Source: Halarcobacter sp. (GTDB lineage: Bacteria > Campylobacterota > Campylobacteria > Campylobacterales > Arcobacteraceae). Taken from it: a stretch of 64,000 nucleotides of DNA. The stretch covers positions 800,001 to 864,000 of the forward strand of contig CP182352.1 in assembly GCA_048571215.1 (NCBI GenBank), written 5' to 3'. The translations under genes were made by a program, and so were the position numbers. Position 1 is the stretch's first letter; the number at the start of each line of letters is the position of its first letter. Below are positions 1-64,000 of the stretch, piece by piece. The notes under the pieces were generated by a model. It searched no databases, was not told the origin of the DNA, and worked only from the letters and a program-made list of their open reading frames with translations.

Positions 1-171
1 GTATTTGATGCTTTAGGAAGTGATAGATGTTATAAAAAAGCTTGGCCATTGGATAAAATACTTCAGTTTTTTAAAGATCAAAAAGGTAAACATTTTGATC
101 CAGAATTAGTTGACCTTTTTATGAATAACTTAGATTCTTTTTTAGAAATAAGAAATAAATATATAGATTAA
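1..171 (+). CDS. HD-GYP domain phosphodiesterase, C-terminal fragment (5' end outside window)
   Basis: Frame 1 reads VFDALGSDRCYKKAWP...GKHFDPELV...*, the typical HD-GYP C-terminus. Confidence 0.85.
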   Translation, partial: VFDALGSDRCYKKAWPLDKILQFFKDQKGKHFDPELVDLFMNNLDSFLEIRNKYID

Positions 172-205
172 TAAACCATAACCAAGCATTTTAATTAGAT
201 TATTT

Positions 206-1534
206 GAGACCGTTCAAAAATCTGTGTCAAGTCACCTAAAGTAACAAATCCATACTTGTTACAACTCTAAATAATTATCCAATCTCCCTTCGAAAAATAT
301 AGCAAGTTGGGAGATTGTTAAACTCCAATTATGCACTGGCTGAGTCCATTTTACTTTTGCATTTAATATTCCCATATACAACAATTTTAAAAGTGAATTC
401 TCATTAGGGAAAGCTCCTTTTGTTTTGGTTAATTTTCTAAATTGCCTATGTACAGATTCAATAATATTTGTAGTGTACATAATCTTTCTTATCTCTTTTG
501 GATATTTAAAATAATAAGATAAATTCTCCCATTTATTTTGCCAAGATTGAAGTACTATGGGATATCTTTTCCCCATTTTTCATCTAGTTTTAAAAGCTCA
601 TCTTCTGCAAGTTCTTTTGTTGTTGCTTGATAAACAAGTTTTAAATCTCTCATAAACTCTTTTTGGTCTTTAGAAGCTACATACTTCAATGAATTACGAA
701 TTTGATGTACAACACAAAGTTGTACTTCGGTATTTGGATATATTGTTTTAATAGCTTCAGGAAAGCCTTTAAGACCATCTACTGATGCAATTAGTATATC
801 TTCTAATCCTCTATTATTTAAATCAGTAAGAACACTAAGCCAGAAGTTTGCTCCTTCACTTTGGGATAAATATAATCCTAATATATCTTTTTTACCATCA
901 ATTCCCATCCCTAAAACTGTGTAAACTGCTTTACTCACATACTTCCCACCATCTTTTATTTTATAATGTATCGCATCAAGCCATACAAATGGATAAATAG
1001 CTTCTAAAGGTCTACTTTGCCAAGCTTTTACCTTATCTATAATTTTATCTGTAATAGTGCTTATTGTTGCACTTGATAATTGTATTTGATATATCTCTTC
1101 AATATGTTTTATAATATCTCTATAGCTTAATCCTAAGCCATACATAGATAATATCTTTTCTTCTATTTCATTAGACATTGTTGTTTGGTTTTTCTTTACA
1201 AGTTGTGGTTCAAAAGAACCTGTTCTATCTCTTGGAGTATTCAATTCAAAGGAACCACTTGTTGATTTTATTGTTTTAGAGCTTTTACCATTCTTTCTAT
1301 TTTTATTTCCTGCAAATACATCTTGAGTTATATGAGAATCTAATTCTGCTTCTAAAGCAGCTTCAACTAATTGTTTTACTAATGGAGCAAGTACTCCATC
1401 TTTACCATTGATATTTTTACCTGCAAGTAAATCTTGTACAGCTTCATTAAAATCAAATTGTTTTTTCTTTTCCATCTATATCAATCCTTATAATATTTAT
1501 TATATCAGACTGACACAGATTTTCTAACACTCCC
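206..1534 (-). mobile_element. IS256-family element, copy 1 (1329 bp)
   Basis: Imperfect IRs GAGACCGTTCAAAAATCTGTGTCA / GGGAGTGTTAGAAAATCTGTGTCA; 8-bp TSD GATTATTT at 198-205 and 1535-1542; apparently the same sequence as copy 2 apart from one base. Confidence 0.95.
259..1475 (-). pseudogene. IS256 transposase split by a -1 frameshift
   Basis: ORFs 555..1475 and 259..576 together equal the 405-aa transposase of copy 2; G-run is G4 here (571-574) vs G5 in copy 2. Confidence 0.85.
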
Positions 1535-2032
1535 GATTATTTCATTTTTAATATTATTGCACCAAATTGAAATTCTTTCATCAGTCAATTCCTCTTGGTT
1601 GTCTTCATCTAAAGCAAGTCCAACAAAACTGCCATCTTTTATGGCTAAAGATTCCTCTTGAAAGTATTCTTCTGTGATATCCCAATTTCCTATAATATTT
1701 GCACCATTTTCAACAACCTTTTCATAAATCTGTCCCATAGCATCAAGGTAGTTATCTGCATATCCATCTTGATCCCCCAATCCAAACAAGGCAACAGTTT
1801 TTCCTGTGAAATCTATTTTACAAAACTCATCCCAAAGTTCATCCCAATCATCTTGCAAGTCTCCTTCTCCCCAAGTAGAAGTACCTAAAATCACCTTATC
1901 ATAAGTTGATATTTTTTTTACTCCACTTGATGCTATATTAAAATATTCTACTCCACCAAGTGTTTTAGCTATCTCTTTTGCAACATTTGAAGTATTTCCA
2001 GTACTACTTGCATAAAATATTGCTGTTGCCAT
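1505..2032 (-). CDS. fldA: Long-chain flavodoxin, C-terminus extended into IS256
   Basis: SSTGNT phosphate loop, TSTWGEG, GLGDQ, GLALDEDNQ motifs. Confidence 0.92.
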   Translation of the reverse strand: MATAIFYASSTGNTSNVAKEIAKTLGGVEYFNIASSGVKKISTYDKVILGTSTWGEGDLQDDWDELWDEFCKIDFTGKTVALFGLGDQDGYADNYLDAMGQIYEKVVENGANIIGNWDITEEYFQEESLAIKDGSFVGLALDEDNQEELTDERISIWCNNIKNEIIGSVRKSVSV

Positions 2033-2450
2033 TGCATCTCCTTTTTTTTCTTAATATTGATTTAAGTGAATAGGGTATTACTTTTATAATATACTCTTCA
2101 CTACATGCATCAAGCTCTTTAACTTTTACTTGTATATGTTTTGTAAAATTATCATGTTTTGGGTAAACAAGGTAAATTTGAGAAAAGTTATCATTTAATA
2201 TAATATCTTTTGCTTTTTCAATCTCTTTTGAAATATTAAGGTTTTTTATATCTATCTCTTTATTTACTGGGATAACTCTAACGGGAAGACTATCAAAAGG
2301 TGCTATATCAATACTATCAAAGTTATTTATTACATCTCTATTTTTTGTATCTCGTGATATCTTTTCATAAACAAAATCGAAAAAACTTTGTTGATAATCT
2401 TTAGTAGAACTATAGATACCTAGCAATTTATTGCAATCATTTATACTCAT
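2004..2450 (-). CDS. Hypothetical protein in fldA operon
   Basis: 148-aa ORF with AGGA RBS, overlaps fldA start. Confidence 0.65.
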   Translation of the reverse strand: MSINDCNKLLGIYSSTKDYQQSFFDFVYEKISRDTKNRDVINNFDSIDIAPFDSLPVRVIPVNKEIDIKNLNISKEIEKAKDIILNDNFSQIYLVYPKHDNFTKHIQVKVKELDACSEEYIIKVIPYSLKSILRKKRRCNGNSNILCK

Positions 2451-2486
2451 CTTTTTTCCTTTTTTTCTAGTGTTTTTATTTTTTAA

Positions 2487-2657
2487 TTAACTATGTTCAA
2501 GAACAAATTTTGTTACTCTTAGAGCTTGATTCTTATCTACATCTTTATGTCTCATTTGAACTATTTTCATAACTGAACATAAGATTTTCTCTTTTTTAGA
2601 AAAACCTGATTGTTCTACTATACGATTTATTTTGCTTTGTAAAATTCTATCTGACAT
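2487..2657 (-). CDS. Small hypothetical protein (56 aa, MSDRILQSKINR...VLEHS), not in ORF track
   Basis: ATG at 2657 with AAGGAG RBS, TAA at 2487-2489, first gene after Fur boxes. Confidence 0.65.
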   Translation of the reverse strand: MSDRILQSKINRIVEQSGFSKKEKILCSVMKIVQMRHKDVDKNQALRVTKFVLEHS

Positions 2658-2670
2658 ACCTTCTCCTTAT

Positions 2671-2742
2671 TGATAATCATTATTAAGATGTAATCATAAA
2701 ATAAACTAACTTAAACAATTCTTATATTAATAATGATTATCA
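2671..2742. promoter_or_regulatory. Two Fur-box-like 7-1-7 sites
   Basis: TGATAATCATTATTA (2671-2685) and its exact reverse complement TAATAATGATTATCA (2728-2742) upstream of the flavodoxin operon. Confidence 0.75.
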
Positions 2743-2818
2743 AAATATTTTAAAAACTAATACACAAGTAATAAACAAAGATTAAGTATAATAATAAAAT
2801 TTTGCAAAAGGAAAAAAT

Positions 2819-3478
2819 TTGAAAGTTTTATTATTGGAAGATGATCCTGCTTTAAATGACCTACTTAATGAGCACTTATGTGATAAAGGTTATGCTGTAA
2901 CACTATGTACTAATGGTCAAGAGGCTTTAGAGTATTTAGTTGATGAAATCTATGATCTAGCACTTTTAGATATAAATACACCACTTATGAGTGGAATAGA
3001 GGTTTTAAAAACTTTACGAACTGAGTATAAAAATCAAACACCAATTATAATTCTTACAGCTTACCAAGATACAAAACATCTAAAAGAGTCATTTGAAAGT
3101 GGTGTTGATGATTATATAAAAAAGCCTTTTGACTTAGAAGAGTTAGACCAAAGATTATTAAAACTTTGTAAACAATTTATGATAGAACAAAACGATATGA
3201 TACAAATAGACAATGATATTTTTTTTGACCAAGAATCTTGCCAGTTAAATATTAAGGGTAATATAAAACATCTAGCTCAAAAAGAAAGAGATATTTTAAA
3301 ATATTTTTGTAAACATAAAAATAGAGTTATTTCATCAGATGAACTTTTACAAAATATTTGGGCTTATGAAGAGATGCCTACAGATGCAACTATTAGGGTT
3401 TATATAAAAAATCTCAGGGAATACTTAGGGAAAGAGAAAATTCAAACCATAAGAGGAATAGGGTATAAATTTGAATAA
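2819..3478 (+). CDS. OmpR-family response regulator
   Basis: Receiver (LLEDD, LLDI, KPF) plus winged-helix ending TIRGIGYK. Confidence 0.93.
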   Translation: MKVLLLEDDPALNDLLNEHLCDKGYAVTLCTNGQEALEYLVDEIYDLALLDINTPLMSGIEVLKTLRTEYKNQTPIIILTAYQDTKHLKESFESGVDDYIKKPFDLEELDQRLLKLCKQFMIEQNDMIQIDNDIFFDQESCQLNIKGNIKHLAQKERDILKYFCKHKNRVISSDELLQNIWAYEEMPTDATIRVYIKNLREYLGKEKIQTIRGIGYKFE

Positions 3479-4640
3479 AAATGAAATAAAAGCACTTATT
3501 AGTTTTTTATCTATATATGTAGGTTCAGCTTTATTTTTAATAAGTATATTGCTTTATATTTATTATGAAGATGAGATAAAAAGTTTAGAAAACACTTGTA
3601 GTATGCAGCTTAGCAATTTCTCTATGAAAATAAAAGGTGATATACTAAACTCTTATATGCATCATAAAAAGTTTATTCCAAAAAAACTTAAAAACAATGA
3701 GATAAAATATGCACTTTTTGATAAAAATAAAAAGTTGATTTATTCATATTTAGATGGAAAAGAGTTGATTGATTTTCAAAAAAAGTTTTATGAAAGTGGT
3801 CTTTTTCATTTTTATGTGGAGGAGTTAAATGAAGCAAATATCCCAATAAAATATATTGTGATGCAAACCTGCCAAGGGGTTGAAGATAGAGATAGATTAA
3901 AAATTTATGTGGCAATTGCTTTAGTTTTAAGTGCTGTATTTGTTGGTTTTATTGCATATTTTCTTGCAAAGATTTTGTTAAAACCCGTTAGGGAAAAAGT
4001 CATAGATATGGATAACTTTATAAAAGATTCTGCCCATGAGTTAAATACTCCTGTTGCAGTATTGATGACCTCTGTTTCTATGCTAAAAAAAGGCAAAAAT
4101 CCAAGTAAGATGATGAAATATATCTTAAGTAGTTCAAAACAAATATCCCAAATCTATAACGATATCCATTTTTCAGCCTTTGAAAATATGAATGAGCAGA
4201 TAGAAGATAAATTTAATCTAAAAGAGTTAGTGCAAGATAGTGTAGAATATTTTAATGATATCTCCATAACAAAAAATATAAAAATAGATTCTAAACTTGA
4301 TGATTGTTTTATCAAAATGGATAAAACCAAGACTCAAAAAGTGGTAAATAATTTAATTTCAAATGCGATTAAATACAGTAATAAAGATTCTAATATCTTA
4401 GTTAAGCTTGAAGATTCTAATTTTAGTGTGCAAGATTTTGGAATAGGTATCTCAAAACAGCAACAAGATGAGATTTTCAAAAGATATAAAAGGGGAAATA
4501 CTATTGAGGGTGGTTTTGGAATAGGTTTAGATATAGTAAAAAGAGTTTGTAAAAGTTATAATCTCAAACTCTCTTTAGAATCTATACCAAATAAAGGTTC
4601 TACTTTTAATGTAGATTTTTCAAATCTTACTTACCAATAG
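3471..4640 (+). CDS. Sensor histidine kinase
   Basis: 2 TM, H-box HELNTP, N-box NLISNAIKY, DFGIG, GFGIGL. Confidence 0.93.
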   Translation: MNKNEIKALISFLSIYVGSALFLISILLYIYYEDEIKSLENTCSMQLSNFSMKIKGDILNSYMHHKKFIPKKLKNNEIKYALFDKNKKLIYSYLDGKELIDFQKKFYESGLFHFYVEELNEANIPIKYIVMQTCQGVEDRDRLKIYVAIALVLSAVFVGFIAYFLAKILLKPVREKVIDMDNFIKDSAHELNTPVAVLMTSVSMLKKGKNPSKMMKYILSSSKQISQIYNDIHFSAFENMNEQIEDKFNLKELVQDSVEYFNDISITKNIKIDSKLDDCFIKMDKTKTQKVVNNLISNAIKYSNKDSNILVKLEDSNFSVQDFGIGISKQQQDEIFKRYKRGNTIEGGFGIGLDIVKRVCKSYNLKLSLESIPNKGSTFNVDFSNLTYQ

Positions 4641-5232
4641 AGTTTATTTTTAAAGAGATAATAAAAGGCTCTTTATGTTCTATATCTAAATTTGAACCAA
4701 TCGATCTTTTATGATGGTTTGATAACTCACCTTGGATAGTTTGAAATACATGCCAGAATTTTTCATTGAATGGGGCACTTATATTTTTTAGTTGGTGTAT
4801 TATTATATCATCAACTATAATCTCTATTAGATGGTTATATATTATTTTATTGGTTTCCCTTTGTAGTCTATATTTTTTCATTATAATTAGATTGTTTTTT
4901 AAAATTCTTTGTTCCTCTTTTGTTAAACCCTTATAACCATCAACCTCTTTAATCTCCTCATCTAATTGAATTTCCAATTGAGTAATCTCTCTATCACAAG
5001 TTGGTTTTAAGTTTGGTTTTAACTTTAAAATTTTATTTAAAATCTCATCATCACTAATTCTTATTTTTTCTATGAGATGTGTATAAACTGTATCTTTTTC
5101 ATAATCATGGTGGATTGCATTATAAATTTCTATAGCTGGATTTATATAAACATATTTATCATCTTTCCCACTTTTAAAACTAATACCATGAACAGATATC
5201 ATCTCTTTGGGTCCTACATACTTAAGTTCCAT
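4627..5232 (-). CDS. Hypothetical protein
   Basis: 201-aa ORF, no motif recognised. Confidence 0.65.
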   Translation of the reverse strand: MELKYVGPKEMISVHGISFKSGKDDKYVYINPAIEIYNAIHHDYEKDTVYTHLIEKIRISDDEILNKILKLKPNLKPTCDREITQLEIQLDEEIKEVDGYKGLTKEEQRILKNNLIIMKKYRLQRETNKIIYNHLIEIIVDDIIIHQLKNISAPFNEKFWHVFQTIQGELSNHHKRSIGSNLDIEHKEPFIISLKINSIGK

Positions 5233-5305
5233 ATAAATAACCTTTAGTTTTAATAATTTACTTCTATTTTATTCAAATGTTAATAAAATATAGCAAAGGT
5301 AAATA

Positions 5306-5878
5306 ATGAATAATGTAATCAAAATGTTTAAAACTCATGAATTAACTGATACAAAGTTTGTTCACCCTGTGAAAATCACTTATAATCAAAATGGAAAAGA
5401 TAAGGTTTGGGAAGCTGTAAAGAGCTTTGATTCTGTTGCAGTTTTACTTTTTCATGAAGAAAAAAATTCTTTTTTATTAGTAAAGCAGTTTCGTCCACCT
5501 GTATATTTAAATGATTCTAAAAAATTATGCACATATGAACTTTGTGCAGGTATTGTTGATAAAGACAAGTCTTTAGAATATATAGCAAAAGAGGAGATAG
5601 ATGAAGAGTGTGGTTTTGATGTTCCTTTAGAGAATATTGAAAAAATCACCTCTTTTTATACAAATGTAGGGGTTAGTGGAGGTTGCCAAACTCTTTATTA
5701 TGCCAAGATTGATGATTCTATGAAGATTCACGATGGTGGAGGGATAAATGATGAAGAGATTGAGATAATGTATTTGCCAATAGATGATTATGAAGAGTTT
5801 ATCTATGATGAATCAAAGGCAAAAACACCAGGACTTATATTTTCATTTATGTGGTTTATGAAAAATAAGAAAATTTAA
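5306..5878 (+). CDS. NUDIX hydrolase (nucleoside-diphosphate-sugar pyrophosphatase type)
   Basis: KQFRPP and Nudix box AGIVD...AKEEIDEECG. Confidence 0.9.
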   Translation: MNNVIKMFKTHELTDTKFVHPVKITYNQNGKDKVWEAVKSFDSVAVLLFHEEKNSFLLVKQFRPPVYLNDSKKLCTYELCAGIVDKDKSLEYIAKEEIDEECGFDVPLENIEKITSFYTNVGVSGGCQTLYYAKIDDSMKIHDGGGINDEEIEIMYLPIDDYEEFIYDESKAKTPGLIFSFMWFMKNKKI

Positions 5879-5930
5879 GGCACTGAGGGCATTGGGAAAT
5901 AGGGGGGGTAGCAACTGAGTCCTAATTTTT

Positions 5931-5955
5931 AAATAAGTAAGTAGTTTACTTATTT
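5931..5955. terminator. Hairpin downstream of NUDIX gene
   Basis: AAATAAGTAA-GTAGT-TTACTTATTT inverted repeat. Confidence 0.4.
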
Positions 5956-5962
5956 TACGAAG

Positions 5963-7292
5963 GGGAGTGTTAGAAAATCTGTGTCAGTCTGATATAATAA
6001 ATATTATAAGGATTGATATAGATGGAAAAGAAAAAACAATTTGATTTTAATGAAGCTGTACAAGATTTACTTGCAGGTAAAAATATCAATGGTAAAGATG
6101 GAGTACTTGCTCCATTAGTAAAACAATTAGTTGAAGCTGCTTTAGAAGCAGAATTAGATTCTCATATAACTCAAGATGTATTTGCAGGAAATAAAAATAG
6201 AAAGAATGGTAAAAGCTCTAAAACAATAAAATCAACAAGTGGTTCCTTTGAATTGAATACTCCAAGAGATAGAACAGGTTCTTTTGAACCACAACTTGTA
6301 AAGAAAAACCAAACAACAATGTCTAATGAAATAGAAGAAAAGATATTATCTATGTATGGCTTAGGATTAAGCTATAGAGATATTATAAAACATATTGAAG
6401 AGATATATCAAATACAATTATCAAGTGCAACAATAAGCACTATTACAGATAAAATTATAGATAAGGTAAAAGCTTGGCAAAGTAGACCTTTAGAAGCTAT
6501 TTATCCATTTGTATGGCTTGATGCGATACATTATAAAATAAAAGATGGTGGGAAGTATGTGAGTAAAGCAGTTTACACAGTTTTAGGGATGGGAATTGAT
6601 GGTAAAAAAGATATATTAGGATTATATTTATCCCAAAGTGAAGGAGCAAACTTCTGGCTTAGTGTTCTTACTGATTTAAATAATAGAGGATTAGAAGATA
6701 TACTAATTGCATCAGTAGATGGTCTTAAAGGCTTTCCTGAAGCTATTAAAACAATATATCCAAATACCGAAGTACAACTTTGTGTTGTACATCAAATTCG
6801 TAATTCATTGAAGTATGTAGCTTCTAAAGACCAAAAAGAGTTTATGAGAGATTTAAAACTTGTTTATCAAGCAACAACAAAAGAACTTGCAGAAGATGAG
6901 CTTTTAAAACTAGATGAAAAATGGGGGAAAAGATATCCCATAGTACTTCAATCTTGGCAAAATAAATGGGAGAATTTATCTTATTATTTTAAATATCCAA
7001 AAGAGATAAGAAAGATTATGTACACTACAAATATTATTGAATCTGTACATAGGCAATTTAGAAAATTAACCAAAACAAAAGGAGCTTTCCCTAATGAGAA
7101 TTCACTTTTAAAATTGTTGTATATGGGAATATTAAATGCAAAAGTAAAATGGACTCAGCCAGTGCATAATTGGAGTTTAACAATCTCCCAACTTGCTATA
7201 TTTTTCGAAGGGAGATTGGATAATTATTTAGAGTTGTAACAAGTATGGATTTGTTACTTTAGGTGACTTGACACAGATTTTTGAACGGTCTC
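5963..7292 (+). mobile_element. IS256-family element, copy 2 (1330 bp)
   Basis: Same IRs as copy 1; 8-bp TSD TTACGAAG at 5955-5962 and 7293-7300. Confidence 0.96.
6022..7239 (+). CDS. IS256-family (Mutator-type) transposase, intact
   Basis: PRDR, WLDA, SVDGLKG, CVVHQIRN, YTTNIIES motifs. Confidence 0.96.
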   Translation: MEKKKQFDFNEAVQDLLAGKNINGKDGVLAPLVKQLVEAALEAELDSHITQDVFAGNKNRKNGKSSKTIKSTSGSFELNTPRDRTGSFEPQLVKKNQTTMSNEIEEKILSMYGLGLSYRDIIKHIEEIYQIQLSSATISTITDKIIDKVKAWQSRPLEAIYPFVWLDAIHYKIKDGGKYVSKAVYTVLGMGIDGKKDILGLYLSQSEGANFWLSVLTDLNNRGLEDILIASVDGLKGFPEAIKTIYPNTEVQLCVVHQIRNSLKYVASKDQKEFMRDLKLVYQATTKELAEDELLKLDEKWGKRYPIVLQSWQNKWENLSYYFKYPKEIRKIMYTTNIIESVHRQFRKLTKTKGAFPNENSLLKLLYMGILNAKVKWTQPVHNWSLTISQLAIFFEGRLDNYLEL

Positions 7293-7500
7293 TTACGAAG
7301 TTCACATATACTCTTCCATACAAAGCTAAAAAAGATACATTTAGTATCTTTTCTTAACTTCTTCTATGTATTAAATTAAACTTATCAATATAAAAAAAGT
7401 TATCGTTATCTATTGAGCCCTATTTTATGCTAATCTCTAAATCATAGGGCTTGTGGGCTTAACTTAATGGCATTGCAACTGTCCCCTTTTATTTTTTATT

Positions 7501-7857
7501 TTAATCTAGTTCTTCCCATATCTCTTTTTTGTCATCTTTATTATAATATTTTTCCAAATCTATCGTTTTAATATTACATTTAGGACATATACCATCTTTT
7601 AAATTAGGGTAATTATATGTTTCTTTACATTTTGGACATTTTGAATACTTTATAGATTGAAATTTTCTTTTTCTTTTAATTGCGTAAATTATTATGATTA
7701 TTCCAATCACGATTTCAATAGTTCCAATGAAAAAACCATCATCCAGTTTTTCATAGTATATTGGACTTAAACCACCTAAGCCAGGTATATTTTCAAGATT
7801 AAAAAAAAAGCTTAATAAACCTTTTGTTAAAATTATTATTCCAAAAATTAAAATCAT
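7501..7857 (-). CDS. Putative immunity protein (2 TM plus C-terminal CPKC...CPKC zinc ribbon)
   Basis: ATGA overlap with upstream tip; hydrophobic N-half. Confidence 0.65.
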   Translation of the reverse strand: MILIFGIIILTKGLLSFFFNLENIPGLGGLSPIYYEKLDDGFFIGTIEIVIGIIIIIYAIKRKRKFQSIKYSKCPKCKETYNYPNLKDGICPKCNIKTIDLEKYYNKDDKKEIWEELD

Positions 7858-8085
7858 TTTGGTACACTTTTGTCATTAGGGTCATAACCTGAAGGTTTAG
7901 GATAAAAATAGTTTTTAACTTTTTGATAAATAATCTCTGCCATACCTTCTCCTCCAACAAAATATCCTGTCTGACTTGATGAAGGTATTCCTAAAGGATA
8001 ACTTTCAATAGCATCTACAAGTAGCTGATTATTTGTATTTGTATTCCTTAACTGGAAATTCCAAGCATCACGGACAGCAATTTTT
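7854..8085 (-). pseudogene. Truncated toxin-tip tail (AVRDAWNFQL...DKSVPK)
   Basis: Coding-like segment starts directly after palindromic site 8088-8106; the upstream part of ORF 7854..8189 runs through non-coding repeats. Confidence 0.5.
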
Positions 8086-8087
8086 AA

Positions 8088-8106
8088 AAAGGTGCCTGTC
8101 ACCTTT
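8088..8106. repeat. Palindromic junction site AAAGGTG-CCTGT-CACCTTT
   Basis: Perfect 7-bp IR with 5-nt spacer; near-identical copies at 9221-9239, 11114-11132, 11872-11890. Confidence 0.85.
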
Positions 8107-8131
8107 ATTTTTTTATTGTTATTTATATATA

Positions 8132-8159
8132 CATTCCCAAGCTGGAGCTTGGGAACGAG
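8132..8159. repeat. REP-like hairpin TTCCCAAGCT-GG-AGCTTGGGAA
   Basis: Perfect 10-bp IR at 8134-8155, GC-rich against AT-rich background. Confidence 0.7.
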
Positions 8160-8196
8160 GAAATGAGGAATAAAAGTTATCGTTATCACTTGACCC

Positions 8197-8292
8197 CTAA
8201 TTTCCTAATTTGCTAATTTCTGTACATTGAGTATATGAATATACATTTGTTATACTTAGCGCGAAAACAATACTTGTTATAAACTTTTTCAT
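8197..8292 (-). pseudogene. Truncated gene start with signal peptide (MKKFITSIVFALSITNVYS...)
   Basis: Cut at site 8190-8197; upstream junction TTTTTCATAAATTTACTTT is also found at the tip/immunity junction near 8725-8743. Confidence 0.45.
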
Positions 8293-8363
8293 AAATTTAC
8301 TTTGTATAATATATTTATCAATCAAATAGTTATCCTTATCACTTGACCCCTAATTCTCTAATT

Positions 8364-8732
8364 CTAATTTTTTTTATTCTTTATTTTATTATTTAAAAGA
8401 AAAAAAATATACACTATTAATATTATCTCAAAAAAATATACATAAACTATATTTATAGTATTTGGTAAAAAAATATAGTACATGTTATGTATAATTAACA
8501 TTAATAAAAAATAAAAGTAAATTTTTAAATTTTTATCAAATAATATTATTAACAAATTTTTAAATATAAATGGTATTAAAATAATGCATATTTCAATAAT
8601 TACTATTATGATAAATATTATTAAAGTTCCTTTATTACCAATATCATTTATCATTTTTTCTGAGTTAAATATGTATAAAAATAAAATTCGTAACAAGAAA
8701 TAAATAGCTAATATAAGAAATATTTTTTTCAT
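8364..8732 (-). CDS. Putative immunity protein (multi-TM)
   Basis: Very hydrophobic 122-aa ORF 4 nt downstream of tip. Confidence 0.65.
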   Translation of the reverse strand: MKKIFLILAIYFLLRILFLYIFNSEKMINDIGNKGTLIIFIIIVIIEICIILIPFIFKNLLIILFDKNLKIYFYFLLMLIIHNMYYIFLPNTINIVYVYFFEIILIVYIFFLLNNKIKNKKN

Positions 8733-8736
8733 AAAT

Positions 8737-9216
8737 TTACTTTCTATTTAATCTGCGATAATTTCTGTCTACTCTAGATGCCCAATCTTGACAATTATTG
8801 TAAACAAAATCATATTTTCTTATATAAGTTACTCCTATGGCTTCTAATAAAATATCATCATCGTAATATTTCAATTGAGAATAATCATTTATAGTAAATC
8901 CTTTATCTACCCTTACTCCATCAGGGAAAAATCCTATTACTGTACCATCTTTTAGAATAAATCCTTCATGAGCCACTAAAATATTTTTATAATCAGCAAT
9001 AGAACCCCTTCTCCCAAAAAGTAATTTATCACCAAGTTTTCTAAATCCACCTTCCTCATTAAACAAATGCACAAAAGCCCCAGTAACAACTCCATTTGCA
9101 AACTTGCCAGCACTTATTTCTGAAACAGTACATGATACTAAAGATGTAAACATAGTTCCCTTTCCTACTCCCAACCTTTTGGTGCTGTAAATCCACTCCA
9201 AAAACTTGCACTCCAT
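8737..9216 (-). CDS. Orphan toxin tip, putative papain-like (H...NNCQDW) domain
   Basis: Conserved GKFANGVVTGAFVHLFN block then AHEGF and YDFVYNNCQDW. Confidence 0.65.
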   Translation of the reverse strand: MECKFLEWIYSTKRLGVGKGTMFTSLVSCTVSEISAGKFANGVVTGAFVHLFNEEGGFRKLGDKLLFGRRGSIADYKNILVAHEGFILKDGTVIGFFPDGVRVDKGFTINDYSQLKYYDDDILLEAIGVTYIRKYDFVYNNCQDWASRVDRNYRRLNRK

Positions 9217-9249
9217 TGATAAAGGTGCCTGTCCCCTTTACTCTAGTCT

Positions 9250-9316
9250 TTGTGCTTATATATAATTATATATATTACTTAGTTAAAAGCTATTGAAAGT
9301 GGAGATTCATCCTCAG
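9250..9316. repeat. 67-bp direct repeat, copy A
   Basis: Identical to 10081-10147; contains palindrome TATATATAATTATATATA. Confidence 0.9.
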
Positions 9317-9323
9317 GGGGGTG

Positions 9324-9599
9324 TTAGTCCTTAAATATGTTCATACAATTCATACAGCGGTGAAAACCTTTTTTATAAAAAATAATATAAATTAAAGGAA
9401 TTGATAAAAGAATATAATTAAGTATAATTTCTAATAAAGAAAAATCACCAAATATTAGAAAGAAAACTACATATATACATATTAGTGTAATAGGTAAAAT
9501 TCTAAATAACAATGTTTTTGAAATATATATATAGTAATTTTTTTTTATATCATTACTATTACATTTCGGACAAGTGTTTTTTAATTCTTCTTTTTTCAT
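9324..9599 (-). CDS. Putative immunity protein, LITAF-like split zinc ribbon
   Basis: CPKC - hydrophobic segment - HRCMNC. Confidence 0.6.
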   Translation of the reverse strand: MKKEELKNTCPKCNSNDIKKNYYIYISKTLLFRILPITLICIYVVFFLIFGDFSLLEIILNYILLSIPLIYIIFYKKGFHRCMNCMNIFKD

Positions 9600-9993
9600 A
9601 TTCTATATATCCTTCTGTTGTTCCTTTTATAATTTTAAAACCTTCTGACCTATTTAATCTATTAGTCATATACCCTGCAAATAATCCTGAGGCTAAACCA
9701 TAAGTTCCTCCAGCAACTCCACCAATTAACATACCTAAAGGCCCCATAACTGATAAAGCAGTTGCACCTATATATACACCACCTACAATTCCTCCTACAA
9801 ATCCACCAATAGAAGTTCTAATAATTGTTTTACTTTCCTCATTCAAGTTTTCTATTTTTGAATCAGCACTTTTTTTCGCTCCAAAACTTGCTGCTTTTCC
9901 TGCCCAATTATTAAACAAATGCACAAAAGCCCCAGTAACAGCCCCATTAGCAAACTTTTCACCACTTATTTCTGATACTAAAGATGTAAACAT
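9559..9993 (-). CDS. Orphan toxin tip with glycine-zipper
   Basis: Conserved block then GGFVGGIVGG...GGVAGG. Confidence 0.65.
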   Translation of the reverse strand: MFTSLVSEISGEKFANGAVTGAFVHLFNNWAGKAASFGAKKSADSKIENLNEESKTIIRTSIGGFVGGIVGGVYIGATALSVMGPLGMLIGGVAGGTYGLASGLFAGYMTNRLNRSEGFKIIKGTTEGYIEYEKRRIKKHLSEM

Positions 9994-10080
9994 TGTTCCT
10001 TTCTCTACTCCCCAACTATTTGGTGCTGCAAATCCAGAAGCTGCAAATCCAGACCAAAATCCAGAACTCCATCTTCAACC

Positions 10081-10147
10081 TTGTGCTTATATATAATTAT
10101 ATATATTACTTAGTTAAAAGCTATTGAAAGTGGAGATTCATCCTCAG
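10081..10147. repeat. 67-bp direct repeat, copy B
   Basis: Identical to 9250-9316. Confidence 0.9.
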
Positions 10148-10217
10148 AGGTGTTAGTCTGTGGTTTTTTTAAGGTGGCAACTGACCCCAAATTTTTTCCT
10201 TTATTTTATTTTTTCCT

Positions 10218-10529
10218 TTATTTTCTTAAATTATCATAACAAGATACTTCTTCCATAGGAAGAAAGACTATTATAAAAACTTCAATAAAAAGTAAAACTA
10301 TTATTGATTCAATTATCTTAAAAATAAAATCGTTATAATTAAAAAAAGAATTATTTAGAAAATATAATAAAGGAACTATAAATAAACCTCCATAATAAAA
10401 TCTGTAAAAAACTCTAAATATCATATTTGTACGATAACATTTGCCTTTAAATTCAAATACTTTTCCTGTTTTTATCAGAAAAATATCGAATGGATTAGTA
10501 ATTAACTTTATTTTTTCAATTATTCGCAT
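10218..10529 (-). CDS. Putative immunity protein (2 TM)
   Basis: Small hydrophobic ORF directly downstream of tip. Confidence 0.6.
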   Translation of the reverse strand: MRIIEKIKLITNPFDIFLIKTGKVFEFKGKCYRTNMIFRVFYRFYYGGLFIVPLLYFLNNSFFNYNDFIFKIIESIIVLLFIEVFIIVFLPMEEVSCYDNLRK

Positions 10530-10544
10530 ACTCTAACTTTAATT

Positions 10545-11138
10545 TTAATGAAATGGATTCACTTTTGTATGAACAGTGTCACTGACACTTCCTGTCTTAT
10601 GTATAATAAATACACCTACACTTGTCGCACCACTACCAGATAATGCTGCGGCAGAACCACCTAAATAATAATAAGGCCTAGACTTAACATCGTTCCATAT
10701 ATAGTCTGCCACTTCTTCAGGATGATTTTTTACTGCATAAACCGTTAACTTATATTCTATTTCTGCTTCCCATTTATTTGCTGGCAATATATTCCCTTCC
10801 TGCCAATCTCTGAAACCAGAAAGCCTACCTAAATAATCTCCATAAGCATAAGCCATTTTTGGAATAGACATAACTCCATCAAATAAATCAACAAAGTTTT
10901 TTACTGTCTTTTTTATAATAGTTCCTCCCTCAGCATTAAACAAATGCACAAAAGCCCCAGTAACAGCACCATTAGCAAATTTACCACCACTTATTTCTGA
11001 AACAGTACCTGATACTAAAGATGTAAACATTGTTCCTTTCTCTACTCCCCAACTACTTGGTGCTGCAAATCCAGAAGCTGCAAATCCAGACCAAAATCCT
11101 GCACTCCATCGATAAAGGTGCCTGTCCCCTTTACTCAT
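10545..11138 (-). CDS. Orphan toxin tip of unknown activity
   Basis: Most complete conserved block GFWSGFAASGFAAPSSWGVEKGTMFTSLVSGTVSEISGGKFANGAVTGAFVHLFN. Confidence 0.7.
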   Translation of the reverse strand: MSKGDRHLYRWSAGFWSGFAASGFAAPSSWGVEKGTMFTSLVSGTVSEISGGKFANGAVTGAFVHLFNAEGGTIIKKTVKNFVDLFDGVMSIPKMAYAYGDYLGRLSGFRDWQEGNILPANKWEAEIEYKLTVYAVKNHPEEVADYIWNDVKSRPYYYLGGSAAALSGSGATSVGVFIIHKTGSVSDTVHTKVNPFH

Positions 11139-11412
11139 TTTTTATTTCCTTTTCAACTTTTAATTCCCAACTACAATTTTTACATATATAGTGATATCTT
11201 TTTTTAGCTAATATTAATGATATATCAATTACTAAAGAAACTAATAAAGATATTACCATTGCATATATATCTAGAAATATATAAACCAGTATACTAAGTA
11301 GTGGGGTAAGAACAAATAAGAATAAAAACCCTCTTTTCTTTTGGTTAAACTTATTTATATTAGAACTACATTGGGGACATTGAACTATAGCACTTTTATT
11401 TTTTAAGTTCAT
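11131..11412 (-). CDS. Putative immunity protein, LITAF-like split zinc ribbon
   Basis: CPQC - 2 hydrophobic helices - HYICKNC. Confidence 0.6.
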   Translation of the reverse strand: MNLKNKSAIVQCPQCSSNINKFNQKKRGFLFLFVLTPLLSILVYIFLDIYAMVISLLVSLVIDISLILAKKRYHYICKNCSWELKVEKEIKNE

Positions 11413-11803
11413 AGTACCCCTTTCCAGTATTAATCATTATTTCAAGACCTTCTTCTATTGGTCTACCCCAGCCAGACACTTCTAATTCAATTGTAAATCC
11501 AACAGTTCCACCAACAAATGCTTCAACAATGGTACCTGCACCAGGAACAATACTTGCTGAAAGAGCACCTTTTACTGCTCCAGCAGCCATTCCAGCTAAT
11601 GAAGAAGTAATAATACGTCTACCACCATCATGAATATTATTAAGTTGTTCATTTACTTCTGATTTTGTTTTCATTTTTGTCCCTTGTGATAAAACAGCAC
11701 CCCAATTATTAAATAAATGCACAAAAGCCCCAGTAACTGCACCATTAGCAAACTTTCCACCACTTATTTCCGAAACTGTACCTGATACTAAAGATGTAAA
11801 CAT
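11396..11803 (-). CDS. Orphan toxin tip with glycine-zipper, related to 9559..9993
   Basis: Conserved block then AGMAAGAVKG...AFVGGTVG. Confidence 0.65.
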   Translation of the reverse strand: MFTSLVSGTVSEISGGKFANGAVTGAFVHLFNNWGAVLSQGTKMKTKSEVNEQLNNIHDGGRRIITSSLAGMAAGAVKGALSASIVPGAGTIVEAFVGGTVGFTIELEVSGWGRPIEEGLEIMINTGKGYYELKK

Positions 11804-11944
11804 TGTTCCTTTCTCTACTCCCCAACTATTTGGTGCTACAAATCCAGACCAAAATCCTGCACTCCATCAATAAAGGTGCCTGTTCCCTTTATTTTTGACC
11901 CTAATTTTTAATTATATAAACTGTCCCGGAATTTTCGAAATTTT

Positions 11945-12151
11945 TTAAAGCGTAATTCCAATTTTTTCAAGTAAATCTTTAAAATCCATAGGTTTTAATT
12001 TGTGATAAATTGTACCGCTAAGAATTATTATAAATAATAAACTTCCTTTCATTTCTATATAATCAAAAAAACTTAAAAAAGTTAATAATATACATATCCA
12101 TAATATAACTAATGAAAAATAAGCAATAATATATTGCAAAAATTTAAACAT
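11945..12151 (-). CDS. Orphan small membrane protein (putative immunity)
   Basis: 68-aa, 2 TM, bracketed by junction sites 11921-11928 and 12175-12193. Confidence 0.5.
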   Translation of the reverse strand: MFKFLQYIIAYFSLVILWICILLTFLSFFDYIEMKGSLLFIIILSGTIYHKLKPMDFKDLLEKIGITL

Positions 12152-12253
12152 ATTAATTTCCTAATATTTATTTTAAAGGTGTTATCTGTGCCCAAAAAGG
12201 AGCATATATATTATAAACTTCATAGGGTTCATAACACTTTGAATCTACTAAGA

Positions 12254-12394
12254 TCATTGATGTATTACTAACAAGGGAAATACTATCTCATTTACCAATT
12301 GTTTTGATTTACTATCCTCTTTTGATAGAGGTACAAAAAAAATAATTGCAATAAAAATTAAAGCAATTGAACCAAAAAGATACTTTTTATCCAT
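12254..12394 (-). pseudogene. Short ORF/gene remnant (MDKKYLFGSIALIFIAIIFF...) at array edge
   Basis: AAAGGA RBS, N-terminal TM, stops after 46 codons. Confidence 0.3.
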
Positions 12395-12558
12395 AAAATT
12401 CCTTTAAAAAAATGAGTAAATAATTATTCTAAAAAAACGTCACATTCTCGTCACAATGAGTTGTTTTTTTCCATAAATTTTGAAATTTCTCTAGGATTGT
12501 TGTTTTTACTTGATATAAATAGTACAATTTAGCTATTTAGAATAAGAAAAGAGTTTAA

Positions 12559-13050
12559 ATGTATAATTTAGTAGTTTATGGAAGTTTAATGAACAAAAAA
12601 GAGCTTCAAAAAGAGGGTATATCTTTAGATGATGTTGTTTTAGTAAAAGTGTTTGGTTATAAAAGAGTTTTTAATCAAGAACCATCTTATCGAATGGTAA
12701 ATTCAGTTAACAGAGCTGTATTAACTATTGGGGAAGATAATGAAAGTTGGTTTAACGCAATAGTGATTAAGAATATAAGTGCAGAGTATCTTAGTATTTT
12801 AGATAAAAGAGAAATAGGGTATGACCAATACTCTTTTAGAGAAGGTGAGGTTATAAGTTATGACAATGAACCTTTGACAAACTGTATTGTTTATAAGGGT
12901 AAAATTGAGAAGATGAGTTTTAATATCCAGCCCAATATGGAGTATTTGGATATTTGTAAAGAGACAGCTAAAAGTTTTGGTGATGAGTTTTATGAAGATT
13001 TTATTAACACTACTTTTAAAAATAGTGATGGGGGATTATCTCTTATCTAG
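12559..13050 (+). CDS. Gamma-glutamylcyclotransferase family protein
   Basis: VYGSLMN and LDKREIGY motifs. Confidence 0.75.
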   Translation: MYNLVVYGSLMNKKELQKEGISLDDVVLVKVFGYKRVFNQEPSYRMVNSVNRAVLTIGEDNESWFNAIVIKNISAEYLSILDKREIGYDQYSFREGEVISYDNEPLTNCIVYKGKIEKMSFNIQPNMEYLDICKETAKSFGDEFYEDFINTTFKNSDGGLSLI

Positions 13051-14050
13051 ATAAGGAAATCCCAAAACTAATTCTATTTATCTCTTTGTTATAGTCAATT
13101 AAACTATCTCCATATCCACTTGAAAGTTGTAAATATCCAAAGGTATTTTTAGAGTTAAAAAATGGAAAAGTCCAATCAAATTGAGCATAGCCTTTGTTGT
13201 TATCATTAAATCTAAGATTATTTCTTAGTAAAAGTTTAAAAGTTTGCGATTTGTATGGATAGACTAGGGTAAAGTCTCCATATCCAAGATATTTTTCTAT
13301 ATCTGGATTGTCATCTGTTTTTGCATCTTCTGGCAATCTATACCATATATTTGGTATTAAAAATAGATTTCCTATTTGGAAATAACTTTCTAAATAGAGT
13401 CTATTCCATGATCTAGATTTTGGTTTGCCTTGACCATTTGATTCATGTAAAAAACCAAATTTAAACCCTTTTAAGGAGGTTTTATCTTTTTTTCCATAGG
13501 GGATTGTAACAAAAACTTCTGGACGATAGTTTGTTTCTCTAAAAGGTGCAGAATCATCATATAACTGCCACCATGAAGTTTGAGTATATCCAAAGTAGAT
13601 GGTTTCTTTAAGATTGAATAGATTTTGAAATAAAGGTTTTTTTACACTGATTTGGAATTTAGTTTCATTTTGACTTCTATCACTTCTTTTTTTAGTATCG
13701 TAAGAAATAGGTAAAAAATAGTTTTCTTTGTATGGAAAAAGATTAAAAGTAGATGCTAATATTTGTTCTACTGTACTGTAGGTTTCTTTATCATCAATTT
13801 TATTTAGGGTTTTTCCTATAGTTTTTGCTTCAACAGAGATATTGTTATCTTCTATATCTTTTTGAATAGTTTCTTCTAAAGAGACATCTTTTGTTGCTAA
13901 TTTTTTATATAGCAACATCGCTTCCTTATATTTACCTTGATTTTCTAAATCTTTTGCCTTTTTTAAAATATCATTTGTATCCTGTGCCATAAGGTTTATG
14001 ATAAAAAGAGTAATTAAAATAGTTATTCGTAACATTTTTTGTAAATCCAA
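13043..14050 (-). CDS. pldA: Outer-membrane phospholipase A
   Basis: PFRETNYRPE, HESNG, SRSWNR, GYGDSLIDYN. Confidence 0.93.
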   Translation of the reverse strand: MDLQKMLRITILITLFIINLMAQDTNDILKKAKDLENQGKYKEAMLLYKKLATKDVSLEETIQKDIEDNNISVEAKTIGKTLNKIDDKETYSTVEQILASTFNLFPYKENYFLPISYDTKKRSDRSQNETKFQISVKKPLFQNLFNLKETIYFGYTQTSWWQLYDDSAPFRETNYRPEVFVTIPYGKKDKTSLKGFKFGFLHESNGQGKPKSRSWNRLYLESYFQIGNLFLIPNIWYRLPEDAKTDDNPDIEKYLGYGDFTLVYPYKSQTFKLLLRNNLRFNDNNKGYAQFDWTFPFFNSKNTFGYLQLSSGYGDSLIDYNKEINRISFGISLSR

Positions 14051-14136
14051 TAATTGAGATTTGAAATTTTATCACAAAAAGTAAAATAAACCTATAAAAT
14101 GATATAATCCCACCAATTTAAAAGAAAGGTTTTTTT

Positions 14137-14778
14137 ATGCTTGTAGCCCCTTCCATTTTATCAGCAGATTTTGGAAAACTAAATGAAGAGATTAAAGCAA
14201 TATGTGATGGTGGATGTGATTTGATTCATGTAGACGTGATGGATGGTCACTTTGTACCAAATATGACTTTAGGACCAGTTGTGGTAAATCCTGTTGCTAA
14301 GGTAGCAACTAAGCCACTAGATGTACACTTAATGGTTGAAAATAATACATTTTTTGTTGAGCTTTTTGCTCCACTTAAACCAGAGTATATCTCTTTTCAT
14401 ATTGAGAGTGAAAAACATCCCCATAGACTTATTCAAAAAATTAGATCATATGGAATAAAACCAGCAATTGTTTTAAATCCCCACTCTACACCTGAGTCTA
14501 TAGAGTATTTACTTGAAGATTTAGATATGGTTCTACTTATGTCTGTAAATCCTGGTTTTGGTGGACAAAAATTTATCTCATCAGTTATTGAAAAAACTAA
14601 AAAGTTAAAAGAGTTAATAAACAAAAGAAACCCAAATTGTTTAATACAAGTTGATGGTGGAGTAAATGACAAAAATATTCACCAGCTAAAAGAGGTTGGG
14701 GTTGATGTAGTAGTAGCAGGTTCATATGTTTTTGGAAACGAAGACTATAGTAAAGCGATAAAATCTCTACAGGTATAA
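14137..14778 (+). CDS. rpe: Ribulose-phosphate 3-epimerase
   Basis: APSILSADF, HVDVMDGHFVPN, MSVNPGFGGQ. Confidence 0.97.
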   Translation: MLVAPSILSADFGKLNEEIKAICDGGCDLIHVDVMDGHFVPNMTLGPVVVNPVAKVATKPLDVHLMVENNTFFVELFAPLKPEYISFHIESEKHPHRLIQKIRSYGIKPAIVLNPHSTPESIEYLLEDLDMVLLMSVNPGFGGQKFISSVIEKTKKLKELINKRNPNCLIQVDGGVNDKNIHQLKEVGVDVVVAGSYVFGNEDYSKAIKSLQV

Positions 14779-14779
14779 T

Positions 14780-15376
14780 ATGAAAACAAAAATCTGTGGA
14801 ATTACAAACCTAGAAGATGCAAAAGCAGCAATAAAAGCTGGTGCAGATGCCTTGGGCTTTGTATTTTATGAAAAGAGTTCTAGATATATCGAACCATTTA
14901 AAGCAAGAGAGATAGTAAAAGAGCTTCCCCCTTTTGTTCAAGTTGTTGGTTTATTTGTAAATGAAAACAGTGCCTTTATAAATCAAGTTTGTACAAATGC
15001 ACGGATGCAATTAGCACAAATCATTGATGATGATAATTATACTGATTTTAATTCACTAAATTATAAGTATATAGAAGTTGTAAGAGCAAAATCACAACAA
15101 GATATTTTAGAAAAACTTGATAGATATGTGCTTGTAGATGCTCATGTTGAAGAGTTTGGTGGTAGTGGAAAAAGAGTTGCTTTAGAATGGTTTAAAGGCT
15201 TAGATTGCTCAAAGATTATTTTAGCTGGAGGTTTGACTTCAGATAATCTAAAAGAGTTAAAAGGTTTTAATTTTTATGGAGTAGATGTAAGTTCAGGTGT
15301 TGAACTTACAAAAGGTAAGAAAGATAAAACCAAAATGGAAAATTTTGTAAAAGCTGTAAATGAAATCCAACAATAA
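14780..15376 (+). CDS. trpF: Phosphoribosylanthranilate isomerase
   Basis: KICGIT, LAGGL, GVDVSSGVE. Confidence 0.95.
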   Translation: MKTKICGITNLEDAKAAIKAGADALGFVFYEKSSRYIEPFKAREIVKELPPFVQVVGLFVNENSAFINQVCTNARMQLAQIIDDDNYTDFNSLNYKYIEVVRAKSQQDILEKLDRYVLVDAHVEEFGGSGKRVALEWFKGLDCSKIILAGGLTSDNLKELKGFNFYGVDVSSGVELTKGKKDKTKMENFVKAVNEIQQ

Positions 15377-16178
15377 TTTTATCTTAAAACTAACGGAAAA
15401 ACTAAAAAAAACTCCTCTTGCTTATGAGGAGTTCTTAGATGAGTTATCAAAAAATAAAAATAAGTTTTTTAATGATCCAGAATTGGAGTTTGAACTACTT
15501 CTATCAAATGGTTTTCCTTTAGAGTTTATAGATGATAAAATTGTTTTGAAAACTACCCATTGTCCAATAAATGAACAAACTTTCTGTATAGTTGATATAG
15601 AAACAAATGGGGGACATGTAAATAAAGGGCATCAAATTATTGAATTAGGTGCTGTGAAATATAGAGCAGGGGAAGTAATAGATAAGTTTGAGTCTTTGGT
15701 TTATGCTAAAGAAATCCCTCAATATATCCAAGAGGTTACAAATATAAAACCAGTTATGTTAGAAGATGCTCCTCCTATTAAAAAAGTATTGGAAGAGTTT
15801 AAAATTTTTTTAGAAGATGATGTTTTTGTAGCTCATGATATAAAGTTTGATTATAATTTTATCTCAAATTCATTTCAAAAATATGATTTGGGAAAACTAG
15901 AAAATAGAAAACTTTGTACCATAGATTTGGCAAGACGAACTATAAAAGCACAGCGATATGGCTTAAAGTTTTTAAAAGAGCAATTAAATATCAATATAGA
16001 TGACCATCATAGAGCTTATAGTGATGCAATTAGCACAACATATATTTTGGAAGAGTCAATAAAAGTATTGGATGATAGTATTAAAACAACAGAAGACTTA
16101 ATCTATTTTTCAAAACATGGACAAACACTTATGCCAAAACATCAAACTAATCATAAAAATGCACAGGAGGATAAATAA
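15360..16178 (+). CDS. DEDDh 3'-5' exonuclease (DNA Pol III epsilon-like)
   Basis: VDIET, VAHDIKFD, HHRAYSDA. Confidence 0.88.
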   Translation: MKSNNNFILKLTEKLKKTPLAYEEFLDELSKNKNKFFNDPELEFELLLSNGFPLEFIDDKIVLKTTHCPINEQTFCIVDIETNGGHVNKGHQIIELGAVKYRAGEVIDKFESLVYAKEIPQYIQEVTNIKPVMLEDAPPIKKVLEEFKIFLEDDVFVAHDIKFDYNFISNSFQKYDLGKLENRKLCTIDLARRTIKAQRYGLKFLKEQLNINIDDHHRAYSDAISTTYILEESIKVLDDSIKTTEDLIYFSKHGQTLMPKHQTNHKNAQEDK

Positions 16179-16717
16179 TGTTTTCACAAGATAAATATTT
16201 AAAGGCACTAAATTTTGCAGCATTAGCTCATGGTGAGCAAAAAACTCCTTATGGACTCCCTTATTTAGCCCATATAACTTTAGTTGCAATGGAAGTGATT
16301 CATGCCTGTGAAGAGGGAAATATTGAATTAGAAAAAGCCAATAAGGCTATAAGTATAGCATTGTTGCATGATACTATTGAAGATACAAGTATAACTTATG
16401 ATGATATTTTTAATGAATTTGGATTAGAAATAGCTGAGGGTGTAGAGGCTTTAACAAAAGATAAAAATCTACCTAAAAAGCAACAGATTGCAGATAGTGT
16501 AAATAGATTATTATCTCAACCATATGAAGTGCAAATGGTTAAATTAGCTGATAGAATTTCAAATATGCAAAAACCACCTCAATCTTGGGATAATCAAAAG
16601 ATATTAAATTATCAAAAAGATGCAAAGTTTATTTTATCTTGTTTAAAAAATTCAAATATGTATTTGTCAAAAAGATTAGAAGAGAAAATTAGTAACTATA
16701 TAGTCTATATGAAGTAA
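16178..16717 (+). CDS. Stand-alone HD-domain hydrolase (Mesh1/small alarmone hydrolase-like)
   Basis: AHGEQK...PYLAH, LLHDTIEDT, VKLADRISN. Confidence 0.8.
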   Translation: MFSQDKYLKALNFAALAHGEQKTPYGLPYLAHITLVAMEVIHACEEGNIELEKANKAISIALLHDTIEDTSITYDDIFNEFGLEIAEGVEALTKDKNLPKKQQIADSVNRLLSQPYEVQMVKLADRISNMQKPPQSWDNQKILNYQKDAKFILSCLKNSNMYLSKRLEEKISNYIVYMK

Positions 16718-16762
16718 AAACTCATATTTTGGGATTTAATATACTTTTTATTAAGAGATAAC

Positions 16763-16783
16763 TAGAAGCTCAAAGAGCTTCTA
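16763..16783. terminator. Hairpin between convergent genes
   Basis: TAGAAGCTC-AAA-GAGCTTCTA. Confidence 0.7.
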
Positions 16784-16789
16784 AGTTAA

Positions 16790-17347
16790 TTAAGCAACTG
16801 CTTCTTTTGCATATTTAAGACCTAAGTCAAATGCTTTTTCATTGATATCGTGAACTTTTGCAGGTACTTTGCTAAGCATTGTACTTTTTAAAATTGCGTT
16901 ATCAACTGTTTCACCAGTCATGTAGTTTGCAATAGATAAAGCAAGAACTGATTGAGTAATCACATTTCCAATCTCTTCTTTTGCAATTGTAATAATTGGT
17001 ATTTCAAAAATTTTCCATTTTTTCTTATCTTCTTCAGTTGGAGTTACTAGGTTAGGTTCAATAACAATTATTCCACCTTCTTTAACTCCACCTTTGAACT
17101 GATCATAAGATACTTGCGCAACTGATAACATGAAATCAATTTCACCATCATTTGCATATGGATATAAAATTTCATTATCTTCTAAAGTGATATCAACAAC
17201 TGTTGCTCCACCTCTAACTTGTGAAGTATATGTAGATGTTTTTAAACCATTTCCACCTGAATTGATTTTTGCAGCTGCAAAAATTGAACCAGCAAGAAGT
17301 ACACCTTGTCCACCAACACCTGTAAATCTCATTAATGTTCTAGCCAT
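16790..17347 (-). CDS. oorC: 2-oxoglutarate:acceptor oxidoreductase gamma subunit
   Basis: GVGGQG, SQVRGG; operon context. Confidence 0.92.
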   Translation of the reverse strand: MARTLMRFTGVGGQGVLLAGSIFAAAKINSGGNGLKTSTYTSQVRGGATVVDITLEDNEILYPYANDGEIDFMLSVAQVSYDQFKGGVKEGGIIVIEPNLVTPTEEDKKKWKIFEIPIITIAKEEIGNVITQSVLALSIANYMTGETVDNAILKSTMLSKVPAKVHDINEKAFDLGLKYAKEAVA

Positions 17348-17357
17348 GATGTTCTCC

Positions 17358-18191
17358 TTATAATTGTACCATTGTTTTATTTTGATGAGCTTCTTGAACT
17401 TTTTTATAAGAATCAGTATACTCTGCTTTTGTAGTATCTTGTTTTAAAATACCAGTAGGGAATAAACCTTCTTTTTCCTCATCACTCATTTTGTCATATT
17501 TAGTTTTAGCAACAGTTATAGAATCAATCCACTCTAAGTTAGCCATTGCAGAGTTCATTTTATTTTTTCTACCAAGGTTTACATGGCAGTTTGAAAAAAT
17601 GTCAAAGAATGAGTAACCATTGTGTTCAAAACCTTTTACAAAAACTCTTTCAAGTTTTTTTGGATCTAACATAGTTTCTCTTGCAACAAAAGATGCTCCA
17701 GCTCCAATTGCTAAATCACAAGCATTAAAAGTTGGGTCGATATTTCCTCTTTTCATCGTAACTGTCCACATACCTTGTGGAGTAGTTGGAGATGTTTGAG
17801 AGTTAGTTAATCCATAAATAAAGTTATTTACAACGATATGGTTAATATCGATATTTCTTCTACATCCGTGAATTGTATGGTTACCACCAATTGCAAGTCC
17901 ATCCCCATCCCCTGATACACAAATTACATGTTTGTCAGGATTTGCTAATTTAATACCTGTTGCATATGCGATAGTTCTACCATGAGTTGTATGAACAGTG
18001 TTACAATTGATATATGAAGAGAATCTTCCAGAACAACCGATACCTGAAACGACACAAACATCATCCATTTTCCATCCAAGTTTATCGATAGCTCTAATAA
18101 CAGCTTTTAAAATAACTCCATCACCACATCCCCAACACCATAGTGTTGGCATTTTGTTAGTTCTTAAATATTCATCATAATTAAATGCCAT
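17358..18191 (-). CDS. oorB: 2-oxoglutarate:acceptor oxidoreductase beta subunit
   Basis: WCWGCGDG, SGIGCS, GDGD TPP motif. Confidence 0.95.
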   Translation of the reverse strand: MAFNYDEYLRTNKMPTLWCWGCGDGVILKAVIRAIDKLGWKMDDVCVVSGIGCSGRFSSYINCNTVHTTHGRTIAYATGIKLANPDKHVICVSGDGDGLAIGGNHTIHGCRRNIDINHIVVNNFIYGLTNSQTSPTTPQGMWTVTMKRGNIDPTFNACDLAIGAGASFVARETMLDPKKLERVFVKGFEHNGYSFFDIFSNCHVNLGRKNKMNSAMANLEWIDSITVAKTKYDKMSDEEKEGLFPTGILKQDTTKAEYTDSYKKVQEAHQNKTMVQL

Positions 18192-18192
18192 A

Positions 18193-19323
18193 TTACATTC
18201 CTTTCACTTTTTCTACTATTTCAAGAGGAGCAATTGGTCTACCATTTGCTTTAAATAAAGTATCAAAATCTCTTCTTCCACTTACTCTTTCAATCTCTTC
18301 TAAGTATTGTCCTAAGTTTAACTCAGTAACAAGTATCTTTTTCACACTATCAGTAATCTCTTTGATTCTTTTTGCTGGGCTTGGCCATAATGTAAGTGGT
18401 CTAAACATACCAACTTTGATCCCTTCAGCTCTTAATCTATTAACTGCTTCTTTTACAGATAAAGCCATAGAACCATATGCAATAATTACGATTTCAGCAT
18501 CATCAAGCATATACTCTTCGTTTGATTCAATCTCTTCAGTATAGTTTTCAACTTTTCTAAATAATCTTTTAATTAAATCATCACATGTTTGTTCATCTTC
18601 AGTTGGATGACCATTTGCATCATGATGAAGACCTGTATAGTGGTATCTATACCCATTAAACATAGGGTTAAGAACTGCTGGTTGGTCATTTTCACACTCA
18701 TATGGTTTATATTCAGATGCAGGTCCATCATAAGTTTTTCTTGGAATAATCCCAGCTTTTACCTCTTCTAATGTTGGTAAAATTGCTTTACCACTCATAT
18801 GACCAATTGTTTCATCTAAAAGTACAAATACAGGTTGCATAAATCTATCAGCTAAGTTAAAAGCTCTAACAGTTTCAGTATAACATTCACTTAATGTACC
18901 TGCACATAATGTGATTGATTTATAATCACCATGTGTTGGTGTTTTAGCTTGTAAAACATCACCTTGTGCTACACGAGTTGGAAGACCAGTTGATGGACCA
19001 CCTCTCATTACATTTACTATTACTAATGGTACTTCTGCAATATATGCAAGACCAATATTTTCTGATTTTAATGATATCCCAGGACCTGAAGTTGCAGTTA
19101 ATGATCTTTTTCCAGACATTGCCCCACCTATTGCAGCACAAACACCAGCAATCTCATCTTCCATTTGAATTGCTGCTCCACCACATGCAGGTAATAAATC
19201 TGAGATAGTATGCATCACTTCACTTGAAGGAGTAATAGGATATCCACCAAAAAACTCACATCCAGCATCTACTGCCGCAATCGCTGCTAAATCATTACCA
19301 GTTGAAATTATTTCTCTAGCCAT
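18193..19323 (-). CDS. oorA: 2-oxoglutarate:acceptor oxidoreductase alpha subunit
   Basis: GYPITPSSE, QMEDE, TATSGPG, RGGPSTGLPT. Confidence 0.95.
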   Translation of the reverse strand: MAREIISTGNDLAAIAAVDAGCEFFGGYPITPSSEVMHTISDLLPACGGAAIQMEDEIAGVCAAIGGAMSGKRSLTATSGPGISLKSENIGLAYIAEVPLVIVNVMRGGPSTGLPTRVAQGDVLQAKTPTHGDYKSITLCAGTLSECYTETVRAFNLADRFMQPVFVLLDETIGHMSGKAILPTLEEVKAGIIPRKTYDGPASEYKPYECENDQPAVLNPMFNGYRYHYTGLHHDANGHPTEDEQTCDDLIKRLFRKVENYTEEIESNEEYMLDDAEIVIIAYGSMALSVKEAVNRLRAEGIKVGMFRPLTLWPSPAKRIKEITDSVKKILVTELNLGQYLEEIERVSGRRDFDTLFKANGRPIAPLEIVEKVKGM

Positions 19324-19332
19324 CTATTCTCC

Positions 19333-19650
19333 TTAAGCGTCTAGTGCTCTATAGTTATTTTTCTTAATCGCTTCGCCTCTTTCTTTTGCTTCATCAGTAA
19401 GCTTAGCGAATTTGAATTCTTTTTTATCTGCAACATAAATTGCGAAATCAGGACATGATAATTCACAGTCGTTACAACCAATACATGAATCTTTTGCTAC
19501 AATTGAAATCATTGCACCTAAAGTTGAAGTTGGTTCTGGTTTCATTGCAAGTACACCAGCAGGACATACAGATACACATACATCACACGCTTTACATCTA
19601 GCAGTATCAACCCATACTGGAGTATTTGCAGGAGCTTCCATAATTGCCAT
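19333..19650 (-). CDS. oorD: 2-oxoglutarate:acceptor oxidoreductase ferredoxin subunit
   Basis: Two CxxCxxCxxxCP motifs. Confidence 0.93.
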   Translation of the reverse strand: MAIMEAPANTPVWVDTARCKACDVCVSVCPAGVLAMKPEPTSTLGAMISIVAKDSCIGCNDCELSCPDFAIYVADKKEFKFAKLTDEAKERGEAIKKNNYRALDA

Positions 19651-19943
19651 TTTTTCCCCTTAAAAAATTTGATCAATAATTGAGTGAATTCTCAAATATT
19701 CTTGAAACATAATAACTAATTAAACAAATAAAGAAAGTTTAAAAGAGTTATTTATATATGTCTAATTTTTGTTTTGTTACTATATGCAACAATAAAAAGA
19801 CTAAAAAAAAACTATGTTACAAATTGAACTAATAGTAATATAATATATACAAATATTAAAATTTGTATTTTCTTATAAATTTGCCATTTCACTCTTTTTA
19901 AATCTACTTTTTGATATAATTCACAAAAAAATTAAAGGTTTTT

Positions 19944-20654
19944 ATGGTTTTATATCAACCAAACAATGGTTACTGTTACAACAGTGATACACATTTTTTA
20001 TATAGCTTTATTGTACAAAATTTATACAAATTTAAAAATATTAGTGGTGAAGTATTAGACATCGGAAGTGGAAGTGGAATCTTGGGACTTTTAGTTTCTA
20101 GAGAATATAAAAAGCTAAAATTAAACCAATGTGAGATTCAAAATAGTTTTCAGGAACTATCTGAAATAAATGCAAGGTGTAATAAAATTGAAGCAAATTT
20201 ATTTAAGGGTTCATTTTTAGAAATTGATTTTGAAAAACAGTTTGATATGTGTATTTCAAATCCACCTTTTTATCATACTAATGTAATTAAAAGTGAAAAT
20301 GAAAATTTAAAAATAGCTAGATATAATGATAGCTTACCATTGAAAAGTTTTATTCAAAAAGTTTCAATAATATTAAAAAATAGTGGTAAATTTTTTTTCT
20401 GTTATGATGTAAAGCAGATAAATGAGATAATGACTTTGTTAAATGAATATAAACTAAATATAGAGTCTTTGCAGTTTGTACACCCTAACAAGAGTAAAAA
20501 TGCTACACTAGTTTTGGTATATGCAAGAAAAAATTCTAAGTCTTTATTAAATATTTTACCACCTTTAGTTGTTTTTGAGGAAAAGGATTTTTCAGATGAA
20601 GTTAAAGAGATTTATAAAAAATCTTCAACCCACAGTATAAAAGTAGAGATATGA
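19944..20654 (+). CDS. tRNA1(Val) A37 N6-methyltransferase-like protein
   Basis: LDIGSGSG and NPPF motifs. Confidence 0.8.
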   Translation: MVLYQPNNGYCYNSDTHFLYSFIVQNLYKFKNISGEVLDIGSGSGILGLLVSREYKKLKLNQCEIQNSFQELSEINARCNKIEANLFKGSFLEIDFEKQFDMCISNPPFYHTNVIKSENENLKIARYNDSLPLKSFIQKVSIILKNSGKFFFCYDVKQINEIMTLLNEYKLNIESLQFVHPNKSKNATLVLVYARKNSKSLLNILPPLVVFEEKDFSDEVKEIYKKSSTHSIKVEI

Positions 20655-21031
20655 GTTTAATAACAAAAGAGGGTTTTGATTTTGCTTTTGAAACCTCAGG
20701 ATGTGATAGTTGTTTAGGTAACTGTTGTATTGGTGAAAGTGGAAATATTTGGATAAATAATATTGAGATAGATAACTTAGTCAAGCATCTAGGTATTAGT
20801 TTAGAGCAATTGAAAAATAGTTATATAGAAAAAAGAGGCTATAAATATAGCATTAAAGAGATACAATTAGCAAAAGATAATTTTGCATGTGTTTTCTTTG
20901 ATTTAGAAAAAAGAGGCTGTAGTATATATGAAGTTAGACCACTTCAATGTAGAACATTTCCCTTTTGGGAATATTTTAAAAAAAATGTAGACGAGGTAAA
21001 ACAAGAGTGTCCAGCTATAAAAGAGTTATAA
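20651..21031 (+). CDS. YkgJ-family cysteine cluster protein
   Basis: CDSCLGNCC, CSIYEVRPLQCRTFPFW. Confidence 0.88.
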   Translation: MSLITKEGFDFAFETSGCDSCLGNCCIGESGNIWINNIEIDNLVKHLGISLEQLKNSYIEKRGYKYSIKEIQLAKDNFACVFFDLEKRGCSIYEVRPLQCRTFPFWEYFKKNVDEVKQECPAIKEL

Positions 21032-22293
21032 TATTTTTATTTTCATTAGTTTTTTTATTGGGATGCTCCCCTTCTCAAAGTAATATAATAAACTACAATG
21101 ATAAAACTTTTCAAAATGAAGATAGAGATATACTTTTTGCCTTAGAGTATGATAGTTTAGGTCAAAAAGATAAAGCTAGAGATTTATATCTATCTTTATA
21201 TAATAGAACATCAAAAGATGAGTACCTTTTAGAGTATTTAAAATTATCTTTTGCTTTACAAAAATATGATGAAATTGTAAGTTTAGTTAAAAAAAGCAAA
21301 CAAAAAATAGTTAAACATAAAAATAAAATTTTAAGAGTTTATATCTTGGCTTTAATACAACAAGAAAAATATGATGAAGCTTTAAAGGTTAGTCATGAGT
21401 TGATAAAAGAAAATAATACAAATCTTAATCATGAGTTGTTAGGAAATATTTTTTTACAAAAAAATGATTATAAAAATGCAAAAAAAGAGTTTGAGTATAT
21501 TTATAAAAATGGTTTTAATGAAAATGCTTTGATTGAATTAATCAATATTATGTATATATATTTAAATGAAAAAGATGAAGCAATAAATCTTTTAGAATCA
21601 CATATCAAACTTAATGGTTGTACTAATCTTACTTGTTCAAAACTTTTAAACATTTATCAAGAAGAGAACAACTTAGATGGGGTTATTTCAGTTCTTGAAA
21701 AAAGTTATTATCAATATAAAGATACTGCTAATCATGTAACAATGGATAATATCTATAAACTTTTGATGTATTATTTAGAAAAAAAAGGCATAGGTGATGC
21801 CATAGCCTTTTTAGAAAAAAGTAAAGCAAATGATGAAAAACTTTTAGATTTATATAGAAATAGCGGAGATTATCAAAAAGCTTATGCTTTGGCAAAAGAG
21901 TTATATGCAAAAACTGCAAATATTGATTATCTTGCACAAATAGCAATGTTGGAATTTGAGAGTGCCAAAAATAAAAAAGATGTTTTAAAAAGTGTTATTA
22001 AAAAATTTAATGATGTTTTGACTGTTTTAGATAATCATATTTACCAAAATTATTTGGGTTATCTTTTAATAGATTTTGATGTAGATATTAAAAGGGGAGT
22101 CTCTTTAGTAAAAAAAGCTTTAGAAAAAGCACCAAATAATTTTGCATATATAGATTCTCTTGCTTGGGGACAATATAAACAAAAAAATTGTAAAGAAGCA
22201 TATAAAAATATGAAAAAAGTTGTTGATAATGTTGGCTTGAAAGATGAGGAGATTAAATCACATTGGAAAAAAATCAAGGAGTGTACTAAGTGA
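21007..22293 (+). CDS. TPR-like lipoprotein
   Basis: Lipobox LLGC; NYLGY...DSLAWG TPR motif. Confidence 0.8.
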
Positions 22294-23078
22294 TATTAGA
22301 TGAGATAAATAGAATAACAAGAGAAGATGTAGAAAAAAGAAAAAAAGAGTATTCTCTTGATTGGTTAGGAAGAAGCTTAAGTGCAAACCCTTTCCCACCT
22401 AGGGATGTTAAGCCATATTTGACCTCTACAAAAGAAGAACCCATAAGAATAATTGCCGAGGTTAAAAAAGCAAGTCCTAGTAAAGGTGTTATCAAAGAAG
22501 ATTTTGACCCATTAAAAATTGCACAAGAGTATAGTGCAAATGGAGCAAATGCTATATCAGTTCTAACAGAACCTCATTATTTTCAAGGAGATTTAGAGTA
22601 TCTAACACAAATTAGAAGATATGTACCTACACCACTTCTTAGAAAAGATTTTATACTTGATAAATACCAAATAGTTGAAGCTTTAGTTTATGGAGCAGAT
22701 TTTATTTTGCTTATTGCAAAAAGTTTGAGTACTAAAGAGCTAAAAGAGTTATACGATTATGCCTTACATTTAGGATTAGAAGTTTTAGTTGAAGTGCATG
22801 ATAAAGAGGATTTAACAAAAGCTATGAGGTGTGGAGCACATATTGTAGGAATCAATCATAGAAATTTAGAGACTATGGAAATGGATATGACTCTTTGTGA
22901 AAAACTAATCCCAATGATTCCAAATGGGAAAATCATAGTTGCCGAAAGTGGCGTTTCAAATGTGGAAACAATACAGAACTTAAGCTCTATTGGTGCTGAT
23001 GCTTTTTTAATTGGAGAACATTTTATGAGAGTGCCATCTATTAAAGATGAACTTAAAAAATTTAAAAATTGCATTTAG
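22290..23078 (+). CDS. trpC: Indole-3-glycerol phosphate synthase
   Basis: [28 protein letters not shown]. Confidence 0.96.
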
Positions 23079-23085
23079 GGTTTAG

Positions 23086-23793
23086 ATGCTAATAAAAGTT
23101 GTTATATTCTCCTTGCTTGCTGGATCAACAGTATTTTTAGGAGCATATACAGCATATTTCTTTGAAAATAGAGTTCATGATAAAAAACTTAAAGAAACAG
23201 TAATCAAATACCTTGTAGCTTTTGCTACAGGTATAATGTTGTCTGCAATCTCTTTTGTTCTTGTCCCTGAAGGGATGAATAATATTTCAATAATTTTAAG
23301 TGTTTTTCTTTTTTTATCTGGTGGGATAAGTTTTTATTTTTTGGACAAGTTTATTCAACATCATAAAACAAATATTCCTCAAATCCTTGCAATGCTTTTA
23401 GACTTTATCCCTGAATCAATTGCCTTAGGTGCAGTTTTTGCATATGATAATAAAATGGGTTTATTACTCTCTTTGTTTATTGCCTTTCAAAACTTTCCAG
23501 AATCATTTAACTCTTATGTTGAAATGGATAAAAATGGTTTTAAAGCCAAAAACTCTTTAATAATCTTTTTTGTATTAAGTTTTGTGGGTTTGATATTTTC
23601 TCTATTTGGATTCTTCTTTTTAGTGGAAAAACCTCAAATAACTTCATCCTTGATGGTTTTTGCTGCTGGTGGAATTATGTATCTTATATTTCAAGATATT
23701 GCACCTTTATTAAATAAAAAAGAGAAAAAACCTGTATCTATTGGAGTGAATATAGGATTTGTTATTGGTATGTTAGGTGATGCTTTATTATAA
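23086..23793 (+). CDS. ZIP-family metal transporter
   Basis: Multi-TM; DFIPES and QNFPES motifs. Confidence 0.8.
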   Translation: MLIKVVIFSLLAGSTVFLGAYTAYFFENRVHDKKLKETVIKYLVAFATGIMLSAISFVLVPEGMNNISIILSVFLFLSGGISFYFLDKFIQHHKTNIPQILAMLLDFIPESIALGAVFAYDNKMGLLLSLFIAFQNFPESFNSYVEMDKNGFKAKNSLIIFFVLSFVGLIFSLFGFFFLVEKPQITSSLMVFAAGGIMYLIFQDIAPLLNKKEKKPVSIGVNIGFVIGMLGDALL

Positions 23794-23805
23794 AATTTCA
23801 GTTTA

Positions 23806-24045
23806 TTATTTATAGGTTAAGCTAAGATTGTTGTTATATTGAAGTACATCTGGGTTAAAAATAGGGTATTTTATGTTTGGATCATTATACTCTTTACTTT
23901 GTCTAGCTCTTGTACTAATAGTTATATAAAAAGCATCTAGGAGTTTTCTTACATTGTTTGTTGGTTGGGTAGTTCTTGCTCTATTGATATTAGGATTGTT
24001 ATCTATAGCTGAATCATATCTATTATAGCTATTTCTTATTTCCAT
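23806..24045 (-). CDS. Small hypothetical protein
   Basis: 79-aa ORF downstream of the repeat protein. Confidence 0.45.
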   Translation of the reverse strand: MEIRNSYNRYDSAIDNNPNINRARTTQPTNNVRKLLDAFYITISTRARQSKEYNDPNIKYPIFNPDVLQYNNNLSLTYK

Positions 24046-24054
24046 ATTACAACC

Positions 24055-25554
24055 TTATATCTCTTTTTTGAATACTGATTCTAAAATCTCATCTTCTGAA
24101 AGTTCTTTTTTAAGTTTTACCTCTTTTGGTTCTCTTAAAGCTAGAACTCTTTTTTTCAAATTTATTAAATTGTATTTAGCTAAATTCTTAAGTAGTGTAT
24201 CATTTATCATATCAACTTTCAAGGTTTTTTCATCTAGAAGTTTTGTAACTACTCTTTTTAAATTTTCTCTAGTTTTTCTAAATATCTCTTCCTCTTCCGT
24301 CAAAGTGATATAATCTTTTTCTAAATAATCAATAATTTCAATACCAGTATATTTATATGTCATTAAAGAATGGTATGAAAACTCTTTAAATTTTAATGTT
24401 GATATACAAACACTTGTAAAAATATTCCCTCCCACATGGATAAGACCTTCAAGATTATTTAGAGGATTGTGGGAACAAATATAATCTTCATTTACAATAG
24501 AAGGGGAGTGTTCGAGGGATTTAATATTGTTTTTTAAAACAATAAAGTTTTTTCCAACAACTTTTGGCGCACCTTTTAGTGAAGTTAATTCATTTTTGTA
24601 TGCAAGAAAATCTCCTCCAACTTTTTTTGGAGAACCTTCTAGGGACACTAATTCATTGTCACTAATATCGAAGTCACCTTTAACTTCATTGAAGCTAATA
24701 GGAAGTTTTTTGTATGTTTCAAGGGCATTTGAGAGTCTTACATCACCATTTACATCAACTGTATTATCATCTAGGATTTTAAAATCATGGATTCTATTTT
24801 TCTTTAGCCACTTCTCTATATCTTTTTTATTTGATATGGCAACTATAGGTTTATATATATGTTCAATTACCTCTTTACCTTGATATTTCCAAAATTTATT
24901 TTCTTCATCAAAGATACTTGTTTTCATATGATTTAAATTTATATCAGTTGTAATATCCCAACCAATCTCTTCTGCAATATCTTCTAAATCTTTTAGTTCA
25001 TTTGTATGACAGATATAATCTTTCCCAACAGTTATAGGACCTTCTCTTAAGCTATCAATTTTATTATTTGAACAATCAAAATAATCTTTAATATATTTAG
25101 GTCCACCTTTTAAAGAGATTATTTGATTATATGAACATTTAAAATAGCCTTTTATTGTTCTTGGAGTTCCTTCAATTGAAGTCAGTTGATTTTTAGAACA
25201 GTCGAAGTATCCTTCAATCTCTTTAGGAGAGTAAGATAAGTTTTTTAGTAGATTGTCAGAACAGTTAAAATCACCAACACTATAGGGTGCTCCAAAAAGG
25301 GTCTCTATTCTATTTGAGGAACAATCAAAGTCTTTATCAACCTCTTTAGGGCAACCCTCTAGTGAAATCAAATCATTATTACTTATATCAAAATAACCAT
25401 TTATATTTTCAAAAGTAATAGGTAAAATATTTTCAGAAATTTTTCCTCTAAGGTTTACATTTCCATTAACATTGACATTTAAGTTACTAGAAACAGTATA
25501 TCTTGTTATCTCATGTTTATCTAGCCATCTTTCAACATCTTTAATAGTTTTCAA
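24055..25554 (-). CDS. LRR-like ~22-aa repeat protein with two modules
   Basis: Repeats of type FDCSxNxLxSLEGxPxxVxG. Confidence 0.75.
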   Translation of the reverse strand: MKTIKDVERWLDKHEITRYTVSSNLNVNVNGNVNLRGKISENILPITFENINGYFDISNNDLISLEGCPKEVDKDFDCSSNRIETLFGAPYSVGDFNCSDNLLKNLSYSPKEIEGYFDCSKNQLTSIEGTPRTIKGYFKCSYNQIISLKGGPKYIKDYFDCSNNKIDSLREGPITVGKDYICHTNELKDLEDIAEEIGWDITTDINLNHMKTSIFDEENKFWKYQGKEVIEHIYKPIVAISNKKDIEKWLKKNRIHDFKILDDNTVDVNGDVRLSNALETYKKLPISFNEVKGDFDISDNELVSLEGSPKKVGGDFLAYKNELTSLKGAPKVVGKNFIVLKNNIKSLEHSPSIVNEDYICSHNPLNNLEGLIHVGGNIFTSVCISTLKFKEFSYHSLMTYKYTGIEIIDYLEKDYITLTEEEEIFRKTRENLKRVVTKLLDEKTLKVDMINDTLLKNLAKYNLINLKKRVLALREPKEVKLKKELSEDEILESVFKKEI

Positions 25555-25661
25555 AGCCTATCCCTTAATAAATTTCTAAATGGAATATTATTTAAACATT
25601 ATAACATAAATACAATAAGTTATTTTTAAATAAAAACACCTAATATTCTATTATATAAGAA

Positions 25662-26345
25662 TTATTTAAATAATATTGAACCTACTCTTATCATATTTGA
25701 ACCACAAGTTATTGCTAGCTCAAAATCATTACTCATTCCCATTGAACAATATTTTGCTCCAAATGGTACTACTTGATCATAAATCTCTTTTGTTGTTTTA
25801 AAAGAGTTTTTTATAATCTCATTATCTTCAACATGAGCCCCAATACTCATCACACCTTTTAATTTAATATTTGGGCAAGTATTTAAAATCTCTTTATAAA
25901 TATCAATAGCATCTTGGGGCATTACACCTGCTTTAGTATCCTCTTTTGCAGAGTTTATTTGAAGTAAGCAAGACATAGTTTTCTTTTTTGCTTCAAGTTT
26001 TTTATTTAATTCTTGTGCTAAATCTAATGAGTCTAAAGAGTGCATTAAAGTAGGGTTTAAATCAATAAGATTATTGATCTTATTTTTTTGAAGTCTTCCT
26101 ACAAAATGCCATTCTAAAGGTAACTCTTCTAAATCTTCACTTTTTTGTTTTAAATCTTGAACTTTATTTTCTCCAAATGCTCTTTGTCCCACCTTATAAA
26201 GCATAGATATATCTTCACTTTGTGAGTATTTTGATATACCTATGATTTTTACAATATGATGGTCTGAAACTCTAAGTCTAGCACCTTCAACTTTTGAAAT
26301 AACTTTATCTAAGTTTTCTACTGCTTTTTCTTTTGTAATACCCAT
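25662..26345 (-). CDS. yggS: YggS-family PLP homeostasis protein
   Basis: FGENKVQ, WHFVGRLQKNK, SMGMS, IRVGS. Confidence 0.93.
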   Translation of the reverse strand: MGITKEKAVENLDKVISKVEGARLRVSDHHIVKIIGISKYSQSEDISMLYKVGQRAFGENKVQDLKQKSEDLEELPLEWHFVGRLQKNKINNLIDLNPTLMHSLDSLDLAQELNKKLEAKKKTMSCLLQINSAKEDTKAGVMPQDAIDIYKEILNTCPNIKLKGVMSIGAHVEDNEIIKNSFKTTKEIYDQVVPFGAKYCSMGMSNDFELAITCGSNMIRVGSILFK

Positions 26346-26353
26346 AAATTATC

Positions 26354-27406
26354 CTATCCAAAAATTCTATTTATATCGTTGTAAATTCCAAGTAACATAA
26401 GTGAAGCTAATATTGCCCAACCAGCAATAGTTAGATACATAAAAACCTTATCACTTGGCTTTCTTCTTGCAATTATTTCATAAAGATTAAACATAATATG
26501 TCCACCATCAAGTGCAGGAATTGGTAAAAGGTTTAAAACCCCTAGGTTTACAGATATAAGTGCAGTAATCACAAGTACAGCTATAAATGAAGATTCACTA
26601 GCATCAGATACCACTTTACCTATTGTAAGTATTCCACCAACTTCTGAACTAGGTACAACCCCTTGTATTAGCTTTTGGACACCTAAAAATATCATTTTTG
26701 AGGATTCTATTGTTTTATCCCAAGAGTAAGAAATAGCTTCTAAAGGATTGTGGTAAATAGTGATTATTTTTGGTGCAGGCATTATCCCAATCATTCTTTT
26801 TTTGATATTTTCTTTAAAAACATTTTGTGCATCAGAAATATACGGGTTTATAGTTTTAACTATATTTTTGCCATCTCTTTTTATGAAAAACTTTAAAGAG
26901 CCTTGACTTTCTCTAATTGTTTTACCAAGTTGATCCCAGGTTTGTATCTTTTTATCATTTATTTGATATATTTGATCACCCTCAAGTATGCCTGCTTTTT
27001 GTGCAGGTGAGTTTTCTTGAATTTTTCCTATTGTAGGGCTTAGTGCATTTGCACCAGCTATAGCAATAATAAAGTATAAAATAGCTGCAAGTAAAAAATT
27101 TGCAAAAGGACCTGCAAAAAGTATAACTATTCTTTGCCAAGGTTTTTTTGTATTGTATGAGTCATTACCATCTTCTACTAAACTAGGTTTAGTATCATCT
27201 TGACCCTTCATTTTTACATAACCACCAAGAGGGACTAGGGCAATTTGCCACTGTGTTCCTCTCCAATATTTTGAATAAATTTGTTTTCCAAATCCTATTG
27301 AAAATACATGTACAGTTACACCAAAATAACGAGCAGCTATAAAATGTCCCAATTCATGAAAAAAAACTAAAAAAGATAATACAATTAAAAATGTAATAGT
27401 TCCCAA
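26354..27406 (-). CDS. rseP: RIP metalloprotease RseP
   Basis: HELGH, PDZ, NLLPIPALDGG. Confidence 0.95.
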   Translation of the reverse strand: MGTITFLIVLSFLVFFHELGHFIAARYFGVTVHVFSIGFGKQIYSKYWRGTQWQIALVPLGGYVKMKGQDDTKPSLVEDGNDSYNTKKPWQRIVILFAGPFANFLLAAILYFIIAIAGANALSPTIGKIQENSPAQKAGILEGDQIYQINDKKIQTWDQLGKTIRESQGSLKFFIKRDGKNIVKTINPYISDAQNVFKENIKKRMIGIMPAPKIITIYHNPLEAISYSWDKTIESSKMIFLGVQKLIQGVVPSSEVGGILTIGKVVSDASESSFIAVLVITALISVNLGVLNLLPIPALDGGHIMFNLYEIIARRKPSDKVFMYLTIAGWAILASLMLLGIYNDINRIFG

Positions 27407-27417
27407 AAAAACTCCAA

Positions 27418-27960
27418 TTAATCTATAAAATAATCACGGGTATATTCATATCCTGAATATAGTGTTAAAGCAACTGCAATCCATAATAAAATTGTTGCCA
27501 TTGGCCAGTTCATAATTAGAAATCCTATTGCAATCATCTGAAAAACTGTTTTTATTTTTCCAGCCATTGTTGAAGCAACACTTTTGTTTTCTGCAACAGC
27601 AACTACACGAAGTCCAGTTATGAAAAACTCCCTTGATAGGATTAGAAAAACAGCCCATGCACTTGCTCTATCTATTACCATAAGTCCAAGAAATCCTGCA
27701 AGCATAAGCATTTTATCTGCCAAAGGATCTAAGATAGCACCCAATTTTGTCATTTGGTTCCAAGCCCTTGCTATATATCCATCAAAAAAATCTGTAACAG
27801 AGGCTATAACAAAAATAAGTCCTGCAAAATAGTCAAACCAACTTGGATGCCATGAAGAGAAAATTGCACTATCTCTTTGAACTAAGAAAAATAGCATTAG
27901 GGGAGCTAATGCTATTCTAAATAGCGCCAAGGTATTTGGTAAATTTAGTGATTTTGACAT
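27418..27960 (-). CDS. pgsA: CDP-diacylglycerol--glycerol-3-phosphate phosphatidyltransferase
   Basis: TDFFDGYIAR...GAILDPLADK. Confidence 0.93.
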   Translation of the reverse strand: MSKSLNLPNTLALFRIALAPLMLFFLVQRDSAIFSSWHPSWFDYFAGLIFVIASVTDFFDGYIARAWNQMTKLGAILDPLADKMLMLAGFLGLMVIDRASAWAVFLILSREFFITGLRVVAVAENKSVASTMAGKIKTVFQMIAIGFLIMNWPMATILLWIAVALTLYSGYEYTRDYFID

Positions 27961-28739
27961 TATCTAAAAGTTGTCCCACCATCAACAATAAGTGTATGAC
28001 CTGTAATCCAAGAGGCATCTTTAGTACAAAGAAAATAACAAGATTGTGCTAGGTCTTGAGGTTGTCCAATTCTATTTAATGCAGAAAGTTCAGCTGTTTT
28101 AGCTTTAACCTCTTCATAGTTTGTAAATGCCTTAAGTGCATCTGTATCAATTGGTCCACCTGAAACTGCATTTACTCTAATACCCATTGCTCCAAGTTCA
28201 GTTGAAGCATATCTAACCATAGCCTCAACTGCTGCTTTATTTGTACCATGACCTGCATAGTTTTCAATATATACTAAGTTTCCTGTAGAACTTAAACTTA
28301 CAATTGCTCCACCACCAACTTTTTCCATTCTTTTTGCAGCTTGTTGTGAACCACATACAAATGCATTTACAGTAGCAGTATAGATATTGTTTAATCCTCT
28401 TGGTTTTAGTTTCATAAATTTTCCATAACCACCAACAACAGCTCTTCCATAAATCATAGCATTTGAGATAAAGAAATCAACTCTGTCAAAATCTTTATCT
28501 ATTTCTAAAAAAAGCTCTTTATATTGTTCTGGTTCTAAGATATTAAAAGGGTAACATCTACATTTTATACCAAATTTTTCTTCAACATCTTTGCAAATAT
28601 CAAGAGCAATTTGCTCATTTGAATTATATGTAAATGCTACATTTACACCATTACTTGCAAATTTATATACACACTCTTTACCTATTCCCTTAGTACCACC
28701 ACTAATTACTAATGTTTTACCCTTCATATCACTACTCAT
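27960..28739 (-). CDS. SDR oxidoreductase (enoyl-ACP reductase FabL/7-alpha-HSDH-like)
   Basis: SGGTKGIG, YAGHGTNK, VDGG. Confidence 0.85.
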   Translation of the reverse strand: MSSDMKGKTLVISGGTKGIGKECVYKFASNGVNVAFTYNSNEQIALDICKDVEEKFGIKCRCYPFNILEPEQYKELFLEIDKDFDRVDFFISNAMIYGRAVVGGYGKFMKLKPRGLNNIYTATVNAFVCGSQQAAKRMEKVGGGAIVSLSSTGNLVYIENYAGHGTNKAAVEAMVRYASTELGAMGIRVNAVSGGPIDTDALKAFTNYEEVKAKTAELSALNRIGQPQDLAQSCYFLCTKDASWITGHTLIVDGGTTFR

Positions 28740-29626
28740 TATTTTATTACCTCATAATTTTTTAATACATCTTCAAGTTTTTTCATTGTTTTTGCACTAG
28801 GTGCAGTTAATGGAAGTCTATACTCTAAAGTATCCAATAATCCTGCAATATACATTGCTGCTTTAATAGGAATAGGATTTGCTTCAACAAATAGAGTTTT
28901 ATTTAATGCGTATAAATCATTGTTAATAGCTCTAGCAGTATCATAATCTCCATCAAAAACTGAGTGAACAATCTTACTTTTGTAGTTTGGTAATAGATTT
29001 GATGTTACTGATATAATACCTTTTGCACCACTTGCAAGCATTGGAAAATCTATTGCATCATCACCTGAAACTACACAAAGTTCAGGTCTTCTTGATAAAA
29101 GTTCAACAGCTCTTTCTAAACTTCCAGTTGCTTCTTTGATAGCATAGATATTTTTTACATCATCAAATAATCTAATAGCAGTATCTGCTTTTATATCTAC
29201 ACCTGTTCTTCCTGGTACATTATAAACCATAAAAGGAATTTCAACAGACTCGGCAATTGCTTTATAGTGTTGATAAAGTCCCTCTTGTGTTGGTTTGTTA
29301 TAATATGGAGCAACAGATAGTAATCCATCTGCACCTACAGATTGTGCATGTTTAGCTATATCGCAAGCTTCATGTGTAGCATTAGAACCAGCACCAGCAA
29401 TAACTTTTACATCTGTTCCTTTACATGTTGCAACTGCAATCTCTATACACTCTTTATGCTCTGCATGACTTAGCGTAGCACTTTCACCTGTAGTTCCCAC
29501 AGGAACAACAGCATTCATCCCTTGGGCAATTTGTCTTTTTATCAGTTCTTCATATTTGTTTGTATCAACTTTTCCATTTTTGAATGGGGTAATAAGTGCA
29601 GTCATCGCACCGGTAATAATTTCCAT
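28739..29626 (-). CDS. dapA: 4-hydroxy-tetrahydrodipicolinate synthase
   Basis: GTTGES, YNVPGRTG, IKEATG. Confidence 0.97.
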   Translation of the reverse strand: MEIITGAMTALITPFKNGKVDTNKYEELIKRQIAQGMNAVVPVGTTGESATLSHAEHKECIEIAVATCKGTDVKVIAGAGSNATHEACDIAKHAQSVGADGLLSVAPYYNKPTQEGLYQHYKAIAESVEIPFMVYNVPGRTGVDIKADTAIRLFDDVKNIYAIKEATGSLERAVELLSRRPELCVVSGDDAIDFPMLASGAKGIISVTSNLLPNYKSKIVHSVFDGDYDTARAINNDLYALNKTLFVEANPIPIKAAMYIAGLLDTLEYRLPLTAPSAKTMKKLEDVLKNYEVIK

Positions 29627-29635
29627 ATACTTCCT

Positions 29636-30103
29636 TTATATTTTTACATTTTCTTCTGGTAGTTTTAAACCAGTATCTACATTAACTGTATGTTTAGAGA
29701 AACTCTCTAAATAGCTCCAAAAACTTTCTTTAGCTTCATCTGAAATCTCTGTTTTTTTTAAAACTTCTTCCATACAACCAAGCCACTCTGTTCTTGCTTT
29801 TTCAGTGATAGAAAAAGGTTCGTGCGCTTTTATCATATCAAAGTGTCCTACTGTTTGGCTGTAGTATTTGGGACCACCACAAGCTTCAATAAAAAACTTA
29901 ACATTATGAGATTTTACTTTTGCTAACTCTTCCTCTTCTTGGGGAAAAAAGTTTGATATATCACTATCAACTAAGAGATCATAAAACTCATTAAATAGTT
30001 TAACTAAGCCTTTTTCACCTAATTCTTCATAAAAAAGTGGCTTGGGAAGTTCAAAATCAGGTTTTTCTCCAAATTTTGTTTTACTTACCTTATACTGCAT
30101 CAT
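29636..30103 (-). CDS. Truncated (2/2) hemoglobin-like protein
   Basis: FYD, FFP, GGPKYY, HEPFSI, WLGCM pattern. Confidence 0.75.
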   Translation of the reverse strand: MMQYKVSKTKFGEKPDFELPKPLFYEELGEKGLVKLFNEFYDLLVDSDISNFFPQEEEELAKVKSHNVKFFIEACGGPKYYSQTVGHFDMIKAHEPFSITEKARTEWLGCMEEVLKKTEISDEAKESFWSYLESFSKHTVNVDTGLKLPEENVKI

Positions 30104-31446
30104 TACTTTTCTTCCTTTTTTAGTATTAATGTAGTTGAATTTTTCTTCGTTAAATATCTCTTTGCTACATTAATAATATCATCTTTTTTTAGTTTTTGAA
30201 CACTATTTTCATACTCAAGTAAAGGTTCAATATTACCTCTTACAAAATAACTTCCATATAAAGAAGCTACTGAACTTGAACTCTCTAATGAGAATACAAA
30301 ATCAGCTTTTGTATTTAGTTTTATCTTTTCTATCTCTTCTTTTTTTATTTTACCAGCTTTTATATCTTCAACTATTTTCAAAATCTCTTTTTTTACATCT
30401 TTTGCATCTACATTTTCATTACAAACAGCCATAAATATGAAAACACCTGGGTCTTTTAGTTCCATATTGTATGCATAAATAGAGTTTACTAATCTTTTTT
30501 TATCAACTAACTCTTTTTGTAAATATGAACTTTTACCAGAACTTAGTAGTTCACTAAGAGCTGATAGGGCAACTTGATCTTTATGCTCATAATTTGGAAT
30601 ATGATAAGCAATTGCAATCATTTGTACTTGTGTATCTTTATAAACTACAATATTTTTTTCACCATCTTGTTTTGGCTCTATAGTATGAAGTTTATTTATT
30701 ATCTCTTTTTTATTCTCTATTTTATCAAAATATTTTTTTGTTGATTCAAAAACTTGCTCTTTTTTAATATCTCCTGCAACTACAACTATTGCATTTTTTG
30801 GTTGATAATAAGTTGAGTGAAAATCTCTAATATCTTCTATTGTCCAGCTTTTAATATCATCCATAAAACCAATAGGTGTCCAGTGGTATGGGTGGTAAAT
30901 ATAGGTATTATTAAAAAGTCTATATTGTAAATAACCCATTGGGTTATTGTCTGTTCTCCAACGTCTTTCTTCAGCAACAACATCTCTTTCTGGTTGAAAC
31001 TCTTCATCTTTTAGTTTTAAATTCTTCATTAGTTCTGCAAAGAGTTCTAAAGATTTGTCTAAGTTTTTAGAGCTTGATTTTATATAATATTTTGTATAGT
31101 CAAAAGAAGTTGAAGCATTGTTTACTCCACCAAAACCTTTAACTATCTCATCAAACTCTCCTGCTTTTAGGTTTTTTGTTGATTTGAAGTTTAGATGCTC
31201 TAACATATGGGCAATACCAGATTTTCCCATTATTTCATTTCTACTTCCAACATTATAAAAAATATTAGTTGATACTACATTTGAACCGTTGTCCATAGGT
31301 ATTGCAACAATTTGCAATCCATTATCTAAAGTTTGCGTATAATATTTTGGTAAACTCTGACTCATTAAATCTCCCGCTAATAAAATGAAAAATGAAAAAT
31401 GAAAAATGAAAAATTTCATTTTATTTATATCTTTTCTATAATTCAT
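30103..31446 (-). CDS. M16-family zinc peptidase (likely start 31419)
   Basis: HMLEH inverted zinc motif, NASTS, EERRWR. Confidence 0.92.
   Translation of the reverse strand: MNYRKDINKMKFFIFHFSFFILLAGDLMSQSLPKYYTQTLDNGLQIVAIPMDNGSNVVSTNIFYNVGSRNEIMGKSGIAHMLEHLNFKSTKNLKAGEFDEIVKGFGGVNNASTSFDYTKYYIKSSSKNLDKSLELFAELMKNLKLKDEEFQPERDVVAEERRWRTDNNPMGYLQYRLFNNTYIYHPYHWTPIGFMDDIKSWTIEDIRDFHSTYYQPKNAIVVVAGDIKKEQVFESTKKYFDKIENKKEIINKLHTIEPKQDGEKNIVVYKDTQVQMIAIAYHIPNYEHKDQVALSALSELLSSGKSSYLQKELVDKKRLVNSIYAYNMELKDPGVFIFMAVCNENVDAKDVKKEILKIVEDIKAGKIKKEEIEKIKLNTKADFVFSLESSSSVASLYGSYFVRGNIEPLLEYENSVQKLKKDDIINVAKRYLTKKNSTTLILKKEEK
31382..31414. repeat. Heptamer tandem repeat (AAAATGA)x4.7
   Basis: Read directly; lies in the peptidase signal-peptide region. 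Confidence 0.8.
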
Positions 31447-31460
31447 ATTGTAATTCTTTT

Positions 31461-32555
31461 TTATTTTAAATCTGAACCTATTACTTCTAAGATGTTATTA
31501 TATCCATCTTCTTTCATAAGTTCTAATATACCTTCATTGATTTTTCTAACCATAGAAGGACCTTCAAATATCATTCCCGAATAAACTTGCACAAGGGATG
31601 CTCCAGCTTTAAGCCTTTTGTATGCTTCTTTCGCATCTAAAATACCACCAACAGAGATTAAAGTTGTTTTTCCATAAAGCTCTTTTGCTATTTGTTTAAA
31701 TAGTTCATAAGATTTATTTGTCAAACAAGCTCCACTTAAACCACCAAAATCTTGACAGTTTTCAACAAGTGAATAATCAATTGTTGTATTTGTTGCAATT
31801 ATTCCAGCTGCTCCTGCATTAACTGCTGTATTACAAAGTTCTATTGCCACATCAACTTCCATATCAGGAGCTATTTTTAGAAAAATTGGTTTAGACGTTA
31901 ACTCTTTTGCCATAGTAAAAAGTTCAGTAATAAACTTTTCATTTTGCAAATCTCTTAAATTAGGTGTATTTGGACTTGAGATATTTATAACTAAATAATC
32001 ACTTGTATCTTCAAATTTTCTAATTAAAACCTTATAATCATTTAAAGCAAACTCTTCAGGAGTTATTTTATTTTTCCCAATATTAGCCCCAATAGGGATA
32101 GTAAAAGGGTAAACTTTTTTTAAATTTTCTAATACTTTTGTTGAACCTTCATTGTTAAAACCCATAGCATTTTGAACAGACTTTTGTTCAGGATACCTAA
32201 ACATTCGTGGCTTTGGGTTTCCATCTTGAGCTTTTGGTGTCATAGTTCCAATCTCAGTAAAACCAAATCCAAGTGAAGGCATAGCTCTTACCATTGTAGC
32301 ATTTTTATCAAAACCTGCTGCCAATCCAACAGGGTTAATAAAGTTCATACCTAAAATCTCTTGGGATAGTTTAGGATTCATTACAAAGTTTTTATTAACC
32401 ATATAGTTATTTAAAATTCTACAGTTAGGTAATATCTTTAAACCTAGTTCAGCAATATTATGTGCTGTCTCAGGTTGAAAAAGAAAAAGTATTTTTTTAA
32501 TAGTTTCGTAACTTAACAAATAAATCCTTTTTAAAAATTTTAATATTTTATCCAA
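31461..32555 (-). CDS. pyrD: Quinone-dependent dihydroorotate dehydrogenase (true start probably slightly downstream)
   Basis: GLAAGFDKN, NISSPNTPNLR, GGLSG. Confidence 0.95.
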   Translation of the reverse strand: MDKILKFLKRIYLLSYETIKKILFLFQPETAHNIAELGLKILPNCRILNNYMVNKNFVMNPKLSQEILGMNFINPVGLAAGFDKNATMVRAMPSLGFGFTEIGTMTPKAQDGNPKPRMFRYPEQKSVQNAMGFNNEGSTKVLENLKKVYPFTIPIGANIGKNKITPEEFALNDYKVLIRKFEDTSDYLVINISSPNTPNLRDLQNEKFITELFTMAKELTSKPIFLKIAPDMEVDVAIELCNTAVNAGAAGIIATNTTIDYSLVENCQDFGGLSGACLTNKSYELFKQIAKELYGKTTLISVGGILDAKEAYKRLKAGASLVQVYSGMIFEGPSMVRKINEGILELMKEDGYNNILEVIGSDLK

Positions 32556-32577
32556 AAAGTATTAAAAAAAAGTTGAT

Positions 32578-34287
32578 TTATATATTTGCTAAGTTATATA
32601 GTCGTTTATACTCATCACAATTTTGTAATAAACTCTCTTCAGAACCTGTACAAACAATTTTACCTTTATTGAAAACGGCAATGTTATCTGCATTTTTTAC
32701 AGTACTTAATCTATGGGCAATTACAAAGGTGATTCTGTCTTTTCCAACTTCATCTATAACTTCTGAAATAATCGATTCACTTTCATTATCAAGTGCTGAT
32801 GTTGCTTCATCTAAGATAAGAATTTGTGGGTCTTTATATAAAGCTCTAGCTATTGCAATTCTTTGTCTTTGTCCTCCACTTAAGTTTGTACCAAACTCAT
32901 CAAGTCTTGTATAAATACCATTACTCAAGGCATTGATAAAGGCATAAGCATGGGCTTGTTTTAAGGCATCAATTACTTTTTTTTCATCTATCTTATATCC
33001 ATATGCTACATTTGCAGCAACTGTATCATTAAAGATATATACCCTTTGGGTTACTATAGAGACATTTTTCTTTAGATCATCAATATCAATATCTTTTACG
33101 GAGGTATTATTAAATAATATCTTACCTTCATTGGTATCATAAAATCTAATAAGAAGATTAGTAACAGAAGATTTACCTCCTCCACTATCACCAACTAAGG
33201 CAAATTTTTCACCTTTTTTTACAGATAAATTAATATCCTCTAATGCTATAAAATCATCATATTTTAATTGAACATTTTTAAATTCAATTTTTTCAATCTG
33301 TTTTGGGAAAGGCTCATTTCCTGTAATAATTGTTGATTTTTCTTCAAAAATATTTCTAATTCTTACATCTGCTGCAATAGCATCTTGAAGTTGATTGTAT
33401 AATGATGATAATCTTTTTATTGGTGTATATAAAGAGAATAGGGCTGTTGTAAATGAAAGAAATGAACCGGTTGTTAAAGTTCCATTTATAACCTCTAATC
33501 CTCCAACTATTATTACTACAGCAAAACCAATTGAACCTATAATCTCCATTATTGGAGATATTAGAGCATTTGTTTTTACAGTTTTTAAAGTTACATTAAA
33601 AAAGTTTTGATTGTGTCTACTAAAACTTTCAAGCTCTATATTATTTGTTGAGTTAGCTTTTATTAGTTCTACATTGTTAAAAGTTTCACTTAAATGTGAG
33701 GTGATATCTGAAATAGATTCTTGAGATTTAAAAGATAATTTTTTCATCTTTTTTGCAAGTTTTGATAGGGGCCAAATGGCTATTGGAAGTACAACTAAAC
33801 CATAAAAAGATAATTCTGCACTTTGATAGATTGCAACACCTACAAGTCCCACAATTGTAAGAGCCTCTCTAATCATATCTGCAACATAATTTGAAACTGC
33901 CATTTGAATTCTATTTATATCATTTGTTATTCTAGATATAAGTTCTCCCCCATGCTTTTTTTGGAAAAAAGCCATATCTAAATCAAGAATGTGAGTTAGT
34001 AGTTTGTCTCTAATAATTCTTACGATATCTTGTCCAATATAGGAGATATAATATTTTTGAATATATCCACCCATACCCTTTGCAGTATAAATTCCTACAA
34101 CTATAAAGGGCATAATATAAAGCATATTTATATTTTTATTTATAAAAATATCATCTAATAAAGGTTGAATAATATATACAGAACCAGCTGTACCACCTGC
34201 AACTAGTATCATACCAATAACTGCATAGAAGAACTTTAGTTTATAGTTTTTAATATAAGGTAAATAGTGTTTGTAAAACTCTTTCAT
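32578..34287 (-). CDS. msbA: MsbA-like ABC exporter
   Basis: TM domain, GDSGGGKS, LSGGQRQ, LDEATSALD; next to murJ/pyrD. Confidence 0.8.
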   Translation of the reverse strand: MKEFYKHYLPYIKNYKLKFFYAVIGMILVAGGTAGSVYIIQPLLDDIFINKNINMLYIMPFIVVGIYTAKGMGGYIQKYYISYIGQDIVRIIRDKLLTHILDLDMAFFQKKHGGELISRITNDINRIQMAVSNYVADMIREALTIVGLVGVAIYQSAELSFYGLVVLPIAIWPLSKLAKKMKKLSFKSQESISDITSHLSETFNNVELIKANSTNNIELESFSRHNQNFFNVTLKTVKTNALISPIMEIIGSIGFAVVIIVGGLEVINGTLTTGSFLSFTTALFSLYTPIKRLSSLYNQLQDAIAADVRIRNIFEEKSTIITGNEPFPKQIEKIEFKNVQLKYDDFIALEDINLSVKKGEKFALVGDSGGGKSSVTNLLIRFYDTNEGKILFNNTSVKDIDIDDLKKNVSIVTQRVYIFNDTVAANVAYGYKIDEKKVIDALKQAHAYAFINALSNGIYTRLDEFGTNLSGGQRQRIAIARALYKDPQILILDEATSALDNESESIISEVIDEVGKDRITFVIAHRLSTVKNADNIAVFNKGKIVCTGSEESLLQNCDEYKRLYNLANI

Positions 34288-34345
34288 TTTTCTCCCATAG
34301 TTTTTATTTAGTTTAAAAGGGAGATTATATCTAAAACTTATTTAA

Positions 34346-35659
34346 TCATATTAGTTTATCAATTTTAAATAAATTTTTAAACTTTTTATATCCAAAAGCT
34401 TTGATTGTAAGAAAAAATAGAATAAAACCACTTAAGGTACTTGCAAATGCAAGACCTGCTGCTTGATAAGGAACAATCAAGATAAGTGAAAAAACTATAT
34501 TTGCTCCTAAGGCTTTCATTGAGATTTTAGCTGCTAGGAACTGTTGTTCTTTTGCATATAACCAAAGGGAGAAGATTTTAGCTAAACCAAAAGGTATTAG
34601 TCCTATTAAATACATCGATAGAATTAAAGCAGTATTTTGTGTATCATTATTTAAAAAAGCTCCCCTTTCAAATAGAAGCTTGATAATTAATTCATTAAAA
34701 ACAATACCTATAAATGATGCAATAAAAAGTAAAGCAAATAAAATAATAGAAGATTTTTTCATCAATCTTAATGCTTTTTCTTCATCTTTATTTTTTATTG
34801 ATTTTGCTATCATTGGGAATAGGGCAACTGAGGTTGCAATTGCAAAAAGTGCAAGGGGTAATTGAAAAACTCTATTTGCATAATAAAGATATGATATAGA
34901 ACCTGTAACTAAAAATGAAGCTAACCAAGTATCTAAAAAAGCAGAAATATGTGCAGTGGAACTTCCCATAGTTGCTCCAAAGAAACTTTTATAAAATCTA
35001 TTTTCTTCCTTTTTTTCATGTTTTTTAAATGTAAATATCTTACATAGATTATAATTTTTTATTGCAAGTAAGTGAACAATAACTTGTAATAATCCACCTA
35101 TTATAACCCCATATGAAAGATAATAAGTTATCTCATACTTATCTAGATTTTTTGAGATTAATAAAGCGGCAATAAGACTTATATTTAGTAAAGCTGTTGA
35201 ATAAGCAGTTGTTGCAAAATGGTTTTTGTATTGAAGCAGGGCAGCCATAAAGGTTACTATAAATATTAAAGGTAGATAATAAAAATTTATAGCTACCAAT
35301 GGAGCAGCTAAATCAACAGTTGCTTTATCAAATCCTAGGGCTATAGCTTTTGTAATATATGATGAAAAAAGTGAAACTATTATAGATAAAAAAAGTAAAA
35401 ATGCAATTAGCTGCAAGAAAATAACAGAAGAGAATCTAACTTTATATTTTGATTTTGCATATGAAGGGATAAAGGCTTGTGTAAAAGCACCCTCTGCAAA
35501 AATTCTTCTAAAAAGATTTGGTAGTTTAAAGGCTACAAAAAAGATATCAGAATATATGTTTGCACCTAAGATTGAAGCAGTTAATAGGTCTCTTATAAAT
35601 CCTAAAATTCTAGAGAATAATATACCACTACTATTTGTAAAAATTGATTTAATTAACAT
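34346..35659 (-). CDS. murJ: Lipid II flippase MurJ
   Basis: SRILGFIRD, PNLFRRIFAEGAF. Confidence 0.93.
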   Translation of the reverse strand: MLIKSIFTNSSGILFSRILGFIRDLLTASILGANIYSDIFFVAFKLPNLFRRIFAEGAFTQAFIPSYAKSKYKVRFSSVIFLQLIAFLLFLSIIVSLFSSYITKAIALGFDKATVDLAAPLVAINFYYLPLIFIVTFMAALLQYKNHFATTAYSTALLNISLIAALLISKNLDKYEITYYLSYGVIIGGLLQVIVHLLAIKNYNLCKIFTFKKHEKKEENRFYKSFFGATMGSSTAHISAFLDTWLASFLVTGSISYLYYANRVFQLPLALFAIATSVALFPMIAKSIKNKDEEKALRLMKKSSIILFALLFIASFIGIVFNELIIKLLFERGAFLNNDTQNTALILSMYLIGLIPFGLAKIFSLWLYAKEQQFLAAKISMKALGANIVFSLILIVPYQAAGLAFASTLSGFILFFLTIKAFGYKKFKNLFKIDKLI

Positions 35660-37199
35660 CTATGTCGCTTTTGTTATGAATTATTAGTTGAATATTTGAC
35701 TTATAATATCCAAGTTGTGCTTTTTTTATGAAAATTTTTGAGCCATTTTTTGGAATATCTTTTTTTTCTTTAAAATATATTTTTATTTTTTTATTATCAA
35801 AATATAAATTTCCATTTTTATAAAACCCTTTTAGATTTGTGATAATCTCATTTTGATATTTTAAATCAAAGAGATCTATTTTTTTCCCATCTAAGTATAG
35901 TTTTTCATAATCTTTTATTTTTCCATTATATTTAGCTATTTTAAAATCAACTATCTCTTTTAATCCAAAAAAATCTTTTATTTTATACACTATCAAATTG
36001 TATGAAGAGCCTAAAGACAAATTTTCTGCATTGTTATAAAAGTAGATTGCTCTATCATTTTTTTGTTTTAAAATAGCACTATTTTTATTTTTGTATATCA
36101 CTATAACATTTTCAATAAGACTAGCATTTTGCAGGTTTTCTATGTTGTAAAGTTGTGATATTTTATTTATGATTTGTTTAGGCTCTTTTTTTATATAACT
36201 GATATTTCTATCAGTGGAAAAACTTGCAGTAATAGGAAGATGATCTGAATAACCTTCGCCTTTATGGGTTTTATTTTTTATCTGCCATCTGAATATTTTT
36301 TTATTTTCATATAGATATTTTGCTTTAAAAACTTTAAAACTATTTTTAATATATGAAATATTTTTATTATCAACAAGAGCAGGAGGTAAGATAATACTAT
36401 CTGGGGTATTGTTTTGTCCCTTATAAAAAGTTGAGAATCTATTAGGATAAGATAACTCTAACCACAAGTTATAGTGAACTCTTTTTTTAAAATTAGAAAT
36501 ATTTTCCAAGGTGATAAATCTTTTATTTATAGTTGTGTTAAGAACTTGATTTATACCTGTTATAGAGTAGGTGTCATTTAACTTTTCATTAAATTTAATA
36601 CTCTCAAACTCGTTATAGTTTGAGTTAAAATCCCCAACTAAGATATAATCTAAATCTTTTGGAAGTTTATTTACTCTATCAAATAGATATTTAGCATATT
36701 TTATTCTATAACTTTCACTAGATCGTTTTGAAGGCCAATGGTTATTAAATATTTTAAATTCACCATTATCTAAAGAAAAAGTTACCTCTTGTATAGGTCT
36801 AAACAACTTATTTGTAAATTTTACATCTATTTTTTTTGAAGATTTGATTTTAATCTTACTTAAGATAGCTAAACCAACACTTCCATTTTTATATTTGTAA
36901 AAACTATAATATTTATATTGGGGTAACTTTTTTTTTAAAAGTTTTATTAGATGTTCATTTTCTATCTCTTGTAGGGCAAAAATATCAGAATCTAAATCTT
37001 TTAAAACTTTTACTAGATTGTTGAATTTTTTATTAAATGTTCTTTGGTTCCAAAGGGCTTTTGTATTTGGTATATATTCACTATATTCAGTTCCATCATA
37101 GTTCAAATCAAATAGATTTTCCACATTGTATGAACTTACTGTAAAAGTTTTTGCATATAAAGATAGGGTTAAAAAAAGAAAAAAAAGTGATTTTACCAA
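35649..37199 (-). CDS. Exported endonuclease/exonuclease/phosphatase-family protein
   Basis: YNVENLFD, LQEIE, NHWPS, GDFN, SDHLP. Confidence 0.85.
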   Translation of the reverse strand: MVKSLFFLFLTLSLYAKTFTVSSYNVENLFDLNYDGTEYSEYIPNTKALWNQRTFNKKFNNLVKVLKDLDSDIFALQEIENEHLIKLLKKKLPQYKYYSFYKYKNGSVGLAILSKIKIKSSKKIDVKFTNKLFRPIQEVTFSLDNGEFKIFNNHWPSKRSSESYRIKYAKYLFDRVNKLPKDLDYILVGDFNSNYNEFESIKFNEKLNDTYSITGINQVLNTTINKRFITLENISNFKKRVHYNLWLELSYPNRFSTFYKGQNNTPDSIILPPALVDNKNISYIKNSFKVFKAKYLYENKKIFRWQIKNKTHKGEGYSDHLPITASFSTDRNISYIKKEPKQIINKISQLYNIENLQNASLIENVIVIYKNKNSAILKQKNDRAIYFYNNAENLSLGSSYNLIVYKIKDFFGLKEIVDFKIAKYNGKIKDYEKLYLDGKKIDLFDLKYQNEIITNLKGFYKNGNLYFDNKKIKIYFKEKKDIPKNGSKIFIKKAQLGYYKSNIQLIIHNKSDIDVN

Positions 37200-37236
37200 A
37201 CTCTCTCCAAACTATTAAATAATTTGGTATTTTATC

Positions 37237-37261
37237 TAAGAGTAGATAAAATCTACTCTTA
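37237..37261 (-). terminator. Hairpin after rubrerythrin gene
   Basis: TAAGAGTAGAT-AAA-ATCTACTCTTA. Confidence 0.7.
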
Positions 37262-37269
37262 AAACTTTG

Positions 37270-37923
37270 TTATTTTTTACTATTAAGTCTTGATTGATAC
37301 TCTTGAGGATGTTTACAAACTGGACACATTTTTAAGGCTTTTTTACCTCTATGAACATGACCACACACTTCACAAATCCATTCTTCTTCATCATTATCAC
37401 TTTCAAACTCTTTACCTGATTCTAATCTCTCAAGTAACATTTTGTACATATTTTCATGTTCTATCTCAATATTTCCAATCAATTCTAACATTTTAGAAAT
37501 CTGTTTTTTACCTTCATCTTTTGCAATAGCTGCAAAATCTGGATACATAGTAGTATTTTCATAACTTTCACCAGCTATTGCAGCCTTTAAGTTTTCAACT
37601 GTATCACCTAATTCTTTACCAGTAAGCATCTCATTATATGCTCTAAACTCTAAGTTAGCATGTTTTTTCTCATTGTTTGCAGCTCTTTGGAAATGTTCAG
37701 CAATATCTCTATAACCCTCTTTTTGAGCTACTTTCGCAAAATATTCGTATTTGTTTCTTGCCATTGATTCACCTGCAAAGGCTTTCATTAGGTTAACAGC
37801 AGTTAAGTTTTCTGTACACATCTCCATTGCTTTACCACAGCAGTGTAATTCTCCACCACCAACTTTTTGAACTTCAACTATGTTTCCACACTCTTTACAT
37901 ACATATGATTCATATTGTCTCAT
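37270..37923 (-). CDS. Desulforubrerythrin (desulforedoxin + rubrerythrin + rubredoxin-like)
   Basis: CKECG...CCG; AFAGES, EKKH, EIEH; CEVCG...CPVC. Confidence 0.9.
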   Translation of the reverse strand: MRQYESYVCKECGNIVEVQKVGGGELHCCGKAMEMCTENLTAVNLMKAFAGESMARNKYEYFAKVAQKEGYRDIAEHFQRAANNEKKHANLEFRAYNEMLTGKELGDTVENLKAAIAGESYENTTMYPDFAAIAKDEGKKQISKMLELIGNIEIEHENMYKMLLERLESGKEFESDNDEEEWICEVCGHVHRGKKALKMCPVCKHPQEYQSRLNSKK

Positions 37924-38134
37924 TTTTTCTCCTTGAATTTTATTTTTTATTTTAAATCAAAATTTTATCAAAAGATAAAAATTATCCTTTAGGTAATGAA
38001 ATTATAGTTTTTTCAAACTTAAAGGAAAATAATTTTCCTTTACTAATGAAAATTAATAAATTAAAATTATAGTTTTTTATAATAACATTACAATGTTTAA
38101 TTCTGCAATAGTATAGCAGGAAAGGAAAGAAAAT

Positions 38135-38539
38135 ATGATAGATAGCTCAAATTTATTAAAAGATTATAATCTAAAAGTAACTCCACAAAGAGTTGCAATA
38201 GTTGAAGAGTTATATGCACATGGACATATGAATATAGATGAACTTTATAAAAATTTGTTAAAAAAATTTCCTTCTATTTCATTAGCAACTATTTATAAAA
38301 ATGTAAATGCAATGATAGAAAAAGTTTTTTTAAATGAAGTAAAAATACCAGAAACAAAATCTGTGTATGAATTAGTAAAAGAGGAACACTCACATTTAGT
38401 TTGTAAATCGTGTGGTAAAATTGAAGATGTAATAATAGATACTTCACCTCTACAAAGCTCTCTTTATTCTAAGTCAAACTTTAAAGTAGAAAATATAGAA
38501 GTTGTATTTTCTGGAGTTTGTGAAAACTGTGCAAAATAG
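38135..38539 (+). CDS. perR: Fur-family regulator, PerR-like
   Basis: TPQR, SLATIYK, HSHLVCKSCG, CENC; divergent from rubrerythrin. Confidence 0.75.
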   Translation: MIDSSNLLKDYNLKVTPQRVAIVEELYAHGHMNIDELYKNLLKKFPSISLATIYKNVNAMIEKVFLNEVKIPETKSVYELVKEEHSHLVCKSCGKIEDVIIDTSPLQSSLYSKSNFKVENIEVVFSGVCENCAK

Positions 38540-38552
38540 TTCAAGATAGCCT

Positions 38553-39470
38553 TTATAGGCTATTTTGAATAACAAGTCCTAAAACTACAAGTAATACAAT
38601 TCCTGCACTTTTATTATAAAGTTTATTAGCTGTTATAAATACAAGCATAAATGAAACTATAAATGCGGCAGCTATATCAAAAAAGTTTGCACTTAAATCA
38701 ACATTTAGTGGATTTACTATAGAACTTACTCCTAAAACCATAGTAAAGTTTGCTACATTTGAACCTATGATATTACCAATTGCTAAATCTGCATTATTAT
38801 TCATAGCTGATTTTATAGAAATAGTAAGTTCAGGTAAACTTGTTCCAAAAGCAACTAAAAATAAACCTATAATCCACTCACTAACTCCAAAGTCTCTTGC
38901 GATGTTTCCAGCACTGTCAATTGCAAAATCAGCTCCACCAACAACAAATACAAATCCAATAGCAAGTAAACCAGCAGTTTTTGGCCAATTGAATTTCTCT
39001 TTTGACAAATCTAAATCTATCTCTTCAACTTGGTTTGAACCAACAAGAAATATCAAATAAGCACCCATAAGACATAAAAATAAAATACCATCAACAAAAT
39101 TTAATTTACCATCTATTGACATAAGTATAAATACTAAAATAGGAAATAAAGACCATGCTGAATCCATAGCAAAAAGGTCTCTTTTGGGAGAAATTTTTTT
39201 AGCTAACAAAAATACAGAACCAAGCACAAGGGAGATATTAAAAATAGTACTACCTATTACATTTGCAACAGCAATATCTCCACTTCCTTTTATAGAAGCA
39301 GACATTGAAACAGCCATTTCAGGTAGTGAAGTTCCAACAGCAACTAGAGTAGCTCCAATAACAAAGTGAGAGATATTGTAATGTAAGGCGATTTTTTCGC
39401 TTTGTTGGATTATAAAATCTGCACCATAAATTAATGCTCCCATTGAGACTATAAATATTATAAAATCCAT
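38553..39470 (-). CDS. Calcium/sodium antiporter
   Basis: Two GTSLPE alpha repeats. Confidence 0.9.
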   Translation of the reverse strand: MDFIIFIVSMGALIYGADFIIQQSEKIALHYNISHFVIGATLVAVGTSLPEMAVSMSASIKGSGDIAVANVIGSTIFNISLVLGSVFLLAKKISPKRDLFAMDSAWSLFPILVFILMSIDGKLNFVDGILFLCLMGAYLIFLVGSNQVEEIDLDLSKEKFNWPKTAGLLAIGFVFVVGGADFAIDSAGNIARDFGVSEWIIGLFLVAFGTSLPELTISIKSAMNNNADLAIGNIIGSNVANFTMVLGVSSIVNPLNVDLSANFFDIAAAFIVSFMLVFITANKLYNKSAGIVLLVVLGLVIQNSL

Positions 39471-39471
39471 T

Positions 39472-39897
39472 TTAAGAATTCCTTACGATTAAACTTTTTG
39501 GTAAATTAAATTTTTCAATCAACTCTTCTTCTTTTTGTCTATGTTCTCCATTGTCAAGCTCATGGTCAAATCCAAGTAGATGTAAAAGTCCATGGATAAA
39601 TAAAAGTTTTAACTCATCTTCAAAATTATGATTATACTCTTTTGCTTTTTGTTCAACAAAATCAATAGAAATAACAATAGAACCTAAAGGCATATTTGGC
39701 ATATCAAACTCAAGTGGAAAGCTTAGAACATCAGTAGCCTTATCTATATTTCTGTGTTCTTTATTTAAACTTTGCATCTCATCATTTCTTAAAAAAATTA
39801 ACTCTATATCTTTTTTTGTTAATTCATTTAGTATTGTATCTAGTGATGAGATATCAATATCAATATCTGTTTGATTATCAAAGTCAATCATATGCAA
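39472..39897 (-). CDS. ybeY: rRNA maturation endoribonuclease YbeY
   Basis: TDVLSFP, HGLLHLLGFDH. Confidence 0.95.
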   Translation of the reverse strand: MHMIDFDNQTDIDIDISSLDTILNELTKKDIELIFLRNDEMQSLNKEHRNIDKATDVLSFPLEFDMPNMPLGSIVISIDFVEQKAKEYNHNFEDELKLLFIHGLLHLLGFDHELDNGEHRQKEEELIEKFNLPKSLIVRNS

Positions 39898-40015
39898 TCC
39901 ATTATTTTTCGCGGATTATAGCTAAATTTGATAAATTAGTAAATAAAGATTATATTTAATATTTAAGTTAATTCTATATAATATACCAAATATAAAATTA
40001 CTTGGAGTTAGAACT

Positions 40016-40417
40016 ATGTTAGAAATTGGAACAAAAGATAGTATTGAGTTTAAAGTCAAAGAGGAAGATTTAGCAAAAAATTTACATATATCCCCTGAAG
40101 ATAATTTTCCAGAAGTTTTTGCAACAGCTAGAATGGTTGCACTTATGGAGTGTTCAGCTGCAAAAATTTTAACACCACTTTTAAAAGAGGGACAATTGTC
40201 AGTTGGTGTTGAAGTAAATATTAAACATCTTGCACCAACACTTTGTGGTGATATTGCAAAATCAACTGCAAGCTTTGAAGGTATGGAAGGGAAACTTTAT
40301 AAATTTAGTATAGAAGTGGAAGATTCAGGTGGAAAAATTGGAATAGGAACTCATACAAGAGCTATTGTAACTCAAGATAGACTTATGGATGGAGCTAAAA
40401 AAAGAGTTGGAAAATAA
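40016..40417 (+). CDS. FlK-like hotdog thioesterase
   Basis: VFATARMVALME, SVG...HLAPT, GTHTR. Confidence 0.85.
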   Translation: MLEIGTKDSIEFKVKEEDLAKNLHISPEDNFPEVFATARMVALMECSAAKILTPLLKEGQLSVGVEVNIKHLAPTLCGDIAKSTASFEGMEGKLYKFSIEVEDSGGKIGIGTHTRAIVTQDRLMDGAKKRVGK

Positions 40418-40438
40418 AAGAAAAATATTGAGCTATTT

Positions 40439-41788
40439 TTAAAATAGCTCAATCATTTTAGAAACTTCATCCACTGCAAAAGTTTTTAAATCAAGTTTTA
40501 GATTTATTTTTTGTGCAATAACTGCTTTTTTAATTCCTTGAGCTTGTGCTTCTTTTAATCTCATATCAATAGAATAAACATCTTTAATCTCACCCGTAAG
40601 TGAAACTTCCCCTATAAAAGTTGACTCTTTTGAAATGGGTCTATCTCTAAAAGAGGAGATTATAGCAGCAACAACAGCTAAATCAGCAGAACTCTCTTTG
40701 ATTTTAATACCCCCACTTATATTTATAAAAACATCATAATGGTTTAGTGGTAAATCTATTTTCTTTTCCAAAAGGGCTAAAAGCATATTTAGTCTATTCC
40801 CATCAAATCCAGTGGCACTTCTTTTTGGATTTGGGTAGGTTGATTCGGTCACAAGTGCTTGAACTTCAATTATAAGGGCACGACTCCCTTCCATAACAAC
40901 TGTCAAAGCTGAACCACTTTGGGCTTTACTTTTATCAAAGAATTTTGATGCAATATCTTTTGCACTAATTAGACCCTCTCCTGTCATCTCAAATATCCCT
41001 ATCTCTGAGGTAGAACCAAATCTATTTTTAAAACCTCTAAGCATACGTAACTCTTTACTTGATTCCCCTTCAAAATATAAAACAGTATCAACCATATGTT
41101 CCAATACTCTAGGTCCTGCTATACTTCCATCTTTTGTAATATGACCAATTATAAACATAGCTATATCTGACTCTTTTGCTTTACGCATTAGTTCAAAAGT
41201 GATTTCACGCACCTGTGATACAGAACCTGGTGCTGAAGTTAGATTGCTAGAGTATATTGTTTGAATAGAGTCAATAATTACAACTTCATAATTATCCCTT
41301 AAAAGTTCATCTTGTATCTCTTCAAGTTTTATCTCACTTAGTAAAAATAGTTCATCATGGTTTGCATCAAGTCTATTTGCTCTAAGTTTTATCTGTCCAG
41401 CACTCTCTTCACCAGATACATATAAAACTTTTTTACCAGATTTTGCAATACTTCCTGCAACCTTTAAAAGCAAAGTAGATTTTCCAACTCCAGGACTTCC
41501 CCCTATAAGTGTAAGACTTCCAGGAACAATCCCTCCGCCAAGTACTAAATCAAACTCTTCATTGTATGAAGAAAATCTTGTTATATCATCTTGTTGTATT
41601 TGTGTTATGGGGGTTGCTTTTGAAGTTGTGTTAATAACTTTTGATGTTTGTTTAAGTACCTCTTGTTGATCAGCATTTAGTTCAATGAAACTATCCCAAG
41701 AACCACAGTTTGGACACTTCCCAAGCCATTTAGTACTTTGTTCTCCACAATGTTGACACTCAAATAGTGATGTTTTTTTCTTTGCCAT
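40439..41788 (-). CDS. radA: DNA repair protein RadA/Sms
   Basis: Zn finger, GSPGVGKS, KNRFG. Confidence 0.97.
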   Translation of the reverse strand: MAKKKTSLFECQHCGEQSTKWLGKCPNCGSWDSFIELNADQQEVLKQTSKVINTTSKATPITQIQQDDITRFSSYNEEFDLVLGGGIVPGSLTLIGGSPGVGKSTLLLKVAGSIAKSGKKVLYVSGEESAGQIKLRANRLDANHDELFLLSEIKLEEIQDELLRDNYEVVIIDSIQTIYSSNLTSAPGSVSQVREITFELMRKAKESDIAMFIIGHITKDGSIAGPRVLEHMVDTVLYFEGESSKELRMLRGFKNRFGSTSEIGIFEMTGEGLISAKDIASKFFDKSKAQSGSALTVVMEGSRALIIEVQALVTESTYPNPKRSATGFDGNRLNMLLALLEKKIDLPLNHYDVFINISGGIKIKESSADLAVVAAIISSFRDRPISKESTFIGEVSLTGEIKDVYSIDMRLKEAQAQGIKKAVIAQKINLKLDLKTFAVDEVSKMIELF

Positions 41789-42153
41789 AATATATTCCCG
41801 CTTTTAATATGATGAAATTATAATGAAATTTTTATTAGCTTATTAAAAATATGGCAGATTGCAATAGTTTTATATATTATAGTTTAGACCCTTTTAAATA
41901 AAAAGCTAAAATAAGAATAAAATAACTTAAATATCTTATTCTTGATAGACAATCTAATTACACCTTTTTAAGACCAAAAAAGTTATTATAAATATTATAA
42001 AACAACATCTCTTGAAGGCTTTAATCTTAAGTTTAAAGAAGAGGCCTGGGGTGAAATAAGCACTATTTTAGTAAAAAGGGTGATAAACATATTATGATTT
42101 TAATTAGAAATGATTAAGATGGCTATTTATTAAATTTTAAAGGAAGAATTATT

Positions 42154-43062
42154 ATGCAACACAAACTATTAAAAGTTAAAAAAATCTGTTTTTTTTGTTT
42201 ATTGTTTATTTTTTTGGATATTTGTCTTGCTGATAATATAAAAATTGAAATCCCTTCTAAGTTAGGCATTGGTCAAGCCTTTTTACTAAAGGTTTCATCT
42301 AAAGACAAAATCGATAAAATAATAATAAAATGGGATAAAAAATCGATAAAACCTTTTATAAAAGAATACAATGGATATTTTGAAGCTATGGAGATTCTTG
42401 GAATAGGTTTAAATAATAAACTAGGGAAATATCCCTTAAGTATTAAAGTGACACAAGATGGCAAAACTCAAAAAATCAATAGATTCATTGATATAATAGA
42501 TGTAAATTATGCTAGTGAAAAAATTTCAGTGAAACCAAGTTTAGTGAAACCTCCTAAAAAGTTAAACGAACGTTTAAAAAAAGAGCGTAAAGCTATACTT
42601 AATGCTATTAATACAAGAACTATAAAACAGTATTGGAAACTTCCATTTTATCGTCCAGTTGGTGGAATAATGTTAAGTCGTTTTGGTCTAAAGCGTACAT
42701 TTAATAAAGAGATAAAAAGACGACATAGAGGTCTTGATTTTCGAGCAAGAGAAGGTACACCAATACATAGTATTACAAATGGAAAGATAGTCTTAAGTGG
42801 AGAGTTTTATTTTTGTGGAAACGCTATAGTTATTGATCATGGAACTGGTTTGATATCTTTATATTGTCATATGTCCCAGTTATTTCTAAAAAAAGGTGAC
42901 TATGTAGTTTCTGGGCAAAAGATTGGTTTGGCAGGTTCCACAGGACGAGTAACAGCTGCACATTTACATCTATCAATGTATGCAAACGGAAGAGTAATAG
43001 ACCCTGAGCCATTTTTTAATAATACTTTGGATTCTTATAAACAATGGCAAAGTGAAAATTAA
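42154..43062 (+). CDS. M23-family metallopeptidase
   Basis: HRGLD, YCHM, GSTGRVTAAHLH. Confidence 0.9.
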   Translation: MQHKLLKVKKICFFCLLFIFLDICLADNIKIEIPSKLGIGQAFLLKVSSKDKIDKIIIKWDKKSIKPFIKEYNGYFEAMEILGIGLNNKLGKYPLSIKVTQDGKTQKINRFIDIIDVNYASEKISVKPSLVKPPKKLNERLKKERKAILNAINTRTIKQYWKLPFYRPVGGIMLSRFGLKRTFNKEIKRRHRGLDFRAREGTPIHSITNGKIVLSGEFYFCGNAIVIDHGTGLISLYCHMSQLFLKKGDYVVSGQKIGLAGSTGRVTAAHLHLSMYANGRVIDPEPFFNNTLDSYKQWQSEN

Positions 43063-43234
43063 AATTTAGAGCTCTTAGTTATTCTTTTGTCTTTACAATT
43101 ATTAAAGTAAAAATTTATATAAATAAAATGACAATTTGTATAAAAATAGGTAAAATTTATTTTACTTTAATACTTATCGTAATATTATCATTTTTGTAAA
43201 ATAAATAAAAATATAAAAATAAGGTCTTAAAAAA

Positions 43235-45147
43235 GTGTTTAACAGTATTAGAAAAAAATTATTATCATTAGTTATATGCTCAGTACTTTTAATAGTAATT
43301 ATTACTACAGCTATTAGTATAAAATTAACCTATAGCAATAGTAATAAAACTTTAGTTGAGTTTGAAAACAGTATTGTAAATGAGAAGAAAGAGCTTCTAA
43401 AAAATGAAGTTTTAACTGTATATACAATTATCGAAGCGATTATTAAAAACTCTAAAGATATTGAGGAAGCAAAAAGGAAAGTTATTAGTGTTATTTCACA
43501 ATCAAGATTTTTAAAAGGAAGTGGTTATTTCTTTGCTTATGAAAAGATTGGAAATGATTATTATTTTGCATTCCATGGAACAAAATCACAGTTAAATGGA
43601 ACGAAAACTGATATCACAAAGACAGATATAAATGGTTTTCAGTTTAGAAAAGAGTTGATAGAAACGGCAAATAATGACAATAAATTTGTTGAATATTTTT
43701 ATAAAAAACCAAATACCAATGAGGTATTAAAGAAACTCTCTTTTTCAAAATATATTAAAGAGTTAAATTGGACTATTGTTACAGGTCTTTATGTTGATGA
43801 TATAGATAAAATGATTATAAAAGAGAAAAAGAGAATTGATGAAGATGTAAATACTTTGATTTTAACTCTTATATCAATAATAATAGTTTTATTCATTATT
43901 ACTGTAATAATAGTTGCTTATATCTCTAAAATTGCATTGATTAATCCTTTAGAAGTTTTTGAAAAAGGTTTATTGTCATTTTTATCATTTTTAAATAAAG
44001 AAAAAAAAGATGTTAATTTGATAAATGTCACTAGTAAAGATGAAATAGGTTTAATGACAAATAGAATAAATGAAAATATTCTTAAAATCAAAAAAACAAT
44101 ACAAGAAGATGATAAAGTTATTGAAGATGTAACAAAGATAGTAAATGAGGTAAGTCTGGAATCTTAACAAAAAAAGTTGAGGCAAAAACTTCTAATAGTG
44201 TAATTAGTGAGTTAACAAAAGAGTTGAATCTTATGATAGAAAATCTATATGGCACTATTAGTCACACAATTGATGTTTTAAAATCATATGAAAAAAGAGA
44301 TTTTACCAAACAAACTAATTTATCTTGTAAAGGTGAATTGTGTACATTGACAAGTGGAGTTAATAAATTAGGACAAGAGATATCTATTATGTTAAAAACA
44401 AATTTAGATAATTCAGAAGTTTTAGATAATAGTGCCAACGATTTAACTACAAATATGAATAGACTTACAGTTAGTGCAAATGAACAAGCAGCATCTTTGG
44501 AAGAAACAGCAGCCGCTTTAGAAGAGATAACAGAAACAATGAGAGCAAATTCCAATAATATAAATGAGCTCTCTTCAAATTCTATTTCACTTAGAGATGA
44601 AGTAAATATAGGTAAAGAATTATCTAGAAAAACGAGTAGTTCTATGGAAGAGATAAATATCAATGTAAATGCGATTACAGAATCTATTGCTATTATTGAT
44701 CAAATAGCATTTCAAACAAATATTCTATCACTAAATGCAGCTGTAGAAGCAGCAACAGCAGGTGAGGCAGGAAAAGGTTTTGCTGTTGTAGCAGGTGAGG
44801 TTAGAAATCTAGCAACAAGATCAGCAGAAGCTGCTAAAGAGATAAAAGAGTTAGTTCAAAATGCCACATCAAGTGCTACCGAAGGTAAAGATATAGTCAA
44901 TAGTATGTATGAGGGATATGAAAAACTAAATAATAATATTATAAATACTACATCGATTGTCCAAACTGTTACAGTTAATGCTAAAGAACAAATGACAGGA
45001 GTTGAACAAATAAATTCAGCTGTGGGTCAGTTGGATAAAACAACACAAGAAAATGCAGCAATTGCTTCTGAAATAAATGAAGTAGTTAAAAATGTGCATA
45101 ATATGGCTGATGAGATTGTAAAAGAAGTACAAAAATCAAAATTTTAA
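43235..45147 (+). pseudogene. Cache-domain methyl-accepting chemotaxis protein split by a -1 frameshift
   Basis: Sensor half 43235..44167 and signalling half ([17 protein letters not shown]...GKGFAVVA) join if one A is restored at ~44152. Confidence 0.85.
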
Positions 45148-45184
45148 AGATAAGTAGATAAAAAAATAGGGGGAATTAGAAGGC

Positions 45185-45205
45185 AAAGCAGCCATAGGCT
45201 GCTTT
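45185..45205. terminator. Bidirectional terminator hairpin
   Basis: AAAGCAGCC-ATA-GGCTGCTTT between convergent genes. Confidence 0.8.
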
Positions 45206-45216
45206 AAGAGATGGTG

Positions 45217-45435
45217 TTACAGTGCAGTAACGTTTTCTGCTTGAAGACCTTTTTCTCCTTGAGCTACCTCAAAAGAAACTTTTTGACCTTCGTCTAATGA
45301 TACTCTACCATATCCACTGTTATTAATTTGTCTGTAGTGTACGAATACATCTTTTCCACCATTTTCTTGTTCGATAAATCCGAAACCTTTTTCGCTATTG
45401 AACCATTTTACAGTTCCGTTTACTAATGTTGCCAT
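45217..45435 (-). CDS. Cold-shock protein (CspA family)
   Basis: GTVKWFN, KGFGFI, DVFVH. Confidence 0.95.
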
Positions 45436-45713
45436 TGTTTTTCCTTAAGTGTTTAATTGGTGCCTAAATTAGGCGGTCTAAAAATATAATATGAAGTTTT
45501 CTTTTAAGATCTAAATTTACTGTTAACAAGAAGTCATCAAAATAAAGCAGACTAAAGATGTAACTCGAATCATCTTTTTGTGACAGTATTGTATCTTAAA
45601 AAAATATAAAATGCAAGTAAAGTGTGAAAATAAAGTAAAAAGTAATGAAATTCTCACTTTTTAGCCTAAAAGTTATATAAAAACTAATTAGTAGTAGTAT
45701 TATAAATATAATT

Positions 45714-46175
45714 TTGTATAATAAAAAAAGGGTAGATATGGATGAGTTTTTAGAAGCTGCTATAGAAGAGGCTAAAAAAGGTTTTAAACAAGGTGGGATT
45801 CCTATTGGTTCTGTACTTGTTATTGATGGTAAGATAGTTGGAAGGGGACATAATAAAAGAGTACAAAATGGAAGTGCTATATTACATGCAGAGATGGATT
45901 GTTTAGAAAATGCTGGAAGAATAAAAGCTAGTGATTATAAAAGAGCAATCTTATATTCTACCTTATCCCCATGTGATATGTGTAGTGGTGCTGTTTTATT
46001 ATATGGGATACCAAAAATAGTTGTTGGAGAGAATAAAACATTTAAAGGACCAGAAGAGTACGTGAAATCTCGTGGAGTGGAAGTAGAAGTGGTAGATAAT
46101 CAAGAGTGTATTAAACTTATGGAAGATTTTATTGAAAATAACTCAAAACTTTGGAATGAAGATATTGGAGTATAA
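45714..46175 (+). CDS. Cytosine/nucleoside deaminase (likely start 45738)
   Basis: HAE and PCDMC zinc motifs. Confidence 0.88.
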   Translation: MYNKKRVDMDEFLEAAIEEAKKGFKQGGIPIGSVLVIDGKIVGRGHNKRVQNGSAILHAEMDCLENAGRIKASDYKRAILYSTLSPCDMCSGAVLLYGIPKIVVGENKTFKGPEEYVKSRGVEVEVVDNQECIKLMEDFIENNSKLWNEDIGV

Positions 46176-46181
46176 TATTTT

Positions 46182-46655
46182 ATGAATAAGATAAAACTAT
46201 TTTGTGATGGAAGTGTTAATCCCCAAAAGAAAACAGGCTTTGCAGCTTATTTTATATATGATAAAAATCTTACTTGCCAAAACATAAATTTAAAAAAATT
46301 TGAAAACACCTCTTCAACTAAATTAGAACTTGAGGCTTTGCTTTGGGCACTAGAAGATGAAACTTTGAAAAATAAGCAGATAACTGTTTATACAGATTGT
46401 CAAAATATTTTAGGATTGTTTAATAGAAAAGAGAAATTAGAAAAAAATTCTTATCTTACAAGTACAGGAAAAACTGTTAAAAACCATGAGCTTTATAAAG
46501 AGTTTTTTACCCAATGTGATAAACTTGATATTTGTTTTGAAAAGGTAGAAGGTCATAAAAAATCTTCATTAAAAAATGAGATTGATAATCTTTTCAATCT
46601 AGTTGATAAAGCTTCAAGAAAAGCATTAAGGGAGTATCTTATTCCCAAATATTGA
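46182..46655 (+). CDS. RNase H-family protein
   Basis: FCDGS, ELEA, YTDCQ, KVEGH. Confidence 0.75.
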   Translation: MNKIKLFCDGSVNPQKKTGFAAYFIYDKNLTCQNINLKKFENTSSTKLELEALLWALEDETLKNKQITVYTDCQNILGLFNRKEKLEKNSYLTSTGKTVKNHELYKEFFTQCDKLDICFEKVEGHKKSSLKNEIDNLFNLVDKASRKALREYLIPKY

Positions 46656-47667
46656 TATCAATCCCTTTTTCTCTTATGGCAGTTGAGCGTTTAGTAAGAT
46701 ATCTTTGAAACTCTTTTTCTTTTTTAAAAGCATCACTTGCCACATAATCAACTATAGATTGAAAATGGTAGTTTTTTAGTATCGCTTCAACCCTTATGAT
46801 TTCATTTGCTTTTTCATCAAAAAATATTACAGTTGGAATATGGGTAATATTTAACTGTTTTGCCCAATCTTTTATTTTGATAATCATTTTTTGAGGGTTT
46901 ACTATAGATTTTGATGAATTCATATTTACTTGATATAAGTCTAATTTTTTTAAAAGTTTTCTTGTGGTTTTATCTTTTAGAAGTTTGTTATGAAGTGTTT
47001 CACATTGGGGACAATTAGGGGTTTCGAAAAATACTGCCATCTTTTTAGCATCACTAGCTCTCATGAAGTTTTTTGAATCTTTGAATAAATCAGCTTCTTT
47101 TATCAAAATATCATTTTTATTAGTTTTATTATTTTTAGATAAAAACTCTTTATAGCTTAGCTCTTTTTCTTTTTTTGATATGATATAGTCTAAAGCAAGG
47201 TTAAATTGGGGAATATCAATATATCCATTTAGTCTTAGGATCTGTTTTTTATTTTCATCATAAAATATTAATGTTGGAGTGAATTGTATTTTATGTTTTA
47301 TTGCAAACTCTTTTTCTGTAAGCTCTTCTCCATCGATATCAACCATCTCTTTGCTACCAAACATATTTATATCTATTACACCAAAATATTTTAAAAGTTT
47401 TTCTTTTGTTTTCTTATCATTTAAGTTTTTTGTAACAAAAGCATTACAATATGGGCATCCATCTTGTTCAATAAAAAGCATAAGTCTTTTATTTTCTAAG
47501 GCTAAGGTTTCAATATCATCTGAGAGTTCAAGAAAACTGTTTAAAAACCAAGTGGGCATAGTAGTTTGTTTCCCACCAATAAATTTACCCATCTCTTTTT
47601 CTTGGGCATAAAGTGTTGATGTAATTAGAAAAAAGGTAAAAAAAGTGATAATTATTTTTCTTAACAT
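46639..47667 (-). CDS. Exported tandem thioredoxin-fold protein (SoxW-like)
   Basis: Signal peptide; CPYC and CPQC; FTPT cis-Pro. Confidence 0.75.
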   Translation of the reverse strand: MLRKIIITFFTFFLITSTLYAQEKEMGKFIGGKQTTMPTWFLNSFLELSDDIETLALENKRLMLFIEQDGCPYCNAFVTKNLNDKKTKEKLLKYFGVIDINMFGSKEMVDIDGEELTEKEFAIKHKIQFTPTLIFYDENKKQILRLNGYIDIPQFNLALDYIISKKEKELSYKEFLSKNNKTNKNDILIKEADLFKDSKNFMRASDAKKMAVFFETPNCPQCETLHNKLLKDKTTRKLLKKLDLYQVNMNSSKSIVNPQKMIIKIKDWAKQLNITHIPTVIFFDEKANEIIRVEAILKNYHFQSIVDYVASDAFKKEKEFQRYLTKRSTAIREKGIDINIWE

Positions 47668-47803
47668 AATAAACTCCTTATTTGAAGTTGATTTAATGCT
47701 AACATAGCTAGCTTAAAAATCACTTTTAAATTTATTTTTAACTTATCTAATTAAACTAAGAACCAACAAGATATAATTTTGAAGATTTATAAAGGGATTT
47801 AAA

Positions 47804-48358
47804 ATGATTTTATATATACATGGATTTGGAAGTAGTGGAAATGGTGGTAAGGCAACACTTTTTAGGGAATATTTTGAAGATGAAGTAATAGCTCCATCTT
47901 TATCTTATGTTCCCAATTTGGCAATTGATACTTTAGAACAAATAATTGAAATGCTTCAAGCCAAAAATGAAAAGGTAGCTTTAGTAGGATCCTCTTTAGG
48001 TGGATATTATGCAATTTATTTAGCAAATAAATATGATTTGAAAGCTGTATTAATAAACCCTTCAATTTACCCATATAAAACCTTGGACAAAATTGGAATG
48101 GCAATGAATTATTATGATATGTCCTCTTTTGAAGTAACAGCAGAACATATCCAAGCATTAAAAGGTTTTGAAGTAAAAACAATAAAAAAACAAGAAAATT
48201 TTATGACACTTTTACAAACAGAAGATGAGGTGTTGGATTATACACAAGCAGAAGAAAAATTAAGTGATAGTGAACTAATAATAGAAGAGGGTGGAAATCA
48301 CTCTTTTGAAAATATTGAGAGTTACTTTAGAAAGATAGGTGGTTTTTTACATATGTAA
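47804..48358 (+). CDS. YqiA/YcfP-family esterase
   Basis: YIHGF, GSSLGG, DEVLD, GGNH. Confidence 0.9.
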   Translation: MILYIHGFGSSGNGGKATLFREYFEDEVIAPSLSYVPNLAIDTLEQIIEMLQAKNEKVALVGSSLGGYYAIYLANKYDLKAVLINPSIYPYKTLDKIGMAMNYYDMSSFEVTAEHIQALKGFEVKTIKKQENFMTLLQTEDEVLDYTQAEEKLSDSELIIEEGGNHSFENIESYFRKIGGFLHM

Positions 48359-48383
48359 ATAGTAAGCTTAAAGCTTACTATTT
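48357..48383. terminator. Hairpin between convergent genes
   Basis: AAATAGTAAGCTT-A-AAGCTTACTATTT. Confidence 0.7.
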
Positions 48384-49342
48384 TACTCACCTTTAATTTT
48401 ATTTAAATCAAGTCCAAATGCTTTGAAATTTGATTCTACAGAGTGTTTTTCTTCATGTACTTTTGAATTATAATGTCCCATTTCTTCTTTTGGAAGTAAA
48501 TGGTCTTTTAAATTGAAACTAGCTCTTGGTTGTGCGTCAACATAAAGTGCTACGTCAGCAGCTTCTTGATCACTTAATGTTCCACCTTGACCAAATGGCA
48601 TATTTTCTTGAATCCAAGCTGGAGCTTTGTTAAGTTTACTCATACCAGCACCTGTATTATAAGATAACCATTTATCATTTTTATCTTGTCCCCATAATGG
48701 AGGAAAAGCTGCAATACCTTCACCATTCATACCATGACATGATGCACATTTTGTTTCAAATATTTTTTTACCAGCTAGATAGTTTTTATGAGTAGCTTTT
48801 CTTTGAATAGCTGCAAATTTCTTTTGATGTGATGCCCATCTTTTACTTGTAAGTACACTACATGGTCTATGTTCTTCCATTTGTATTGGAAATCCAGTAG
48901 AAAGCCATGTGATATAAGCAGCCATAGCAATAGATGCTTCTGTATCAATAATTGGTCTTTTCCCATCCATACTTCTCATATAACAGTTATTGATTCTGTC
49001 TTGTAATGTTTGTAATGTTTTTTCTCTTTTTGAAAATGCAGGAAAAGATGCAGCTGTTCCTCTAAATGTACCTACTGTAGTCATAGTTCCAGGTTTCCCA
49101 TCTTTTCCTGGAAGGTGACAACTTTTACATTGTAGGTTGTTTCCTACTAAGTCTTTTGTTAAGGGGTGTGTATTAGTTTCATTCATAATAGCTTCACCTA
49201 ATTTTACCATTCTTCCTAATTCACCATCTGGGTATGTTTGTGGTACATTAGGTGTTTGTGCAAACATTAGTGTTGATACTAAACCTACTAATAAAATTGA
49301 TTTCATGATATCTCCTTTTTTATCTATGAATAGATTATACAA
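48383..49342 (-). CDS. tsdA: Diheme cytochrome c thiosulfate dehydrogenase/tetrathionate reductase (likely start 49306)
   Basis: CKSCH, RINNCYMRSM, CASCH, PPLWG, SYNTGAGM. Confidence 0.85.
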   Translation of the reverse strand: MYNLFIDKKGDIMKSILLVGLVSTLMFAQTPNVPQTYPDGELGRMVKLGEAIMNETNTHPLTKDLVGNNLQCKSCHLPGKDGKPGTMTTVGTFRGTAASFPAFSKREKTLQTLQDRINNCYMRSMDGKRPIIDTEASIAMAAYITWLSTGFPIQMEEHRPCSVLTSKRWASHQKKFAAIQRKATHKNYLAGKKIFETKCASCHGMNGEGIAAFPPLWGQDKNDKWLSYNTGAGMSKLNKAPAWIQENMPFGQGGTLSDQEAADVALYVDAQPRASFNLKDHLLPKEEMGHYNSKVHEEKHSVESNFKAFGLDLNKIKGE

Positions 49343-49381
49343 AAATAAAGTTACTTTTGTGTATATTTTAAAGTATTAAAA

Positions 49382-50509
49382 TTAAGTAGAGGTTAAGAAT
49401 GTATATTTAAACTTAGTACCACTGTGTTTTTCTGATTGTACTTCTATTTTTATCTGATTTTCATCACAAATATTTTTTACAATATTTAGACCAAGACCTA
49501 TCCCTTTGATAGAGTTTTCTTTATAGTATCTATTAAATATAGCCTTTTTATCCTTTATGGTTTTACCTATATTATGAACACTAAAAATCAAATTCTCTTC
49601 TTTTTTATATAACTTAATAGTTATAGTAGTGTTTTTATTAGAATATTTTATAGCATTAGAGATTGTATTATCTATAATTCTTTGAAGATGTATTCTATTT
49701 AGATTTATTTGTATATTTGGTTCAATTTGTGTATCAAAATTAAGATTTTTTGCCACTGTTAAACTTTCAAATTGATCAATTCTTTGCCATAAAAGATATG
49801 AAAACTCTATTTGCTCTTTGTTATAACTTACACTTTTTTGTTTAATCAAGTACTCAATATCTTCATAAACTAGAAGTAGGTTTTTTGTTGCATTTATAGA
49901 GCGTTCTATCTCCTTTGTTTTTGCTTGTTTCTCTTGTAAAATTTCTAAGTTCAATTGGATAATCCCTAAGGGAGTTTTTAGTTCATGCATAGCGTCATTG
50001 AAAAATGCATCAAGATATTCATTCACTTTTTTATAGGGCTCAATACTAGCTTTTATGATTAAAAATATGGAGATAAAGATAAATAAAGAGATGCAAATGA
50101 CAAGTATTAATATCTTTAGATAGATTCTTTTATAGGAAATCTCTTTTATAAGAGTGAGATTTTTTGCATTGAGTCTATTCTCTGCTAAATTTATATCTAA
50201 TCTAATGCTTTTTTTAAAATTTTTTTCATCATTTATTTTATAGAGTGTTTTTGAGTTTGAATCTTTTACTATCACTTTATACTTAAAAGATTTAGGAAAA
50301 ATAAAAGTGTCATTTGTAGAGCTTGAAAAATCATATATAGCCCTTTGGATTTTATTTGCATATTGACTTATAACTCTATTTTGATAGCTATTATAGTTTT
50401 TTATTTCAATCTGCATATAAAAGTAGCTAGGAATGGCTATAAATATAAAAAAAATTATAGTATATATGATTGATATATTAAGAATATAATCTTTATTTTT
50501 CTTCAACAA
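49382..50509 (-). CDS. Sensor histidine kinase
   Basis: HELKTP, NAIKY, GIGLGL. Confidence 0.92.
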   Translation of the reverse strand: MLKKNKDYILNISIIYTIIFFIFIAIPSYFYMQIEIKNYNSYQNRVISQYANKIQRAIYDFSSSTNDTFIFPKSFKYKVIVKDSNSKTLYKINDEKNFKKSIRLDINLAENRLNAKNLTLIKEISYKRIYLKILILVICISLFIFISIFLIIKASIEPYKKVNEYLDAFFNDAMHELKTPLGIIQLNLEILQEKQAKTKEIERSINATKNLLLVYEDIEYLIKQKSVSYNKEQIEFSYLLWQRIDQFESLTVAKNLNFDTQIEPNIQINLNRIHLQRIIDNTISNAIKYSNKNTTITIKLYKKEENLIFSVHNIGKTIKDKKAIFNRYYKENSIKGIGLGLNIVKNICDENQIKIEVQSEKHSGTKFKYTFLTST

Positions 50510-51158
50510 TTTTATATCCTAAGCCTCTTTGATTTATAATAAAATCTTTAGAAGTTTTATCTCTGATTTTTTTTATGCAAACTCTTATATCAGCTTCACA
50601 AATAAATCTATCTTCCCAAATCTCTTCCCTTAATCTATCTATTGAGATAAATTGGTTTAGATTTGAGATAAGACAAAAAACCACTTCAGTTTGTTTTTTT
50701 GTTAGCTTAATAACTTCATCATCATTTTTATATAACTCTTTTTTGATAATATCGTAGCTGATATTAAAATTTAAGTTTATTTTTTGCTGGTTTTGAGAAT
50801 AAAAAAGTTTTGTAAGTTGTTCTATTCTATATTTTAATTCTTTAGGTGAAAAAGGTTTTTTTATATAATCATTACAACCAAGTTCATAACCTAAACTCAG
50901 GTTATTTATATCCGTTAAAGATGTTATATATATTACCGGAGTAGTATCTCCTTCTTCTCTTATATTTTTTACTAGTTCATAACCATTTAGCCTAGGAACT
51001 CTAATATCTAAAATCAAAATATGATATTTGTTTTCATAAATCGCTTCTAATGCTTCTTGCCCATCTTCAAAGCAATCAACACTATAATCAAAGGATTCTA
51101 AATAATCTTTTATGGATTGGTTATACTCTAAATCATCTTCTAATAGTAGTAGTTTCAT
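50493..51158 (-). CDS. OmpR-family response regulator
   Basis: LLEDD, ILDI, KPF, RGLGY. Confidence 0.92.
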   Translation of the reverse strand: MKLLLLEDDLEYNQSIKDYLESFDYSVDCFEDGQEALEAIYENKYHILILDIRVPRLNGYELVKNIREEGDTTPVIYITSLTDINNLSLGYELGCNDYIKKPFSPKELKYRIEQLTKLFYSQNQQKINLNFNISYDIIKKELYKNDDEVIKLTKKQTEVVFCLISNLNQFISIDRLREEIWEDRFICEADIRVCIKKIRDKTSKDFIINQRGLGYKIVEEK

Positions 51159-52048
51159 TGTATAATCACCTTTGAGTCTTTTTGTTTATGATGAATATAT
51201 TCAAAAGAATTATTTAACTCTATGCTGTGTTTATTTCTAATACCTATTAAAATATATCCTAATTTTTTTTGTTTTAAATCATAATATGAAAAATAGCTAA
51301 AAACCATATCTTTACTTGAAATATAACCATAATCATTTAGATTTGATAGATTTAAATTATTTAAAAGAGTACTATTTGAGTTATTTACTAATACAAATTT
51401 ATCAATAGTGGAATTGTTTTTTAATTTACTAGCAATATCTAAATATTTTTTATCTAATAAAATAAAAAGTTCATAAGCTCTTTGTTTTATTTGATTTGTT
51501 AGATGTTCAAAACCAACAATTGTTTCAATACTTCCTATCATTTTATTTTGATAGATAATGGGAGAGATAGCTTTTATATTTAATCGTTTACCAAGCTCTA
51601 TAGATACAATAGGTTTTTTTGTTTTATAAACCTTTACTAAGCCCTGTCTAAAAGAGTTTAAAGGTATATCTTTTTTACTAATATCCCAACTTCTTAGATA
51701 TGTTGTTAAATCTTTATTATGTATTTGTACATCAACTTTACTATTTTGAATATCTTTTAAATGTTTTAATTTTTTATTTACAATCTTAAAACTTTCAATT
51801 CTATTTTTTTGTATAAAGCTATTTATTATCTCTTTATCTTCTGAAAGAAGTATTGATAAAGATAGGGCATAACGCTTTTGTTCTTCTAAAAGATTTTTGG
51901 TAATAATCAAACCATCTTCAAGTTGAGTTAAAACCTCTTCACTTTTATCTAGTTTTGTTAGGGTATAAAATATAAAACTCAAAAGTATCAGAGCTAAGAT
52001 GGAAATAATTAAAATATATCTAGTTATTTTAGAGTAAGGAGATTTCAA
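51155..52048 (-). CDS. Membrane-anchored stand-alone Cache-like sensor protein
   Basis: One N-terminal TM; QIH...LRSW, IELG, AISPI pattern; no output domain. Confidence 0.6.
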   Translation of the reverse strand: MKSPYSKITRYILIISILALILLSFIFYTLTKLDKSEEVLTQLEDGLIITKNLLEEQKRYALSLSILLSEDKEIINSFIQKNRIESFKIVNKKLKHLKDIQNSKVDVQIHNKDLTTYLRSWDISKKDIPLNSFRQGLVKVYKTKKPIVSIELGKRLNIKAISPIIYQNKMIGSIETIVGFEHLTNQIKQRAYELFILLDKKYLDIASKLKNNSTIDKFVLVNNSNSTLLNNLNLSNLNDYGYISSKDMVFSYFSYYDLKQKKLGYILIGIRNKHSIELNNSFEYIHHKQKDSKVIIQ

Positions 52049-52168
52049 AATGTATACCTATAATGTCTATTTTTATAAAATATAACTAAAATTAGATAAA
52101 AGGTGAATACTTTTTATAAAGGCAAGCTAATGATTAAGGAAAAATTAAAAAATCATTAGCTAAATATC

Positions 52169-53164
52169 TTATTTCTCTTCTGTATAAATCTCATCAAGTA
52201 AGCTATCAACAAAGTTATCAGGACTAAATTCAACTAAATCATTTGCACTCTCACCAATACCCACATAAAAAATTGGAAGTTCTAGTTGATTTGAGATAGA
52301 AAATAATGCTCCACCTTTTGCAGTACCATCAAGTTTTGTAACAATGATACCATCAATTCCAACCATCTCATTAAATGCTTTTGCTTGTGCAATTGCTGAG
52401 TTTCCTTGAGTACCATCTAGTATCATAAGTTTTTGATGAGGTGCATTCTCTTTAGCTTTTCCACATACTTTAACTATTTTTTTAAGTTCATTACTTAGGT
52501 TTGTTTGGGTTTGTAAACGTCCTGCTGTATCAATAATAACATTATCAATATCTCTTGCAATTGCAGATGAAATAGTATCATATGCAACTGCACTTGCATC
52601 ATGACCTTGTTTTGTTTTTATAATTGGCACATCTATTTTTTCTGCCCAAGTTGCTAGTTGTTCAATAGCTGCAGCTCTAAAAGTATCACCAGCTCCTAAA
52701 ATAACCGTTTTACCTTCTTTTTTACTTCTATTTGCAAGTTTAGCAATAGTAGTAGTTTTACCTGCACCATTTACACCAATGATTAATCTTACAAATGGTT
52801 TTGGAAGATTCTCTAAATCAACTTCTGGTGCATGTTCAAAAAGCATTACAAGTCTATGTCTTAATTGTTTTCTTGTAATCTCAGTTGGAAGTCCATCCAT
52901 AGCTTTTTCTATAATCTCATATTCCATATCTGCTTCAATTAGAAGCTCTTCTATATCATCAAAAGCAATTTTTTCTTTTTTTTGTGGAACTACTGATTTA
53001 ATATTATCAAAGGTTTTAGATAGTGCTTTTGAGAAAAATCCTTTTGAATTTTCCTCTTCTACACTCTGTATTTTCTCTTTATCAATTTTATTCTCTTCTG
53101 ATTCTTGATTGTTTTGTTTTTCAATCTCTTCAGTATCTTTTTTTTTCTTTAAAAAACTAAACAT
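52169..53164 (-). CDS. ftsY: SRP receptor FtsY
   Basis: GVNGAGKTTT, DTFRAAA, DTAGR, TKLDGTAKGG. Confidence 0.97.
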   Translation of the reverse strand: MFSFLKKKKDTEEIEKQNNQESEENKIDKEKIQSVEEENSKGFFSKALSKTFDNIKSVVPQKKEKIAFDDIEELLIEADMEYEIIEKAMDGLPTEITRKQLRHRLVMLFEHAPEVDLENLPKPFVRLIIGVNGAGKTTTIAKLANRSKKEGKTVILGAGDTFRAAAIEQLATWAEKIDVPIIKTKQGHDASAVAYDTISSAIARDIDNVIIDTAGRLQTQTNLSNELKKIVKVCGKAKENAPHQKLMILDGTQGNSAIAQAKAFNEMVGIDGIIVTKLDGTAKGGALFSISNQLELPIFYVGIGESANDLVEFSPDNFVDSLLDEIYTEEK

Positions 53165-53724
53165 TATATTTTCCCAAGTGCATTTTTAATATCTACTTCC
53201 ATCATCTCTTCTGGAACTATACCAACATATTTTTGGATGATTTTCCCAGTTTTATCTATCATAAACATTGTAGGAATACTTTTGATTCCACCTAAAGCAT
53301 TAGCTAATTTAAAATTTTCTAAACTATTTGTAACAGTATAGTTTATACCATAGTCTTGAATAAATTGATTCATTATAGCATTTGTTTGAAGAGTATTGTC
53401 TTCTTGACCCATATTTATACTAATTATCTCAAAAGTATCTTTATAATCTTTTTGTAAACTTATTAAATGTGGAATCTCTGCCTCACAAGGTGCACACCAA
53501 GTTGCCCAAAAGTTTAGTAATACTAACTTATCACTAGCTTTGTCTTTCTCTTTCAAAACTTTTATGAGATCATCTTTCGTCTCAATAGTTATTTTTGTAC
53601 TATCTATAGCAGATAATACAAACTTTGTTTGAACTTTTTCTTTTACAATCTCTTTTTTAGAATCACATCCTGAAAATAGTATGGTTATAGAAATTATAAA
53701 AAATGCTATTTTTTTAAACTGCAT
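53164..53724 (-). CDS. TlpA-family lipoprotein thioredoxin
   Basis: Lipobox FSGC; NFWATWCAPC. Confidence 0.9.
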   Translation of the reverse strand: MQFKKIAFFIISITILFSGCDSKKEIVKEKVQTKFVLSAIDSTKITIETKDDLIKVLKEKDKASDKLVLLNFWATWCAPCEAEIPHLISLQKDYKDTFEIISINMGQEDNTLQTNAIMNQFIQDYGINYTVTNSLENFKLANALGGIKSIPTMFMIDKTGKIIQKYVGIVPEEMMEVDIKNALGKI

Positions 53725-53784
53725 TTTAATTCCTTACTGGTAAAATTATTTGAGGTAAGAAGTTTACCGAAGTAAGGCTTAAAT

Positions 53785-54321
53785 ATGATAAATGATCACA
53801 AAAGTGATTTTAGAAAATCGTGTCTTAAAAGATTAGAGTTTTCAAGCCGCTTTTTAAAGTACAACAAAGACAAGAAAACAGTTAAAAAATTAAAAAGATT
53901 TATAGACAAGCACAAAGCAAAAAATATATTATTATATATTCCTCTTGGTGTGGAAGTTGATGTACAACCACTAATCAAATTACTAAGAAGGGAACAGAAA
54001 AATGTGTATGTTCCCTATATGCAGAAGGACAGTTTTAAATTAGTAAAATATAGATTACCATTAGAGAAAAAAAAGTTTGGTATAAAAGAACCAAAAAATT
54101 CATTTTGTAGAAATAACAAGATTGAACTTGCAATAGTACCAATTGTAGGAGTTGATGGCGTATGCAAGAGAATTGGTTTTGGTAGAGGAATGTATGATAG
54201 GTTTTTTGATAGATTAAACTATAGACCTACAATTGTTTTCACTCAATTAACACTTTGTAAAGCAAAAGAGACTTTAACTGATAAATACGATATTCAAGCC
54301 GATTATATAATAACAACTTAA
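53785..54321 (+). CDS. 5-formyltetrahydrofolate cyclo-ligase
   Basis: FGIKEP, RIGFGRGMYDR. Confidence 0.9.
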   Translation: MINDHKSDFRKSCLKRLEFSSRFLKYNKDKKTVKKLKRFIDKHKAKNILLYIPLGVEVDVQPLIKLLRREQKNVYVPYMQKDSFKLVKYRLPLEKKKFGIKEPKNSFCRNNKIELAIVPIVGVDGVCKRIGFGRGMYDRFFDRLNYRPTIVFTQLTLCKAKETLTDKYDIQADYIITT

Positions 54322-54325
54322 GGTT

Positions 54326-55876
54326 ATGAATATGGAATTAGTACTGGTTGGAATAATTACTGCGATAGCTAGTTCAATACTTAGTGTATTCGTAGTAAAA
54401 AAGATTAATAAAGCAAAATTTGATATATATATTGAACAAGCTAAAGCAAAAGCAAAAGTAATAGAACACGAAGCAGAGGTTATATTAAAGGATGCTCAGA
54501 TAAGAGCTAAGAAAGACTATGACAGAGAGTTTAAAGTTGCTAGACGTGAATATGAGGAGATGCTTTCAAAAATAGAGAAAAAAGAGAAAGAATTAAATCA
54601 TCACTTAGAGTCAGAACTTAAAACAATTAGGGAACAAAAAGCTGAGATTGTTGAAAAAAATGAGAAAATAACAACAATTAAAGAGGGATTAAAAAAACAA
54701 CAAAAAACATATGAAGAAAAAATTACAAAAGCTATAAAAGTATTAGAAAATGCTTCTGGACTTACAGAGGATGAAGCAAAGGAGTTAATGCTTGAAAAAG
54801 TAAAAGAGGATAGTAGAGCTAAAATAGCTTCAATCTTTAGAAAAAAATATAAGTTAGCTGAATCAAAATGTAAAGATGAGATTAACAATATGTTGTCCCA
54901 TGCTGTTACAAGATATGCAGGAGAGTTTGCAGCTGAAAGACTTATAAATAATATTCCTATAAATGATGAAGAGACAAAAGGGAAAATTATTGGTAAAGAG
55001 GGTAGAAATATTAAAGCCCTAGAGATGTTGCTTGGAGTTGATATTATTATTGATGATACCCCAAATACAATAACAATTTCATCTTTTAATCTTTATAGAC
55101 GTGCTATTGCTACAAAAACAATTAAAGCACTTTTAGAAGATGGAAGAATTCAACCTGCAAGAATAGAAGAGATTTACAATAAAGTAAAAAATGAATTTGA
55201 TAAGAATATCCAAAAAGAGGGTGAGGATGTAGTTTTAGAACTTGGTATCAAGTCTATGCATCCAGAGCTTATAAAACTTGTTGGAAGACTTAGATATAGA
55301 GCTTCTTATGGGCAAAATGCTTTAGCACATACCTTGGAAGTTTCCCACTTAGCTGGTTTACTTGCAGCACAAATGGGTGGAGATGCAATTTTAGCAAGAC
55401 GGGCAGGACTTTTACATGATATAGGAAAAGCTTTAACCCATGAGATGCCAGGAAGTCATGTGGACTTAGGTGCAGAAATCTGTAAAAGATATGATGAGCC
55501 AGATACAGTAATCAATGGTATTTATGCTCATCATGGTCATGAAGAACCTATAAATGTAGAGAGTGCAGCAGTCTGTGCAGCAGATGCTCTAAGTGCAGCA
55601 AGACCAGGGGCAAGAAGAGAAGTTCTTGAAAGCTTCCTAAAAAGAGTTGAAGAGGTTGAAAACATCTCTACAAGTAAAACAGGTGTTATTAATGCTTATG
55701 CTATAAATGCTGGACGTGAAGTTAGAGTAATAGTAAAAGCAGAATTAGTAAATGATGATGAATCTATATTACTAGCAACAGAGATAGCAAAAGAGATTGA
55801 ACAAAAAGTTCAATATCCAGGGGAGATTAAGGTTAATGTTATAAGGGAGCTTCGAGCCCAGTCTTACGCAAGATAA
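54326..55876 (+). CDS. rny: Ribonuclease Y
   Basis: TM, coiled coil, KH (KGKIIGKEGRNI), HD (LLHDIGK), SAARPGAR. Confidence 0.97.
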   Translation: MNMELVLVGIITAIASSILSVFVVKKINKAKFDIYIEQAKAKAKVIEHEAEVILKDAQIRAKKDYDREFKVARREYEEMLSKIEKKEKELNHHLESELKTIREQKAEIVEKNEKITTIKEGLKKQQKTYEEKITKAIKVLENASGLTEDEAKELMLEKVKEDSRAKIASIFRKKYKLAESKCKDEINNMLSHAVTRYAGEFAAERLINNIPINDEETKGKIIGKEGRNIKALEMLLGVDIIIDDTPNTITISSFNLYRRAIATKTIKALLEDGRIQPARIEEIYNKVKNEFDKNIQKEGEDVVLELGIKSMHPELIKLVGRLRYRASYGQNALAHTLEVSHLAGLLAAQMGGDAILARRAGLLHDIGKALTHEMPGSHVDLGAEICKRYDEPDTVINGIYAHHGHEEPINVESAAVCAADALSAARPGARREVLESFLKRVEEVENISTSKTGVINAYAINAGREVRVIVKAELVNDDESILLATEIAKEIEQKVQYPGEIKVNVIRELRAQSYAR

Positions 55877-56007
55877 GGTTCATCTTTCTCCCTTACTCTG
55901 CGTTGAAGAGAAAAATATAATGCTCACGTACTTAAGTGTACGCTCCGCTTAAATTTTTCTCTTCGCCTTGATTAAAACAAAAATATAAACCTTCCCTTGC
56001 GTAAGAC
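55861..56007. repeat. 147-bp nested palindromic element (RPE/ERIC-like MITE)
   Basis: Terminal IR GTCTTACGCAAG/CTTGCGTAAGAC, inner IR GAAGAGAAAAAT/ATTTTTCTCTTC, core GCTCACGTAC...GTACGCTCCGC. Confidence 0.7.
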
Positions 56008-56112
56008 AATATTATTGATTTCTAACATAATCTAAAACTTACCATGCATAACTTTTATTATAAATAAACTTTCTTTTAAATATTTTTTTAATCTAAAATT
56101 CAATAACACTCT

Positions 56113-56613
56113 TTAATTTAACTGACTATTCTTTCTATTTTTTCTAACAGAATATATCCAAAAGAAGTTTACTAATATTGCACATATTACACTTGAGAAT
56201 ATTCCTACAACTAATGCTCCACTCCAAAGGCTAAGGGCTATATTTCCAAAATTGTCATACATTGAATTAAATTCAAACTCTATTGGATTTTTAGGTTCTA
56301 TTATTAGTTTTCCTATTTGGTATTCAAAATAAAAAAGTGGTGGCATAGTAAGAGGGTTACTTATAAATATAAGTGTAAAACTAAGTGGTAGGTTTGCATT
56401 AAATGCTATTGCTAAAAGTGATGATAATACCATTTGAAGTGGCATAGGCAGACAAGCTACAAATATTCCTATTAGTACGCCTAGGACAACTTTTTTACGA
56501 GAAATACTCCAAATTTCTCTTTTTTGTAAAAAATTTCCAAATATTTTTAAAAATTTTTGTTCTTTTATTCTTTCGTGACTTGGCAAAATTCTTTTTAATT
56601 TTTTTCGTGGCAA
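56113..56613 (-). CDS. DUF2062-family membrane protein
   Basis: PMPLQM, ISNPLTMPP. Confidence 0.85.
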   Translation of the reverse strand: MPRKKLKRILPSHERIKEQKFLKIFGNFLQKREIWSISRKKVVLGVLIGIFVACLPMPLQMVLSSLLAIAFNANLPLSFTLIFISNPLTMPPLFYFEYQIGKLIIEPKNPIEFEFNSMYDNFGNIALSLWSGALVVGIFSSVICAILVNFFWIYSVRKNRKNSQLN

Positions 56614-56769
56614 ATTTACTCTTTAAAATTTTTTGAGATTTTATCAAATTAAAGTCCTAGTTTGATTACATTAATAAATTAGTTATAGATATTAATTATT
56701 TAAAATAATTATTTTTTTTGAATTATTATATTTGATATTCATTGTATCTTGAAGTAGATATCGAATATA

Positions 56770-56809
56770 CGTTGTTTATAGGAATATATAGTGACTTAAG
56801 TATATAACG
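56770..56809 (+). promoter_or_regulatory. ModE-like operator
   Basis: Perfect TATATAACG half-site (56801-56809) with CGTTGTTTATA upstream, before a TOBE gene. Confidence 0.5.
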
Positions 56810-56895
56810 TTTTCTTTTATATTTAAGTTATTTTTTAATAAAAATTAAGTTTATGTAGTTATAATCTATTTATATTTTATTATAAAGGACATAGT

Positions 56896-57309
56896 ATGAA
56901 AACAAGTGCAAGAAATGAGTTAACAGGTAAGATTACAGAGCTTAAATCAGGTGCAGTTATGGCAGAAGTTAAAGTAGAAGTTGCTTCAAATGTTTTAGTA
57001 TCGGCTACAATTACAAATGAATCAAAAGAGTTATTAGGTTTAGAAGTTGGTTCAGAAGTATCTGCTTTGATTAAAGCACCAGCAATTATTATCTCAAAAG
57101 TTAAATTAAAAGCAAGTGCAAGAAATATAATAGAAGGTTCTATTACTGAGATTAAAAAAGGGCAAGTTAGTTCTGAAGTAAAACTTTCTGTTGGAGATAA
57201 TCAAATTTGTGCAGTAGTTACAAATGATGCAGTTGAAGATTTACAATTAAATATATCAGATACTGTATTTGCTATTTTTAAAGCTTCAAGTGTAATATTA
57301 GTTGCATAA
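56896..57309 (+). CDS. Tandem TOBE/Mop molybdate/tungstate-binding protein
   Basis: Two SARN repeats with KAP/KAS ends. Confidence 0.9.
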   Translation: MKTSARNELTGKITELKSGAVMAEVKVEVASNVLVSATITNESKELLGLEVGSEVSALIKAPAIIISKVKLKASARNIIEGSITEIKKGQVSSEVKLSVGDNQICAVVTNDAVEDLQLNISDTVFAIFKASSVILVA

Positions 57310-57340
57310 AAAATTAGGTGAGAATAATCTATATTCTCAC

Positions 57341-57826
57341 TTATTTACTCATAATGATTGATACTATTCTAAAAGGTGATGTCTTGTTGTTTTTCGCAAG
57401 TTTATAAATAGAGATTTCATCATTTATTTTTATTCCATTATTTTCTAAATTCATTATGGCATAATCATATTCAACATTTAAGATTTTAAAAGAATCTTTT
57501 AATGGAGCATTTAAAACACTTTTTATAATAGTACCCTTTGGGTTTTCTCCACTTGGAGCATTTAAAACAAATACTGAGCTTGTAATTATGGTAATTGATG
57601 CTGCTATTAAAAATATTTTTTTATTAAAATAGTTTTTCATACTTTTCCAATTAAAAAAAACATGAAGCAAAATTGCTCCAACAAAAAATAATCCTAATAT
57701 CTCATGCATCTCTTTTACTTTTGAATCAAAAAAGTGAAAATACATCATAATTCCACTTCCTCCTATGACTAAAAATAGCACTGTAGTAAAGGATGTAGCA
57801 AAATCTCTTTTTATAATATTTTTCAT
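57341..57826 (-). CDS. DUF4405-like membrane protein (likely start ~57826)
   Basis: SG, HE, LH...NW pattern in TM helices. Confidence 0.65.
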   Translation of the reverse strand: MKNIIKRDFATSFTTVLFLVIGGSGIMMYFHFFDSKVKEMHEILGLFFVGAILLHVFFNWKSMKNYFNKKIFLIAASITIITSSVFVLNAPSGENPKGTIIKSVLNAPLKDSFKILNVEYDYAIMNLENNGIKINDEISIYKLAKNNKTSPFRIVSIIMSK

Positions 57827-57976
57827 CTATCTCTCCCTTTTAATTTATATGAAATTATATTATATAAATATTACAGTAATTGAATATTAGATTAATGATA
57901 TATTAACAACTATTATTTAAATAGAATCCTTAACAATTTTTAACTATAATACAAAAAAATTACAGTTAAGAGAGAT

Positions 57977-58573
57977 ATGAAAACAAATAAACCAACTACA
58001 AGAATAATTGCAGGGAAATATAAAGGGAAGACTTTAGAGTTGCCTTCACTTGAGGTAACTAGAAGTTCAAAAGCTAGATTAAAAGAGTCTTTTTTTAATG
58101 TTTTACAATTTGATATTATAGATAAAATATTTATAGAAAGTTTTGCAGGAAGTGGAAGTATTGGTCTTGAAGCTATAAGTAGAGGCGCAAAAAGAGCATA
58201 TTTTGTTGAACTTGATAAAAACTCTTATAGGATTTTAACAAAAAATTGTAAGTTGATTGAACCTAATAGTTGTCAAACTACTCTAGGAGATACTTTTGTT
58301 CAAACCCCAAGTATTTTAAATTCACTTAAAAATTCAAATGATGAAGTTATTTTATATATTGATCCACCTTTTGATTACAGAGAAGGGATGGAAGAGATTT
58401 ATGAAAAAAGTTTTAAGATGATTGAAAATATTGAAAATGAAAATATATTTATGGTGATAATAGAGCATGTTACTGCTTTAGTAATACCTCAAAACTTAGG
58501 GAAATTTTCACTTCATAAGACAAAAAAATTTGGTAAAAGCTCTTTATCTTATTTTACATATACACAAGAGTAG
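57977..58573 (+). CDS. rsmD: 16S rRNA m2G966 methyltransferase
   Basis: RIIAGKYKG, FAGSGSIGLEAISRGA, DPPF. Confidence 0.92.
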   Translation: MKTNKPTTRIIAGKYKGKTLELPSLEVTRSSKARLKESFFNVLQFDIIDKIFIESFAGSGSIGLEAISRGAKRAYFVELDKNSYRILTKNCKLIEPNSCQTTLGDTFVQTPSILNSLKNSNDEVILYIDPPFDYREGMEEIYEKSFKMIENIENENIFMVIIEHVTALVIPQNLGKFSLHKTKKFGKSSLSYFTYTQE

Positions 58574-58576
58574 TTT

Positions 58577-59377
58577 ATGATAAAAGTGGCCGCTAGTATA
58601 CTAATTGCTTTGATATTTTTAGTATTATTCATGCCATTTTTTTATACAGTTTCCCCCTATGAATTAAATCCACAAAAAATTCTTTTAGCTCCTAGTTTTG
58701 AACACCTATTTGGTACAGATAGATTAGGAAGAGATATGTTAGCTAGAGTTTTAAATGGAGGTCAAACTTCACTTATAATAGGTTTTCTAAGTGCAGCAAT
58801 AGCCTCAATAATTGGACTTTTTATAGGTATAAATGCAGGTTATTTTAAAGGTAAAATTGATAAAGGGATTACTATACTAATTGACTTATTTTTAACTTTC
58901 CCAACATTTTTTTTACTTTTGGCTTTGGTTTCATATATCCAAGCTTCTACTTTAGTTTTGATTATTGTTATATCAATAACAGGTTGGATGGGGATGGCAA
59001 GACTTATTAGAAGTGAAAGTTTTGCTATAGGAAATAAACCTTTTATTAAAATTTTAAGCTTAGCAAAGGTATCTAAAACTAAAATCATCTTTAAATATTT
59101 TGCGCCACTTTTAGCTCCTATATTTCTTATATCATTTACTTTTTCAGTTGGAGGAGCTATCTTAGCTGAGTCTGGATTATCATTTTTAGGTCTTGGGGTA
59201 AATCCTCCCCAAATGTCATGGGGAAGTTTGCTAAGTGATGGAAAAGCTGTTATGGATATAGCTTGGTGGGTTAGTTTTTTCCCTGGTCTTATGATTTTTA
59301 TAGTAACTTTTTGTTTGATGCAAATATCTGATTTCTTACAAGCTAAAGCAAATACAAAAGAGATACAATCAACTTAG
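58577..59377 (+). CDS. Peptide/nickel ABC transporter permease (DppC/OppC-like)
   Basis: FGTDRLGRD, ESGLSFLGLG, SWG. Confidence 0.9.
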   Translation: MIKVAASILIALIFLVLFMPFFYTVSPYELNPQKILLAPSFEHLFGTDRLGRDMLARVLNGGQTSLIIGFLSAAIASIIGLFIGINAGYFKGKIDKGITILIDLFLTFPTFFLLLALVSYIQASTLVLIIVISITGWMGMARLIRSESFAIGNKPFIKILSLAKVSKTKIIFKYFAPLLAPIFLISFTFSVGGAILAESGLSFLGLGVNPPQMSWGSLLSDGKAVMDIAWWVSFFPGLMIFIVTFCLMQISDFLQAKANTKEIQST

Positions 59378-60195
59378 ATTTTATTTAACAATTTATCCAA
59401 TAAGTTTGTACTTAAAACTCTTTTTAGAAACCCTAAAATATAAGTTGCTTTAGTGACATAATATCTTGGTTTTGGTTTTCTTGTATTTATGATTTTTAAT
59501 ACTACCTTTGCAACACTACTAGCTGGTAGATTAAAAGGTGTAGTATCTTTATCATTTTCCAATCTTGCTTTTAATTCATTTTCATAAGTTGTTTTAAAAG
59601 CACTTGAGTTTATATCAATATTTTTTCTAAATTTTTCTAGGGCATTTTCTCTAAACTTACTTGTTACTGGTCCCGTGTTTATTACAGATATATAAATATT
59701 TGTATCTATAAGTTCTTGTCTTAGTGTATCATTTAGGCCTTCAATTGCATATTTTGAGGCATTATAAGCACCCCTAAATTTTAGACTTATTATCCCTAAA
59801 ACTGAAGAGTGTTGAATGATTTTTCCAAAGCCTTGTTTTCTAAAAATTTGTAGGGTTTGTCTTGTAACTTCATGCAGTCCAAAAACATTTGTTTCAAACT
59901 GCTCTTTTAAAGTTTCAAGGGATAAGTCTTCAACAGCACCAGGTTGTCCAAAACCTGCATTGTTAAATACTACATCCAATGTTTTATCATTTTTTATAAT
60001 TGTTTCTAAAGCTATTTTTATATGTTCTTTATTTGTAATATCAAGTAAAAAGGTTTCAAAACCTAAATCTTCAAGCATTTTTACATCTTGTTGTTTTCTA
60101 GCACTGGCATAAACTTTTATCCCATTTTTTTTTAAGGTTTTTGCTGTTTGAAGACCAATACCACTTGAACAACCCGTTATAAGTATATTTTGCAT
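59374..60195 (-). CDS. SDR oxidoreductase
   Basis: TGCSSGIG, NNAG, YNASK. Confidence 0.9.
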   Translation of the reverse strand: MQNILITGCSSGIGLQTAKTLKKNGIKVYASARKQQDVKMLEDLGFETFLLDITNKEHIKIALETIIKNDKTLDVVFNNAGFGQPGAVEDLSLETLKEQFETNVFGLHEVTRQTLQIFRKQGFGKIIQHSSVLGIISLKFRGAYNASKYAIEGLNDTLRQELIDTNIYISVINTGPVTSKFRENALEKFRKNIDINSSAFKTTYENELKARLENDKDTTPFNLPASSVAKVVLKIINTRKPKPRYYVTKATYILGFLKRVLSTNLLDKLLNKI

Positions 60196-60809
60196 TAATA
60201 TTTCCCTACAAGGATTTCATCTAAAGCTCTTTTAGGAACACAATGATTATCTTCTTGATCTCTATAATAGTTAGTATCATCTTTTAGGTCTACTATTTGT
60301 ATATTTTCTGCTTCTATACCAACAGCTATTCCTAAGATTGGTTCTAGGTTTTGTGGTAGATTAAAAAGGTTTTTACAAAGATCCTTATCTATTGAAGCTA
60401 ATGGGCATGAAGCATAGCCTTTTATTTTAAGACCTATCATTATGGAGTTTAAAGTTATACCACAATCAAGCATGGCAAAGCCATCTATTGTAGTATCATT
60501 TAAAACTACAATAAATGCGCTAGGTTGTTCATCTTCACTTTGATCCCAACTGCTTAAATGACTTGCCCATTTACAAGTGTTTGAAAGTTTTTTTACTAAA
60601 TCTTTTTTAGTTACTATTATATATTTTAAGGGTTGTTTATTCATAGCACTAGAGCTTAGTCTTGTTATATCAATAATCTCTTCCAATTCTTTAGACTCTA
60701 TAGTTATATCTTTTTTAAAGCGTCTTGTAGTTCTCGTTTTTTTTACTAATTGTTTATATTCATCAAATTTCATATTAAGTCCTAATTTTAAATCATGGTA
60801 TAATACCAA
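60195..60809 (-). CDS. Nitroreductase-family protein (likely start 60773)
   Basis: RTTRRF, SAMNKQP, VPKR. Confidence 0.85.
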   Translation of the reverse strand: MVLYHDLKLGLNMKFDEYKQLVKKTRTTRRFKKDITIESKELEEIIDITRLSSSAMNKQPLKYIIVTKKDLVKKLSNTCKWASHLSSWDQSEDEQPSAFIVVLNDTTIDGFAMLDCGITLNSIMIGLKIKGYASCPLASIDKDLCKNLFNLPQNLEPILGIAVGIEAENIQIVDLKDDTNYYRDQEDNHCVPKRALDEILVGKY

Positions 60810-60847
60810 AATTTTTATAATAACTATAAAATAAAGATGGAATATAA

Positions 60848-61558
60848 ATGGATGAGAAGATTATAATATTAACAGGAGCTGGGATTTCAAAGCCAAGTGG
60901 AATATCAACTTTTAGAGATAGTGATGGACTTTGGGAAAAACATAATATAGAAGATATCTGTAGTGCAGGGTGCTTAGATATTAATTATGAAGAAACCATA
61001 AGGTTTTATGACCAAAGAAGAATCGATATTAGCGATAAGTTAGCTAATAAAGCTCATAAAACTATAGCAAAATTAAAAAACAAATATCCAAATAAAATAG
61101 AAGTTATAACACAAAATGTTGATGATTTATTTGAAAAAGCAAATTGCAAAGATGTTTTACACCTACATGGTTACTTACCACATATAAAATGTATGAGTTG
61201 TGGAACAATTGAAAATATAGGCTATCAAAGACAAGAAAATACTTATATCAAGTGTAAAAAATGTGCTGGAAAACTAAGACCCGATATAGTTTTTTTTGGT
61301 GAAATGGCACCCAATTATGAAAAGATGTACGAAAGTTTAGAAAACTGTTCTTTGCTTGTGGTTATTGGAACTAGTGGATATGTTATAGATGTTAGTTTCC
61401 TAAGCCAATATACAGATTTTACGATTTTGAATAATTTTGAACCAAGTGAAGCTATAATAGAAGAGTGTTTTAATAAAATCTATTATGAGTGTGCAACAAC
61501 AGCGATTGATAAAATAGAAGAAGATATTGAAAATTTTATAAAGAAAAATTATATATGA
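60848..61558 (+). CDS. cobB: Sir2-family NAD-dependent deacylase (CobB-like)
   Basis: TGAGIS, TQNVDDL, HLHG, RPDIVFFGE, GTSG. Confidence 0.85.
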   Translation: MDEKIIILTGAGISKPSGISTFRDSDGLWEKHNIEDICSAGCLDINYEETIRFYDQRRIDISDKLANKAHKTIAKLKNKYPNKIEVITQNVDDLFEKANCKDVLHLHGYLPHIKCMSCGTIENIGYQRQENTYIKCKKCAGKLRPDIVFFGEMAPNYEKMYESLENCSLLVVIGTSGYVIDVSFLSQYTDFTILNNFEPSEAIIEECFNKIYYECATTAIDKIEEDIENFIKKNYI

Positions 61559-62334
61559 ATAAAAATGATTTAAAAATAAAAGAGCTTTTAGATAAAGAGG
61601 TTATATGTAGAGATTCTATTTGTGAACTCTCTTACGAAAAACCAGATCCACTTTTAGTAGCAAGTAGATATAAAGATGAATACGCAATACTTTTATGTGC
61701 CTTGTTCGCATATGGAAAAGCTAGTTTGATTGTAAAGTTTTTAGATAGTTTTGATTTTTCACTTTTAGATGAGAGGGAAGAAAAAATAGAAAAAGAGTTA
61801 GATAGATTTTATTATAGATTTCAAAATAATCAAGATATAAAAAATATTTTCATAGCATTTAGAAGATTGAAACAAGAAGATAGTTTAAACTCATTTTTTT
61901 ATGAAACTTATAAAAAAGATAATTGTGTTTTAGATGGTATTGATAATGTAATAAAAAAGATAAACTCAAAAATCCAGTACACCTCTCAAGGTTTCACTTT
62001 TTTAGTTTCAAGCCCCCTAAAAAGAGATAAAAATGGTTTTATCAAAGAGATAGGAAATGCTCCATATAAAAGATGGAATATGTTTTTAAGATGGATGGTA
62101 AGAGATGACTCTCTTGATATGGGATTATGGAAAAATATAGATAAAAAAAATTTAATTCTACCACTTGATACCCACACTTTTAAAGTCTCTCAAAAGTTAG
62201 GCTTACTTGATAGGAAAACATATGATTTAAAATCTGCAATATTAGTAACAAATAAGTTAAAAGAGTTTGATATAAATGATCCTATAAAGTACGATTTTGC
62301 TTTATATAGGATTGGACAAGAAAAACTTTACTAA
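61555..62334 (+). CDS. TIGR02757/DUF2400-family protein
   Basis: KRWNMFLRWMVR, PLDTH, DPIKYDFAL. Confidence 0.88.
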   Translation: MNKNDLKIKELLDKEVICRDSICELSYEKPDPLLVASRYKDEYAILLCALFAYGKASLIVKFLDSFDFSLLDEREEKIEKELDRFYYRFQNNQDIKNIFIAFRRLKQEDSLNSFFYETYKKDNCVLDGIDNVIKKINSKIQYTSQGFTFLVSSPLKRDKNGFIKEIGNAPYKRWNMFLRWMVRDDSLDMGLWKNIDKKNLILPLDTHTFKVSQKLGLLDRKTYDLKSAILVTNKLKEFDINDPIKYDFALYRIGQEKLY

Positions 62335-62397
62335 TACTATATTATGGTAATTTAAAATATAGCCAAAATAAATTAACACACTTTTAACACGCTTAAA

Positions 62398-63252
62398 GTG
62401 AATAATTACATAAAAGAATTACTTCTATCTGGAGTTATTAATAAGCTTGATGATATTAAAACAATACTTGAAGAAGAGGGCTTAACTGTTGAAAAATTTG
62501 GAAAAGATTTAAAAAAAGATTTTAGCTATGTAACTGTTTCAAATGAAACTGGAAAAATGAGAGTTAGAGGTGAGTTTTATAATGAAGATTTTTTTAAATG
62601 TACTCAAGAAGATAGAAAAATACAAATAAAAACTAATAAAAAAAGCTTTGAAAGTGTAGATAAAAATACAAGGTTAAAAGAGGTAGAAAATAAGCTTAGA
62701 AAAGAGAATGAAAGAAGGTTTAAAGTTGTTAAAAAGCTTTTTAATACATCAAGAAAAAAAGCTTCATATGAATTTGAAAAGATAATTGAAGAAAATGAAA
62801 AAGATAAGGAGCAAGAAGATGACACTGCAAGAACAGTTAATGAAAGAGATAGAACTAGCAGAACAGAAACAATTGAGTTTTTTAGATCACTTAGAGAAAC
62901 AGCAGATAGCTTACGAAAAGAGTCTATCTCAAATTGTACAAAATTATCAGAGTCACATGAACAAGCTTCAAGAAGAATTAGAAGTATTACAAAAGAATCA
63001 GAAAGCAATTTACGGCAAATTGGAAAGCATGAACAACAAATTAGCAGATTTACCAATCTTAGAAGAGAATTTGGAAGAAAGCTTAATACTTATATCTCAA
63101 CTACAAGAGAGTATCTCTTAAATATATATAATAATTTAAAAGAGAAGTTTATTTGTGAGAGTAAACCTCAATTAGAGTCTATACCTGATACTTCACATTT
63201 AGAAGAAAGTTCAAATCAAAATAACACTAAAAGAAAATTTAGAGAAAAATAA
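62398..63252 (+). pseudogene. N-terminally truncated plasmid relaxase-like (MobA/MbeA-type C-terminal part)
   Basis: GxIxxxDDIxxxLxxxGxxVxKxGKD...YVTV...MRVRGEFY pattern then coiled coil; no catalytic HUH region. Confidence 0.5.
62819..63121 (+). CDS. Overprinted MbeD/MobD-like coiled-coil protein
   Basis: Alternative frame inside relaxase remnant; AAGGAG RBS at 62806-62811; MTLQEQLMKEIE... Confidence 0.45.
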   Translation: MTLQEQLMKEIELAEQKQLSFLDHLEKQQIAYEKSLSQIVQNYQSHMNKLQEELEVLQKNQKAIYGKLESMNNKLADLPILEENLEESLILISQLQESIS

Positions 63253-63727
63253 AAGGAATAAAAAATGAGTTTAGAAGGTAAAGAGAATAATCAAGAAGAC
63301 TTTATTAGTGATTTAGAGCACAAAAATAGGTTGATACGAATAATAGTATTTGTTGTGATCAGAAAGAAAGATTGAGGTTAAAAAAAGAAGAAAATAAAGA
63401 ATAAATCATATTTTGAAGAAATAGATGATAATCCAAATTTGGAGCCTATTCCTGACATATCTCATTTAAAAAAGAAGTAGGTATATAAAATTGTCCTCAT
63501 AATATATTAATGAGTACTAAACATTGATAGTTTTATTAATATATTAGATAGACAATATAATATATTGATAGGATAATTTAATGTTTTAAGTAGATTAATT
63601 GAAGAATATAATATATTAGAGGGATAACCTTATTCTGATTAACTTGTATAGATCTACATTAATTCTTTTTAATAGCTTTTAGTATTATTATAATATAATA
63701 AATAATACTATTTTGTAAGGTGCCATA

Positions 63728-64000
63728 GTGAAAAAAATTTTTACTTTTTTATCAAAAGATTTTCTTATAACTTTTTCAATTCTATTCTTTTTTTTATTGG
63801 CTATAAGTATATTATGGAAAGAAAATACAATTATTAGTATTTTTATTTTAATTATCATTTTGAGTTTATTAGTTTTGTCTGCAGTAGGACCTAATTCTTT
63901 ATTAAACTTTATTTTTGAACAGTCAAAAGATGGAACTAAATTTAGTTTTAACAGGCATATTCTTACAAAAGAGGAAAATAAATTTGCAAATGATGTAGAG
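63728..64000 (+). CDS. Hypothetical membrane protein, runs off window end
   Basis: GTG start, 91 open codons, two N-terminal TM segments. Confidence 0.55.
   Translation, partial: MKKIFTFLSKDFLITFSILFFFLLAISILWKENTIISIFILIIILSLLVLSAVGPNSLLNFIFEQSKDGTKFSFNRHILTKEENKFANDVE

Follow-up and report, generated by a model that had tools for sequence, protein, structure and literature searches.

The repeat GGGGWSAS was published in 2013 as the end of the TIRtron (Di Nocera et al. 2013, PMC3733652), and the TnpA-Y1 proteins of subclass 2.1 correspond to TIRYT (Quentin et al. 2018, PMC6006769); the portions of this literature drawn on here report no TIRYT activity. Displacement of Rhs C-termini and arrays of orphan tips have also been described (Jackson et al. 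2009, PMC2935791; Kirchberger et al. 2017, PMC5361080), and the models in the parts of these accounts used here rely on homologous or homology-facilitated illegitimate recombination, with no known involvement of an integrase. The two subjects meet in a 64,000 nt stretch of Halarcobacter sp. (GCA_048571215.1, CP182352.1 positions 800,001 to 864,000, forward strand; the window), where an array of orphan Rhs tips and putative immunity genes is punctuated by short sites. These are solo TIRtron ends, not a new recombination site, and their link with toxins appears to be new.

Sites and modules of the window array

A first-pass annotation of this DNA had listed thirteen related 8-mers, and all are present on the minus strand in the same orientation, at the core positions given below. 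Its consensus, GGGG[A/T]CA[G/A], fits six of them strictly (7479, 8190, 8343, 9229, 10181 and 11122); the other seven depart from it. The 8-mer by itself is uninformative, since a relaxed 7-mer version has about 2,100 genomic matches, and the usable signal is that of flank, core and arm combined. A matrix trained only on the second tip array of the genome (matrix 1; about 7.2 million strand-positions scored) places 8096, 9229, 10181, 11122 and 11880 among its top 21 matches and the remaining eight window sites at 9.8 bits or less. With class matrices built from other genomes alone, nine of the thirteen score strongly (17 bits or more), and the four left over, at 5915, 7479, 11895 and 12186, are degenerate or truncated. 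The three arm classes that had been proposed (A, B and C) hold, and a fourth, class D, is present at 11921 with arm TTTATATAATT. The class-A palindrome does fold, at -2.6 to -5.8 kcal/mol with a stem of 7-8 bp; classes B, C and D hardly fold. Class-C cores here often end in A where the published motif has G. Sites are about 25 nt long, all thirteen are direct repeats, and none has a GTAG foot. The features are as follows.

5915..5922, minus strand: degenerate class-B site, a TIRtron core with a short remnant like an IS110 right end (9.8 bits, matrix 1); marks the downstream edge of the array, where a NUDIX gene stops 36 nt away
5963..7292, plus strand: IS256/Mutator-family element (PF00872), a later insertion with an 8-bp duplication
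7413..7420, minus strand: class-C TIRtron end, arm AGATAACGATAACT
7479..7486, minus strand: TIRtron core with a class-B stub of 4 nt; the 7501 gene stops 14 nt before it
7501..7857, minus strand: putative immunity gene, 118 aa, with a membrane segment and a zinc ribbon
7854..8087, minus strand: remnant of an Rhs tip (final 77 codons), truncated exactly at the class-A arm end
8085..8109, minus strand: class-A TIRtron end, core 8096-8103, hairpin AAAGGTG-ACAGG-CACCTTT
8137..8160, no strand assigned: second palindromic repeat, unrelated to the sites, also at cassette borders in the second and third arrays and in genome G003
8190..8197, minus strand: class-C TIRtron end, arm GTGATAACGATAACT
8197..8292, minus strand: signal-peptide-like stub of 31 codons, terminating at site 8190
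8343..8350, minus strand: class-C TIRtron end, following the 8364 gene at a distance of 13 nt
8364..9216, minus strand: cassette of pre-tip repeat, tip (to 8737) and putative immunity gene (8364-8732)
9218..9242, minus strand: class-A TIRtron end joined to the pre-tip repeat, core 9229-9236
9247..9329, minus strand: leader module, starting with the end of another dispersed repeat family
9324..10075, minus strand: cassette of pre-tip repeat, Gly-rich tip (to 9559) and putative immunity gene (9324-9599)
10163..10194, minus strand: class-B site in which core 10181-10188 meets, at AG/CT, an IS110 right end of about 20 nt
10218..11110, minus strand: cassette of pre-tip repeat, tip (to 10545) and putative immunity gene (10218-10529)
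11111..11135, minus strand: class-A TIRtron end with core 11122-11129, following the 11131 stop at a distance of 1 nt
11131..11868, minus strand: cassette of pre-tip repeat, tip (to 11396) and putative immunity gene (11131-11412)
11869..11934, minus strand: three stacked ends, class A (11880-11887), truncated core (11895-11902) and class D (11921-11928)
11945..12151, minus strand: orphan putative immunity gene flanked by two sites
12186..12193, minus strand: degenerate site, upstream array border (6.5 bits, matrix 1)
12423..12519, minus strand: 97-nt non-coding piece, 92% match to the start of the third array

The cassettes open with a conserved pre-tip stretch found near the end of RHS-repeat/core proteins of 2240-2300 aa. 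No Pfam family scores above its cut-off in the tips and partner genes, and NCBIfam gives no match for the five tip frames tried, so the labels 'toxin' and 'immunity' are based on homology together with gene order. The tip of 8364..9216 yields a weak LRAT-like lead (score 0.85; family on 40% of cluster members). The pair in 9324..10075 has a homologous pair in G003 (54% and 43%), and immunity gene 10218-10529 with its site is 97.6% identical over 378 nt to a tip-less copy there. Homologues of the orphan gene at 11945 lie behind tips in the third array and in G090. The leader module has a second copy at 10079-10158, and the joint of site and pre-tip repeat seen at 9218..9242 is common to five tips in the genome. 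The 97-nt piece runs directly into a site in the third array and is possibly a promoter region; promoter-like matches within the array are at chance level only. The IS256-type element is outside the site system, has many copies of 99-100% identity in the genome, and is bypassed in run X5, where 5954 is joined to 7293.

Genes are cut at the sites, as had been claimed: the 77-codon tail begins at the arm end of site 8096 and the stub ends at 8197. A full-length Rhs of 2269 aa in G126 has a C-terminus that matches the tail (8087-7857) at 52% identity, and the gene following that Rhs matches the tail's partner gene at 46%. Homologues of the 7501 gene occur behind the G126 Rhs and in the second and third arrays (46%, 45% and 73%), the third-array paralogue being followed by a class-A site instead of the class-B stub. 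In the third array a homologous tail of about 10 codons stands behind the same 79-nt module as the window tail; one module adjoins two alleles of the tip, each at a point of its own, and both cuts are flush with one arm.

TIRtron ends, Y1 enzymes and an IS110 element

Classes A, C and D recur in relatives as inward-facing inverted repeats around Y1 genes. The earlier proposal that a mobile-DNA enzyme recognises the sites as ends is supported. A quick tree gives one Y1 clade per arm class, with no hybrids between the three Y1 classes evident by eye; class B has no Y1-flanking inverted pair. Judged by motif and tree, as distinct from the published authors' profile, the enzyme is a TIRYT of HUH/Y1 subclass 2.1. 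The single Y1 gene of the genome (C1:2560378-2560911; HUH motif NHYH, Y--NP motif YVEANP) belongs to clade A, is frameshifted, has a left end and no right end, and adjoins the second array, which has the same tips and sites as the window array. Among clade-A homologues, in the 37 of 79 loci covered by the count, a plus-sense site lies within 350 nt upstream at 20 loci (wrong sense at 5) and a minus-sense site downstream at 21 (wrong sense at 6). Perfect stutters permit a joint after core base 6 or 7 in 8/12 cases, resembling REP-transposase cleavage at C|T and C|A.

Two kinds of enzyme had been suggested, and of these a HUH/Y1 RAYT-like transposase fits classes A, C and D, while a tyrosine recombinase goes unsupported. 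An integron integrase is encoded about 83 kb from the array (C1:895245-896189), with other tyrosine recombinases elsewhere in the genome, and the class-A hairpin is dyad-like; but no strong site lies near any such gene, the direct-repeat sites have by eye no attC layout, and every class matches a Y1 or IS110 end. The match of the classes to Y1 ends largely refutes action of an integron integrase or shufflon-type enzyme on the sites, which seems to us scarcely credible.

Class B, by sequence comparison, is a TIRtron core joined to an IS110 right end. Its arm corresponds to the IS110 end up to the CT core in 7/7 full genome copies, whose flanks differ; the IS110 end is clear at 10181 and amounts to a few bases at 5915 and 7479. 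In G094 a full IS110 element sits at the AG of a class-D end with both predicted guides matching, and in 7/10 members of its clade, which relatives carry, the right-hand flanking sequence is TIRtron-like. Predicted bridge-RNA guides match the elements' own flanks in the tabulated IS110 families, and guides matching the TIR core (L218, L219, L221, L222, L225 and L243) vary among elements and match classes A, C and D, all as sequence matches. None of the seven full copies in the Halarcobacter genome has a TIR-matching guide, and literature searches found no IS110 with a TIRtron end as target.

An IS110 bridge recombinase guided by full or half matches to the TIRtron core could in principle be the main joint-maker. 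The G094 element and the flanks of its clade favour this, as does the half-match recombination reported for IS621, but an IS110-like end is present at only 3/13 window sites, two of them few-base remnants. Moreover, IS110 acts at the core, whereas most cassette joints lie at the far arm end or 15-200 nt into the IS110 end, and the resident copies have no suitable guide; we consider this explanation very improbable.

Distribution of the sites and assembly of the arrays

As the first-pass annotation anticipated, the sites cluster at tip arrays in the genome and its relatives, and not in housekeeping DNA. Four tip arrays, spanning 16.7 kb or 0.46% of the genome, hold 26 of the 47 genome-wide matches (about 120-fold over their share), and three of the four have no Y1 gene. 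The tip loci have no parent Rhs gene, and nearly all of the unrelated immunity-like genes in three arrays end close to a site. Of 33 strong sites, 18 have a stop codon of the same strand no more than 60 nt upstream, against 18% for random intergenic positions, and solo sites also follow ordinary genes, for example at either end of an ABC-transporter operon. In 4/20 congeners the NUDIX gene directly adjoins the following gene, and a TIR cluster behind it was seen in none of the 20.

Across this bacterial family, a co-oriented site lies within 3 kb behind the Rhs core at 15/38 loci (11/34 without the four training loci) and is absent from the other 23, against 0/146 control tiles, which are mostly ordinary DNA and not matched variable islands. 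An Rhs core and a non-IS200 Y1 gene lie within about 3 kb in 7/16 genomes having both (five genera, by eye). Sites are found at the tip loci of 8/8 genomes with multiple or displaced tips of the window family; G009, whose single pair is full-length, lacks them at that locus. Several relatives have an intact TIRtron behind an Rhs-immunity pair, G080 and G090 have facing end pairs resembling miniature elements, and G065 and G084 share a decaying cassette (97% identical). No co-oriented site lies within 3 kb at the multi-core Rhs arrays of G113, G025 and G098 or at 9/11 haemagglutinin-type loci, and arrays can therefore form without them.

Where other samples diverge from the window, the breakpoints are at sites or close to them, in keeping with the earlier claim. 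A near-identical contig of run X5 departs from the window at 7411, at site 7413, and an X8 contig, 97% identical over 8364-9105, departs at the immunity stop 13 nt before site 8343; these are low-depth contigs (depth 7-10) with breaks seen from the window side only. One X8 contig has pre-tip repeat sequence at both termini, as expected of a circle or of a tandem array, and window modules recur in other species and samples beside other neighbours. Alignment ends lie within 15 nt of a site in 13/42 cases against an 11% background, a count that includes reciprocal hits and is confounded by the position of sites at gene ends. The integron- or shufflon-like order that had been envisaged was not borne out: comparison of cassette order reveals no reordering or inversion of the same cassettes, runs X1, X2 and X4 contain no joint distinguishable from repeat copies, and the window sites are co-oriented because sites generally sit behind a stop codon.

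A plausible scenario, to which we give about even weight, is that solo TIRtron ends mark the joints of the array and are likely to be the downstream joint for new modules. A TIRtron would land behind an Rhs-immunity pair, and Y1 would nick the element's end in single-stranded form, with GGGG[AT]C^AG and a point close to the far arm end as the probable positions; rejoining of that end to other DNA would give solo ends, stutters and flush-cut genes. A new tip would then enter on its 5' side by homologous recombination in the pre-tip repeat of about 200 nt, and on its 3' side with the TIRtron end as joint, through Y1 strand transfer or short homology. Finally, an IS110 clade guided to TIRtron ends would split some of them. 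Array-building is on our best reading opportunistic, with several enzymes and no dedicated shuffler.

The ends could instead mark the joints and not make them. TIRtrons and miniatures would insert behind genes, in AT-rich and dispensable DNA, and decay to single ends, and arrays would form by homologous recombination only, with recombination in the pre-tip repeat (the circle model) carrying the neighbouring end along. The preference for positions behind stops, which extends to non-toxin loci, the site-free arrays, the miniature-like pairs of G080 and G090, and the joint common to five tips, explicable by passive copying, all agree with such a process. It does not explain how a first cassette reaches loci without resident Rhs homology, the two different cuts flush with one arm, or why nearly all unrelated immunity-like genes of three arrays end near sites, and the enrichment in the four arrays also counts against it; we regard it as a serious but rather unlikely alternative.

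A dedicated system, in which Y1 excises modules as single-stranded circles and reinserts them at other ends in the manner of an integron, is suggested by the layout of the second array, where a divergent enzyme gene is followed by co-oriented cassettes each closed by a site, by the recurrence of modules beside other neighbours and by the X8 contig with the pre-tip repeat at both ends. We judge it improbable. One array mixes ends of three Y1 clades and IS110, which also leaves the single site family with a single enzyme proposed earlier unsupported; the sole enzyme of the genome is a frameshifted clade-A gene; most of the 20 Y1 loci examined are plain elements between two inward-facing ends or have no ends; and neither reordered cassettes nor joints distinct from repeat copies were seen.

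Returning to opportunistic assembly at TIRtron ends, the usable warhead store that had been proposed is not upheld, as no full-length Rhs with the array's pre-tip repeat was found in the genome, whose one full Rhs is of another type than the array tips. With no carrier Rhs of the window tip family found there, the arrays would serve today, if at all, as an immunity library. A bolder and speculative idea, which we think unlikely, is that TIRYT are the missing recombinases of polymorphic-toxin arrays, stacking modules cut at ends behind immunity genes, with an IS110 clade homing to those ends. If true, a HUH single-strand cassette system would give rise to mobile immunity libraries, and an RNA-guided IS110 clade would have reprogrammed its guides toward TIRtron ends.

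Comparison with known systems

Several memberships were considered and found not to fit. The array does not look like part of an integron, the integrase being distant and without such sites beside it; the sites do not have attC structure, given their length and short class-A stem (by eye and folding); a shufflon is contradicted by the direct orientation of 13/13 sites and by the nearest tyrosine recombinase, which is broken and about 57 kb away; and a REPtron by the missing GTAG foot and the 47 genome matches.

The comparisons that follow rest on the cited portions of each source. REPtrons (TnpA-REP of E. coli, PDB 4ER8; Corneloup et al. 2021, PMC8266576) have an enzyme of the same superfamily, and their C|T or C|A single-strand cleavage and strand transfer is the model for the proposed Y1 step; their REPs are GTAG-footed and number hundreds of copies, whereas here the core is GGGG, copies are in the tens and only class A folds. 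IS621-type IS110 elements (Durrant et al. 2024, PMC11208160) are alike in the CT core, in a long left non-coding end with guides for both target flanks and in inserting into another element's repeat, but the target here is a TIRtron end, not a REP repeat.

The rAID-1 clusters of Bacteroidales (bioRxiv 10.1101/471110) likewise have co-oriented orphan immunity genes, repeated intergenic motifs and a recombination enzyme beside the cluster, and form a defensive library. They differ in having a XerD-like tyrosine recombinase at the 5' end of every cluster, whereas here the enzyme is HUH/Y1 and absent from three of four arrays, tips are kept with immunity genes, and none of the eight PF00589 matches in the genome adjoins an array. 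Orphan Rhs tip arrays are also strings of tip and immunity genes, each led by a conserved core piece, and recombination in that piece is part of the model proposed here too; arrays of the window type lie away from any parent gene, and most of their modules end at a transposase end. There is likeness, too, to TIRtrons and TIRYT themselves (PMC3733652, PMC6006769), with a HUH and Y--NP enzyme between inward-facing GGGGWSAS repeats, further genomic copies of the repeat that stand alone, in pairs or in clusters, and no GTAG REPs; to that published account, which in its cited parts gives no function, Rhs toxin link, direct-end cargo or IS110 targeting, the arrays add a setting among orphan toxin tips.

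TIRtron ends in the toxin-tip array

The 13 sites of the toxin-tip array near 5907..12193 (array 1) lie at the positions and in the single, minus-strand orientation that the first-pass annotation described. The strict consensus is fitted by six of the 13, and the genome, 3.61 Mb in size, has about 2,100 occurrences of a relaxed form; by itself the 8-mer is weak, but taken with flank and arm its signal is strong. A matrix built from the genome's second array only places five window sites among its top 21 positions, and class matrices trained on other genomes only recover 9 of the 13. The site core is GGGGWSAS, the motif given in the text of two papers (PMC3733652, PMC6006769) for the ends of TIRtrons, small elements with the HUH/Y1 enzyme TIRYT, and the window sites are members of this end family. 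These two papers were the only TIRYT literature found by search; a survey in one of them (PMC6006769) places TIRYT proteins in about 15% of species, and no function is shown for them in the literature found. Searches over listings of open-access articles returned no paper joining TIRYT or RAYT ends to Rhs tips or toxin loci and none on IS110 targeting of such ends.

The genome contains a single Y1_Tnp gene, at the edge of array 2. A class-A site lies 119 nt upstream and is directed into the gene, whose frame shifts after codon 177, at a poly-A run (C1:2560895), and whose right end is gone. Inward-facing class-A repeats flank Y1 homologues across phyla at 20/37 loci on one side and 21/37 on the other (37 loci examined of 79 fetched). 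Among family genomes a second Y1 clade is bordered by class C and a third by class D, and none of the Y1 genes examined has class B, a TIRtron core joined to an IS110 right end, as its own end. Dense clusters of TIRtron ends surround Y1 genes at L041:13234-19300 and L043:3600-12700, loci of two related genomes (G036 and G043), and their modules resemble, by eye, haemagglutinin-type toxin tips and partners; L041:13470-14138 encodes an intact clade-A Y1 protein. At L174:5452 (G070) a class-C-like end and a Y1 gene are placed directly at the end of an apparent CRISPR array.

Strong sites are found within 60 nt behind a same-strand stop in 18/33 cases, compared with 18% of random intergenic positions, and behind a facing stop in 2/33; this placement holds at non-toxin loci also. 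The co-orientation of sites in the array therefore follows from that of its genes and does not serve as proof of the integron-like design that had been proposed. No replication-strand rule for site orientation was seen: arrays on the minus strand occur to either side of the skew turning points.

Array organization, cargo and association with toxin loci

Array 1 is a 6.7-kb insert. In 4/20 congeners a gap of 6-21 nt separates the NUDIX gene and the gene at 12559, and the other 16 carry different DNA at this point, without a cluster of such sites. An IS256-type element accounts for 1.3 kb of the insert and is missing from a contig of another study; two copies of one such element occupy window positions 206-1534 (frameshifted) and 5963-7292, and there are about 17 copies genome-wide. 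Three further arrays are present in the genome (C1 coordinates):

Array 2, C1:2553637-2561168 (locus L161): eight or so tip/immunity modules and the Y1 gene
Array 3, C1:2376900-2378740 (locus L162): decayed
Array 4, C1:3395300-3397300: short, with similar sites; follows the one complete Rhs in the genome, which is not of this type

Array 2 together with the Y1 gene is an insert flanked by a 147-nt duplication of the 3' end of a host gene and is absent from two related genomes (G002 and G017). Its left border is formed by an IS110 right end of about 55 nt.

Four modules in array 1 consist of a conserved stretch of ~200 nt, a variable tip and then a small gene, in most cases hydrophobic; there are also a fifth, truncated tip and a solitary small gene. 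The pre-tip stretch is present in 14/151 family genomes and sits near the end of proteins of 2240-2300 aa with FG-GAP, RHS repeats and an Rhs core, and the cut tip corresponds to the C-terminus of one such full-length Rhs, in G126, as its partner gene does to the gene that comes next there. The array tips are therefore orphan Rhs tips, presumptively toxic and with partners that would confer immunity. No firm activity could be assigned to the tips from Pfam, NCBIfam or Atlas, and promoter and terminator counts within the array are at chance level. Nine or ten tips of the pre-tip-repeat type are distributed over three arrays; no full-length Rhs of this type was found anywhere in the genome. A remnant of a parent Rhs was sought at the genome's type II secretion operon and none is there, and a 46-codon frame at 12254-12394, considered as a remnant of the gene upstream of Rhs, showed no similarity in a test that is weak because two of its five query frames were mistranslated. 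Full-length FG-GAP/RHS toxins are encoded directly upstream of a type II secretion operon at L047 (G027), L048 (G009) and L050 (G126); toxins in this position have signal-peptide-like starts and occur in several genera, and an export link with type II secretion is possible.

Site matches are concentrated at these loci: of 47 in the genome, 26 fall inside the four tip arrays, which together make up 16.7 kb. An Rhs core and a non-IS200 Y1 gene occur together in 16/151 family genomes and are no more than about 3 kb apart in seven of these, with proximity read by eye, IS200-like status assigned by bit score, and related genomes not independent of one another; the seven come from five genera, and four or more Y1 clades are represented. 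Intact Y1 genes stand behind Rhs loci in strains of the G080, G111 and G126 types. Within 3 kb behind an Rhs core a co-oriented site is present at 15/38 loci (11/34 without the four training loci) and an opposite-oriented one at 7; 5 short loci were dropped, and none of the 146 control tiles, which are mostly ordinary DNA, has a site. Against the link, no co-oriented site lies within this distance at 23/38 Rhs loci, and none was found at the multi-core Rhs arrays of G113, G025 and G098 or at 9/11 haemagglutinin-type loci. G065 and G084 have a site, a tip, a partner gene, a second site and a Y1 fragment between two housekeeping genes; a tip swap between them was considered, but both carry the same cassette, which is static.

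Class-B ends and IS110 elements

Class B stands apart. All seven full IS110 copies in the genome end in the class-B arm followed by CT and then by unrelated flanks, and 13/31 sampled IS110 right ends sit on a TIR-like core. In G094 a complete 1350-nt IS110 (L215:1501-2852) interrupts a class-D end at its AG, and the same end is present without the insertion in G115 (L170); the left non-coding end of the element has two guide positions, which match both halves of the class-D end. A partial IS110 element in G015 abuts a class-C arm. Site 10181 is thus a TIRtron end that was hit by IS110 and afterwards trimmed, and 5915 and 7479 probably have the same history. The TIR-targeting type of IS110 is retained in this genome only as a 3' fragment (C1:1715234-1715488), and a role for IS110 as the main joiner of cassettes is very improbable. 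Two class-B sites at C1:474329 and 478258, each behind a stop codon, face outward from a glycine-betaine-type ABC transporter operon that they flank.

A well-supported IS110 clade of ten proteins has a TIRtron-like right flank in 7 and not in 3.

IS110 clade with TIRtron-matching guides, left-end guide stretches: L215 (G094), L218-L225, L229, L243

By sequence, the readable guides of this clade match TIRtron ends of classes A, C and D, in core as well as arm. The clade is a mobile element targeting the ends of another element, and with guides for several end classes it may represent a natural set of reprogrammed bridge RNAs.

The leader of the tip arrays corresponds to the first 30 nt of a dispersed repeat of ~270 nt, of which seven co-oriented copies lie in 10 kb at C1:1711800-1721800 and others at about 15 other places; the repeat often adjoins IS110 left ends, and a class-B site at C1:1718906 truncates one copy. 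The leader module is not an attC half-site, being the end of this repeat without a matching far arm. An integron integrase (C1:895239-896243; TIGR02249 over cut-off) is located beside a guaA-like gene followed by divergent accessory genes, and was rejected as the acting enzyme. We give almost no weight to the tyrosine recombinase that was among the enzymes first proposed.

Joints, mechanism and known systems

Several departures between related sequences fall at or close to sites. A contig from sequencing run X5, 99% identical over 750 nt, departs from the window at 7411, at site 7413. One from X8 shares module 8364-9105 at 97%, departs at the stop codon, which lies 13 nt ahead of site 8343, and 72 nt further on enters a pre-tip repeat again. 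In G003 the 10218 gene is present with its site, at 97.6% identity, and without the tip, and within the genome a single 79-nt module with a terminal class-A arm is joined to two alleles of one tip at two points. Alignment ends lie within 15 nt of a site in 13/42 cases against an 11% background, but reciprocal matches enter this count twice and sites are located at gene ends. Passive pile-up of ends, with homologous recombination alone acting on the tips, we consider rather unlikely.

Sites are also re-copied in tandem (25 cases at 362 sites, with 12 perfect duplications), and by our reading 8/12 perfect duplications allow a joint after core base 6 or 7. For REP transposases, cleavage falls at C|T or C|A and it is a 3' C that is joined (PMC8266576). 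A dedicated Y1 system acting through circles is quite improbable: repeat copies account for the candidate circles and rearranged joints in runs X1, X2 and X4, which are nearly identical to the window and may be its source sample, and nowhere in the genomes and samples compared do the same cassettes appear in a different order; among these samples X6 matches the G003 sequence and is not independent of it, and X7 consists of short pieces only.

The most likely mechanism, in which we place about even confidence, combines TIRtron ends, Y1 joining, homologous recombination in the pre-tip repeat and splitting by IS110. In this reading TIRtrons insert behind Rhs-immunity pairs, nicking and rejoining by the Y1 enzyme at the TIRtron end would leave solo ends, homologous recombination in the pre-tip repeat would bring in new tips while the TIRtron end would provide their downstream joint, and some ends would be split by IS110. 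Models of Rhs tip displacement, in the portions of PMC2935791 and PMC5361080 that describe them, name no enzyme and leave the non-homologous downstream joint of a new tip as an open point. The locus ties this joint problem to TIRYT proteins, naming an enzyme, a site and a probable cut position; if passive accumulation holds instead, there is still a clear description of target preference for the 3' ends of toxin loci. In its functioning the array is somewhat like both rAID-1 and an integron, yet by the defining tests of each it belongs to neither.
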